DNA of 64,000 nt, from assembly GCA_000165425.1 (NCBI GenBank), contig CT868054.1, positions 124,001-188,000 of the forward strand, in the 5' to 3' direction. Position numbers and translations under genes: made by a program. This document shows positions 1 to 64,000 of the stretch, piece after piece; positions within the stretch are counted from its first letter, which is position 1; each line of letters begins with the position of its first letter. This stretch comes from Paramecium tetraurelia. Taxonomy: Eukaryota. The notes below the pieces were generated by a model. It saw nothing but the letters and a program-made list of their open reading frames with translations. It did no database searches and was not told the DNA's origin.

Positions 1-825
1 ATAAAATTTCGTGTGACTCTGTAGAATCCCATGTGGCAAAATGTAATTGGAATTAAAAAACAAATTAGTGCTAATCATAGAATACAAATTTAAATTAACA
101 CTAGAATTATGGGCAATATAATGAGTGTGGTTGGTATTAAAAATGTGACTAAAAAAAGCTAATGTAAGTTATCAAAACATTTAATTAAAGTGAAGAAGAG
201 ATATAGAGATGTGACAGTATTGATTCTTTTCAGTAGTGCATCTCATTTAATAACAATGGTATAGGATGCACATGGAAACATAATAAATGCTATTAAATTT
301 CACAATGTAGCGAAATCAATGATTTTATGTAATGCAGAATATCTAGAATAAAAGAGAAGTAATACATTTGATATAGTATTAGATGCTAATTGGTTATTAA
401 TGGCAAGTCATCACGTATGGAAAGATAGTATTTTTATTTAGGTGATTTGTTTGATGAATATGAATGCAGGGCAAAGGATTGCAAATTTAATCTATTTTCT
501 TAATGTTAAAATTTTGTGAATGGGAGAAGATGCTTTTAATATTATGGGGAATGTAGCTAATGTTCATATTTCACAACGCTATAATCTTGCTCAGATACAA
601 ATCAATGCACTTGGTAAAATGATGTTTGCAGGAACATATTGTATTACAATTTAAAAATTTAGATGTTCTGACTTGAAAGGGAAAAACCACTGTGAAAGTA
701 AACCATTTTGTTTGTTCAATCAATCGAATTTATAATGTGAAACAAGAACTGACAACCAACTTTATTGTTATGCCTATGATATACCATCTGATCCAATAAA
801 ATCAAAAAAAAAAGTAGAAATTTGA
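1..825 (+). CDS. 3' part of a Cys/Trp-rich repeat protein (Paramecium surface/mini-antigen-like); 5' end outside window
   Basis: Code-6 frame reads ...SCDSVESHVAKCNWNQKTNQC...GIGCTWKHNKCYQISQCSEI...NQCTWQNDVCRNI...; periodic C-x-W-x(3-5)-C motifs; short introns at ~359-382 and ~641-662; TGA at 823-825. Confidence 0.75.
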
Positions 826-974
826 TTGTTAGAAATGTTGTATTTATCTAAAGATTTTTATTAAAAATTGAGAATTGTAGTTATAATCTGTACGATTAAT
901 ATTTTTAAGTATTTAAGCTTAAGAGTTCATAAATATTTTCTATATGAAATTTAGTTATTCATTTAATGCTTATA

Positions 975-1743
975 TCAAATAGCTTTCAGATATTTTGCAA
1001 TTTATTTATTCAATATTGACACCAATTTGTATAATTTTTGATTTAATAATAACCTTTTGTAAGTTCTCTTATACCATTTATACAAAATGGATTTCTTCTT
1101 AACTTTTTGGATCTAAAATATTTTATATAAAGTAAATATAAGTCTTTAATTATTTCTATAAATTTTCACTAAAGCATTCCATACTTTTTTTGTTGTTAAG
1201 GTTGGCTATTTTTTTGCCGTAGAAGATATCTTAAATTCACTAACAGAATATTTTGAAGATTTAAAATTGTTACTAAAAGTAGGGGAAGAAATTAACGACT
1301 AACTTAATTTGTTAGATTTATATTATCTACTCCATTTAGAGAATGTTTTCATTAAGATTTTCTAATTAGTACGTTCTTGAATAATCTTCGTTTTCTCATT
1401 GTCAATTTAAAGTTTTTGACGAATTTGCTTAAATGAGTATTATAGTAATTGCTAGCTTATTTTATGAAAAGCTGCTTCTAATTTAGAGAAATATTCTTTT
1501 TTTAGATGGCTTCGCCTTTATTCTTTAACTTTGAAATATGAAACATGGCAGGTTCTTGGAATTTGACGAACAGGTGACTTTGATCTTGAACGAATAATTT
1601 GATTAAAATTCATATATACATATAAATTTTGTTTCTGAACATATGTCACCTTGTCATTCAAAATCCTTATTGTTCTCATATTTATAACTTAAATCTACTG
1701 AAAACAAGCTTCTTAGAGTTTATATAGATTTCCTAAAAATCAT
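975..1743 (-). CDS. hypothetical basic protein (start uncertain)
   Basis: Open code-6 frame from ~1610 to TGA at 975-977 (IIRSRSKSPVRQIPRTC...MKTFSKWSRQY...SILYKWYKRTY); I could not splice it cleanly to the ATG at 1743. Confidence 0.5.
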
Positions 1744-2301
1744 TAGTAATAATAAAGTTAATTAGCTATTTTGTAATAAAGATAAATTCATTGATTGTAT
1801 GTCTATAATGTATAGTATTTAATTGAAAAAGAAAACTTCAATTCTTAATCTTTTATTTATTTATTAGTTTAGTTTAGTTTATTAAAAATAGTATTTTATA
1901 ATAATTCTAAAATTAACTTAAAAAAGGAGATAACTCAATTAAAGCATTTATTAAATTATAATAATATATTTATTTTTATCAGGAAGAATATTCATTTTTT
2001 GTCTCTTTCTGAAAGCATAATTATATAGTATTCTTATTTATATCTATAATTAATAAATACTTTTAAGTAATAAAACATAATGGCTAATGATTCCTTTGAC
2101 TCAATTATCGATATTTTCTAGGTCGAGTATGAATGCAAATTTTTCAAAAAGTCGACGAAACTAGAATGGTTATGTCTCGTTTGACTGGAATATATCATTT
2201 ATATTCAATTCTGATTTGGTAAAGAGTGAATAAAGACACATTCAATTTAAAAACGTAAACTTTTTTGATTTTAATCTCTTATTAATTTTAATTTTTCAAT
2301 T

Positions 2302-5300
2302 ATGCTTTTCATTCCTTTTGTTTTACTAATTCCAAGCTGCGTTGGTTTCCGTGATTTTGCAGGAAATTTTACTAAAGCAAACTCTAATTTTAGTTGTCCC
2401 GAATATCATTATTACTAACCAGACTTAATTCCTCATACATGTGTTGGTATATATCTTTTATAAAGAAGGGTATGTGAATATTTGCAAAGGAGTTACTGAA
2501 GTAACTGTAAAAATATACAATTTTTAAGAAGTGCTTTGCCATCCTAGATTTTAAGCTTTTAATCTATAGCCTCTTACTACTAATAATTATATTCTTATAT
2601 GCGTTCCCCCTTACTCAACAACTTACCAATACAATTCGAATGGTGAAGTAGTTCACACATGCGAATGTAAATTAGAATCAATTATTTTTTAGTAACCAAT
2701 AATGTTTTTTGTGTTTTAGCTTAAAAATATGGTTCAACAATAAAATGTGAATATTGTTTTGGATATTTAATGAAGACTCCTTGTGATTATATAAAATCTG
2801 GTATAATGGTATTAAGTGTATATCCTCCAATTGTTAAATGTATTAAAGCTTGATTTATAATTAGAATGTCCTTTAAATTGCAAGCGTTGTGATGTCGTAA
2901 CATTATATTGCTCAGAATGTTTGGATGGTTATACAATAAATGGTCCGGGTGATTATAAATGCAGTTATAGTAATACTATCATTAAAAAGCAGAATGCAAG
3001 ACTGAAGATATGAAGTGTACGTATACTCCTTCGACTTAAACTTATTTGACTGTTTATTGTGCAGTTGGATATGAAATGGTATTGGTTAATGGTTTATATG
3101 TTTGTTAATGTAAAATAATTATCAATATAATTAGTTTGCTCTGCTTATTGTACATTGTGTGCTAATAAAGTATGTCAAACCTGTGACACAGGTTATAAAT
3201 TAGTAAGTGGCAAATGTTTTGGAGATCCCAATTGTGCAGCAATTTCGTATGGAATATATTATTATCATAGAATTATTTATAATTCAAATAACTCTCCTAT
3301 TGGATATACCTGTTTATAGTGTGATTTTGGATACTTTCAAAATGGTCCACTTTGCCAATGTAATTCATTAAAGTTTGAATAATAGTGTGTTCCTCAATGC
3401 CTGGTTTAGAGACTTGTTTTTTGTGCAATTCAGGAACAGTATGCAAGACATGTTAATCAGGATATTACTTGAACGATCAAAAGTAATGTATACCTTTTGA
3501 TGGGTGTGATGGAAGATGCAATACTTGTTTGACGAATGATCCATTTTATTGTACAACTTGTGATTACACAAATCTTAAAAGAGTTACAGTAAATGGCCAG
3601 TGTGTTTGTGCACAAGCATAAAATTATGCTGAAAGATTTGGGACCTGTGTTTTATGCACAGAAGGATTCTGTAAGACTTGTACTCTTGACTTTTTTTAAT
3701 GCACATCATGTGATCCAGCAAGGAATAGAGTTCTTGTTGGCACGAATTGTCCATGTCTATAAGGATATTACGAAACTTATTTGGATGATATGAAGTGTTA
3801 AAGTATTAAACTATATTAATTTAGAATGTCATGAAACTTGCTATAATTGCGACGATCCAACAAAGAATGATTGTACTGAATGTGATAGTCTCAAGAACAG
3901 ATATTTGTTCCAAGGATAATGTATATGCAAAAGAGGATATGTGGAAGCCTTATCAGGTGGAGCTTTGCTTTGTTTAGGTTCTTATATCAGTTTAATAGAA
4001 TATAGCATGTCATCCTAGATGTGAAAAATGCTCGAAACCAAAAGACGCTACTACCAATAAATACTGCACTCTTTGTATTGCAGGTCAAAATAGGATGTTG
4101 ACAAGCAAATAATCATGTGATTGTATGAACACATACGGAGATTTAAATGGGGTTTAGGATGTTTGTTTCTGTAACCCTTTATTATATCATAGAATGCTAT
4201 TATACTTGTGGTGGTTGTATTAACAATCAACCTACTGGTTGCAATATGTGTCTTGCATCTTCAAATAGGTATTTGACATCGACGAAGGAATGCTTATGCA
4301 AAGACAATTATTTTGAAGATGGTGTCAATAATAGAGATTGCAAAAGTATTATTTCTATTTGAAAATAGGATGTCATTATTCTTGTTATAATTGTAATAAC
4401 AATTCTGGCATAGATCAATGCACCTAGTGTCCTACTACGAGAGTAGCTGATGGAACTGGATCTACTTTTAAGTGTTTATGTTCGGATCCTCATTCCTTTG
4501 ATGATGGCTAAAGTCTACTTTGTGGTTAATGTCATTATTCATGCTTGACTTGCAATGGATATGATAAGTCTAATTGTTTGACTTGCGATTTGGCTTATAG
4601 AGTATTTGGATTTTCAAAATGTTAATGTCCAACTGGATACTATGAGGTGGGATAACTTTAATGCTAAAGTAAAATTTAAAATCATTATGAGAATGTCATT
4701 TTACTTGCCAGAATTGTTATGATAAGAATTCAGACAATTGCATCACTTGTTCAGCTAATATGAATCGGACTATGATGGGAAACACTTGTATATGCAAGAG
4801 TGGCACATCAGATTACAATGGTTCGCAAGCATTGTGTGAGAGTAATAATATAAATTTGAAATAAAAGATTGTTCATATCGCTGTGCTAATTGTACTTAAC
4901 TTGATACTAGCCAATGCACAAGTTGTCCAGAATTTTCATTTAGAGAACTAGGAGCTAATAAATCTTGTTCGTGTCCATCTAATTTAATTGATATTCCCGT
5001 AAATCCAACTTGTCAAGGTAAACATTTACAATACTCGATTAGTTTGTCACTATACCTGTTATTCATGTTCAGGATTTAAATCGACACAATGTACAAATTG
5101 CAGCGATCTATAATTAAGACAATTAAATAGTAAAGGAGAATGTGAATGCAAAAGCCATTATTATGATATTGGAAGTGCATAATGTCAAAGTTTATTCTCT
5201 CAATATTCTTAGTTTGCAGTAAATTTTGTGTGGATTGTTATCAAACATCTACTAATTGTACTTCATGCCCTTCAGATAGATATTTGACTACTACGAGTAC

Positions 5301-8300
5301 ATGTCTTTGTAAGACAAAACTATAAGGACTGTTGATTAGTACATTCTAATTCTCTACTCAAACGACTTGTTCTAAATGTCATTACTCCTGTTTGACCTGC
5401 GATGGATTTTCATCCTTAAATTGCATAACATGTTCAGATACTGAAAATAGAATTCAGACTGGAACTGCCTGTTTATGTAAGCCTAACTATTTTGATTATG
5501 GTTCTTCTTTATGCAAAAGTATGGATTGATTAATGAACCTCATAGAATGCAGTTACAGATGTAAAACCTGTTCTTAAAGAGAGGAGTAGTGTCTAAGTTG
5601 TCCTCCTTTTAGTCTAAGAGAATATAATTCTTTAATGATGCTATGTAATTGTCCTAATGGCTATTATGATGACGGAACCAATCCATTGTGCTAATGTATT
5701 TAATTCATCGAAAATAGAATGCCATTACACTTGCTTAAAATGCACTGGCTTAGCAACCAATTGTGAATTATGCTCAGGCATTTCCTAAAGAATCTTAGAT
5801 CAAATCTTGTTAACATGTAATTGTTAGCAAGGATATTATGATGATGGAGTTGAAATTTGTAAATAGTGTCATTATACTTGTTTTTCCTGTAATGGAGCAG
5901 GACCTAACTCCTGTAATTCATGTCCATCTGTGGCTACTTCGTATAGAGTATTCTATAATAAAACATGCAATTGTTTAAATGGATACTACGATGATGGGTC
6001 ATCAAGCAATTGTAAGAAATGCTAGAATTAATGTTTAACTTGTCAAACCTATTCGTATCAATGTTTATTATGTCCATCTACCAGACACTTAGATGGATCG
6101 AGTTGTATTTGTGATTTAGGATATTATGATACTGGGGCATAGAAGTGCAGTCAATGTGTTTCTAATTGCTTAAATTGTTAAACCTCATCCACTAATTGCG
6201 TTTCATGTGATTCTACTAAAAAGAGAATTTTAAATACAACAACAAAAACTTGTGTTTGTCAAAGTGGCACAATAGAAATCAACGGCATTTGTTAGGATTG
6301 CGATATTTAATGTAAAACTTGTTCCAATTCTACATCCTATTGCACATCATGTGAATCCATAAGATTGTTAGACAATAATTAATGCATCTGTCTAGATGGT
6401 ACTTATGAATCCAGCATTGACCATTAATGCTATTTTTGTCATAAGTCATGTTTAACTTGTGTCTATCAAGCTACTTAATGTTTGACATGTTCTGAACCAG
6501 ATTTTAGAATTATTAAACCTGGAAATGGTTGTGCATGTTTTGATGGATATTATGAAAACTCAATAACACTATCTTGTGAAAAATGTGATAGTCCTTGTAA
6601 AACATGTGATCTATACGCAACCAATTGTACCTCTTGCTTTGAAGCACTTCATTACAATAAATAATAAAATTATTGTGTGTGTCAATCTGGCTATTTTTAC
6701 AATGCTACTACTAAATTATGTGAAGGTATATTAACATTATTATCCATCATAGCCTGCAATTTCACATGTAAGGAATGTAGCACTTAGCTAAAATGTACGC
6801 AATGTGATTTAAGTACTAGATATTTTGATGATCAACACTTTAAGTGTCTTTGCTAAGATGGCTATTACGAGGCAAATCTGAGTTAATGTCAAAGTATATT
6901 GATTTGTTATTCTTTTTAGTATGCCATATCTCATGCTAAACTTGCATCACTTCTTCTAATAATTGTCTAACATGTGAAACACTACTATACTATAGAAATT
7001 TTAATAATAATTAATGCATTTGCTAAGATGGATATTATGATATTGGAATATCAATGTGTTAGAAATGTAATGATGTTTGCAAAACATGCTAAGTAACAGC
7101 ATACAAATGTTATTCATGTTATCAAAGTGAACACATTCGAACACTTGTTAGTAACTAATGTATCTGCCAAACTGGTTATTATGATAATGGAACTTTAGTT
7201 TGTTAGAGTAATAAAATAGAATTATGATTAGAATGTTCAAATGAATGTCTTACTTGTAGTGGATCAGAGAATCATTGTACTAGTTGCGATATCAATCAAA
7301 AGAGAATCGATTAATCAGTTATCTATAGATGTCCATGCATGACAGGTTTTTATTCCGATGAAAATAAGATTTGCTAAAGTAATTATTGAACTTAACTGTT
7401 AGAATGTCATATCAAATGCACTTCTTGTCTAAATCAAAGTGATCATTGTCTCAGCTGTAAACTTGTAACTGGCAGCAATAGATACACATTGTCATAGAAT
7501 TGTGATTGTAAAGCTGGCTACTTTGATGACGGGATTTAATTACAGTGCTAACAATGCAATCAGAGATGTAAAACATGTGTAAATACTTCAACCAATTGTT
7601 TAACATGTTTCGATAGTTTGAGATTCAACCCTCCTAATTGCAATTGCATTGATGGCAATTATGAAGATGCGTAAAAATATTGCTAACGTATTTAAATTTA
7701 TTAATCTATTAGCATGTAATCATGAATGTAGTACATGTATCAACAAACCAGAAAATTGTTTAACTTGTAAACCTGGTAGAATGACAGCCTAATGTGTATG
7801 CCAAGATGGTTATTTCGAAGCTGGAGTATAAGAATGCTTAAGTAATCAATTAAATCATTTCCATAGAATGTAATATTTAATGTAACACCTGTAATCAAAC
7901 AGCCTCAAACTGTTTATCATGTAAAGGTGATCGTATTAATTCGCCAGGCTGTTCATGTCCATTAGGTTACTTTGATGATCTCATAAATCAAAATTGCCAA
8001 CTATGTGACTCATTATGCTAAACATGCGATCGACTTGGTTGCTCCACTTGTGCAGGAAATAGAATTATATCAAAAGAATACACTTGTGATCCCCCTAACA
8101 ATTCCATATGTAATAATATCACTCCTTGGTGTTCAAGTAAATTGTTACACTATTTTTAGCTTGTGATGTTGCAGTGTTGAATATTCAAATATCTGATGAT
8201 TTAAAATCTGTCATTGTTAAATTTGATTTCCCCTTGAATCCTAAAAGTTTCTCTAGTTAAGTTTAAAAAAACCTTTGCTATCAAATTTTATCCAACACTA

Positions 8301-11300
8301 CTTTAAGTAAATTTGGATTCAATCCTCAATGTCAAATTGATGATATTGATCAAAAAATTCTATATCTTAATTTCGGCAATAATCCAACTATAATTGAAGG
8401 AGATTCCATTGAATTCCTGCCAAATACCTTATAACAATTAGATTGCAATAGTAAATTATCAGTGTTCGTATTAACCGATGTAAAGGCGCCAGGAAATCCA
8501 GTTATTCCTATTTTAGAATTCAATGTACCTGAAATTTAATTGAATCCTTGTGACAGTAATATTATTAGTGTAAAATCAAAATCAAATGATGGTTTTAGAG
8601 GATTAAAAAATATAATATGGTCTTATGCTGTTTAAGGATCCTCTGGCCATGGAGATCTCGAAAATTTTATCCAATTATAGTCAAGTCTCCAGTTATTAGA
8701 TTTAAATATGGATGCCTTAATACTACCAATTTAATCTAACATTACATTTACAGTAGTATTTTCCAACTTTATTGGACAATAATCTTCATAAGTCATTAAG
8801 ATATCAACCCATTCGGGTGCTGCTCCTTCAGTTAATTTTAATGTCAAAAAACAGTTTTATTCATTTTCAGTCATCAATATCATTTTTACAATATAAAAGA
8901 TCAATTGCACTACAAAATTGATTGAAAATCCTAATTATCAGATAAGTTTAAAGGAGAAGGCAAAAACATTTGGATCATCTTCAGAAGTTGATTACCAAAC
9001 AGTATCAAGTCAGATTGATTTTAAAATTAAAATCCCCTCTTATAAATTAACTCCAAGAGCTTTCTATACATTTGAATTGAATGTCTCAGATTCATCAATA
9101 AAGTACTTTTCCTCATAATAAACCACTATTGAAATTCTGCCAGCAGGATTTTTATGTAAGTTCTAGGGAGTCCAATAAGTATAAGATTACAAAAAGGATC
9201 TTAGCATGTCAATTGAATGCATAGATTTAGACACCAACTACTTAGCTAATCAAGATCCTGATCTAACTGTCAATGTCAATTGTACTGACTTATCTACAAA
9301 TGATTTTTGTTTGGATGTTAAATCTCAAAAGATTAAAGTAAACTAAACTGATTTTAGACAAAAGATATCGAAATATCAAGTATAACCATATACAGTTTAA
9401 TCATGGAAAGTGACTGCATTAAAAAATGGATCAAATTAAACTTTTGAGTAAATCATCGTATTCTTAGACGATAACTTTAAGGAATTACAGATGAATTATA
9501 GCAAGGGTTATAATATGAGACCAATAAATAATTATGAAAACCTGAATTTCACTTTTGTTATACCTATTATAGATTAACCACTGATTCTAGAATATAGTAT
9601 TGCAATAATATATGATTATGAAGTGTTGGTTATATTGCAACCTAGTTGTTATTCCTATTAATTTAGGTTGTTCGACTATTATCAAAAGTTTACTAAAGGA
9701 AATCAAATTAATCTTAAATTTTTGGTCTAATTTACTAATGATATCATGCCAGGATAGCATAATCTTAAAGTTAATTTAAATTAACCTCCTCAATGCATCA
9801 GTTAGGTTGATTCAAATTCTAATAAAGCTTTAAGTGTTGTAAAGGTGATCGCCAATTGTCTATTTTCAACTGACACCCCATACAAATATCAACTTAGAGT
9901 CTTAATCAATGAACAAGATTATATGGATTACAAATAAAGAAAAACCGATTATTCGTTAATATTATACTCATTTTAGAGTTCAAATAAATTCCAAATTCTA
10001 CTACCTTCCTCGAAAATATATATCATTTTATAAATTATGGATGCAGATGGTTCGATAGAGAATAATTACTAAGAAATAATAATGAATAAAATTGACTTAA
10101 ATTGTACAACTCTTTCATATTAAAATTCCACTTTCAGATATCAAATTGCATTAGCATTAGAATTGCTTCTCAATAATTATTAGAATTCAGCTTGCTTAAA
10201 TGTTGCCAACCAAATCTTATCCAATATTAAATAATTGTCTTCCACCTATAAATTTGAAGATTAGCAATTAGCCTATAAATTTATTAAAATTTACACTCAT
10301 TACTACTTAAATATGAGCTCCTCTAAATCTACTAATAAAACTAAAAGAATATTAATAGAATCTTCGAGTGATAGATGCTATGACAAAGTCAATTAGAAAT
10401 TCATTTTTACAAATAAAAATGTGTCAAATGAACTTTAATATAACTACACGTATTTAAATACTTAATTCAATAAATTGAAAAATGATGTAGACCAATTAAT
10501 TAAAAATAGATATGAAATAGAATAAGAATTAAGTGAAGACACTTTGGTTTTACAAGAGCCCCTTTATTAGCAAAGAGAATTAATAATAGATGCATTGCAG
10601 AATTAATTACTATTCATTGATGATGCATTTTACGTATTATCAAAGACAAAAATAACTATGAATAGTGAGAAATTGCTGATATTGAATATTGGAGAAGAAC
10701 TTCTACAACTAATCTAAATAATTTCTGATTAAATCAATAGCCAAGCCTAAGTAAATGGCAACCAACTAGATATTGAGGGATAATAGTTATCGTGGAAATT
10801 ATTAAGATAATCAAAAAGTGATTTCAATAAGTTAATTAATATTGAATCTGATTTCACTGACAGTTTCGTTGCCTTTGTTGAAAAATCTTAATTGAGTATC
10901 TCTTATAATTTCTATAATTTGTCAACTGAATATTAGGCTCGATTGCAATAACAATTGAACTATACCAACCTATAGATAGATTCAAATAATTTGTTGAGAT
11001 TGAGTCTCAGAAACTATAGAACTATGTAATATTATGTCAACTATGATAATTTGACTTAGAAATATAATGCAATATTACAACAAATATCATATTGTGAGGA
11101 AGACCATTAATATAATTACGATGATATTTATGAACCCTCTTGTATTTAAATGTCAAATAGCAATTTGTTTAATGTTTGTGATCGAATAGATAAGGAAGAG
11201 AATTCCACTGTTAATGTTATTTGTAGTTGCAATCAATTTGGAAATGTGTTTATAATTCAAAGTCCCCTAAATTAGACTAAATTTATTAACGACTCTGGAA

Positions 11301-12157
11301 TTTAAATTGAATCTTTAGAAACAGATCAGAAAACTCTAGAAATTTTTGAATAACCATTCATCTTATTATAAAGCATATTGACTTGCTTTTCAATTTTAGT
11401 TTATTATTAATTGTACACTTTGGAAAATACACCTCAAGAATAGATGAGTTAATAGTATCAAAATATAGAGAGTTCGGATGATTTAAGTAAATTAGAAAGG
11501 AAAGATCAATTGAAATGCTACCCAGGTGATGTCTTTATTATTAAGGAGAATTATAAAGTATATTATTTTATTTATTTTAGTACATTCATCAATTTTTTTC
11601 GATATTCTATTGCGATGATGTAGTTGTAAAGAAGAGTTATAGATTCCTACAATTTTTCACTGAACTTAGTTTTCTGAATCCAATGGCAATTCTCCTATTA
11701 ACTACATTTTCAGACGAATTGCTATTAAAAATGGTATTCTTCATCAATTTTTCGATGATCTTATTAATGAGATTTATATTTAAGTTGTTTTAGGCAATAT
11801 ATAGATTTGGTGGAAAACTTGCTATGCTAATAGTCTGTATTTAGATTTTGTTGCAAATATTGTCTTACATTTTGTTCATTTATGCGCTTATGAATAAGTA
11901 AGATAAACAATCTTTAATATTTTAGCACCTAGAACTCTGCCTACATCAATTATATGATAGGCGTGATAATAGGAGGAACAATGGTTTTGACCTATTTGAT
12001 ATACGACCCATTGATTATTTTTGTCAGAATACAGATCTATAAACTAATAATCTAGAGTATTAAAAGCCAGCAACTGAATCCACTATTCCATTTTGTCTAT
12101 TTCTTTATTCAACATTACAAGTTGGATTAAATATTTGACAAATATGTGGTTTTTTGA
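2302..12157 (+). CDS. giant surface receptor: signal peptide + furin-like Cys-rich repeats + REJ-like region + GPS-like motif + multi-TM C-terminus (polycystin-1-like architecture), paralog A
   Basis: Starts MLFIPFVLLIPSCVG; ~5.5 kb of C-H-x-x-C-x-x-C...C-x-x-C...R...C-x-C-x-x-G-Y-Y-D repeats; Cys-poor beta-rich region 8160-11200; VICSCNQFGNVF at ~11215-11250; hydrophobic segments and HQFFSIFY...YRFLQFFT after 11580; about 25 short introns; TGA 12155-12157. Confidence 0.85.
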
Positions 12158-12255
12158 TTTAGAGTTAAATGAATAAAATGATAATATTTGTATTCGTAGC
12201 AAATATTAATTATATATACAACAATTCTCCCATTAATATTAGATGTATAATAATA

Positions 12256-15200
12256 TCAAATCAATTTATATTAAGATAATTCGCTTTCTAAGTTTTCATG
12301 GAATATAAAGAAGTATAACAAGTGGTGCATAGGATTCAGTTAATTGGATTTTATACTTGGCAGTATCAAATTATACAAAAATATTCGTATAAAAACAAGT
12401 ATTGGCTCTAATATAACAAAGATTACTATCAAACAACTTAAGAAGACAACGATCAAAGTCACTATATCCCATTCTACTTGCTAACTAAAATGATTTATAT
12501 ATATCTTATTACCTAAAACCAACCATGTATTCTATTGAAGGAGAGAAGAGCAATACTACTTAAACTATTGCACACATGATAGTTATTATTTTACCAAATC
12601 GAGACAATACCCTCAATATCTTCAAGATTCCTCTAGCCATTTCAAAAAGAACGCAATTTATAAACATAAAAATTACATATATCCAAATCTTTTGAATTTC
12701 TAAATTTGAAAATTCAAGCAAAAATAGCAAGAATGCAAAGCTGATTAAAGAAAATGTGCTTAGTATACCTTTACTTAATTTAGTATGATTAATTTCATGA
12801 TAATAAAGTGCTGTTATTTGATGCAAGTACTAAATAGATATTAAGATACATGTACCTTCAATTCCTTCTTAAAAATCTATAAATTTCCAGGATATAGATG
12901 TATAGATTATCTAAAGGAGCTGATTTCGCATTACTGTTTTATTCTGCCTTATTTCTGAATTTTTAGTTCCTAATAAATGTAATAAGAATAGGCGATTAAA
13001 GTAATAAAACAATAGATATTAATAATAATGAATAGAGGGTCACCTATAATAAAACCAATTTAAATCTATGATTTTTAGTTAATTGTTGGTATATCAATAT
13101 ATTCTATAGTATTATCCTTTATGATTGATTTTAATAAGAAAACTTCTCCTGAATAATTGCATTGACAGGCTACTAAAGTCTAATTTAAGGATTCATCAAA
13201 TTGTTATATGAGAGTGCATTTTTTAATTTCTTAGTTGGTTGTTTTGACGATACAAATCAGATCAAATTCTTGGATAATATTGTAATCACTTTTACAAATT
13301 GTGTAATTATTAAAACTAATAATGTAATTTTATAGTTAATCGATTAATATGAAGGGTTTTTTTTTGAAATAGTTCTTTAAAGAGACCCGTTTCAATGGTT
13401 GATCAGCAATCTAAATTTCGGAATCATTTGAATGATCTAATGAATTAAATGAAAAATTGGAGGAAAATAGATATGGATTAAATGCTAAACTCAATTATTC
13501 TAGCTAGCAGAATGAAACTAAAAAATCAAATGCATTGGTGTCTATATTAAGTAACTAATTTAAATGTTTTTTGCTAATTCTTTTTAATGAAAGATTAAAT
13601 GAAGCTCCTTCAAAATCTTAATATATGCCATCAACTATCGCTTTTTCTTAGATGATTGATACTATTGTATTGATTTAATCAAGCAAAAACATGCTTTGGT
13701 TTAACATCATTTCATCAGATTAATTGATTTATTAAATATCTTAAAAGATGTCATCAATTAAAATTAAAGAGGATTTTAAAGAGTCTATTGAAAATTCTTT
13801 GTTTTATTCTAATTATTGATCCCAGAACAATTAATTAGTATTTAATTTTAGAACAATAGATTAGAGATTAAGTAATGAAGAAGATATTAGACTTTTGATT
13901 AAAACTACATTGTTGGTAATTTTATTTTTTAATTTAATTTAGCTTTCATTTTACTGTTATGGTATTCCATAAACAATAAAATGTTTTTTAAGATTATCAA
14001 AACATTTGTCAGTTCCTTCTTGTAGTTTTTCTTCAAATAATCTAATTTATCCTTTATCCATTTAATTTGAAGTTTAGATTAATTTAAATAATTTAATTGA
14101 GGATAATATGAGTTATTTATCTTGGTTTTTGGCTGTAAATAATATCTATTTTAAGTTATCTAATACAGTAATTGATAGATTTGAACATTCATTATTATAG
14201 GTTTCGAATAGTAAACTAATTTTGATTTACAGACTTAATGATTAATTAAAATTAAGAGTACAATTCAATTTACTCTTTTAAATGTTAAACTTTTAATAAA
14301 TGTTAGTAATTGATCCGCCTAAATGAATAACTTAGACCAAAATATTGATATTCGATGAGTTCATTGAGGATGGTAGTGATAATTCAAATTTATTGGAAGT
14401 TTAATACTATTAAAATGTAATGGAGTAATCAGATTAAAACTTCAAGTATTGATAATAATCAGATTCCCTGTAGAAATACTTTAACTAATAGGAGTATGGG
14501 AAGTTGTTTGAATAGTCACATATAGCAGCAATTGAATAGTAGTTCAGATTATTTTGCAGGTCCATTTAGTTAATTTATAATTGTTAACATGGAACAGGCT
14601 AATTGAGATTTAGATTTAGATTGTAGAGATTAGGCATAATATTGTCAGTAAATTATGCATTAAATCGTAAATTAATTTAATTGCCTCTATTCATTTGAGT
14701 GATATAATCAAAAAGTCTAAATTGAAATGTGGTGAAAGTTGGTGAAATTATATTTAGAATCTAATAGTCATAGACAATTCCAACTGAATAGTCTATCAAA
14801 CTTAATTATTAATCTTCAGTAAAAGCAAAGGTGAAATTCAGTAATTCGAAATTATTGATATCCCTCATTAGATAGCCACTATTAAAATTTATCTTCTGAA
14901 CTTTAAATTCATTCTCTAAGAACACAATTACCTCTCTAAAATGATATTCAGCTGCTTTCTTAGTAACTTTAAGAGACCATTCCTGAATTGTGAGTGGTTC
15001 AACACTAAATTTCTTTATGTGTTATAATTTCTCTGTTTTATTTACAAGTATGATATTCTTATGGATGTCAATACATTTTTGATTTCTCGTTAATTCAAAA
15101 CATTCTATTTCTGTAAACATATCTGGATCAGCATTCCAATTGAATTGTGTATCTAAATCTTTGCATTGTATAAGTAAATTCATATCCTTTGCAAATGATT

Positions 15201-18200
15201 ACACATTTAAGATGCCATCAAACTGGCACAAAATACCTGCTGAAATAATTTGGATTTTAAAAGTCTACAATTAATTATGACCTGAAATTTTATTGGTCAC
15301 ATTTATTTAAAAAGTATAATTAGAGTTTGGGGATAATTTATATTCTTGTATTGCAATAGAATGATCCTTTTAGGAGGAGGTAATATCATAATTAATATTT
15401 GATTCTGATGCTTCTTTTGGAGTCTTTTCTATTTGAAATAATTAAACTGCATAAGTATAAAGTTGAGATGTCAAGATGACCTTTTTGTAACATTAAATGG
15501 TCTCGATATTAAAATTAAGTAGAATTTATTGGAATGTGAAATATCTCCTCTTTATATTTAAGAAAATGGTTGGTGAATCTCCATCATGAGTTGAAATCAT
15601 AAAATGCTATACTTAAGAGGTAGACAAAAAGTTTGAGAATTGAACAAAGAAGGTGATATTGGAATTGATCGGTAGAGTAGCTGCAGGTATTATTAAATTG
15701 AAATCCTTTAGGGTATTTTGATTTTCAATGAAGTCATCTAATTGTTTATTAGTTCGACTTGAAGATGTATAATACCAATAAGGATTTATCAGAGCTCTTT
15801 TTCCATCATACATGCGATTCATTTAATAGATCTATGTTTCCACACAAGGATTGATTAAATAATCAGGTACATCAAATTCTAATAAAGGTTATAGCAATAT
15901 TATTGGAGGTTTAACTTGATTGTGAACAAAAACTGATAACGGTTATTCACAAGATAGATGAGAAAGAGACTTATTATTGAAAAGCAATTAATCACCTACA
16001 TTTATATTAGGATAATCTCCTAATTAAATGAGTAATTTGTGGTTGTCAGTTGGACTTACTGAACAAAGTGGATTCCTTCCTAGTTTATCGATTGAAGTCA
16101 TCTCAAATATTTAGAAGCATTTATTTGATAAAGAGTAGGATTGGAATAGTTTATCATCCAAAGGAAAATCAAATACTATTATTAGACGATCGAGTTCATC
16201 TGAGAAATAAATATTTAACACTGCTACAACGCAACCTAAAGTTATAGAGATTGTATATATATACTAGAGCACCATGGAGTATCTTAATAGCAGACAGAGC
16301 CTGGCGGAGAATCACAAGTCATTTCTTAAGATAAGATTCTGTTTCCATTGCAAGTAATACATCTATTTGCATCACAGGTATCACATGTGTAATGACATTG
16401 TAGACAACTCTCATTAACAAAGTCATCAAAGAATCCATTAGGGCATTTGCATATTGGTACTGAAATTCTGTTACCCTTACATGAGGTGCAGTTATTTGAA
16501 TCTTGAGCACAAGTCAAACATTAGAATCCACATTCTAAATTTAGTATAAGAGTAATTACACACACAATTATTCAAACCTGCTTCAAAATAACCATCAGAA
16601 CATTCACAAGTAGGTCCAATTCTATCTGGTTTACAAGATAAACAATAAGCTGGGTTAGTAATACAAGTACCACATTAATATTCACAAGCTGGAGGTAATA
16701 TAATAATTTATACGTTAGCATGTTTATTATTAATCTTCAAAATATCCATCGATGCAATTACAAAGAGGAGGATTTGATCTGAAACTGTTACTGCAAGTTG
16801 AGCAATTAGTAGAGGCATTTAAGCACATTTTACATTGATAACTGCATTTCTAACATTAAATTTATGTTCCATCATCATAATACCCATCTTTACAATTACA
16901 TTGATATGATAAAGAATGACGATGTGAGTTGACTTGATAATTACAGCTGATACAAGTTTCACTGGAATTGATGCAATCATAACATTTTATGTGGCATTCT
17001 TAACATGATTAATTAGAATACTTTGACAATTCTGATTTTAGTCTTCAAAGAATCCTGTGATGCAAGGACACTTCTTCTAAATTGATTTGTCTATTCTCTT
17101 TTAATTTAAATCACAACTTGTACAAAAATGAGATTGAATATCACAAGTCTTACAAGAGTTTGAGCATTCTTAAATCAAATTAAATCTTACTTTAACAAAT
17201 TACAGATCCAGAATTGAAATATCCACTTTAACAAGTACATTAGTCTCCTTATTAAATTCTATGTTATTCTGAGTCATAGCATGATGTGCATTTAGTGGAA
17301 GAACTCTAACAGGTTTTGCATACTTCAGAGCATTTCTAACACATTGACACACCAACATCGTAGTAACCTTAAAGACATTAGCATTAATTATTATTAAGTA
17401 GTCGAAAGTAGGATTGACTACAAGTTTGGCAGTTGGTTGAAGAACTCAGACAAGTGGAGCATGAATAATGGCATTCTGAATATATAAAATTGATATACAT
17501 TGACAAAGCTCAGTATTTGTTTCAAAGTATCCATTCCTGCATATGCATTTCAACGAAATATTGTCAAATTCTCGAGTAAGTGTATTACATGTAGTACATT
17601 CATATTGACTCTGACATTGTAAACAACTAAAATGACACTCTAATGGTATGATAATTAAAATACATTAACACGATTTGGTAGTAACATCATAATAGTATTT
17701 AGACATACACACACATTAATTAGATTGAATATCATAATGAAGACTGGTATCACAGGATGTACAATGATTAGCATTATATTTGCATGTTAAACAAGTCTGA
17801 TTGCATGGCATACAATTTTGATTGGTTAGATTTTCATAATAGCCATCTATACATTCACATTTAGATCCCCATTTTAAAATTCTGAAGTCTCCACTTATAC
17901 AAGATAGACATTGTGTTGCTGTGTAGATACAAGTCAAACATGAGGAATGACAAAGATAGCATTGTTTATCATTATAATCCTCATAAAAACCATCATTGCA
18001 TTTACAAACTGATCCAATTTATATTCTATCCATAGGACAGGATGTACAATTATCCTATTGATCAATACAAGTATAACAAGTCAAATTGCATTATTAACAA
18101 ACTCCATTCAATTCAAAATATCCAAATTTGCATACACAATTACTCATTTACTTATTTAACATCCGATTTTATTAACCATTACATTCTATACATTAAGTTG

Positions 18201-21200
18201 GAGATTTAGAACATCTGAAACAATTGGCATCACATTTTGAACATTAAGCATACCCAACTTCATAATAACCATTTAAACAGTCACAATTTTATTGTAAATT
18301 TCTGGTTTATGGACAGGAAGTGCATTAATAAGATTATGATATACAAGTTAAACACTAGTAATCGCATTTTTTACAATTTGCTGAAAATCCATCATCATAA
18401 TATCCAGGTAAGCAAATACACGAATTTAAATATAGTACTCTATTTGAAACCGACTAGTTTATGCAACTCAAGCAATTCTAGAATGAATTACAACTGAGAC
18501 AAGAATAATGACACTTTTGACATTCTTAAACACCTGAATCAAAGTATCCCTGATTGCAAGGACAAGTTAAGATCAAGTCGTTAAGTTGTCGATGTGATGA
18601 TGCTTTACATTCACTACATAATGTGCTCATTTTAGAACATGTATAACAAGAATAATGGCATTCTAAAATGAACTAACAATTATTACATTAGCATAAACTG
18701 TTTTATCCATCATCATAATATCCATCAGGACAAACACACTTCTTTAACATCTAGTTTAACACTCTCAGACTATTCTCCAAACATTCCAAACATGTGTCAT
18801 CCTTTGAAATGCACAATTTACATTATATACTGCATTCTTAAAAGTCATAGATTAATTTAAAATACTTTAACACACTGCCCTACCGACTTCAAAATATCCA
18901 TCTTTGCAAATACACGTAGATCCAATTTATACTCTGTTTTCACTATCAAGACATGTTATACATTGATTTGGTGCAGAACTCTTCTAACATGTTAAGCATG
19001 TATAATGGCAATCTGGATGATAGACTATTATTATACTTTAGCATTATAGGACTCCCTTCAATTCATAGGTGCTTATCTGATATCCCTGAACTTTTGTCTT
19101 ACAAAGACATTTATTGCCGTTGAGATATCTATCTTTCGAACAAGCTGTACAATTATCATATTAATCTACACACTCTTAACAATATGAACTGCATTCTATA
19201 AATTACTATTTATCAATTCATACTTTAACACTCTTATACTTCCTACTCGAAATAGCCTTACATGCAAACACATTCATTATTTATTAACTTTCTGAATTTA
19301 TTTTTATTACAAGAGTTACATGATTATTCAGTGGCATCAGTGCAAGATTAACATTTAAAATGGCACACTATAATTTCAATTTTTAAATACTTTTGCATAT
19401 AGGAATTTAAATTTCATCATAGAACTCTTCAGTGCATGAACATGAATTGTCAGATCCTAATTGTCGACCTGAATTAGGAGGACAACTTAAACAATAATAG
19501 CTAGTATCCTTGCAGAGTTAGCATTTATAAGAGCACTCTAAATATGAATTACAAATATATCACTTCCACAAATTGGTTCTCCAGTTATATCATAATAACC
19601 TTCCATACAAGTACAAGTGTTTCCAATCTGAACTCTGTATTATACTTCTTCTGAACATTCTATACAATTATCTAAATTGACGTTGTCACAAGATTTACAA
19701 CTGTAATGACATCCTAAATTATGAGTGGAAATGAAAGTTACCTTAGCATAAGAGATTACCGATATCATAGGAAGCAATAGGACAATTACATTAAACTGAG
19801 TCAAATTCACGATAAGTCGTATCGCAACTTAGACAATTATACAATTCTGGTCCATCACAAGATAGACATGAATAATGGCAAGGTTGGCATTCCATAGTTC
19901 CATCCAAGTCATAGTAGCCAATTTCCTAACAAGTGCAAATGAAAGTAGATCCAGCAACAATTGAAATCCTTGATGAAGGACACTGAGTGCATTTGTCAAT
20001 CCCAGAGTCAAACAGACAATTTTAACATGAATAATGACATTCTATTAAATTATTAAATTTAAAATACATTAGCATTCCATATTCACATTGTCGTCATAAT
20101 ACTGATCTTAACATAAACATTCTTTCTTTTATGACAAATACCTATGTGAACTGTCTGAACACTTGACACAACTTTTAGACAACACTCCATAGCAAGATGC
20201 ACATGCATAATAACACTCTTGGAAATATACATATGAGATAAGTTACTATAGCAAATTTCATAGATTCCATCATCACTATAATTCTCTTGACATACGCAAT
20301 CTAAATCATCTGATATTTCTCTGTTTTATCCATCAATACATTTTATACAATATTCCAGCGAAGTACCAGGTCGAGATTGAATACACTCAGCGCATTTTTT
20401 ATGACATTCTAAACCTTATATGAATCATATACTAGCGCATGTAAGATCTGGAACTAATTTGTTTTCTTAAGTAGAGAATGATAATACATTTCCATACCCC
20501 TCAATACAAGCACATTCTCCTTTAACTGTTAAATAACGATGATAGATATTCGGATCTCCACAATCTACACAATCACTCATAGTGGTTCCCTTGCATGCAT
20601 AACATGTTTTATGGCATCCTTGAATAAAAGAAAATCTAAACTTTTGCATACTAACGGTCTGCCATCCGTTCTAGTTTTGTCAAAAAACTCAAAGAACAAG
20701 GTTTGACAAACGCAAGAAGTCCCTACCAATTCTCTTCCATAAAAGCTATCGCAATGAGTACAAGAAAACGGAGTAGGATCGCAAAGTTAACAATACAATG
20801 TAGTACAACTTTTACAGGTTCCATAATAATCCCCTTAGCTTCCTTTAATGTTGCATTCACATTCACCTGCACTTGTTAGATATTTCCCCATCCCATCATT
20901 GCAGACAGTACAAATGTTTGGGTCATCTAATTAACAATATAAGCAGTGCTTTTTAACACAAGTCAAAACTACACATGCAGAATTCACCAAAACATATCCA
21001 GGACGACAATATAAGCATCCCGATTCATTGCATATTGGACAGTTCTTTCTTTTATTGCAACCTTGGTTTATCATTCAATCTATTACTTGAGCATTAATTA
21101 AACATGGTATCCCAAAAATAACCAAACAGACATTCCAAACATTTAGTACCTGTGAGAGTTCCTGCCCATCATATACCAGTTCTTAGTTATTACAATTCTT

Positions 21201-22145
21201 CTCCCCCAAGCATTAGTTTTTTATTAAGACATAAGGGTAGAGACACACCAAGCATGTTTCAGTTTATGTAGTCGAATCTATATCGCATTTTGAACAATAT
21301 GTTATTTTACAAACTTAAATTTCATGAATTTTTACAAACGCAGATTGTACCCAATTAAAAAGCTCCATCTTCCATGCATGGAAGCTCATAAACAACATTA
21401 GTTGTGAGGTCCATATAGCATGAACTATAAGGTATACAACCTAAATTACTCAGGACAAATTACTTTGAGAGCAAGTTTAATCATATTCACTTTTCTTTCC
21501 ATATCCTGGATAACAGAGTGCGCAAGTACCATCAAGATTTTGCTATTAACATTCTAAGTAATAATTATTTAATTACTTGATGTTAGTTTAGTAGATGTAG
21601 TATTGTATTTTTCACAATTCTCCCCATAGTAATTGTCCTGGCAATATAAGCATTTATAAATTCCACTCTTAATTAAAGCCAAATAACAACGAATTTTATC
21701 TTCAGTAGTTTCGTCTAATTTATCATCTTAAATTATTTTACATTGACATTAAAAAAAATATTTCCCTTCTTCATTAATTGACATGACCAATTAACCTAAA
21801 GGACTGCCGCAGGTCATATAAGTTAAATATATGCTTATTTATTTTGCAATTGCGGAGGCTCCGACTTAAACATCTGGATGACAAAATAAATCGTAATAAT
21901 AATTCTTCGATGTTCGCTTTATGATCGGCGTTGTAACTCCAATACATTCAGGAGATATGCCTCTTGATAAGGAAAATTTTACTTATGCAATAATATGGAT
22001 AAATCGGAAAAAAGAAATGTTATGCCTAACCTTGATTACAAATAACTCCATCATAAATGTCACCTAATTCAATTTACATTCGGAATGCTATTACGAAATT
22101 CATGAATCCTAATATAACAGTCCCTTTAATGAATTAGTTAACCAT
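12256..22145 (-). CDS. giant Cys-rich repeat / REJ-like / GPS-like multi-TM receptor, paralog B
   Basis: Starts MVNQFIKGTVILGFMNFVIA; colinear with paralog A (CLSCKPDRIG...CKGNRI...TPWCS/CVVAV, DLDTQFNWNADPD, NYELLNFTF, QFRLFDY, VACQCNYSGEVF, YLHQITALYY); TGA at 12256-12258. Confidence 0.85.
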
Positions 22146-22899
22146 AGATTTTATAATTTAATTAAACATCTTTTATATTCACAATAATATGATTTCCGAC
22201 TCTCCAATATTTTTGCCAGGTCTAATATATCAATAAATTAATAGAATCATAGACAAACACTTTTTGCATTTTCTATAGTTAATTTAAATTGTCATTAAAT
22301 CATTACTTAGCCAATTTTAAGGGTCCCACCATTTTTAATCAAAATTTATAGTTTTAAACATTATAATTTTATAGATTTACAATAAACATTTTATATTTCT
22401 AAAAATAATTATTTGTTTATTTAAAATTTAAAATTTAAAAACACATTTTTATTTATAGTAACTATTGCAGATTTATTTCAAACTTAAAGCAAATTTAATA
22501 CTATTTCCAAAAATCAACTTAACTTATTTCTATAATTTCTACAAATAAGTTTAGATTACATTCTTTGCAAAAAGAAACTTAATTTATTCACATAATAGAT
22601 TTAAATGATCGGATTTTTTAACTAATTTCTATAAAATAGAATTTTATTGTCATCATATCCTATCCAAGAACCTTAATAGAAATTCTAAGATCCATTTAAT
22701 TGATCTATTCAATTCATTTACAATTTTGATATGATAACCTTCACATTTTATTACTAATTTGAATTCATTTTCAAAATGGAGGGTAATGTGGTAGAATTGT
22801 TGAATTTATGATTGATTTTAATTTTTTTTCAAATGCACTTTTAGATAAAAGCGCACAAATGCAGTAGTATTTGTATTTAAATATTAAATTAAGCAAAGA

Positions 22900-24468
22900 A
22901 TGCAGGTTGTCAATGTGTCGAATAAACAAATCAAGAACTTTAACTTGGAAACAATTGTAATGAATGTATGATTATGATTTAGAATGCTGTCTATGATACA
23001 CACCTAAATTATGCAAAAACTAGATCAATCAATTGCAGTCACAATTTATTGGGATCAACAGATGGGTTTTCTTAATTTCAATGTCTCTACAACTTGGATA
23101 TGAGTCATAATCGTATTAATTAGTTCTTCCAATTGACTTCATCTTTGGTCGAAATAAATTTGGCTCACAATCTGTTGGGGAGTGTGTTTGATGATTTTCA
23201 GAAATCTCTAAAGTCACAAGGTACTCGTTTATACGTAGGGTCATTCTTATCAAATTTGAAGAACTTGAAAATCATTGATCTCAGTTATAATAACATTTCA
23301 TCGATCAGTTCCAACATATTTGATAACAACACTCAACTTCGTAAAATAAACCTCAGCAACAATCAACTGGCATGTGCCTTGTGGTGTTTTACCAAACTGG
23401 AAAATCTGGAGATGTAATATACTAAATATCATAATAGAATTGATGTCGGACATAATTAATTAAATATTAACGATTTAAAGCCATTAGAGAAAATAAGATT
23501 GGAGAGTTTGAATCTTAGATTCAATCCATTAGAGAACACGGACAAATGTGAAGAGAAATTGATGAAGCATCTACTCTACACTCGAAGGATCGAATTGTCA
23601 TACACTCAATTGGAACAATAGATAATTATGAATTCCAAACAGAGTTCCAAGTTGGATCAAAGCGTCAATAGCAATGACTCTATACAATAACAAGCAACTG
23701 AGAGATCAACTATGAGTCGTTTAAGCAAAGTCAGCAACAGACTTGCAAGACCCAAAACACCTTAGAATACCAAGAATGAGACATACTAAATAAATAGAAC
23801 TCCAGTCAAGGCATAGAATCTGCAGGAAGTGAAGAAATCTAAGGGGGAGTTGAAAAAGAATATAAGCATTACTCCAAAGAAAAACAATCAAACACCTAAG
23901 TAATAACGATAGGTCTGTATGAAAACAGTGGATCAACACGATGAATAGATTAAGCAAAGAGATTCATATTAGTAATAGAAATCAACAACAAAAATACCGG
24001 CTTTGAATTTACAAATGCTAAAAGTGACTCCATTTTAATTAAGTGAAGTTGGTTCTGAAAGGGAAGATTTTCCTATGTTATTTGAAGAAGATGACGAGAA
24101 GTAACTACTTGAAGAATTGAGACTTTTGGGGGAAGTTGTGAAGTAGAAGAAGCAACATGAAGTTAGTATTGAAAGACAAATAACAATGAACAAAAATATA
24201 ATTTCATTGATGAAGATTATGATCAAAGGAAGTATCTGAATTTGTATATTCATAAGTTTATTTGTATGATGTTAACGAGTACAACAAGGGATTCGATGAA
24301 ATGATGACAGAATTGTAAAAGGAATTAGAATCGAAGAATCCATAATTCTAAGATCTGAAACTTAAATTGATGAGATTCAATAAGGAACATTACGAATTAA
24401 ATAAAATGTATTATAGTTTAGAGTAATCTGAAAGAGTGGTTGATAATATCAAGCAATAATTAATTTGA
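22900..24468 (+). CDS. leucine-rich repeat protein with coiled-coil C-terminus
   Basis: LxxLxLSxNxI repeats (LDMSHNRI, INLAHNLL, IDLSYNNI, INLSNNQL, LDVGHNQL, LNLRFNPL); short introns at ~22957 and ~23414; charged coiled-coil tail; TGA 24466-24468. Confidence 0.85.
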
Positions 24469-25351
24469 ATTACTAAAATTATGGTTATTACATCTATCTT
24501 GGTTGTTCTTGTTTTAATTATTACTTAAATGACTTTAGGATCTCTTATGTCTTCTCAATCATAACGCTTATCAAATCTGATTCAGTTGTCTGATTTGTGT
24601 TTTTGACTTTGCTTTTCTCTAATTGTTTTTTGTGCTGAATATATTTTTGCAATCCTTAGATAAAAGGGTTCAAGTATACATAAGCAGAATCCCCTCTCTA
24701 GATATCTTTGATCTACACCCATCTTTTATAATTAGAGTATAATTTACTAGATGGATCCAATTTCATAACGAGTGCTTGTCGTGAACTTATGATCCTCACT
24801 CACTCCACAAATTATATACATCCTTTGAGGTTATCCAGTATCTTCACAAACAAATTCTAAGTAATCCTAATGAATAACAAATTCAAATACTTTTTCGCTA
24901 ATCTTCTTAGAAATATCGTAGCCTACCTCTTCCCACACCTCTCTTATTGCACATTCAACACCTGACTCATTCTTATTAACCTTCCCTTTTGGAAAGCTGT
25001 ACACTGTTTGATTGTAATTCATAACTAGTAACACACAATCCAAAGTTTCATTCAGCAATATGGCTCCATATAAGGGAATATGCTTTTGATATTGCTTGAA
25101 TTGTTTAAGGTAGCTTTGGTTATTTAGATATTTTACTGTTTAAGGTTTCCTCTTATTTCATTATATTCGGATAATGGATTCAAAAGCCAAGAATAAAATT
25201 CTGTTTATGACATCTTATCTTCCGGATTCAAGAAATCTAAATAGTACCAATAGGCATTTTATAAATGGAAAAATAATCTGTCAGGCTTCTTTTCCTCTTA
25301 ATCCAAATTCACGATAAATCTACATAATAAACTCTCCCTGGTTTGATCCAT
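24449..25351 (-). CDS. DCP2: mRNA-decapping enzyme subunit 2 (Box A + Nudix)
   Basis: Box A: LLCRFIVNL...RLFFHLQNAYWYYLDF; IPLYGAILLNETLDCVLLV; Nudix box FPKGKVNKNESGVECAIREVWEEVG; TRYEIGSIQW. Confidence 0.93.
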
Positions 25352-25377
25352 TATTTATATTTATTATTATTTTATTA

Positions 25378-25794
25378 ATGCAATAATATCAATCGCAACC
25401 AGCATTTAATCCTAAACATTTGTTTACGATGAAAAAGTATTTCAATGGGTATGTTCAATAAAACAGATTTTTCCACAAAAAAACTGAAACCAAGTCAGAC
25501 AATGGAAGTGAGGTATTTAAAGAAATCTAATAACTACCCTAAATCGTATAAAGAATAGATAGAAGAATTGAGAATGTGAATTATAAATATAAAAGTGCTC
25601 CCATGATAGAAAAGAAGAAGCAGAACTCACGCAAACTCTCTTTCCCAGTACTCAAGTATTCTCCGACCGAGAATAAGTTACAATTGTAGAAGATAAAAGA
25701 CTTGATTGAATAGCACACGTCACGTGTAATTGTTAAAGATGACATGCTTAAACATATGGTTGGTTATAGCAAGATTTCGTAGATGATTATTTGA
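25378..25794 (+). CDS. small hypothetical protein (start/splicing uncertain)
   Basis: Open code-6 frame from ~25445 to TGA 25792-25794 (MEVRYLKKSKQLPQIVQRIDRRIEN...); the upstream ATG at 25378 is in a different frame. Confidence 0.5.
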
Positions 25795-26083
25795 TTATGA
25801 ATCATAATACTCTAATACACTCTTTTCTTTTTATTTCTATTTAATTTCATCCACAATTCAAAAAGGCAGTCTTCCTTTATTTGAAGTTGGAGTTTAAATT
25901 ATTAATAGATAAGCATATATAATTTTTAGGTAAAATTTTTATCTCAATAATTCCTATTAACTTTTAATACTCCTAAGAATTATTATTAATCAAGGCTATG
26001 GAAATGGTGACTCTTCTGTTCTCCTTTAATCAAATAATATATTTAGGATAAATATTTTACTAAAGAGAATTATTAATTAAATA

Positions 26084-27439
26084 ATGGTTAATTTCGATTA
26101 ACTCTTAGAGGAATCATTAAAAATGGGTTCTTTTTAGAAAAAGTCTCTATTAGTTGTTTCGTTGATAGACTTCTCAGATGGGGTTGAGAAGACTATCATT
26201 GGTATTATGTTAACTATATTATCACATGAATGGAAATTGGATTAAAGTGAAGTTTCCAATTTGGCAAGCATTTATTTTATAGGAATCGTAGGTGGCACTA
26301 TGTTTTGTGCATTCAACACCGATACAATTGGAAGATAAAGAACATTAATGTTGAGTAGTATGATTGGCTTCGTTTGTATGCTATGGATGAGCTTAGCATA
26401 AACATATTTAGAAATGTTCTTACTGCGATTAGGATTTGGTTTTATTTTTGGAACAACCATACCTTTGGGACACATTGTTATAACAGAGATAATCCCAGCA
26501 AATATCCGGGGGTCAGTTATGACATTTATTGCATCCGTGTTTATAGTAGGCAAGATTTATTGCACTTTCTTATGCATGGCTTTATTACAAGGATTTGATG
26601 AAGGACATTGGAGAATATTAGTGGCATTAAATTCATTACCTTTACTAATATGCTGCATAGGATCTGTAATGTACTTAAGAGAGTCACCCAGGTATTATTT
26701 AGTTAAATAATAATATCAATAAGCATTTGAAGAAATAGAGTTGATTGCTTTGCAAAATAATTCTACGAACTTTTAATTAACAAATAATATGAAAGAAGGT
26801 TTGATAGAAAACTCATAATAAATAATAAGGTCAGAGACCAATTTTAAATAACTGTTTAAAGGTAAGTATGAAGGATTCACTATTAGAATGTGGGTGGTTT
26901 TCATTTTGACTTCCTTTATAGAGTGCTCTCTTTATATTCTAATGCCTTTTTGGTTGCATCAACACAATAAAGGATTTGAAATCATCTTATTTATGATGAT
27001 ATCTGAACTGTTTGCCAATATGTGTATTTACAAAGTTATCGACAGTAAGATCTTTGGGGGTAGACAGAAGCTTGTGATATATATAGCATTGATAATTGGT
27101 GTGATCTCATTGATCACTTATATATAAGGAGAGGAATTATTAGTTTTTGGAATGACAACAATCTCATTTTTTTTGAAGATGATGTTCACAACTGAGATGG
27201 TTATAATGAATGAGAATTATACAACTTAATTTAGATCAATGGGAGTAGGATTAACTTAAACAGTTGGTAAATTTACAGGAGCAGTAATTCCATTTATTAT
27301 ATTTCCAATATTCTAAATAAACCCATTCTTGCCATTCCTGCTATATTTCATTTGCATGTTAATCTAAGCTATTTTTGCCTACCAATTTCCCTTTGATATG
27401 ACGCAAGTACAATTGGACTGCGTAAAAGTATTTTCTTGA
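26084..27439 (+). CDS. major facilitator superfamily transporter (SV2/SVOP-like, sugar/organic cation group), intronless
   Basis: 451-aa code-6 frame; IDFSDGVE, motif A TDTIGRQRTL, LLRLGFGFIFG, TEIIPANIRG, WR, RESPRYY, NENYTTQFRSMGVG; about 12 hydrophobic segments. Confidence 0.92.
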
Positions 27440-27461
27440 CTAAAATTATTATATATATATA

Positions 27462-29057
27462 ATGTTTTCAGAAATAATACCTTCATTAATGGATTATTCC
27501 CAACATCTGGATCGTACCATAAAGGAATTGTAATAACAAATATTGTAAATGGAAACTATAACCAATAAGACTAACTCACATAAAAGACCACTTGAGATGA
27601 AATATTTATCTCACAAATCTTCTGTTCCATCTACTCTCCCTGACATTAACAATGATATTGATAAAATCCTATAAACAGCTGAACAATTTTTAACAGATCC
27701 CAATAAAACATAAATTGAACCTAAGAAATAAGAAAAGCAAGATTTTGAATAACCAAAAAGGAAATTAGAATCATTCAAATAGCCAAGCAACAAAAAATAA
27801 ATTCTCTCTCGTAAAGTAAGTCAGAAAAAGTTATCACCTTCTAAATTGTCAATGCACAAACGATCTGGATCTTTATACAAATAAGAGGTGACACCAAAAG
27901 TTACTTAGGTTCAACCAAAGTTTGCTATGCAATAAAGGGAATCCACCAAATCATTCAAAGATCAAAGCCGATTAATCAAGCAATCACCAACTAAATCAAT
28001 TCATGAGAAAAATTCAATCCTTATTGAAGATTAAAGTAAAGCCAAACCGCCTATTCCTTCTGTTCAGCCAGTTCGAAAATAACCTTCATAGCCTTATTTA
28101 TAATTGCAACCCATTCCTTAATAACAGTAATAGCAACAGAATTTGAATTCCTCATACACACAAGCACAGACAAATAATAATAAGATGGAGAACAACTAAC
28201 AACAATAATAAAATGCATTGAAGAAGTTTGATTTCAATGGGTACAAAGAATTGAGCAGATTGAAACGAATGAAGGATGCCATTTTTGTTGAATATCAATA
28301 AAGCTACACATATTTTAGAGAAAAAGAATAAAAAGCGAGGGCTAGGTTTCTTACTAAATTCCATTAGCATATGAATGAGAGAAAGAAGTTGCTATAATAA
28401 TCTGCTTACGGAGATAAGCAAACCTTCTTCCTTCCTTAGTGATCAAATCCATCCATAATTCTTTTCTTTTATAGAAGAACAATTGACCATCGGGTAACCA
28501 AAAACTCTTCTGATCCTTAAATATTGTGAATAAGTTCAAAAAACCATTGATTCTATTGAAGTAAGACTATTTTCTATATTCAGTTTGATGATGAACTACT
28601 AAAGAACCTTAAGAGAGCCAATAAATAAAACATTTCCAAGATATCCTTAACAGAATTGGTCGAAGTCTTTAAATTATGGAGTCAAGTCTAAATCATTAGA
28701 TAAAATTATCAACAACTCACACAATTTATTCAACCTATACCAGAATTAACTTATGACTTGATTTAGTGGATTTGTTTAAGACCTAAAGTTATCAAGAAGG
28801 ACAAATAGCAAGTACAATTAAGCCAGAAGGTCATTCGTTATAATCAATTTGCCACATCTTAGGAGGAAGCTCTTGAAACCAACAAACTGATTATTAAAGA
28901 AGAGATCTTTCGATTTCTGTGGGATATTATTCAAAAATTGGTATTCTCATAATCGCAACTTGAAACTTCAATGGCTTTATTCAAATCCATTCTCAAATTC
29001 CTCACTAAAAACAATTGTAGTGTATATGTGTATAAGAATTCAGATTTATTTATATGA
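27462..29057 (+). CDS. hypothetical protein with low-complexity Gln/Ser/Lys-rich N-half and helical C-domain
   Basis: Long code-6 frame from MFSEIIPSLMDYSQHL; poly-Q stretches ~28120-28210; intron ~28560-28582; TGA 29055-29057. Confidence 0.7.
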
Positions 29058-29071
29058 CATTAATATAATAA

Positions 29072-30075
29072 ATGCATAATTAATTACTAACTAATAGATG
29101 TAATTTCAAAACTGATCGCATTTCCAAAATCCTGTCAGCCTACACTGTGGAAAGTGAAAAGCATAATCAACAGAGTTTTCGAATGTTGAGCTAGAAAATC
29201 AAGAGTAAAGTATAAATCTCAGATATAAAAAGATAGGAAATTAAATCAGCGATCATCAAACTCTCTACCCTAAACCAGATATCAAAGACTCTAAAATAGA
29301 AATCTCTAAATTTTTTAGTGACCATAAAAAAACTCAGATCTAAATCAATGTTAAAGATTTACTCATGCATAAAAGTTAAATGCAAAAATCACTATCCAAA
29401 AAATCCAGAGATTCCAATCAACGATAAAATGAAATCATCGAAAAATTGAATAAGACATAGAACGAAATCTATAAGAATTACATTGCCAAAAGAGATTCTA
29501 ATGGATCAAAAACTTATAGAGACTCAAGTAATTTCAGCCTCTTTACTTAGGGGATTTGGATATCCGTATCAAGTTGAATGATAAAAGTACTCAATCCCAA
29601 CAAGCCTTACTCTAAACACTCATCAATAAGAGCAATGAAAAAAAGTCAGTTGAACCAAGGGATTCCCCAGATCTATGTTATACCCCATCACATAACATGC
29701 TTCAATCTACCTTCTAAAATAGCTTGCTTATACGATCAGGAAGCTAAGGCAATGTGGCCAGCACCTCGAAATTAAATAATAAAATACAAGATTCAAAACT
29801 TAAAAAAATAAAAAACTATCTTGAATAAGCTAAAACCCATCGACCAATCGCAGATTATTATAAACTGAGTCAAGAAATTGATAAGGTCAAAAAAGGCAAA
29901 TTAGTTTAAGTGGAAAGAAATAAACTTCTATCCCTCCTAAAAATAGCATATCGAGCTAAATCTAAAATAGATTAATTTAATGAATATCTGAAAAAATAAG
30001 AAAAAATTTCAACTTTAATTTAGAGTTTCTTAATAAATGAGTGTACCTATTTATTTTTATATTAGTATTAACTGA
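29072..30075 (+). CDS. hypothetical protein
   Basis: Code-6 frame from MHNQLLTNRCNF joined by short introns (~29210, 29528-29550, 30041-30065); TGA 30073-30075. Confidence 0.6.
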
Positions 30076-32057
30076 AAATAGCATTGAATCAATCTTATCT
30101 TTGGAATGAATTTTCTATTTTTATTCATTAATAATGACAATACTAGTTTATAACAATAAACTGATTGAATTATCTACTCTATGCATTCTAATAGTTATTT
30201 AGAATTTTTTTTTTCCAAAATTATGATAAAGACAACTTTATTAAATATAAGTCAAATAATTTCTAGGGTGTAAAAAAATAATATTCTTAAACAAAAAAAA
30301 TGTTTATCCACAAAAGCACTTAGAAAAGAAATAAAATAAAATAAGCATAAGGATTATATATTTGGTGTCAAAGTTTCAATATTATTATGACGAACATTGA
30401 TATCAGTATATTATTATATAAAATAAAGGAATAAGGAATATCTTGAGATTGGTCATCAAATTAGATTCAAATATTCTTCTATCGTTTTTCCGATTATTAT
30501 TATATTATACCCTTGATGGGAATATGAAAACAATGGCATAATTTCAGTGCCAGTTTGAATAATAGGTGAAGGTTATCAGATAAATTTCAAATTTTGGAAA
30601 TTTTAATTTAGATTGTATAACTTTATATTCTATATGAATAGATATTTTATTATATTCAATAATATTCTTGATATAAATTTATCCACTATAGTATTAATGA
30701 TGAATTCTTTGTATCGTCTTTCAAAAAATATTAAAATATTTGCTTATATATCTTAGATGATCGATCTATGCATTTCTAGTTCCATATTAAATAACTTAAA
30801 ATACTCTTTATTACACATCAAACAATTGATAGGATTGAGTCAATTGTGATAAAATATATCGAGATTTTTGCCAGAAAAAATGCTATTACTTATCTTATGT
30901 TGATATACTTTTTCTAGATCATTATGCCCTTGTGCATATATTTAAATAAAGAACAGACTAACCTTGAAGGATTTTCAATAAACTACTCTTATACAAAAAT
31001 ATCTAATTATTATTATTCAATGTATACAATATAATTTTAAAAATCTTATTGTCATTTGAAATAATGGAGTTCTTTAAAAAATTTTACAATTTTATAAACT
31101 GTGGTAATGAGGGTCATAATATTTAATTCAACTTAAAGTTTCCTTTTTCAAGAATGAAATTCGCCAAGTTAAATACTTTCTTCAAGTTTAATCTTGATCT
31201 TAACAATAAACATTGAATAGTCGTTATCATCCTCAATTTCTTCCAGATAAATAATTTAACTTTTAGGTTTTTATTAAAATGCTATTATTTTGGTGTTTCA
31301 ATTTAAATCTTTTGCTAAGTTTACTCAATTAGACGCTTATTTGATTAAGCCATTTAGATTTATACTCTATTTATGGATAAGCCTAATTATTTCGAAATAT
31401 AATTTTTCATTTATGTTTTACAGAATTTTCATTTATTAGGTTATTTATTTTTGTATTTGATTTTGATTTCCTATTAATTGAATTTAGTATTTCTTGTTGG
31501 ATAGATGAAACCTAATGTTACATATTTTTTTTTATTATTATCTCCATTAGAATTTTTGTCTCTTTCATTCTTATGATTTCTTCTTCATTAAAATCTAAGA
31601 TTTTAAGAAAAATTAAAGTTTCTTTTACCAGAAAGATATATATAACTTTTAATGGTAAAATATAATTAACCTATGAAGAACTCTGCTCACAACTATAAAT
31701 TCAAACTTATTTCGTCATCGAACACTCGCCTAAAGTTTTTAATTCAAAGTAGGACTCTACAAATTCATTAAGTCTGTTCAACATGCAGGTTGAAGCTCCT
31801 CCATTGTTTCATTTTTAAAGGGTATCAATTATCATATCTTCTTATTTGCTGATATATCTTCAAAAATAAATATAGAAGCATCAATTTGAAGAACAATTGA
31901 ATTGTGATGAATGGCTGATTTTTAATAATTAAAAATATACAATATAAAAGAATAATCATTTACACTATTTATATTCTTAAAAGAATTACGAAGACCAAGT
32001 TGATTTGAGTACAATTCTATGATTTTATATAACATTAAAATATTTTATTATTTGTTT

Positions 32058-32986
32058 TCAAACAATCCTTCTCTAACTTATATAGCACTTCAAAGTTTAA
32101 CCATTTTATATTTGATATTCCTGGAAAGAACATTCGTGTTGGCATAGCACTCCATTCGAATAAACTATTATTTCTCCTTGTTCGTTTCCAAGACTAATAC
32201 GGATTTTATCAATTAAATCTAACAACAAAGAATTAGGGTTATAACAGGCCTTAAATGATCTTGATGATTGTGGGAATTCTAAATCTACTGTGATTTCTGG
32301 ATTCAATATATTTTTATTTGATAGACCCTTTGGTTGAATTGCTGTAGTTTCTTGTATTTTCATTTCACTTTTGAACAAAGCTTAATCAATCTGGAAATGT
32401 AATTTTTCTTTTTCCTTTTAAGGGTATTATATATCTGGAGATTAATCAAAGTTTTCTTCTAATTCTAAAATCTTACTTATTTTTTTGCTCTCTATCAGTA
32501 TTTTTTCAACTGATTCAGTCAAGCACTTCTTCAGGTCATTTAATAGATTGAGTAATTCTCTTAACTCTTTATCTTTATTCCTTAAGGAATCCTTTTGATC
32601 AAGTAGTTATAAATAGCAGCTGATTTAAGTGTTGCTTAAGTTTATAACCTCCATATCACTACAACCCGATAAATTGTTTTAAATACTATCTACTTATTCA
32701 TACGTCTGTTTATTTTAGCTAATGGCTTTACTCATTTTGCTTTTATATTGTAAATCAATTTCATTTAGTGTTTCCAATAATTAAGTTTGTAAATTTTTCA
32801 TTGTTAACAATTGTTTTAGAAGCTTTCCGACTTAAGTATTTAAATCATTTATGGAAATAACATCATCCTTATTTATTGAGTTTTCTTCAAGGAAGCATTT
32901 TAGGCACATTTTTAGTTTCTTATAAAGTTGAGGTTTCTTACAAATCATAGTTATTAATTCTTACAGGAAAGTGATTAGTTAATCAT
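32058..32986 (-). pseudogene. B-box-like/coiled-coil/ubiquitin-like family member, copy 1 (frameshift in the N-terminal Zn finger)
   Basis: MINQSLSC then a frameshift, resuming ELITMICKKPQLYKKLKMCLKCFLEEN; C-terminal UBL-like ITVDLEFPQSSRSFKACYNPNSLLLDLIDKIRISLGNEQGEIIVYSNGVLCQHECSFQEYQIQNGQTLKCY; TGA 32058-32060. Confidence 0.65.
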
Positions 32987-32997
32987 TGGATACAATA

Positions 32998-33295
32998 AAT
33001 TTTAGTTAATAATAAAAATGTATTAAAATGGATTTATCATTTTTTGCTTAATTAGGAATTATTTATTTTATCTTGGTTTTTGTTTTAAGATATATTATTT
33101 ATGGACTTATCAAGATCTTATTTTTAAATGTTGGCATTATCTTTTTGCATTTTTAGTAAAGCTGATTAATTTTCTTCTTATTCCTCTTCAGGTACAAGAC
33201 TCAAACCTCTATCAACTTGTTTGCTTCCAGGAGCTTATTAATCTATTTCATCCAATCTTGCCATAATTTAATCTTTCAAACCAGGTTTAAGATTT
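32998..33295. repeat. ~298-bp direct copy of 38072-38369 (CEP104 3' end + spacer); also left arm of an inverted repeat with 33548-33840
   Basis: Base-by-base match to 38072-38369 with 4 mixed substitutions; reverse complement of 33548-33840. Confidence 0.95.
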
Positions 33296-33805
33296 CCCTA
33301 CTTTATTTGTTCCACCTGATAAATAGCCAACAAGGATTATATAGGCTAGATTAGAGATAGTATCAAATGTTCTTTAGGAGTTTGGATATGATTAGAGATA
33401 ATTTAATCATCAAGATATTTTCTTCATTTTAGCAACTCCTTGTTTATTTCATTAGGCGAATGAAATTAGACTTTTAAGTATTGAAGTTATAGCAGCTTTA
33501 TATCAATTTGTTGGAGTAGAAATCAGAACTATGGTTGATGCTATTGAAAATCTTAAACCTGGTTTGAAAGATTAAATTATGGCAAGATTGGATGAAATAG
33601 ATTAATAAGCTCCTGAAGCAAACAAGTTGATAGAGGTCTGAGTCTTGTACCTGAAGAGGAATAGGAAGAAAATTAATCAGCTTTACTAAAAAAGCAAAAA
33701 GATAATGCCAACATTTAAGAATAAGATCTTGATAAGTCCATAAATAATATATCTTAAGACAAAAACTAAGATAAAATAAATGATTCCTAATTAAGCAAAA
33801 GATGA
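33292..33805 (+). pseudogene. duplicated 3' fragment of the CEP104-like gene
   Basis: FPTLFVPPDKQPTRIIQARLEIVSNVLQEFGYD...; no 5' part; 1-nt deletion at ~33615 relative to the intact gene. Confidence 0.85.
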
Positions 33806-33860
33806 TAAATCCATTTTAATACATTTTTATTATTAACTAAGATTATTATGACAATAATTA

Positions 33861-34871
33861 ATGAGCAACTCATAGTAAATGTTCTGTCAAGATCATAAAA
33901 ACTAATAAATTACAGCAATTTGTAAAATTCCTCGATCTAATGGTAAAACAAAAATGTGCCAAAGATGCCTTGTAAATGATCGCAGTATCAAAGAGGGAGA
34001 TATTATCTTCATTAATGAATTTGAAACTGAGATAGAAAGTTTGAGATCAGCTTTAGAAACAATACAAAATACACAATTATGATAATTGGAAATATTAAAT
34101 GAGATACATTAATCATAAGATAGATTAAGGTAAGTCATCCTTCTTATGAGACAGAAAAAACATTCTTTAGATAATTTTGTACAAAGATCTTTAAGTTCTT
34201 TGTAAATAGAAAGCATTAACTTAAGTGACAATGAAGTAAGTGATTTTATGTAACTATTTAATCCAACAGGAATTGTTAAGAAGTATAAATCTAGAGTTAT
34301 AAGAATCTCTCAATCCATTAAGAGATTTAAGAACACGTTTAAACTAATAATGTGAAAGGATTCTATAAGACATCTAATCAATAAATCAGATTCTAAATGA
34401 AGAAGAATCAATCTTCTCAGAAAATTAATAAGAAAATTAACATCAGGAACATCAGAATCATGACCTTAATTCATATGTGTCTATGAGTATGTCTTAAGGT
34501 TTTATATTATTATAATAATAGGTTATTAAAGCCGAATTAAAAGTTCATTACTGGAATCATACAAACAAGTCATTTAGAATTCATAATAATAACGCGAGGA
34601 GCTATGTTAAATTCTTCCTGAATAATTAAGATGCTAATATAATTAAACTTTAACAATAATTTTAGTTTTCGATCATTTGGTAAACGCATATGAAATTGAA
34701 ATTGATTCACAAGCGTCTATAGGAGATTTAGCTCAAGAATTCAAAATTGTTCTTAATCATCAAAAAGAAATACTTTTTTCTTTTGAAGGCAATATTTTAG
34801 AAGAGGAATTTACGTTTCAATAACTAAATATTTAAAATGGTTATACCCTCTAAGCTTAACTAATTTATTGA
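33861..34871 (+). pseudogene. B-box-like/coiled-coil/ubiquitin-like family member, copy 2 (in-frame TGA + frameshift as assembled)
   Basis: MSNSQQMFCQDHKNQQITAICKIPRSNGKTKMCQRCLVND; TAA->TGA at 34080-34082, extra C at ~34263; intron ~34499-34521; open UBL exon ...AYEIEIDSQASIGDLAQEFKIVLNHQKEILFSFEGNILEEEFTFQQLNIQNGYTLQAQLIY*. Confidence 0.7.
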
Positions 34872-35204
34872 AAATAAAACATAAATATTATAAACATAAT
34901 TTTTTAATTGTATTATTGTCTTCTAACAAAATTTTTTGAAATTGTTTGAAATCTATAAAATTATTATGTTTATAAAAAGTTAAGTATTTTTCTTGAAAAT
35001 TTTGCTAGCCCAATTAGAAGACTTCTAATATGTTATAGATATAAAACTATGTAAAAGCATAATATCAAAATAAAGTATATTTGTCATATGTTCTTATATA
35101 TAATAGTGTTGCCAATACTTTTCAGAATATATTATATATAGCAACATTACCAAACTTAAATTTAATATATAATAAAATATTTTGTTATAATATTGTTGAA
35201 TTAT

Positions 35205-36055
35205 TTCATACTCTTTATTTTAGATAACAGATTACAACCTGACTGTTTGAAATATATTATTGTTGAAAAGTTCTTTCTAACAGTAGAATAATCTCATTAT
35301 GGTACATTATTATTTTTGGTAAATAATTTCTAATTCATTTGAATTCTTTTCACAAGCTTTCCTATTGAAAGTTATGAATCCAATTAAATATTAATTTCTC
35401 TTTTTTACATAGTGGAATTTAAAAGTTATTTCAATTTGTGAATTTGTTAGATTCTGATTTATTAATCTCTTGGTTAAGGTTAAGCCGAATTTAAATAATT
35501 ATATTTAACTTCCTAATTGATTTTAAATATCTCCTTCACTGGCGTTTGAATAATCTTGTATTTCTAATTAGGAAGTTTCTGATAAGATCTAATACGATAT
35601 GTTTAACTTATATCTATGTTTTCAAAATGACCTAATATAATAATTAAATAAAACTTCTTATCATATTATCATCTAGGAATATAACAGGATTCTATTAAGT
35701 AAAATTTGATTCTTAGAATGATCCTATCTCTTATTTGTACTAATTTGATTGAAATTCTAGGAAAGGTTAACTATTTTTTTATGGTGAAGATTAACTGTAG
35801 CTCGAATTATCCCTTATGATAATATTCTTATTAATTTTCTTATTAAATGGATTTTTCTTCATTAAGAATCTGATCTATTGATTAGATGAATAGAGAAATT
35901 TTCACATCATGTTCTTAAATCTTTTAATGGATCGAGAGATTTTATAACCATAGAATTATATTTCGTAACAATTCCTGTTGATTAAATAGTTCCATAAAAT
36001 CACTACTTCATTGTCGCTAAAGCAATGCTCTCTTATTAAAAAGATTTCTTTACAT
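35205..36055 (-). pseudogene. B-box-like/coiled-coil/ubiquitin-like family member, copy 3 (5'-truncated, multiple indels)
   Basis: 35830-36030 is clearly homologous to 37480-37710 with indels; degenerate UBL (IEITFKFHY...LDSQLSIGKLVKRIQ...ERTFQQQYISNSQVVICYL) across shifting frames. Confidence 0.65.
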
Positions 36056-36914
36056 TAAGTTTAAGAGAGGAGAAAATATAAATAATAGAAAGTGGACTAA
36101 TAGTAAAGTTCCTATAATCTTTATGAGAAACATGAAAACGATCTCAGAATTTACTAAATTGTCTCATAAACTCCAGCTCAAAATGAGCAATTAATTATTA
36201 ATTAATATATTTCAGTTTATAGTGAGTGGAAAGCCTACATTAAGAAAAGATTAGTTATGAAGGATAATCTGAATACTCCTATATTTTTAAAGTAAATTTC
36301 ATATAAAATTGGATTAAAAAATCATATGATAAGTGCTAGTTATTTTTTCTAATCACTAAAATATTATCCTTAGAATTTTTGCAAAAATCTAAACTCCAAA
36401 GAGAAAATTTGTTAACTCTCAAAAACACACGAAAAGTTAGTTCCCTTTAAGACATTCTTAAAACAATTACCGCAAGGCAAAAGCCTGAAGTTTCTTTATT
36501 TTCTCAGTGATACCGAATCCTCAGCATATGCTAATAATTCGAACGAAATTTCTTTTTCTATAATTAAGTCTTTAAAGAAACTCAAGAAGATAAATATTAA
36601 ATACGGCTAGTGATATTAATAACTCTTAAGTAACACCAGTTTTTTGAAACAGGTTTCTTCCTCAATTATTAGAGACATATAAGATATCCAGAGCTCATTT
36701 TTTATTGGTATTTCTTTTAATCATATAACAAATGGCTTCTATAATTTTATAAAGAACTTTAACGATTTAAGAATTTCAAATGAACTAATTATTCTTAATA
36801 GAATAAATTTTATAATTTTATAAGATGTTATTTTTCACCCTCAATAATAAATAACTTAGATATTAATAATTTTCACAACAAATTATTATTAATATTGGCA
36901 AGAAATATTTCCAA

Positions 36915-38625
36915 GACTTCAACAATTCCAAACAATTTTGTTAGAGGACAATAATACAATTAAAAAATTATGTTTTCAAAATATTTATGTTTTATTTTCA
37001 ATATTTTAGCTAACCCTAGAGAGTAAAACCATTTGAAATATTTAATTATTTCAAGGATTTTTCCTCATTTAAAATGTTATTTTTGTACAAAAATATTATT
37101 TCCTTTTGATGATTAAGAACAATTTTGAATTCCTGAGCTAATTCTCCTATGGTCAAATATGGATCAACTTCAACTTCAAAGATATTTGCCAAAATATCGA
37201 AATTTAAATTTATTAAGATGTTTTCATTTAATTCTCTTCCTGATTACCTTTTTAAAATAATTTAGGATGATATTGAATTTACAAACATCTACGTATTAAA
37301 AAGAGATTCATTGATTTAATATTAATAGTTTTAAATGATTTTTTAGAATGATTCCGCTACAGGACTTTCGGCTCGACTATTAGAGAAGTAATAACTTTCG
37401 GGATTAGCTATTATTATAATAATATAAAACCTAAAGACACATATGAATTAAGGTCATGATTCTGATGTTCCTGATGTTAATTTTCTTATTAATTTTCTGA
37501 GAAGATTGATTCTTCTTCATTTAGAATCTGATTTATTGATTAGATGTCTTATAGAATTTTTTCACATTATTAGTTTAAACGTGTTCTTAAATCTTTTAAT
37601 GGATTGAGAGATTTTTATAACTCTAGATTTATACTTCTTAACAATTCCTGTTGATTAAATAGTTACATAAAATCACTTACTTCATTGTCACTTAAGTTAA
37701 TGCTTTCTATTTACAAAGAACTTAAAGATCTTTGTATAAAATTATCTAAAGAATGTTTTTTCTGTCTCATAAGAAGGATGACTTACCTTAATCTATCTTA
37801 TGATTAATGTATTTCATTTAATATTTCCAATTATTATAATTGTGTATTTTGTATTGTTTCTAAAGCTGATTTCAAACTTTCTATCTCAGTTTCAAATTCA
37901 TTAATGAAGATAATATCTCCCTCTTTGATACTGCGATCATTTACAAGGCATTTTTGGCACATTTTTGTTTTACCATTAGATCGAGGAATTTTACAAATTG
38001 CTGTAATTTATTAGTTTTTATGATCTTGACAGAACATTTACTATGAGTTGCTCATTAATTATTGTTATAATAATTTTAGTTAATAATAAAAATGTATTAA
38101 AATGGATTTATCATTTTTTGCTTAATTAGGAATTATTTATTTTATCTTAGTTTTTGTTTTAAGATATATTATTTATGGACTTATCAAGATCTTATTTTTA
38201 AATGTTGGCATTATCTTTTTGCTTTTTTAGTAAAGCTGATTAATTTTCTTCCTATTCCTCTTCAGGTACAAGACTCAGACCTCTATCAACTTGTTTGCTT
38301 CCAGGAGCTTATTAATCTATTTCATCCAATCTTGCCATAATTTAATCTTTCAAACCAGGTTTAAGATTTTCAATAGCATCAACCATAGTTCTGATTTCTA
38401 CTCCAACAAATTGATATAAAGCTGCTATAACTTCAATACTTAAAAGTCTAATTTCATTCGCCTAATGAAATAAACAAGGAGTTGCTAAAATGAAGAAAAT
38501 ATCTTGATGATTAAATTATCTCTAATCATATCCAAACTCCTAAAGAACATTTGATACTATCTCTAATCTAGCCTATATAATCCTTGTTGGCTATTTATCA
38601 GGTGGAACAAATAAAGTAGGGAAAT
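36915..38625. repeat. right arm of ~1.7-kb inverted duplication (partner 33292-34955)
   Basis: Reverse-complement match checked line by line. Confidence 0.95.
36998..38055 (-). CDS. B-box-like zinc finger + coiled coil + C-terminal ubiquitin-like domain protein, copy 4 (intact)
   Basis: Continuous code-6 frame with one 23-nt intron (~37409-37431): C-x2-H-x8-C-x11-C-x2-C N-terminus, heptad-rich middle, ILINLNFDILANIFEVEVDPYLTIGELAQEFKIVLNHQKEIIFLYKNNILNEEKSLKQLNISNGFTLQGQLKY*. Confidence 0.8.
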
Positions 38626-40391
38626 TTGGATCCATGACCATTTTATCAAAGCAGCATTAAACCTATATTATCATAAACTTAATACAAGCATTCCAAGATT
38701 TGCAGCAGGATGTCTGTAGATACTTAAAAGGGTGTGTAAACTAATATCTCTGGCTCTGAAATTCAATTCACTTATTTTTTCTATAAGAATAGGAGTGAAT
38801 TCTTTCAAGACTTTATTAATTATTGCAGGGGATACATCAGTTCCACAAACTGGAGGTGCCAACGCAGTTGATAATATTTTTAATCCGATAAAATATATTG
38901 ATAATATTTTATCCTCCATACAGATTTTAGCAAATTCCATTGCAGCAAGAAATAATTTCTTAGTTTTACCATTTTTATATTTATCTGGAAGTGGCATTTC
39001 TAAGAAATTCAATACTGCTTAAGCACAAGCTTCTCTAATTCTCCAACTATCACTATGAATACCTGTCCAAGCTTTTGCCCCAAATACTGTCAAATATCCC
39101 AATTGATGTAATCTTCTTAATATTTCCAAAGGAATATCAACCATCTTCTCTCCGGCTTATGCGAGTAAAGGATTAAGATATAATTCTAAATCAACATCTC
39201 CTTCATTAAAGGCAAAAGGATTATTGAAATTCAAGAGTGGTTCATCATCTTCTTTTTTTTCTTTCTTCTTCTTCTTTTTAATGTTTCTATCATCTCCTCC
39301 TTTTTCCCACCATGGTGTTTTATCAATTTTGTTATCAATACTTTTACCCAATTAATTTTATTCATCTTATATCATTCTTCTTCTATTTTATTCCTCTAAT
39401 TCTCTTTATCTTCTTAAAGCATCAGCGTTCATTTATTCTTGCATTTCCAAATATTCCAAATGTCTCATATATTCTGCTGTTGTAGGTCTCTATAAATTAA
39501 TCATTTTCTCATATCTACTAGTCTCATATAACGCATCAAAAGTGTCCCTTTTGGCCTCTAATCTTTTTAATCTATTTCTCAATTCCATTGCTCTAAGATA
39601 ATCCTCCTTTGCAACACAAAAACTTAACTCCCTTTTTAATTTCCAAATTTCCTTTCCTATTTCAAAAATTAACTTCATGTCTCTTTTCAATTCCTTAAGG
39701 AATTCAAAATCCTCAACTCTTCTTGCTGAATCTCTCTTTAATTTCAAATCATTTAATGTCTCTCTAGATTCATCATCGATTGGAGCATATTAATAATTTC
39801 TGTCATCATCTTCAAACCAGTTGATCATATCTACAGGTATACCCAAATCAATCAACATCTTATCTACTTTAGCTATCATTCTATACCAATATTGTCTTTC
39901 GCACCGTAGACCTCCTCGCTCTAATCAACAATGTTATAACTCCTTGCAATTCCCCATATTTTTAACAGTGAAATTGAAACTTATCCATAAGGGTTTTAAG
40001 GAGCTCTTTTAGGATGTTCAATTATTTTTATCTTCAAGTAATTCCCGATTCCAGTTAATTTCACTTAAAGAGGTTTAACGTAAACATTCTCGCATTGCCC
40101 AGCCCTTCTATATTCAGCATCATTCCATCCACCATTTAATCCATCCCCTATATAAATGTTCATTTTTGGAATCCCTTTATCAGTTTTACTAGCTATCAAT
40201 AAATGATCGACTTAAATTCTGGTATGAAATCTCAGGATTATCTCAACTGGATAGTCTGCAGTTCTGCTACATTCCCAACTTCTTTGTTATCCATATTATT
40301 AAGTTGACAGAAAGTCTGCAGGAGTATTGAAATCCTCGCTAGAACAAGCTACCACGTGAAATGGAACCCAAGTAAAATCGATTCTATTCAT
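38111..40391 (-). CDS. CEP104: centrosomal/ciliary-tip protein CEP104-like (jelly-roll + coiled coil + TOG domain)
   Basis: N-terminus VPFHVVACSSED...SWECSRTADYPVEIILRF...GNYLKI...NPYGQVSISLLKIWG matches the CEP104 N-domain pattern; coiled coil with VAKEDYLRAMELR; HEAT/TOG segment SDSWRIREACAQAV; one intron ~38663-38687; TGA 38111-38113. Confidence 0.85.
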
Positions 40392-41891
40392 TTTAATAAG
40401 AGTATATTAATTATTAAGTAAATAAACAAATTCTAATTCAAAAACTCCTCACAAGGCTAAATCAACATCTGGTTATATAAAATCTTCTTTGATAAATATA
40501 TTACTAACCATGCGTATTAATTTATTTTACCAATATTTCCTTATCTATATAAATTAAATCAATAAATAATAACATTATATAATATAATCCTATTCTAAAT
40601 CATTTTTCTTGTGCATATAATTTTGATATAACAATTAAAAATTTAGGCAAATGAAGATTATTATACAAATTTGTTTAAATTCATAATAGGTTAAACTAAT
40701 TTATTAGAATTTAAATATAAACAATTACACTTTATATATATCTAATATTTATAATATACTAAATTCAATTATTATTAACTTAAAACATCTTTCTGCCTTC
40801 ATATTTATAAATTTATCAAACATTTCTTCTAAAAAGCTATGCAGTACAAAAATGCATCAAATGTACATAAGGTTCCTTTACTTGCTTAAATATTTGATGC
40901 TATTAATCTATAAATAACATAGTAACTATAATTGCTTGATATTTCAAATAAACTGTCTCCAATTTTGTTAGTAAGACCAATAGCCAGATTGAACACATAA
41001 TTAGATGCATTTATATTATCGAGTTAACTAATAAACTGGACGATTTTAGTCAATAGCAGAGTGTTAAGAAATTTAGGTTAGATTTGAAGGGTATAAAAAT
41101 AAAACTAATAATATGAATAAATAAGCAACACTTCTATAATATTTGTCACAATAGTAAAGGCTTGGAGTGTCTTGAATAATTAAAATACTTACTTCAGTAT
41201 TCTAAATGCATTAGCAATTTCTACATTAACATTCATCTTAAATGCAGTGAGTTTGAATGGATTATATTTATCATTTTAAACTCCTATTGATATTGAAGAA
41301 ATAATTCTAAATAGCCATCTAATTGAAATATTATTAAGAATGTATATATTGTTAAAATTGTATTATAATTTGGTATTGAATTTATAAAATATTGATAGAA
41401 TACCAATTACGAATCAAATTAATAATTATTTATTGATTAGTATTACTAAATATTTATAGAAGGTTGATTCATCTTTGAAGAGTAAAGTAAGATTAAGTCT
41501 GTGTTGAATGTGCATCAAATATAATGCTCGCATTTTAGTCAATATCTCTTTTTATAATTTGCAAAATCTCAGCTATCAATTTTGTTATGATCTATACTTC
41601 TTAATTATAATTAACACTTTTTGTTTAATTAAGATATAAATTTACGTCAACACTATAATATAGAAAAAAAAAATATACGTAGGGTTTTGGTCTTTTTATT
41701 TAAACTTAATTTTTTTATCATATTTGTTAAATTTTTATGAAACATTCTTGATTCTTAATCTACTTGAGGAAATATTATTAAAAAATAGATAAAATCATTT
41801 ATTGATTTTAAATAAATAGATAAATATTAAACCTAAAAATATCTAAATTTCAAAAATTGATTAACTCATTAAATTAATTAAAAATATAAAT

Positions 41892-43667
41892 TCAAGACTT
41901 TGATTTTTAATCAGCCATTTCTTACTCTTTAACATCAAAACTTTCATTATATGGAGCAGTTGAATCGACAATCTTTTTCTTCCAAGCCAAAAAGGATAGT
42001 TTGTGGCCCCATTTTTTGAAGCAGACATACATAAAAATAATGAGCCATACAATAATTACAAATAGAACATAAATTGCAATAGTGTAATATGCATATGCGT
42101 AATAGTTCCCTGCAATCTAAGAAATATTATTATATTTACCTCAGTAGTTGTAAATGTGAATGAATGGGTAATATTACAGAGTGTAAATTATTATTGCCAA
42201 ACATTAGGTGTTTCTTCCTTTCCTTTACAGTTGGTTGAATTCAATAAGACAATATACTGATTGACTTCAGCATCCTCAAATTTGCATTCTACAATAGGAT
42301 GATTCATTTTTATTGTCATAAATTTGAACTCATATCTTGCAATACCTACTAACAAACGAATGTTCAGAGTATTTTGTTCCTCATATGAATATTCTTTAAG
42401 TTTAAACAAATCTGGATCCTAGAAGGATGTGTGAGATAGGAGCTTTTCATCCAGAAAACCTAATAATGGATTTAAAGAAATACCTGAATAAATGGAGTGT
42501 TGAACAATTTTGTGTCCATCATCTCCGATTAAAACTGCATAGTACTCGAATACGTTGACATCATTTATAGTCATTTCATCTATGTAGTAATTGTTGAAAA
42601 AGTAATCAGCATTTTAAAAATCAACAAAGACTTCAACTGCGAAGTCTTGATTATTGACAGTTTTGGCAACAATAAAGAAAGTGCTTTCAAAATGATCAAA
42701 ACTCTTAGTTTTAGAAATAGTTATAGTAAAAAGATGATCGACCTATCCATTTTCCAGATTATAGATTTTATAAAATCGAAGTCCTGTTTCTTTGTCTAGA
42801 ACGTACAATCGATCATCTCCATTGGAATCAACATCAATAACTTATCCCTGGGGTATTTTCAATTGAATAGTTGTAATGGTGGACACAAATACGAGTTGAT
42901 TATTTGAAATCTTATAGACGTCCAACCCATCGTGACCACATGCAACATAAATCAATTTGTGTTTGACATTATAATGAACATTAAAAATGAAATCCTTCTA
43001 TTTGACTTCTGACTCTAATCTGAATTAAGAGAGTGCTAATTGAGTGTCAGTATTGAAACTTGCTCCACCATTAGAAGTGATAATATAGATTCTGTTTTCA
43101 CCCATGTCATCGATAAGGAATGGATGATTAAATTCACCCTCTGGATCATACTTCAATAAAGAAGCAAATGATTATTATTAGCTATCCAAACTGATCCCAT
43201 AATATCCTCTTTCTAGATTTATGGAGAATATTTTAAAGTCATTTCTGACTACATAAATTCTAGAAGAACTTTCAGAGGTAGCAAGATCCGTGAAATAAAC
43301 ATCTCTTGTAACTCCTGTCTTGTCTAGCCATAATTTTAATTAGTAAGAGATTTCTAAATTTTATTGAATGGCAAAACAACCATACTCACCTATAATATCC
43401 TCTTCTACTTTTTCAAAATCATCTAGATTGAAACTTTGACTTCCAATTTATCCATTGACTCGTTTATGCAAATCAACAGCGAAGACTCCAGGGTATCTAA
43501 TAAAAATGAATCAATAATAAGTAATACGCTCCATATTGTATAGACAACTTTTCTTGAGCCTAACGAGTGTAATTACCTGGTTCGATAGTTTCATTGATAT
43601 ATCTGGGGGAAGGTTACTTGATTTATTTGGCTTAGATGCTAAGAATAAGGAATATACACAATAACAT
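41892..43667 (-). CDS. type-I membrane protein (signal peptide, beta-propeller-like ectodomain, single TM, short tail)
   Basis: MLLCIFLILSIQA; beta-rich repeats (LIYVACGHDGLDVYKI, RLYVLDKETGLRFYKI); TM ILHYCNLCSICNYCMAH-region read in frame as ...VIIVWLIIFMYVCF followed by KKWGHK; tail has YNESF; TGA 41892-41894. Confidence 0.75.
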
Positions 43668-43685
43668 GTATAAAATAATAATTAA

Positions 43686-44927
43686 TCAATGTTTTTTATT
43701 TTAATAAAATTTGGTTATCTTTTGGACATTAGGTAGTTCACTAATGGATTCTTCATCCTCTTCTTTAATTTACTCACATGGCAATATCTTTTTGAGATTG
43801 GTGCTAATCTAATCAGTAGTTTGTCCCTTCAATTGTTTACGAACAGTTGAGAATTCACTCGCCAATTCACTTTATCCATCATTAATGTCTTCAAAAGGTT
43901 TAATTTTACAATCAACTACACACCAATCAAAACAGTAAGGTCCTAATTTAATAAAGTCTTACTAGTTTTGCTGAATCCCTCTTTGCAGATCTCTTTCATT
44001 TTGGAATAATTTGGTTGCTCATCGAATCTCAACCCTTTGGAATGATCATAGATTTTCTTAAGAATGGGAGGAATGTTTATTTCTAACTAACCTGAAGCGA
44101 ATTTCTGTTTGGCCTCTAGGATCTTCAAAAACTTCTCTTGTCTGGTTTGACAATTGAAATTCTGCCAAGGCAATTGACCATTATAAAGATACAGCAGGAC
44201 ATAACACATGGCTTCTAAATCATCTCTTCTACTTTATTCGGCACCCAAATGGGAGTTAATACTGGTGTATCTGGCTGTGCCAACCATGCCTTTATTGTCT
44301 GCCTGTTAAATGTGAATGCCTTGATTATTGTATTTAAAAACCTTAGGCATCAACAAAGGGTTTGGCTAGTCCAAAATCAATCAAATAAACTGTATGATGA
44401 TCACCAAAACTACCTACCAAGAAATTTTCAGGTTTGATATCTCTATGCACGTACTTCCTTTCGTGAACAGCCTCAATTACTGAAATTAGACAATATGCCA
44501 TTCTAATTATGCAGGTTTCAGAGAACTTCTCGTGAATTTATTTCTTTCTTAGTTCTTCGAGATTGCCTAAAATAATATTAACATCCATACCAGAACCATA
44601 ATAGGGCATTATGATTAATTTGTAATCTTACTGTTAAATTAATTGATAAGGCTGGGGGACTTGAGGGATTCCCTTCAACTATTAGAATGTGTTGTATTCC
44701 TTAACTAACAAGGATTGTTGATTTTATTGTCTCGTATCTTTGAACTCCACTTTGCATGCATGTAAAGTGCGAGTCAAAGTATTGTAAATCTTGTAAATTT
44801 CTCCGAAACTTCCTTGGCCTGCCTTTTCCACCAATTAATACTCAATTGGCAATTCAATCAAAGGACTCACCACCTTTTTCACTGGATACTCGCTCTAGAA
44901 TCTTACTCTTGGTAAAGCTGACTACAT
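43686..44927 (-). CDS. CK1: casein kinase 1 family Ser/Thr kinase
   Basis: [64 protein letters not shown] (CK1-specific SIN and RRDDLE motifs). Confidence 0.95.
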
Positions 44928-44948
44928 ATATTATTTATATAATTAATA

Positions 44949-45625
44949 ATGTAATCATATAACCCAGCAGTCTCTCATAAAAGAAAAGAAAGAGACATTG
45001 CTAAACTCATGATGTCTAACTATCATGTGGAACAATGTCCTCAAAACCCATATAATTTTAAAGTCAATATCAATGGGTAAAACTCCATCATTATAAAGTC
45101 CATCTGATTCTCTCTATGCCGGAGGAGTCTACACAATCAACGTTCTTCTCCCTGAACAATACCCCTACAAATCACCCAGCATTGGTTTCCTCACTAAAAT
45201 ATTCCACCCCAACATTGATGAAGCGTATTGATAACTCTATACTTCTAGTTCTGGATCTGTCTGTCTTGATGTCATCAATCAAGCATGGTCACCCATGTAC
45301 GATCTCATGAATGTTTTTGAAGTCTTCCTCCCTTAATTACTTAACTACCCCAATCCTAGTGATCCTCTGAATCCAGATGCAGCCAGTCTTCTCATTAGAG
45401 ATAAACCTAGGTATTTCCCTATCATCTACATCTAGATATGAGAAGAAAGTCAAAGATATGGTTCTTAAATATGCCACCAAGCACAATCAGGAAGTTTAAA
45501 ATATAGAAATTATAAAAGAATCAAAATAGGATGATGAAGATAACGTCTCCCTCATCTCCTTAGACAATGTGTCACAACTATCAGAACACTCCTATGGACA
45601 TGCTGAAATTCAAAGTTTGTTTTGA
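44949..45625 (+). CDS. UBE2H: ubiquitin-conjugating enzyme E2, UBE2H/Ubc8 type
   Basis: [78 protein letters not shown]; acidic tail; three short introns. Confidence 0.93.
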
Positions 45626-46444
45626 ATTCTAACCATTATAAATATATTATTATTCATTTCTTAATCCATAATCTCTCTATTGATTTTACAAATTCTCAAG
45701 CAATTTATCAAAATGCAAGAGGTTCTTTCTGCATCAAAGTAATAATCGCATTCTTTTGACTAATTAGTTTATATATGCAGTATTTGTTATCCATCTTATA
45801 AATTCATCTTAGAATAGACTACCTTAAATATCAATAGTTTAATTGATCAATTTATGAGTAACTCAAATTTAACAAATATCAAAGGGTCAATCTGTTATGG
45901 CATTTATGAAATTCTATTTCTACCTTAAATTTTAACATCATGATATTGTTTAGAATGATACTGAAGTATGTGATGATCATTAAGGATAAAGTATAAACTG
46001 AAATATGAATCTCTATAATAGTTTATTTTTGATAATTATGAAATTTAACTAAAATAGTTTTTTAATTATTAAGAATATTTTTATAATATTTTTGTGTTGG
46101 AATTCAAAGCAACTTAATTTTACTTTAGTGTTAATCAACAATATCATTTTTTATATTCTAGGCATATTTATCAAAGAATATATTTTAATATAGTATTATA
46201 TATTCAAATATATCCATTTTAAATATCTTTAAACATATTTTAATTAGTTTGGAATTTAGTAAATAATAATAGAAAATCTAAATTTTTTCGTATAAATTCT
46301 CTAAAAATTTTTGTTTACTATGCATATCCATCACTATTTCATTTAAGAATGTCGACAAAACTACATGTGGGTAATATTTAAAAATATACTCTGAAAATAA
46401 AATTTAATGGATTGATTATAAAATTGATATAAAGTCATTTATAA

Positions 46445-47715
46445 ATGTATAAAACAATTTAGAAATTAGGAGATGGAGTTTTTGGGAGTGTAACAAAGGC
46501 TCTTGATGAACGAACCTAAGAGTTTGTAGCCATAAAGTCTTATAGGGATAATAAAGTTAAAGATGAAAGTAAAATAAAAGAGATCCAAATATTAAAAAAG
46601 TTAAACCACCCCAACATTATTAAATTGAGAAATGTGATAAAATAAAACAAAACATTAGCGATAGTGCTTGATTTTTCTGAGAGAAACTTATTGCAATACT
46701 ATAAATCGGTCAAGGAGAAAAATAGAACCCTATGCGAATAGCAAATTTAAAGCATTGTTTATCAAATAGCAAGTGCTTTAAACTATTTACACACATAGGG
46801 CTATTTACACAGGTAACAGAATAGTTATTGATTGAATAGAGACTTGAAACCTGAAAACATCATGATACAGGATAATGGAGTGGTGAAATTAATAGATTTC
46901 GGGCAAGTCACTTATCAAAATGAATAGCATACTGATTATGTCTCAACAAGGTGGTATAGAGTATTATATAAAAATGATTATTTAAGTCTCCAGAATAAAT
47001 TAAGCAATAATCCTACAATCAGGAGATCGACATATGGTCATTCGGCTGCATTATTGCAGAACTCTACTTACTTACTCCATTACTACCTGGGACGACTGAA
47101 ATTGACCAGTTGTATTAAATCTAGAATTTGAACCTGAATCAATATTCCAATATCATTCCACCTCATCCTTTGAGACTGATAAAGAGTATGTTGCAGGAGG
47201 ACCCACATCAAAGAGTGACTGCGATAGAGATTTTGTAGAATAATTGGTTGTCACATCCATTTAAGTTCTTACCTAAAGAATTGGATGTATAGGATGACTC
47301 AAAGTATTTGATCAGTCCTGCTTAAACACCAGTGAAAGTGCAGAAATACTTTGAGAAATAGGAGAACAATTAAAATGTATTGAATCATCATTCTGCTGGG
47401 ATGTTCAACTTTGTACAACCGATGTAAAACAATAGCAATGTGGATGAGGATTTAGATTGTGGGTACATTCCTTCTTATGTCACATCGCTCTAGGGAACTT
47501 AGAAAAAGCGAGTGATACCTCAACAAGCCTAATTGGCTAATGAATAGTAGACCCAAGAGGCTCGAATGGAATTGGAACCGCAGTTGTTGTATGTGAAGAC
47601 CACGATAAATTAGCAATAACAAAATAGATTGAATAAAAACTTCTTTTCGAAACCGTATTAATATGTTTAATTGTAGAGTGCTAAACACACAAAGGAAAAA
47701 CAATAATTAGACTGA
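46445..47715 (+). CDS. CMGC kinase, MAK/ICK (RCK) family
   Basis: [42 protein letters not shown], activation loop [27 protein letters not shown]. Confidence 0.88.
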
Positions 47716-47746
47716 AATATATTGAAAATATTAAGGATTTAGTAAA

Positions 47747-48892
47747 TCATGATTTTATAGCCAAATGCTTTTTAAGTATAACTACGATGTCATCAGTAAT
47801 CAGAGCTTCTTTACTAAATTTCAATGGTTTAGTGAATTCAACTGGCCAGAAGGAACTGCAAGCCTTATCTGATTCCAGGAGTCCACATTTCTTATAGGCC
47901 TTGGCTACTAATTCTGAGCAAAAGTAAGTGTCATTTTTCTTGGAAGGACTTTAACTCTTTTATCTGAATAGTTTGCTCAATGTCACTTCATATTTCTTCC
48001 CATGAACTTGTTACAAAAATTCAATCATTTTTTTTTCGATTTCAGCTCTATTGACATTCATCAATTTACGAATGGCCAACCTTAAATATAAATTTGGTAT
48101 TACTTTTCATATAAATCATTGACTTCTATGAATTATGACCATTCTAAAAATGTCACTCCAGTGTCAGCATTGGCATCAAAAATGAATAGATATTTGTTAG
48201 CCATTTTGATAGCAATGGCAACATGATCATATTTTGTATTTGTGAATATTCTCTACAATTTGGCCCCTGTATTATTGGTTTCAAAAAGTAAAAGATCCCC
48301 TGATTCAACAATCCTCAAAAAGCTCTCTTCAGAAATCACTTCGACTCCCAAATACCTAGGCACTTCTTGCAATTGTAGTCTATTTTTGGGGTAGTTTCTA
48401 TGTTTGTCAAACACAACGTTCAAACTGTTGACCCACATCTTGGCTTCGACAACATCCTTTGCTTAATATAGGATGGTTTATTTGAGATGAGTGAATGTGA
48501 TCTTGATCAACTGTCTCTCCTATTCAACTACGAACTCGAATTCCTTCAATGACAACACTCTTATGAATTGTTGTTTTTATTCGTCATTGTACTCCTTGAT
48601 CGATTGCCTCGTCAACTGGACATACACTCTTTTACTCTAATATAGCCATCCCTCTTTCACTGTTTGATTACCATCCAAATAGATCTCAAAATCGTCGGCG
48701 TTGTTCCTCTCTATACATCGAATCTAGGGATAATTTTGATAAATCTACAGGGGAAGTTAAAATTATGCTTTATTGGGATTTCTGCGATTTTCGTTTCAAT
48801 CTCTCGGGAGAACATTCTGATCTAAAATAGCAATCAATCAATGGGTTTTGCTGATTTTAAACTGAGATGGATCTTAATCGTTACTCTAACAT
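47747..48892 (-). CDS. PH domain + permuted papain-like NlpC/P60 (YiiX/YebB-like) enzyme
   Basis: PH-like VKEGWLY...RVYVQLT...EAKMWVNSL; then ESGDLLLF, YDHVAIAI (His) and YFCSELVAKAYKKCGLL (Cys) in the permuted H-before-C order. Confidence 0.82.
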
Positions 48893-48946
48893 CTATTTCT
48901 ATTTATATATATATGTTTAAAATATTAAATCACAAAATATAATTAT

Positions 48947-49815
48947 TCACCACTCTTTCTTCTTCTCCTTGTATTAATCGATCTTCTTTTACATTCCTTA
49001 GTAAAATTCAGATTACAAGTTTTCTCCCTGGATAGCCGTTTCAATATAGTATTACTACAAGTGAATAATGCTCTATTAAAATATGTCAATCAAATACCTG
49101 GATTAGTTGCTCTCTGCACATTTCCCCTTCTTGAATAAGAGCTTGTAAGTCCTAATTTGATGTTGTCTTCTCATCAAACTTATCATAATTGCAATTGAAT
49201 TCTAAAGTCTTACTATCAATATCTGCTAACTATTGAAGATGCTTATATATTTTGTGTGACTGTTCGATTTACTATTATTATAAACTAATTTCCATACTTA
49301 AACTGTTTGAATATTGTGTTGTAATACTTTATTTGCCGATGCATCTGTCTAATTTAGGGCATTAAAGGTTTCCTATTGTTATTTTAATTGATCATATTTT
49401 GGTTAGAGAATCGATCTCAATTTTTGGATAAATTGAGGATGGAAGATTTGATCTCTTTCCCACCTCTTTATCATTGTGTAAGCACTCTCCAAATCCTTAA
49501 TGTCATCCACAATACAAAAATCTCCCAATAGTTTTTTGAGTTTTCCACCAAATGCTTTGAGAAAGGGATTGTCTTACCTCTTTTTTTAGCTCTCATCTAA
49601 AATAATTTGATGGATTAAAAATAAAAATATTCGTTTCTTATCTTTTCTTGTTTAAGTGAATTCATTTTCAATCATAGAAGCAATTTATTAAGCACTCTCA
49701 GGATAAAATGAACAATAATTAGCAGTCTCTTTGAGTAAAGAATTAACATACTTATAATTTAATCTTTAGCTTCTGTCAATTACTAGAGTAAACATTCTAA
49801 TTAGTTCAAGTCCAT
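48947..49815 (-). CDS. RNA Pol II CTD-interacting (CID) domain protein, Rtt103/RPRD1-like, with coiled-coil C-terminus
   Basis: KKRIFLFLIHQIILDESQKKR...FLKAFGGKL...MIKRWERDQIFHPQFIQKLRSIL resembles the CID helical pattern; introns ~49274-49296 and ~49075-49098. Confidence 0.65.
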
Positions 49816-49868
49816 TAGATAATTTATTTATTTTATAATAACTAAATTTTAAGTATGAAAGAAACTCA

Positions 49869-51286
49869 TCACTCCTAATGTTTGTTCAGAGTTTCCAAAG
49901 CACTTTTAATATGCTTCTACAATGAATCAATCTAGGTCTTCTGCAATGCAAACGCTACATAAAATTAGTCTATTCTTACTTCTAGCAAAATTCTTCACTA
50001 CTTATTATAAATCATCATTTTTCCTAACTCCCAGTCTTCCTATCTTATTTTTTGATATGCGAACATCTAAAAATAATATTGGTTCGTCATTTTCCTCTCT
50101 CTCAGACAACTTGAATTCTTTGATTTCCTTGTTATTATTAACCTTCTCCAGTTGAGATTACTTAATTTCAAAATACTTCTCTTTGTATTCTTTCTCATTT
50201 TACGCTTTCTACATTCTTTTGATTGTATTTTCAAACCCAGGAATCTGATCCATCTTCTAATCACTTTTCATTAGCGTGCCCTTTATTTCAGGCTTAAAGG
50301 TGCATTCCTTATCCAAAACATCTCTATTGACAACCTATTATTATTGTTTGGTTTGCAAGGCTTTGGAATCATTGAATAATCTTTGGAACACTTGATCTCC
50401 TCCTGCTTTCTTGACATTCTTTTAGAAGGATAACATCTCGTCGTTCTCCTATTTCAATTTGAGAAGTTAACCATGACGAGCCTTCTCTTGTAGTTGTTTG
50501 GAGTGATTGTAAAGCATTTCACTCCTTTAAATGCCTTTGGAAGACACAGAACTTTTGGTAGGAGTGTATGATTTGTAAGCCTAAAGTTTGGAGAAACTAT
50601 CAAAGGGTTTCTCTTTGATTTTGGACTCTCTCAAGATGAATGCAGGATGGGGATTGTTGAGAATTTACGACCGAAGCATTTTGATAACCTTCTCGAATTA
50701 AGGCAACCTATTTTCAAATAGTAATCGATCCAAATGTGCCAATGATCTATAGTTGATCACCTTTTCTAAGTCCTAAGCTACTTGATCATCGAATTTCTCA
50801 ACACATGAAAAGATTTAACCTAAGATCTTGGCCATGCGATCGTAGGGAATTACTTACTATTGGAACCAAGTTTCTTCAGTCTTAGATTAAAATTGGATAG
50901 GACTTACATATGCCAACATCAAACAGAAATTCCAAAACTTGGAATCCACAAATATGTATAGTTAATTCATCATCTGAGTGAGATCTTATTCCGAATAGGG
51001 TTTGACATCTACAAAGGAAGAGAAAGTCTCTTTATCCACAATGATGTCGTATTCTATTTATTCTGGAAATTGTATAATTTGATTATACCTTTGATAAGAA
51101 TGAAAGAGTGCTAAATTTAAACATTTACAATCATACATTATTCTCATTTCTCTTTCTATCTGAGAATTACGGAGTATCTGGTCTTTCGGTTATCTCTTTC
51201 AGGTATTATTTCTTGCCACTTTCGAAATCATTTATGAGGTTGATTTTCTTTTTTATAAGCTATTCATAATTGCTATTCTGTTACAT
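49869..51286 (-). CDS. conserved ciliate hypothetical protein (ECTFKP motif, coiled coil)
   Basis: Code-6 frame with 4 short introns; VFQRLFND...KECTFKPEI...IPGFENTIKRM...PILFLDVRISKNKIGRLGVRKNDD. Confidence 0.75.
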
Positions 51287-51302
51287 ATTAATAATTATGA
51301 TT

Positions 51303-52537
51303 ATGGATGATAAAATCTAAAGAATTTTACAAATGAATGACTTCTAACGTTCCTCCGACATTCGTAAAATCTCTCAATCCCAAGTGACAGAAAACACGAA
51401 TAAGACTTATTCTATCACAGTTACTAATCAATCCAAACCCAAAAGGAGGAAGGTTGTCAAATTAAAGAATCATTTACTCTAGTCACATGTAAGTCCAGAT
51501 ATTTAAAAACTATATTATTAAACCAAAAAGAATGAAGACTCCACTCAACATAATCAAACCGAATAAACAAAATCCATCAATTTACCCTCAATCTCTGATC
51601 AATCAAATAAAGGCAATCTGAATGAATTTATCGCTCTTGTTCTGGAAGTGTTCCCTCCTGATCATCAACTATGGATGGATCTATAAATTAAGGATTAACA
51701 ATTAGAAGAAGTTATTGCTCAAAATTAAAATTATTTCTCTGATCTACTAAGTAATTATACTCACTTATTTCTAGTGCTCTATATCCAAGAGATGGAAATT
51801 CGCTAACTCAAGGATAAAAAACTAGGATACAAAGGAAAATACACTACCTAATACAGTGAAGATTTCAGTGATAAAATAAATAAAGACAACACATCAATTA
51901 ATCGATGGATTTATGATCGAATCAAATAATCAAACACATTTCTATAAAACATTAGTACTTACAATGTAAAAACTATAGAATTATATACAGCAACATTACA
52001 TTCCAAAACGTTACGATAAGATTGGCAATTTCAAACCGGACCATAAACCTAACTTAAATGAAATATCTTGTCTCTCCTCTTATGCTGTCAATTATAGAGA
52101 CTGGAAGAAATAATATCATGGTCTCATTGGTCCCATTAATTCCTCTAGCGAGAAGAAACTACCATTTGTAGCTGAAACCAATTACACTCGAAATTTCGTC
52201 ACACAAAAATATGAAAAACAAGATCCTATCATCCCTAAATAATTGTACCATATATCTCAATATCAATAGAGGTCCATTCCCAAATCAACCAAAAACTCTG
52301 ATTCGAGATACTACACACAAATCCTAGTTTTGTTTACCCTAATAAGATAATTCATCCACTTAGAATTTGGTTTATAGTCAAAGAACCAATCATATCAAAA
52401 GTTTTGATGGGTATTAACCACACTACAATAAATAATCTACAATTTCCAATCAGGGTGAGGACTTTGCTGATCGTTTCTATCACTCTTCGATTGTTTAAAA
52501 ATTAATGAAAAAAAGTTAGAAATAATAAAATAATTGA
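51303..52537 (+). CDS. hypothetical protein
   Basis: Long code-6 frame from MDDKIQRILQMNDF; TGA ~52535-52537; internal splicing not fully resolved. Confidence 0.6.
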
Positions 52538-52565
52538 TATAATTCAAAGTATATGTTATGATATG

Positions 52566-53259
52566 TCACTATTATTAAAGCAATTTATAGTGGAGAAGAT
52601 CTTTTTATATTTACATTAGTTAATTTAATGAATTTTCATTTCTAGAATAGTAACTGTTTAAACGATCCAATTCTTATTCAAAATTAGTCATTTTTGGTCT
52701 AATCTTATAAGGATAGTATAATGCAACTCGTTCCCACTCCTCCTCTTCAAGACGAGCACAATTTGATTGATTAAATTTAAATGTGGAGATATTCATTAGT
52801 ATTTTGTGTTCTATTTCAGGATTAATCTTTTTTAGTTCTTATTAGATTTATTTAAGGTCCATTTGCATCTATTTTGAGGATGGTAAACTATTGTTTCTTT
52901 CACTTTATTGTTTAAAATATTAAATACATCGATTTTGTTTATTGAACTGCACTTAATTGTTATTTTCTTCTTGTCTGATTAAGTTCCCCCAACATTCGTT
53001 TCGCTTTTTCACTCTTCAAAGAATCCAATTTATACAATTTTACAAGTGTTTTCTCATAGTTTACTTAATTCTTCTCCAAATACGCTCGAATTTTATTGTC
53101 CACTTTATCAAACAATTAATTATCATATGTAAGATCCTTGATTTTGTGACTGATGCTTCTCTTTTCCCTATTACTCAATCTATTCCCTTTTTAAGGAGAT
53201 ATTGTATTCTCAACAACATCAATTGTATTGGATGAGTTAATCGGAGTCACACTCTTCAT
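52566..53259 (-). CDS. hypothetical protein
   Basis: MKSVTPINSSNTIDVVEN...EEEEWERVALYYPYKIRPKM...; TGA 52566-52568. Confidence 0.65.
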
Positions 53260-54504
53260 TATAAAAAATTAATATATTTTTTGTATTTAAGAAATAAACA
53301 ATATTTAAACTGAAACCATACAAGAGAATTTATTATTAAATTGATATGTATTTATTTTCAATTTAGATTTACAAGATTTGTTAAGAAAAACAAAAGGGTG
53401 TCTTAATCAACATGTATAATTTAAAATAAAAATTATCATATATTTTTATATTGTTTTATTTTATAATTATTCGTCAATTCTCTATTCAACTTAATCGAAA
53501 CAATATGCATAATAAATAGTATAAATAGTAGATATCATATAATGAATATGGCGTTAATCAGAATGAGAGGAGTTTGAATAATTAATAATAATTGATTAAG
53601 TGATAAGAATTAAATTATGCTGTTCTCTACTTAAAGGTAAAAGTCCTAAATATTGATTTCAGGAACTTAAATGATGTATAAAACTAATATTTTGAAAATT
53701 TTCTACATTAATTATAAGTTTTTTCAAGGATTAATATCTTTAATTTTAGACATTCCTACCTTAAAAAACTCGATTTAGAACTGTTTTATGATGTTTGTTT
53801 TTGGTTAAATTAGAAAAAGAAATATCTGAAGTTGGATTATAAAACATTTTTCAAAAACCCCATTAAGAATAAATTTGTATATAATTAATTTAAAATAACA
53901 TTAATAAAATTGAATTTAAAATATATACATAATAGATTTGATACTTTAAATAAATATTTAAAATATTATACAATTATAATATTGCAATTAGTATTATTAG
54001 GGATTAGCTCTCTACAATAGTTGTTGTTATCAACATCCTAATATTCCAACATGCACATTTTGATATTTAAATTTTTAACAAGTAACTTAAATTAAGTATT
54101 CATTAATTAAGTATCAATTTAGCTTTAATTAAGATCATTGATTAGAGATTATTTAAAAAGCAATAAGATGGAATCTTTATATTAAACAATAAAATTTAAG
54201 TTAATCAGAAAAAGTATGGTTTTTATTATTAGATAAGATTTATTGCAAAAATTATTAGAAGTTTTGATGTAAAAAATTCCCTATATTTCCATATATATGA
54301 GGTCTTTTACAAATGTTGTTTGTGATGAATGCCTCATATAAATTATTTTGTATATAGTACCTAATATATATGGAAACTCTTGAATTATGATGGGAAATTA
54401 ATTAAAAGTCATAAAAATATATGGAGAACATAATAATTCTTAAAGTTTAGAAATGATAACAGAAATCAATTAAAAGTTCAATTTTAATAATTATTATAAT
54501 AAAT

Positions 54505-54567
54505 ATATATATCAAACAATTAATAATTAATAATTAATAATTATAAATTAATTATTAATAACTAATT
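54505..54567. repeat. AT-only low-complexity tract, imperfect (TAATTAA)n
   Basis: taataattaataattaataattataaattaattattaataactaatt. Confidence 0.5.
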
Positions 54568-55058
54568 GAATTGTCCATCCTCAATTTAAACAACCAGATA
54601 ATCGGTGTTTTAACGATGACAAAGTAACATGGATACACCAGATTTAGACGACATCAGTTTTATTTAAGATCAAATGATGAAAGATGATATATTAATTATT
54701 ATAATATATATTTATACTAACTTTAAGAATTAAAGATTTTCTTATAAATTGTTGTTCCAAATTTATCTTAATTATGCGCTAGCGAATAAATGACTATCAT
54801 GACTTTAATTAGCTAATAAGTCAACTAGTTTCCGCTCACAAGCATTTCTAATACTGGAATTTTAAAGGAAATTAAGCGACTCCTTGAAATTAGTGGTTTA
54901 ATGAACTACGAAATACTACATTCAAACCAACATAGTATGATCGAGAAAATAATAAATATATTCTGATAAATTTAGACTAAACAACAATCTTAATGAAATA
55001 TTAGGATTTAAATAGATAAGGAATTTTGAATTCTTAAAATCATATTTATAAATAAGAA

Positions 55059-58000
55059 ATGATTCTTTCTTTGAATTTTGTATCGATCATCTTGGGAGTA
55101 TTTGGGTGGAGAGACTACTATAATTAGTACTCTAATATTTATGGATTTTAAATTGAAAAATGCCCAGATTTGCATGTACAAAAGGCTAGTCTGCATCCAT
55201 ACTAATGTGTCTGTAATTCTAAAAGAGTAAATTTAGCTTATGCTGTGATTTGTAAGGGTGTGGAGGAGATACAAGTAAAAATTGAATTGAATGGAACTCA
55301 ACATTAATGTCATCCCAGATTCCAACCATGGGGAGCTGGGACTCCAACAATGGATAATACTACAGTTCATTGTGGATTTGATGGAGGTGATCAGTTAGTG
55401 ATGGAGATGTTAGCAGATGGAAAGTATAAATATTATTGTACATGTATGTATCGGTTAGTATTAGATTAGCATTGACAGATGAAAAAAATAAAAGATGTTT
55501 GATAACTGCCTATTAATATAGCATTTATAGTTGCCAATTTTGCAAGCCTCCTTACTTTGGACTAGATTGTAAAAATGTTCTCCGGTATTTTGATTAACGT
55601 TATACAAATCCACTCCGATGTAGAAATTATATTTATTTAAGCATGCTCCTAAAATTGTCTGGAATGTGATGAAGGAAGTTAAAGTTGTACTAAGTGTATT
55701 CCTGGAACAGATAACATAAATTCTAACGATAAAGCATGCTAACTAGGTATATCATAGTTTAAACCTTTATAGATTGTCTAGGATTTACAAGTTGCTCTAT
55801 AGTTTCTAATACATTTCAAAATAGTAGTATTTGCTTGCCCAGCACTGTTCTCAGAATTGACCGTTGTGTTTGTATATTTTAAATAATAGTTTTATAGCAT
55901 GCCCAACTGGATGTTTAGCTTGCACTTTAGATTTTCAGGACCTGTTTAAATAGAAGTGTGATTCTTGTGATTCTAATTATATTCGACAATTAGTGAGCAG
56001 TAATGCTCCTAATATGTACTCTTGCTATCGATTATTTAATTGTCCTAGTGTAAGATAATAATTGATAGGTCAAACAATATCATCTAGTGGAGAGTATGCT
56101 TATAATATACGATGTACATTATGTGATCCAGGATTTGTTTATGATCTTACTACCTAAATATGCCAATGTAAATTTTAATTAAAATATAACTTTAGGGAGT
56201 CAATTTAAGAAACCAGGCTGTTTCTTTTTGGATCCTTAAGGAAATAACTGTGTATCCTGTTATCCATGGTTTAGTTTACAATCCGATGGCTCATGCAAAC
56301 TAATAAGTTGCAATCCGAACTGTTATACATGTTTGGATACAAATCCAGATATTTGTACTACTTGTGATGGCTTTAATAATAAAGTGCTTTCTAATGGTAT
56401 TTGCATATGTGATTCAAACTATGGTCTTAAAATTGATGAGTGTGTAAAGTGTACTGAGGGTTATTGTTAAGAGTGTGAAATAGGTAATTTTTTCTCATGT
56501 ACCTCATGTGCGCCTGAAACAAATAGAATATTAGTTGATCAATAATGTATTTGCAAACCTGGGTCTTGTGAACCTGCAGATGGAAGTGTGACATGTATTT
56601 GTAAACATTCTGAAATATAAATTAAGTATGCGATAAGTCATGTGTAAATTGTTCAGGTCCAACAAGTAATGATTGTACTTTATGTCCTGACGAAATAACT
56701 ACAAATAGAATTCAGATTGGTAATTCTTGTCCTTGTAAACCAGGTTATGCTGATTATGAAGTCAAAGATGCAATATGTGGAAGTATTTGTAGTTATATAT
56801 TAAGAATGCCATCCAAGATGCAAACAATGTTTCTAAGCAGCTGATGAAACTTCAAATTAATATTGTCTAACTTGCATTCCTGGACAAAATAGGGTTGTTT
56901 CTGATAATCTGAATTGTGATTGCAAAGAAAACTATGGTGATTTTGATGGCACTTTAGATATTTGTCTAAGTACTTTATAATTTATATTTAGTCTGTGATT
57001 ATACCTGTGGAGTATGTAATGATTTTGGTCCTATGAATTGTACCTCTTGTTTAGAAAGCTCACATAGATATTTAACAGCATTAGGAGAATGTTTATGTAA
57101 AACATCATATTTTGATGATCAAACATAAAACACAGAGTGTTAAAGTAGAATAGATACTAATCCTAGAATGTCATTATTCATGTTTAAGATGTGCCAATAG
57201 CATTGAAGACAATTCATGTTTAGAATGTCCTCCTACTAGAAATCCTAGTGATCCATTAGCCACTTAGTTTTAATGTATTTGTGAATCTTCAAACTTCTTT
57301 GACGATGGATTATTACCAACCTGTCTATAATGTGATACCTCTTGTCTAACCTGTTATGGTCCTCTTTCATCTAACTGTCTATCTTGTGATTCAACATATA
57401 GAGAATTTGATTTATCCTCTTGTCTATGTCCACCAGGATATTATGATGTTGGATAATTGGAATGTGCTAGTAATTCTATATTAAATATTATCAGAATGTC
57501 ACTATTCTTGTTATTAATGCTTTGATAATACAGCTGAAGGTTGTATAAATTGTTCAATTGATTTTCATCTTAGAGTATTAAGAGGAAATACTTGTAAATG
57601 TATTGATGGATATTATGATGAACCAGGAACATCTAAATGCAAAAGTAATTACTAAAATTATTTTTATAATAGAATGCTCATATAAATGTGAAACCTGTGA
57701 AGAGTAAGCTGAAAAATGTTTGAGTTGTCCTTTAAATTCATTACGTACTTTTGATTCCACTACAGGTTGTCTTTGTCCAGAAGAGTATTATGATTAACAA
57801 AATGTCATAATTTGTTAAAGTAACATAAAAATAAATTAAAGAATGTCATTTCAAATGCAAAAATTGTAGTGCCTAAACGGAAAGTTCATGTCTTTCATGC
57901 GATCCATTGTCATATAGAGAAATTAAACTTTAATAATGTAAATGCTAACCACATTATTTTGAAATGGAAGTTTAGGAATGTGCAAGTAATTATTATGCTC

Positions 58001-61000
58001 AATTATAGTTTGTAGTGCTCTTTGTTATGAATGCGTTGATAGACTTGATAATTGTACTTCATGCTATGATGATAGATATCTAATTGGAAATAAATGTTAA
58101 TGTGCTTCTAAGTTTTAAGGGGCTTCGATAAGTACATTTGAATTTAATGGTTTGGTTAAATGCTAAAGTATATCTTCATATAACTGTAAGAGTGCCATTA
58201 TTCTTGTGCAACATGTGGAGGAAAAGAAGAAATGGATTGTATATTATGCATAGACACGGATCATAGGTATTAAGTAGGCAATACTTGTGTTTGCAAAGAA
58301 GGATATTATGATGCAGGATTGCCTGTCTGTTAAAGTATTTATCATTTGTTTATCAATAGAATGCAGTTACAAATGTAAAGGATGCTCAAGATAGTCTGAA
58401 TATTGTACTTCTTGTTAAGATAACAGTTTAAGATAGTTAGTTTCAGATTTCAAAACATGCAAATGCAATTAAAGATATTATGATGATGGTTAAAGTGAAG
58501 TTTGTTAATGTATGTATTTTCAATATGATTAATTAGAATGCCATTACTCATGCCTTAGATGTAATGACATCGACACAAAATGTGAATTATGCTCATTTGA
58601 ATCAAATAGAATTTACAATGATTAACTATTTTCTTGTGATTGTGATGTAGGTTATTATAATACTGGAGTTGAAATCTGTTAAAAATGTCACTATTCCTGT
58701 TTAAGTTGTAATTCTGGAGATTCATCATCATGTATTTAATGTGTTGATTCTAACATTTCAAATAGAGTATTTTATAATAACACTTGTAAATGTTTATTTG
58801 GATATTTTGATGATGGCTAATCAATTAAATGTTAAAAATGTGATGTTTAATGTTTAAGTTGTATTAATTAATCTTATTAATGTTTATCATGTCCACAAAC
58901 AAGGAAATTAGAAACTAATTGTAAATGTTAATAAGGATATTATGATATTGGATTACAACTATGTTAAAAATGTAACTCAATTTGTTCTGCATGTGAATTT
59001 ACATCTAATAATTGCACATAATGTGATTCTGATTAATTTAGACAACTTAATGAAATTACTAAAACTTGTGATTGTTAAATTGGTTATCTTGAACTTAATG
59101 GAATTTGTTAATAATGTGATCAAAGTTGTAAAATATGTTAGTAATAATTGAATCATTGTACATCTTGTGTATAATTTAGAAAATTAAATAATAATAATTG
59201 CATTTGTATTGATGGTATGTTTGAATCAATTTAAGATAAATAATGTAAATTATGTCATAAAACATGTTTAACATGTGCTTATTCAGATTAATATTGTTTA
59301 ACTTGTTCAGTTGATAATTTTAGAATATTTAAATCTGGAAATACTTGTGAATGTATATAAGGATACTATGAAAATTAAATAACTTATGCATGTGAATAAT
59401 GTTCAAAATCTTGTTTAACTTGTTCATAATAATATAATAATTGTTTAACATGTGATACAACTCTTAATTTATCTTTAATCAATAATCAATGTTTATGTTC
59501 GTAATCCTATTATTTTGACACTTTAACTAATTCATGTTAATGTAATAATATTATATAAATATAGAATGTAATATCACCTGTTTAGATTGTTAAAATCAGA
59601 ATGAATGTGCATCATGTAAATTAACAACCAGACATTTAGATTAAGATTAAAAGAAATGCATATGTAATGATGGTTATTATGAAACAAACTAAGCAAATTG
59701 TTAATGTATTATAAATTATCTACTTTTAGAATGTCATTTATCATGTGAGACTTGTATTAATATCGATACTAATTGCTTAAGTTGTATAAGTATATCGAAT
59801 AGAATATTAACTAATAATTAATGTTTGTGTATATAAGGATATTATGATGCAGGAATTGAAATATGTTAAAAATGTAATGGTAAATGTAAGACGTGTTAAT
59901 CCTCTGCTTCAACTTGTTTATCTTGTTATCAAATTGAACAAAATAGATATTAATCAACAGATAAATGTTTATGTAAATCTGGATATTTTGAATCTAATAC
60001 TGATATCTGTTAAAGTAATCTTAATTAATTAATAATTTAAAATGCTCAAACGAATGTCTAACATGTTAAGGTTCGCCTGATTATTGTACAAGTTGTGATA
60101 CCAATTCAAAAAGAATAGATTAATCATTTATTCACAAATGTCCATGTATAATTGGATTTTATCAAGATCAAAATTATATTTGTTAAAGTAAATATCCATA
60201 TATTATTTAAAGAATGCCATTATAAATGTTAAACTTGTATAAATATAAGTGATTAATGTTTTAAGTTGTAAATTTGAATTAAATTCAAACAGAAAGTCTT
60301 TGTCTGATTAATGTAATTGTAAAGAAGGTTATTATGATGATGGAACTTAATTATAATGCTAAAAATGCAATTTTAAATGTAAAAGTTGTATAAATGATTC
60401 AAATAACTGCTAAATTTGTTCAAATTCAATACGAAGTAATCCTCCAATGTGTAATTGTATTGATGGATATTATGAAGATTTATAATTGACTTGCTAAAGT
60501 ATCTATTATCTTATAATAAGTGTGTGCTTATTAATGTAAGAAATGTGTTACTTAACCATAAAATTGTTTGACTTGTAAACCAGAAAGATCTGGAACTGAT
60601 TGTAAATGTAGTGATGGATATTATGAAAATGGATCCATATTTTGCGATTGTAATAATTCTTAACAATTTGATATAGAATGTGCATTTCAATGTGCTACTT
60701 GTAGTAATTCATCATCGAATTGCAACAAATGTAAAGGTAATAGAATTTAAGAGCCTTAATGCATTTGTCAACCAGGCTATTTTGATGATCAATTAAACGA
60801 AGATTGTTAATTATGTGATAGTTCCTGTTTGGAATGTAATAAAATTGGATGTCTATCCTGTAATGCCAATAGAATAATAAATGATGATATGGATTGCGTG
60901 CCTCCACCGAATTCAATTTGGTATAATAATACTCCTTGGTGTTCAAGTAAGTGAATTTCAATATTTTTAGCTTGTTAAGTTGCAGTTATTAAAGTATATT

Positions 61001-64000
61001 TATCAGATGATATCAGTAAAATAATTATTCATTTTGATTTCCTTTTAAATTCAAAAGCATTTAATTCATAATTTGAATTAAATAAATGTTTGTAATTATT
61101 TGAATTAGAATCTGTCTAAAGTCTTGGGTTAAATTGTTAATGCTTTCTTGATCCAGATGATAATCATCAATTATTAATATCTTTAGGAGAAAACTCAAAA
61201 ATAAATGTAGGTGATGAATTAATATTTCTAAGTAATTCTTTATCTCATGTTAATTGTGAAACTACATTAAACAAAGTTTATTTTTCCAACATTATAATTG
61301 CCATTAAACCCATTGGCTCCATAAATTGAGTATATTGTACCTTTACATAAATTAAATCCTTATACAGAAAACTCAATTTATTTGAAATCAATAAAAAACC
61401 ATGGATTAAGAAAATTAATTAATATAAACTGGACTTTTTAGGCAGAAACAAGCCAAATTACAGAAGCCTTGAATGATTTCATTACATAAATCAATTTTCT
61501 TTAGGAATTAAATTTACTTATACCCAAACTTACATTACCTAGTGATGAAATTCTCAAATTTAAGATCTAATATGAAAATTTCATTAATATTCATTCATAA
61601 TCAGAATTTACAATATAAACTCATTCAGGATGCCTTCCATATATTGAAATAACTGCAAAACCTTAATATTTCGTATATGAGACGATTACTATAAGTTTAT
61701 CTGCTAACACTTTATATTAATCAAATTAAAGTGATAGTTCTAAATATTTAATTGAAATTAGTGAAATTGATAGATATCCTAAAAAGTCATCGTCTTCACA
61801 ATTAAATAAATCCATGTAATCTAATCCTTTTGAAAAAATTTAAGCAAGCATTCTAAAATATACATTAAGTCCTAATACAACTTATACGTTCTAAGTTAAT
61901 GCAACAAATTTAAATACAAATAAGGCTCAATAATAAAATTTGAGTATTTAAATCCCATATGCTGGATTAATATGCAAATTTAATAACAAAGAAATCTAGA
62001 GTATTAGAAAGGATCTCAATTTATAGATATAATGTAGAGATTTAGACACAATATATGATTGGAATACTGATCCAGATTTGTATGTCCAAGTAGCCTGTAA
62101 GGATTTAACTTTAAATAGCACTTGCATAAATTAATTAAAATAATTAATTAATGTCAATGTTACAGATACATTTTAGTTTATTAAGAAGAATTCAATTTCT
62201 TCCTTAACTGTGTAGGAATGGTCAGTCATAGTAACCAAATTTGACTAAATTTACAAATTTACATAAATTATCGTTTTTCTTGAGGATGATTTCCCTGTTT
62301 TAGATTTAGATTTCAATTAGGGTTATTTAATGAGATAGGTTAATAATTATGAATAGCTGAATTTTACATTTCTAATCCCATTCAATGAAAAATCTTAGTT
62401 ATTAGATCTATCAATTGCACTTATATATAACTATCAGATAATAGCAATACTGTAACCTAAATATTTTTCTCATTAATTTAAGTTATTTAATAGTCTAGAA
62501 GAGTTAAAATTGGGGAATAACATTAATCTTAAATTTACAGCATAATATACAAACAATATCATGCCTAGTCTAAATACCATAAAACTGACTATTAATTAAC
62601 CTCCTATCTGTTCAAAATTAACTATTACTCGTTCTAATGATTAAGCACTTTCAAATATGATGGTTACAACTACTTGTTAATACTCAGATGATTCTCCTTA
62701 TAAGTACGAACTTAGAGTATTTTTGAGAGAATAAGATTTAACAGATTTTTTGAAAGGTTCATCTGATAATTCCTTAATTCTTTATCCTTATTAGTCTTAA
62801 ATTCAATTTTAGATTTAAATTCCTACTTCAGTAGATTCTTCAACAATTGGACTTCTATTATAAGTGCTTGATTAAGGAGGATCAATAACTCCTATTTATG
62901 AGTAAATTACTTCAACCCCTGCAAAAATTAATTGTTCCTAAATATAATTTACAAATTTGAAATTGCAAAGCAAGATTTCCTTGTTATTTGAAGCGATGAA
63001 TTAAAAATGTAATGAGTTACATAATTAAATTTATCTTGATTTACTTTACTAATAAATTTTGCCAGATTAGAACGATAACATCCTAAAATTTTAAGCTATA
63101 AAATTATATAGGTAGTTTTTAATATAGTTTGGATAGACTAAACCTAAGAATCGATTATTATTTGAATCAAATTAAAAAGGATGCTATGATAAAAATTCAG
63201 GTCGTTTCTTTATTACATAAAATGAGGATGAATCTAATTCAAATTCAACAACAAAGATAGAAGAGTTACAAGATAATGTTAAGAAATTAGATTCATCATT
63301 TAAATATTTTAGAGGAATGAAAAAGCAAAGTGAAGAGGGGCTCAATCAAAATAATTACGTTTGGAATCAAGAACTTTTCTAATAACTATAAAACTTCTAA
63401 GGAGGTTTAATTAATCTATTACTTTGTTGATGAATTGTATTCTAACTTTTTATCAGCCAATACGACAAATGCAACAATTTACTCAAGCATTGTGGAATTG
63501 TTAAAGTATAAAAGCTCTATAACAGATGAAATATAGAATAATATTGTTGTTAATGACTAACCATTATATATTGAGGGTAAAGATATGATTTTTTAATTAA
63601 AAAAAAGAACAAAAAAGATGTTCAATTAATAATTTAATATTGAACCAGCAATTGAAGACTACATAATAGATTTTATTCAATATGAATCTACACATCTTTC
63701 AATAAATCCATTAATATTCAGTCCAGACTAAGATAAAATGCTTTAATAACATTTTAACGACAAAACTATGCAAATATTGTCAGATAATTATTACTTAATA
63801 AAATTATTCAATGTTATTAAAAACAGATATATAACTTATGAAAATATTTCATCTTACTTTGGCACTAAATTTGGAACATATGAGATCTGTTCTAATTAAT
63901 CATAAAAAATTAAAGAATATGAGATATTGTGTATTTCAAGAACAGTCTCTGGAGGATTCCATAAATGTAATTTAAATAAAGTAGAAAACAATGAAACTAT
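55059..64000 (+). CDS. giant Cys-rich repeat / REJ-like receptor, paralog C (runs off window; several apparent frameshifts as assembled)
   Basis: MILSLNFVSIILGVFGWRDY; colinear with paralogs A/B (HQCHPRFQ, KRIDQSFIHKCPC, TPWCS/CQVAV, DLDTIYDWNTDPDL, NNYEQLNFTF); lesions at ~60040, ~60260, ~61274, ~63420. Confidence 0.8.

Follow-up and report, generated by a model that had tools for sequence, protein, structure and literature searches.

How does one arm of an inverted duplication acquire a run of substitutions that are all A-to-G on a single strand? The question is raised by two neighbouring paralogs, here called gene A and gene B, in a 64-kb window of Paramecium tetraurelia DNA (the whole stretch that was analysed), in which public macronuclear gene models of the species are encoded exactly. 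The inverted duplication described in the initial annotation is present, and its two arms, copies A and B (Table 1), are 98.6% identical over 1192 aligned columns. Copy A contains a duplicated 3' fragment of a CEP104-like gene, an intergenic region, and the greater part of gene A exon 1. Copy B contains the 3' end of the CEP104-like gene itself (the intron of which was placed from the sequence), the intergenic region, and exon 1 of gene B, the product of which has a ubiquitin-like C-terminus.

The A-to-G tract and its consequences

MAFFT alignment of the two copies revealed exactly 15 substitutions in 1191 nt, and every one has G in copy A and A in copy B when read on the + strand (33719, 33758, 33782, 33801, 33841, 33850, 33964, 34045, 34081, 34103, 34179, 34303, 34322, 34358, and 34359); no substitution of any other type was found in the 1191 nt. 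The alignment thus recovered all of the changes that had previously been listed by eye. The two 1-nt indels noted at the same time were also found; both are private to copy A and both are changes in homopolymer length. All 17 discrepancies between the copies are confined to copy A and lie within 746 nt (33614–34359).

Within the mutated tract, 15 of the 294 adenines were changed but none of the 201 thymines and none of the 146 G and C residues, a burden of 2.3% per base and 5% of adenines. By chance, all 15 differences would belong to one and the same oriented transition class, whichever it is, with a probability of about 4e-9, and the changes are coordinated with respect to strand, 15 A versus 0 T having been altered on the + strand. 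The leftmost 427 nt of the repeat contain 156 adenines, none of them changed (p=3e-4), which indicates that the tract is localised. The neighbouring bases in the ancestral context are as the initial annotation had claimed: all 15 sites have A or T as the 5' neighbour, compared with 222 of 294 adenines (p=0.013), and the 3' base is A at 14 sites and G at none, T following only one. W[A]A was found at 14 of 15 sites versus 112 of 294 adenines (p=8e-6), and W-A-W-[A]-A at 12 of 15 versus 33 of 294 (p=2e-10). A 5' G is absent from the 15 sites, which is a weak test given a background of 13%. In RNA folds (span 100) the pairing probability was 0.25 for the mutated adenines and 0.30 for the remaining W[A]A adenines (p=0.49), and DNA folds of the same span did not separate the two groups (p=0.22). 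The other repeat pairs in the 64-kb window show only 70–81% identity and are therefore unusable for finding further tracts.

A stop at codon 74, together with the frameshift that the 34263 insertion causes, inactivates gene A, which is annotated as two models of 73 and 205 aa. The terminal TGA of the 73-aa fragment is a TAA altered at 34081, and the 205-aa model has E, R, and R as derived residues, its start having been placed 3' of the 34263 insertion. A single Gln TAA-to-TGA change had been reported before; the stop at 34081, in annotated coding sequence, was confirmed, but the count is two, the other being at 33850, upstream of the annotated start. Six of the 15 sites are upstream of this start (33861). 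The suggestion that the changes silence a duplicate is borne out as a description of the outcome, but we found no support for silencing as a purpose. A protein search with the N-terminus of gene B retrieved six proteins, two from P. tetraurelia, which are exactly those encoded by the window, and four from P. octaurelia; a search with the 73-aa fragment retrieved one protein, the window's own. Six ORFs of 34–42 aa read with translation table 11, three from copy A and three matching copy B, were all absent from protein collections, a result that favours neither allele, and no second source for the G alleles was found in these collections beyond the window's own models.

Table 1. Positions of the features discussed in the text, numbered from the first letter of the window.
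Feature	Position	Strand	Description
Copy C	32979..33295	-	older copy of B's upstream region, lying before gene C
Fold-back junction	33292..33295		C arm meets A arm; 4 nt, ATTT, common to both
Copy A, recipient	33292..34482	+	B-derived block before and inside gene A
Private 1-nt deletion, copy A	33614	+	GG to G; GG in both B and C
Mutated tract	33719..34359	+	15 A-to-G changes
Gene A N-terminal fragment, 73 aa, P0008	33861..34082	+	100% identity; the window's own protein
Gene A public truncated model P0006, 205 aa	34231..34868	+	exons 34231-34500 and 34524-34868
Private 1-nt insertion, copy A	34263	+	C to CC; absent from B and D
Fragment D	35790..36060	-	decayed partial paralog, ~80% identical to B
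Gene B, P0002, 344 aa, intact	37001..38055	-	exons 37432-38055 and 37001-37408
Copy B, donor	37435..38625	-	source block for copy A
CEP104-like (TOG domain) gene, upstream	38114..39924	-	PF21040, E=3e-13 and 4e-6

Direction of the changes and derivation of copy A

The third copy to which the initial annotation had pointed, copy C, has A at all six sites that it covers (33719–33850), and its own differences from B are four substitutions of mixed types. For three sites (34322, 34358, 34359) and the 34263 indel, fragment D provides an outgroup. Between them, C and D show A at nine of the 15; one more site, 34303, lies in a run of A where the alignment has a gap. Copy B shows no private change wherever a three-way comparison with copy C is possible. 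The P. octaurelia relatives carry the B residue at four of the seven amino-acid-changing positions, are unlike both copies at two, and carry the copy A residue at only one, 34322, where all four have R. The TGA at 34080–34082 interrupts what in B is an open frame, and all of the relatives have Q there. Judged by copies C and D, the P. octaurelia proteins, and the open frame of B, G is the derived state in copy A, as had been proposed.

The opposite direction would make G ancestral, with B (and C) having been hit by an APOBEC-like or RIP-like C-to-T change at T-C-W on the opposite strand, or with B carrying a Sanger G-to-A artefact. The opposite-strand context is T[C]W, which is the APOBEC3A/B motif, 11 of the 15 sites are A-G-A versus A-A-A, the motif of a known Sanger artefact, and the R at 34322 in P. 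octaurelia agrees with copy A. Against these stand the A at nine sites in C and D, the remaining P. octaurelia residues, the absence of private changes in B, and the in-frame TGA that the G state would place in gene B; ancestral G is largely refuted by these comparisons, and we consider it highly improbable. APOBEC-type kataegis would likewise start from ancestral G, with C-to-T changes at TC, and the ancestral base here is A.

Read from the sequence, the block 32979–34482 consists of B + strand 38055–38369 followed by B - strand 38625–37435 with a 4-nt microhomology junction, the C arm following the B + strand as far as 38369 and the A arm following the B - strand from 38625. Such a layout is that of a template switch. 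Separated by a spacer of 252 nt, the C and A arms make up an inverted repeat of ~300 nt that could fold into a hairpin. The 3' exon of gene A is nearest to P. octaurelia P0004 (56%) and that of gene B to P0003 (60%), and the 5' part of gene A is identical to B except for the tract changes. Because the two 3' exons are nearest to different P. octaurelia proteins, the B-identical 5' half of gene A is secondary, and sequence comparison shows it to derive from B. The block of high identity stops 3 nt short of the exon 1/intron 1 boundary of B. That all 15 changes are A-to-G and that 1191 nt contain no ordinary substitution points to a very young copy struck by a burst and not to slow divergence. 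The four mixed substitutions of the C arm relative to B indicate that the C and A arms are of different ages, and a one-strand fold-back picture may be too simple.

Three other explanations were considered and rejected. Patchy conversion that left old gene A bases in place would leave differences of every type, the old sequence being P0004-like and ~62% identical to B at the protein level. GC-biased gene conversion would be expected to produce T-to-C changes too, and the probability of a 15:0 outcome with 294 A and 201 T is ~4e-4. A transcription-coupled origin is contradicted by the start of the tract, which is not at the gene start and leaves six sites upstream of the annotated ATG.

Candidate origins of the G alleles

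The pattern of the changes, their direction, their context, and their confinement to part of the block are shown by the sequence comparisons. On balance, we think it slightly more likely than not that the G alleles are real, whatever the mechanism. We tentatively favour, as one possible origin, a single burst on the new strand during the copying of B into A, caused by low-fidelity synthesis with G inserted opposite T. In such a model, a 1.19-kb segment of gene B and the DNA upstream of it would have been copied, inverted, over the 5' part of the neighbouring paralog A, through either a fold-back template switch or ectopic gene conversion. The G alleles would have arisen in one event, on one strand, at the time of copying, when ~650–750 nt of new + strand would have been made by a low-fidelity, non-proofreading polymerase. 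A Y-family, Pol-eta-like enzyme would have inserted G opposite template T after A or T (WA to WG), and the same enzyme would have slipped twice in short homopolymers. The mismatches would then have evaded repair and become fixed, leaving a dead duplicate with its stop at codon 74 and its frameshift. We infer the coincidence of the event with copying, the nascent status of the + strand, and the kind of polymerase; if a single strand was synthesised across the block 32979–34482, the + strand would be the nascent one and hence the strand expected to carry G-for-A errors.

The error rate of human Pol eta is ~3 substitutions per 100 nt, its indel rate is ~1 per 400 nt, and T:dGTP is its commonest mispair; the 15 substitutions and 2 indels seen in ~750 nt agree with these rates in order of magnitude. 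The two homopolymer indels in copy A are a product to be expected of a sloppy polymerase and not of a deaminase. WA is the motif both of Pol-eta misincorporation and of the strand-biased A-to-G changes in somatic hypermutation (excerpts of PMC5704389). The purity of the tract counts against a polymerase, as enzymes of this kind would be expected to make other errors too. In somatic hypermutation, A-to-T and A-to-C together account for about half of the A mutations. The preference for a 3' A is not an established feature of Pol eta; TAA is an early somatic-hypermutation hotspot motif. Also counting against polymerase errors are the R at 34322 in all four P. octaurelia relatives, the fact that the tract is a single instance, and the appearance of the G alleles in the window's own models only.

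An error in the draft or its assembly is another possible origin, and one to which we give the same tentative weight. In that case the true copies A and B would be identical, and the consensus of copy A would come from one or a few poor reads in one orientation, with a systematic A-to-G miscall (T-to-C on the other strand) and homopolymer miscounts. The P. tetraurelia macronuclear assembly was built from 13x Sanger reads, and errors in this same assembly are known from its later correction by Illumina sequencing, which comprised 13,758 substitutions, 929 deletions, and 10,339 insertions, or ~11,000 indels (excerpts of PMC3464196). The initial annotation had named unpolished long-read A/G miscalls as the mundane alternative, which is not applicable to a window from a Sanger-built public assembly. 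Nanopore errors related to 6mA were rejected for the same Sanger assembly, and ApT, the methylation motif of ciliates, is formed at only one of the 15 sites.

The 17 discrepancies occupy 746 nt, about one Sanger read length, inside the repeat and off its edges; both indels could be homopolymer length errors, and the strong 5-nt context dependence resembles that of a chemistry or base-calling fault. The ~300-nt hairpin-capable arms could also have lowered the coverage, inverted repeats of this kind being known to clone poorly in E. coli, and the protein collections offer no independent source of the G alleles. Clustered, read-strand-specific, motif-bound Sanger miscalls at A-G-A/A-A-A have been described and can enter low-coverage references, but the documented artefact is the opposite one, in which a true G is read as A in AGA or AGG, and an A-to-G miscall without an adjacent G is unlike it (excerpts of PMC2873906). 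Moreover, C, D, the P. octaurelia proteins, and the open reading frame all support the A state of B. Random low-quality errors would give a mixture of types rather than 15 of 15 of one type, 746 nt covered in a single orientation is improbable at 13x with both orientations, and there is no gap (no N) in the 64-kb window. The assembler's handling of single-read bases also speaks against a draft error, as it presumably corrects bases seen in one read only.

An alternative to polymerase errors that we regard as unlikely, again on the premise of real G alleles, is adenine-specific deamination of an exposed single-stranded + strand, in which A becomes hypoxanthine and is read as G. Exposure would result from resection, a break-induced-replication-like intermediate, or a hairpin during duplication or repair, and the agent would be a putative enzyme. 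Deaminases acting on the single-stranded DNA of break-induced replication are an established cause of one-strand clusters, as shown for cytosine (excerpts of PMC6765108). Deamination would account for the purity of the changes, with T and G/C untouched, as well as for the strand coordination and the bounded tract, and the 5-nt context would suit the preference of an enzyme. The candidate enzyme class is an obstacle, however, as eukaryotes are not known to have a natural DNA adenine deaminase. Cytosine deaminates far faster than adenine, and the absence of change at any of the 72 C residues of the tract excludes spontaneous deamination. In addition, neither DNA nor RNA folds show the mutated adenines to be less paired than the remaining W[A]A adenines. 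The two private indels would be left unexplained and would have to be separate draft errors, of which 0.19 are expected in 1191 nt at the rate derived from PMC3464196.

It is a good deal less probable that the tract records an endogenous Paramecium activity that converts to G the one-strand adenines of freshly duplicated or hairpin/inverted-repeat DNA in the W-A-W-[A]-A context. Were this true, it would amount to a RIP-like, duplicate-disabling form of DNA editing with a chemistry opposite to that of every known system.

We give very little credence to the write-back of ADAR products, in which dsRNA from the inverted duplication would be hyper-edited A-to-I, reverse-transcribed, and written into copy A. 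The locus is able to form a long inverted-repeat RNA, the changes are A-to-G only on the sense strand of gene A and lack a 5' G, and the end of the identity block close to the exon 1/intron 1 boundary of B would also fit. G is depleted 5' of ADAR sites (PMC2873906), and a similar RNA/reverse-transcriptase model has been proposed, and disputed, for WA-to-WG changes in antibody genes (PMC5704389). The 3' neighbours, A at 14 sites and G at none, disagree with ADAR activity. ADARs favour a 3' G. Furthermore, the tract begins in the duplicated tail of the upstream gene, 142 nt before the annotated start, and the 427 nt further upstream in the same identity block, which reaches 569 nt upstream of the annotated start, carry none of the A-to-G changes. 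The locus shows no trace of an RNA intermediate, the tract contains no intron whose loss could be scored, and pairing probability in folds of span 100 gave no signal. A-to-I mRNA editing has been described as a metazoan innovation (excerpts of PMC9989829), and the papers retrieved by a literature search on A-to-I RNA editing in Paramecium do not name it in title or abstract. The adenine-specific mutagenesis proposed in the initial annotation is supported in that the changes are adenine-only, strand-specific, and contextual, but its ADAR write-back version has little support.

Significance and comparison with known systems

Paramecium is noted for an extremely low mutation rate, and its mutation bias is AT-directed. 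The germline has been described as extraordinarily stable (excerpts of PMC8670300). If the G alleles are real, a one-type, one-strand burst would have occurred in a ciliate with a stable germline and would run counter to the AT-directed bias. Copying from paralog to paralog could then be locally hypermutagenic and kill a new duplicate at birth, and natural adenine-directed clustered mutation, by polymerase or deaminase, would exist outside animals. If the G alleles are an artefact, an A-to-G error mode is recorded in a widely used reference, where one gene has been split into two models, and short-read polishing may fail to mend it because the true reads would map to the intact copy. In the accessible parts of the Paramecium literature on hypermutation, RIP, RNA editing, and gene conversion, no report of such a pattern was found, and RIP is mentioned there only in general terms.

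In fungal RIP, as here, a duplicated segment is full of one-type transitions and is inactivated by stop codons; RIP, however, causes C-to-T changes that raise the AT content, usually in both copies, whereas the changes at this locus are A-to-G, raise the GC content, and affect one copy. The Sanger AGA/AGG miscall (Zaranek et al. 2010, PMC2873906) resembles the tract in its one-type, one-read-strand clusters and in the G between A's, but the error described there is G-to-A, and here the paralogs, orthologs, and open frame support the copy with A. Footprints of ADAR or APOBEC editing in retro-copies share the diagnostic used here, near-identical copies with a run of a single mismatch type (PMC2873906); in contrast, our locus has no retroelement, no sign of an RNA intermediate, and neighbours that are not ADAR-like.

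Kataegis and break-induced-replication clusters are similar in being one-strand, one-type clusters by a microhomology junction in newly copied DNA (PMC6765108), although theirs are C-to-T or C-to-G changes at TC made by cytidine deaminases and the base altered here is adenine. Pol-eta WA mutagenesis, seen in phase 2 of antibody somatic hypermutation and in tumour clusters, likewise produces a one-strand A-to-G cluster of less than 1 kb, with W before the A as at 15 of our 15 sites (PMC5704389). The locus differs from it in lacking A-to-T, A-to-C, and C:G mutations and any known trigger such as AID, and in having a ciliate as host and a fresh gene duplicate as target; it also adds an A at +1 and an A at -2, which are not part of the known motif.

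The inverted repeat and its A-to-G differences

The window is AT-rich (GC 22-34%) and reads as ciliate DNA, with long open frames in which TAA and TAG encode Gln. Copies A and B form an inverted repeat of 1192 alignment columns with 98.6% identity. MAFFT alignment revealed exactly 15 substitutions within the repeat, each with G in copy A against A in reverse-complemented copy B, which matches exactly the 15 coordinates and the uniform A-to-G type that the initial annotation had read from the sequence alone. Apart from these and two 1-nt indels, A equals B across 1191 nt, and the identity falls to about 75-80% past 34482/37435. The near-identity stops 3 nt short of the gene B exon 1/intron 1 boundary, and gene A has about 15 additional nt ahead of its own intron.

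Coordinates of the repeat copies, genes and related features
Feature	Coordinates	Strand	Remark
Copy A	33292-34482	+	recipient
Copy B	37435-38625	-	donor
Copy C	32979-33295	-	in front of gene C
Gene C	32061-33200		
Fragment D	35790-36060	-	decayed partial paralog
A-to-G sites	33719, 33758, 33782, 33801, 33841, 33850, 33964, 34045, 34081, 34103, 34179, 34303, 34322, 34358, 34359	+	in copy A
1-nt indel	33614		GG to G, homopolymer, private to copy A
1-nt indel	34263		C to CC, homopolymer, private to copy A
Gene B, P0002, 344 aa	exons 38055-37432, 37408-37001	-	exact match
Gene A, truncated model P0006, 205 aa	exons 34231-34500, 34524-34868	+	exact match
Gene A, N-terminal fragment P0008, 73 aa			terminates at new TGA; window's own protein
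Gene A intron	34501-34523		23 nt
Gene B intron	37409-37431		
C-arm/A-arm inverted repeat	32998-33844		spacer 33296-33547 (252 nt)
Dispersed paralogous segments, set 1	60077-60627, 16577-17132, 7275-7824		70-74% identical
Dispersed paralogous segments, set 2	58756-58951, 18254-18449, 5943-6135		70-74% identical

The A-to-G pattern exceeds chance and is highly non-random (p about 4e-9 for 15/15 differences in one oriented transition class). The tract from 33719 to 34359 contained, in the ancestral state of the + strand, 294 A, 201 T, 74 G and 72 C; 15 of the A were changed, and none of the T, G or C. The leftmost 427 nt of the repeat contained 156 adenines, none altered (p=3e-4), and the rightmost 123 nt contained 55, likewise unaltered (p=0.06). 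The neighbours described in the initial annotation were also borne out: the 5' neighbour was A or T at 15/15 sites (222/294 in the background, p=0.013), and the 3' neighbour was A at 14/15 (142/294, p=2e-4) and T at just one. W[A]A accounted for 14/15 hits compared with 112/294 adenines (p=8e-6). Position -2 was A in 12/15 and position -3 was A or T in all 15; the extended motif W-A-W-[A]-A held 12/15 hits as against 33/294 adenines (p=2e-10), and 36% of such sites inside the tract were mutated. In eleven of the 15 hits, the mutated base was the last but one in a run of A.

A near-perfect inverted repeat, made of the C arm and the first part of the A arm (arms about 300 nt, 96% identity), could be extruded as a hairpin. 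The first five A-to-G sites (33719-33841) lie in its right arm, and the arm identity is reduced through them from about 99% to 96%.

Direction of change and origin of copy A

Six of the sites (33719-33850) are covered by copy C, and each is A there; copy C also bears four substitutions of its own relative to A and B, of mixed types. In the three-way comparison copy B had no private change, and the 33614 deletion was private to A. Fragment D, about 80% identical to 37470-37719 and 34197-34447, shows A at 34322, 34358 and 34359, has an alignment gap within an A run at 34303, and is without the additional C at 34263. At 34081, TAA (Gln) became TGA inside the annotated coding sequence; the same change occurred at 33850, but upstream of the annotated start.

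With the first 257 residues of the B frame as protein query, six proteins were identified among 410 candidates: two from P. tetraurelia (macronuclear, unnamed product), on a contig of 215,326 nt, and four from P. octaurelia, the latter sharing one contig. At the seven amino-acid-changing positions, the four aligned P. octaurelia relatives carried the B residue (K, Q, I, K) at four and were unlike both A and B at two. At site 34322 (37595 in B), however, all four have R, the copy A residue, whereas B and fragment D have K. This is the single result counting against the simple A-ancestral reading, and could reflect either a chance reversion or a later change common to B and D. Based on the bases of copy C and fragment D, the P. 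octaurelia residues and the TAA-to-TGA changes, we take the direction to be established, with G derived in copy A as the initial annotation had inferred.

Gene A is an old paralog in which B sequence has recently replaced the 5' part and 569 nt further upstream, since the 3' exons of genes A and B are nearest to different P. octaurelia proteins (P0004, 56%, and P0003, 60%, respectively) and the N-terminal part of B is only 62% identical to P0004. The block 32979-34482 consists of B + strand 38055-38369 followed by B - strand 38625-37435, with four bases (ATTT) common to both parts at the junction (33292-33295), a fold-back arrangement such as template switching typically produces. Ordinary substitutions number four in about 300 nt of the C arm and none in 1191 nt of the A arm; the C arm is the older. 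The 5' flank of gene C is 97-99% identical to the B upstream region over about 315 nt, even though gene C is a distant family member (about 30% protein identity to B), so that the B upstream region must have been copied to neighbours at least twice. The region of fragment D (35536-36060) is flanked by the converging genes A and B and represents a partial, decayed copy of the central part of the genes of this family. Both sets of dispersed paralogous segments are too diverged for a one-directional tract test.

The G alleles in the public assembly

The window encodes public P. tetraurelia models exactly, and thus the public assembly contains the G alleles as well as the stop and frameshift; its annotation divides gene A into two models. 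The family proteins are coiled-coil with a ubiquitin-like C-terminus (Pfam matches weak, under curated cut-offs). Upstream of B lies a CEP104-like gene whose product has a TOG domain (PF21040, E=3e-13). The gene B frame is open for 52 codons 5' of the annotated ATG (MPTFKNK...; 38055-38211, copy A counterpart 33705-33860), and this upstream frame overlaps, in another frame, the predicted CEP104-like C-terminal tail (ORF end 38111); the intergenic distance would be just about 55 nt.

Long-read miscalls, the mundane alternative raised initially, are excluded: the macronuclear genome of strain d4-2 is described as built from 13x Sanger reads (PMC3464196). Later Illumina polishing, as summarized in the same source, fixed 13,758 substitutions, 929 deletions and 10,339 insertions, so the draft contains errors; reads of a B-identical copy would map to B and could leave copy A uncorrected. 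A Sanger-draft artefact is a possible, though less likely, source of the G alleles. In favour of an artefact, the 17 discrepancies are confined to a single copy, within a repeat and inside 746 nt, about one Sanger read; both indels would be homopolymer miscounts, and the hits are strongly tied to local context. A second source for the G alleles was sought in the protein searches, including the 410 candidates, and none was found among the proteins matched. Clustered, strand-specific, motif-bound A-G-A miscalls are reported in Sanger traces and can reach references, yet the miscall documented there runs in the opposite direction, from true G to A (PMC2873906). Furthermore, the open reading frame, the orthologs, copy C and fragment D all back the A-bearing copy; random low-quality errors would not give 15/15 of one type; and 746 nt on single-orientation reads is unlikely at 13x, in a window (64 kb) that contains no N. 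We lean, on balance, toward the G alleles being real, whatever the mechanism.

Possible mechanisms and comparison with known systems

If the alleles are real, the burst must be of nearly the same age as the copy itself, because no ordinary substitution is present, and the simplest reading is that it took place during copying. Our tentatively preferred mechanism is low-fidelity synthesis, with error-prone copying the most likely route. A polymerase without proofreading would place G across from T as it extends the nascent strand past an A or T; if the fold-back block was synthesised as one strand, the + strand would be nascent, and the orientation fits. Error rates of Pol eta in vitro are of the same order as the error density of the tract. 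Such synthesis is favoured by the confinement of the changes to one strand, by the two +/-1 indels that accompany them within the same interval, and by the WA context at 15/15 sites; WA is the motif described both for misincorporation by Pol eta and for strand-biased A-to-G change in antibody hypermutation (PMC5704389). The purity of the tract argues against it; other error types would be expected and none is present. Non-proofreading polymerases of the Pol-eta kind make other errors too.

Adenine deamination on exposed single-stranded DNA would account for the purity, but leaves the two indels unexplained and requires a DNA adenine deaminase, which eukaryotes are not known to have; we consider it improbable, despite the parallel with cytosine clusters reported on break-induced-replication intermediates (PMC6765108). 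Spontaneous deamination was ruled out, as no C was changed in the tract. ADAR-like editing followed by reverse transcription is very unlikely: the A on the 3' side does not match the 3' preference of ADAR, the tract is not transcript-bounded, and RNA and DNA folds of span 100 gave no pairing signal for the hit adenines. A-to-I mRNA editing has, in addition, been described as a metazoan innovation (PMC9989829). The reversed direction, whether through mutation in the manner of APOBEC or RIP or through a Sanger G-to-A error in B, is scarcely credible, being contradicted by copy C, fragment D, the new TGA codons and the P. octaurelia residues.

The literature searched yielded no description of a tract of this kind in Paramecium. 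In its working the tract most resembles strand-coordinated WA-to-WG mutagenesis and, likewise, kataegis beside a rearrangement junction. Unlike Pol eta products, it lacks a mixed spectrum at A; unlike those of APOBEC and RIP, it has no cytosine target; and unlike those of ADAR, it is without signs of an RNA intermediate and has the wrong 3' neighbour. Because it fails the defining feature of each of these families, we file the tract as a clustered one-strand mutation outside the Pol-eta, APOBEC, RIP and ADAR families.
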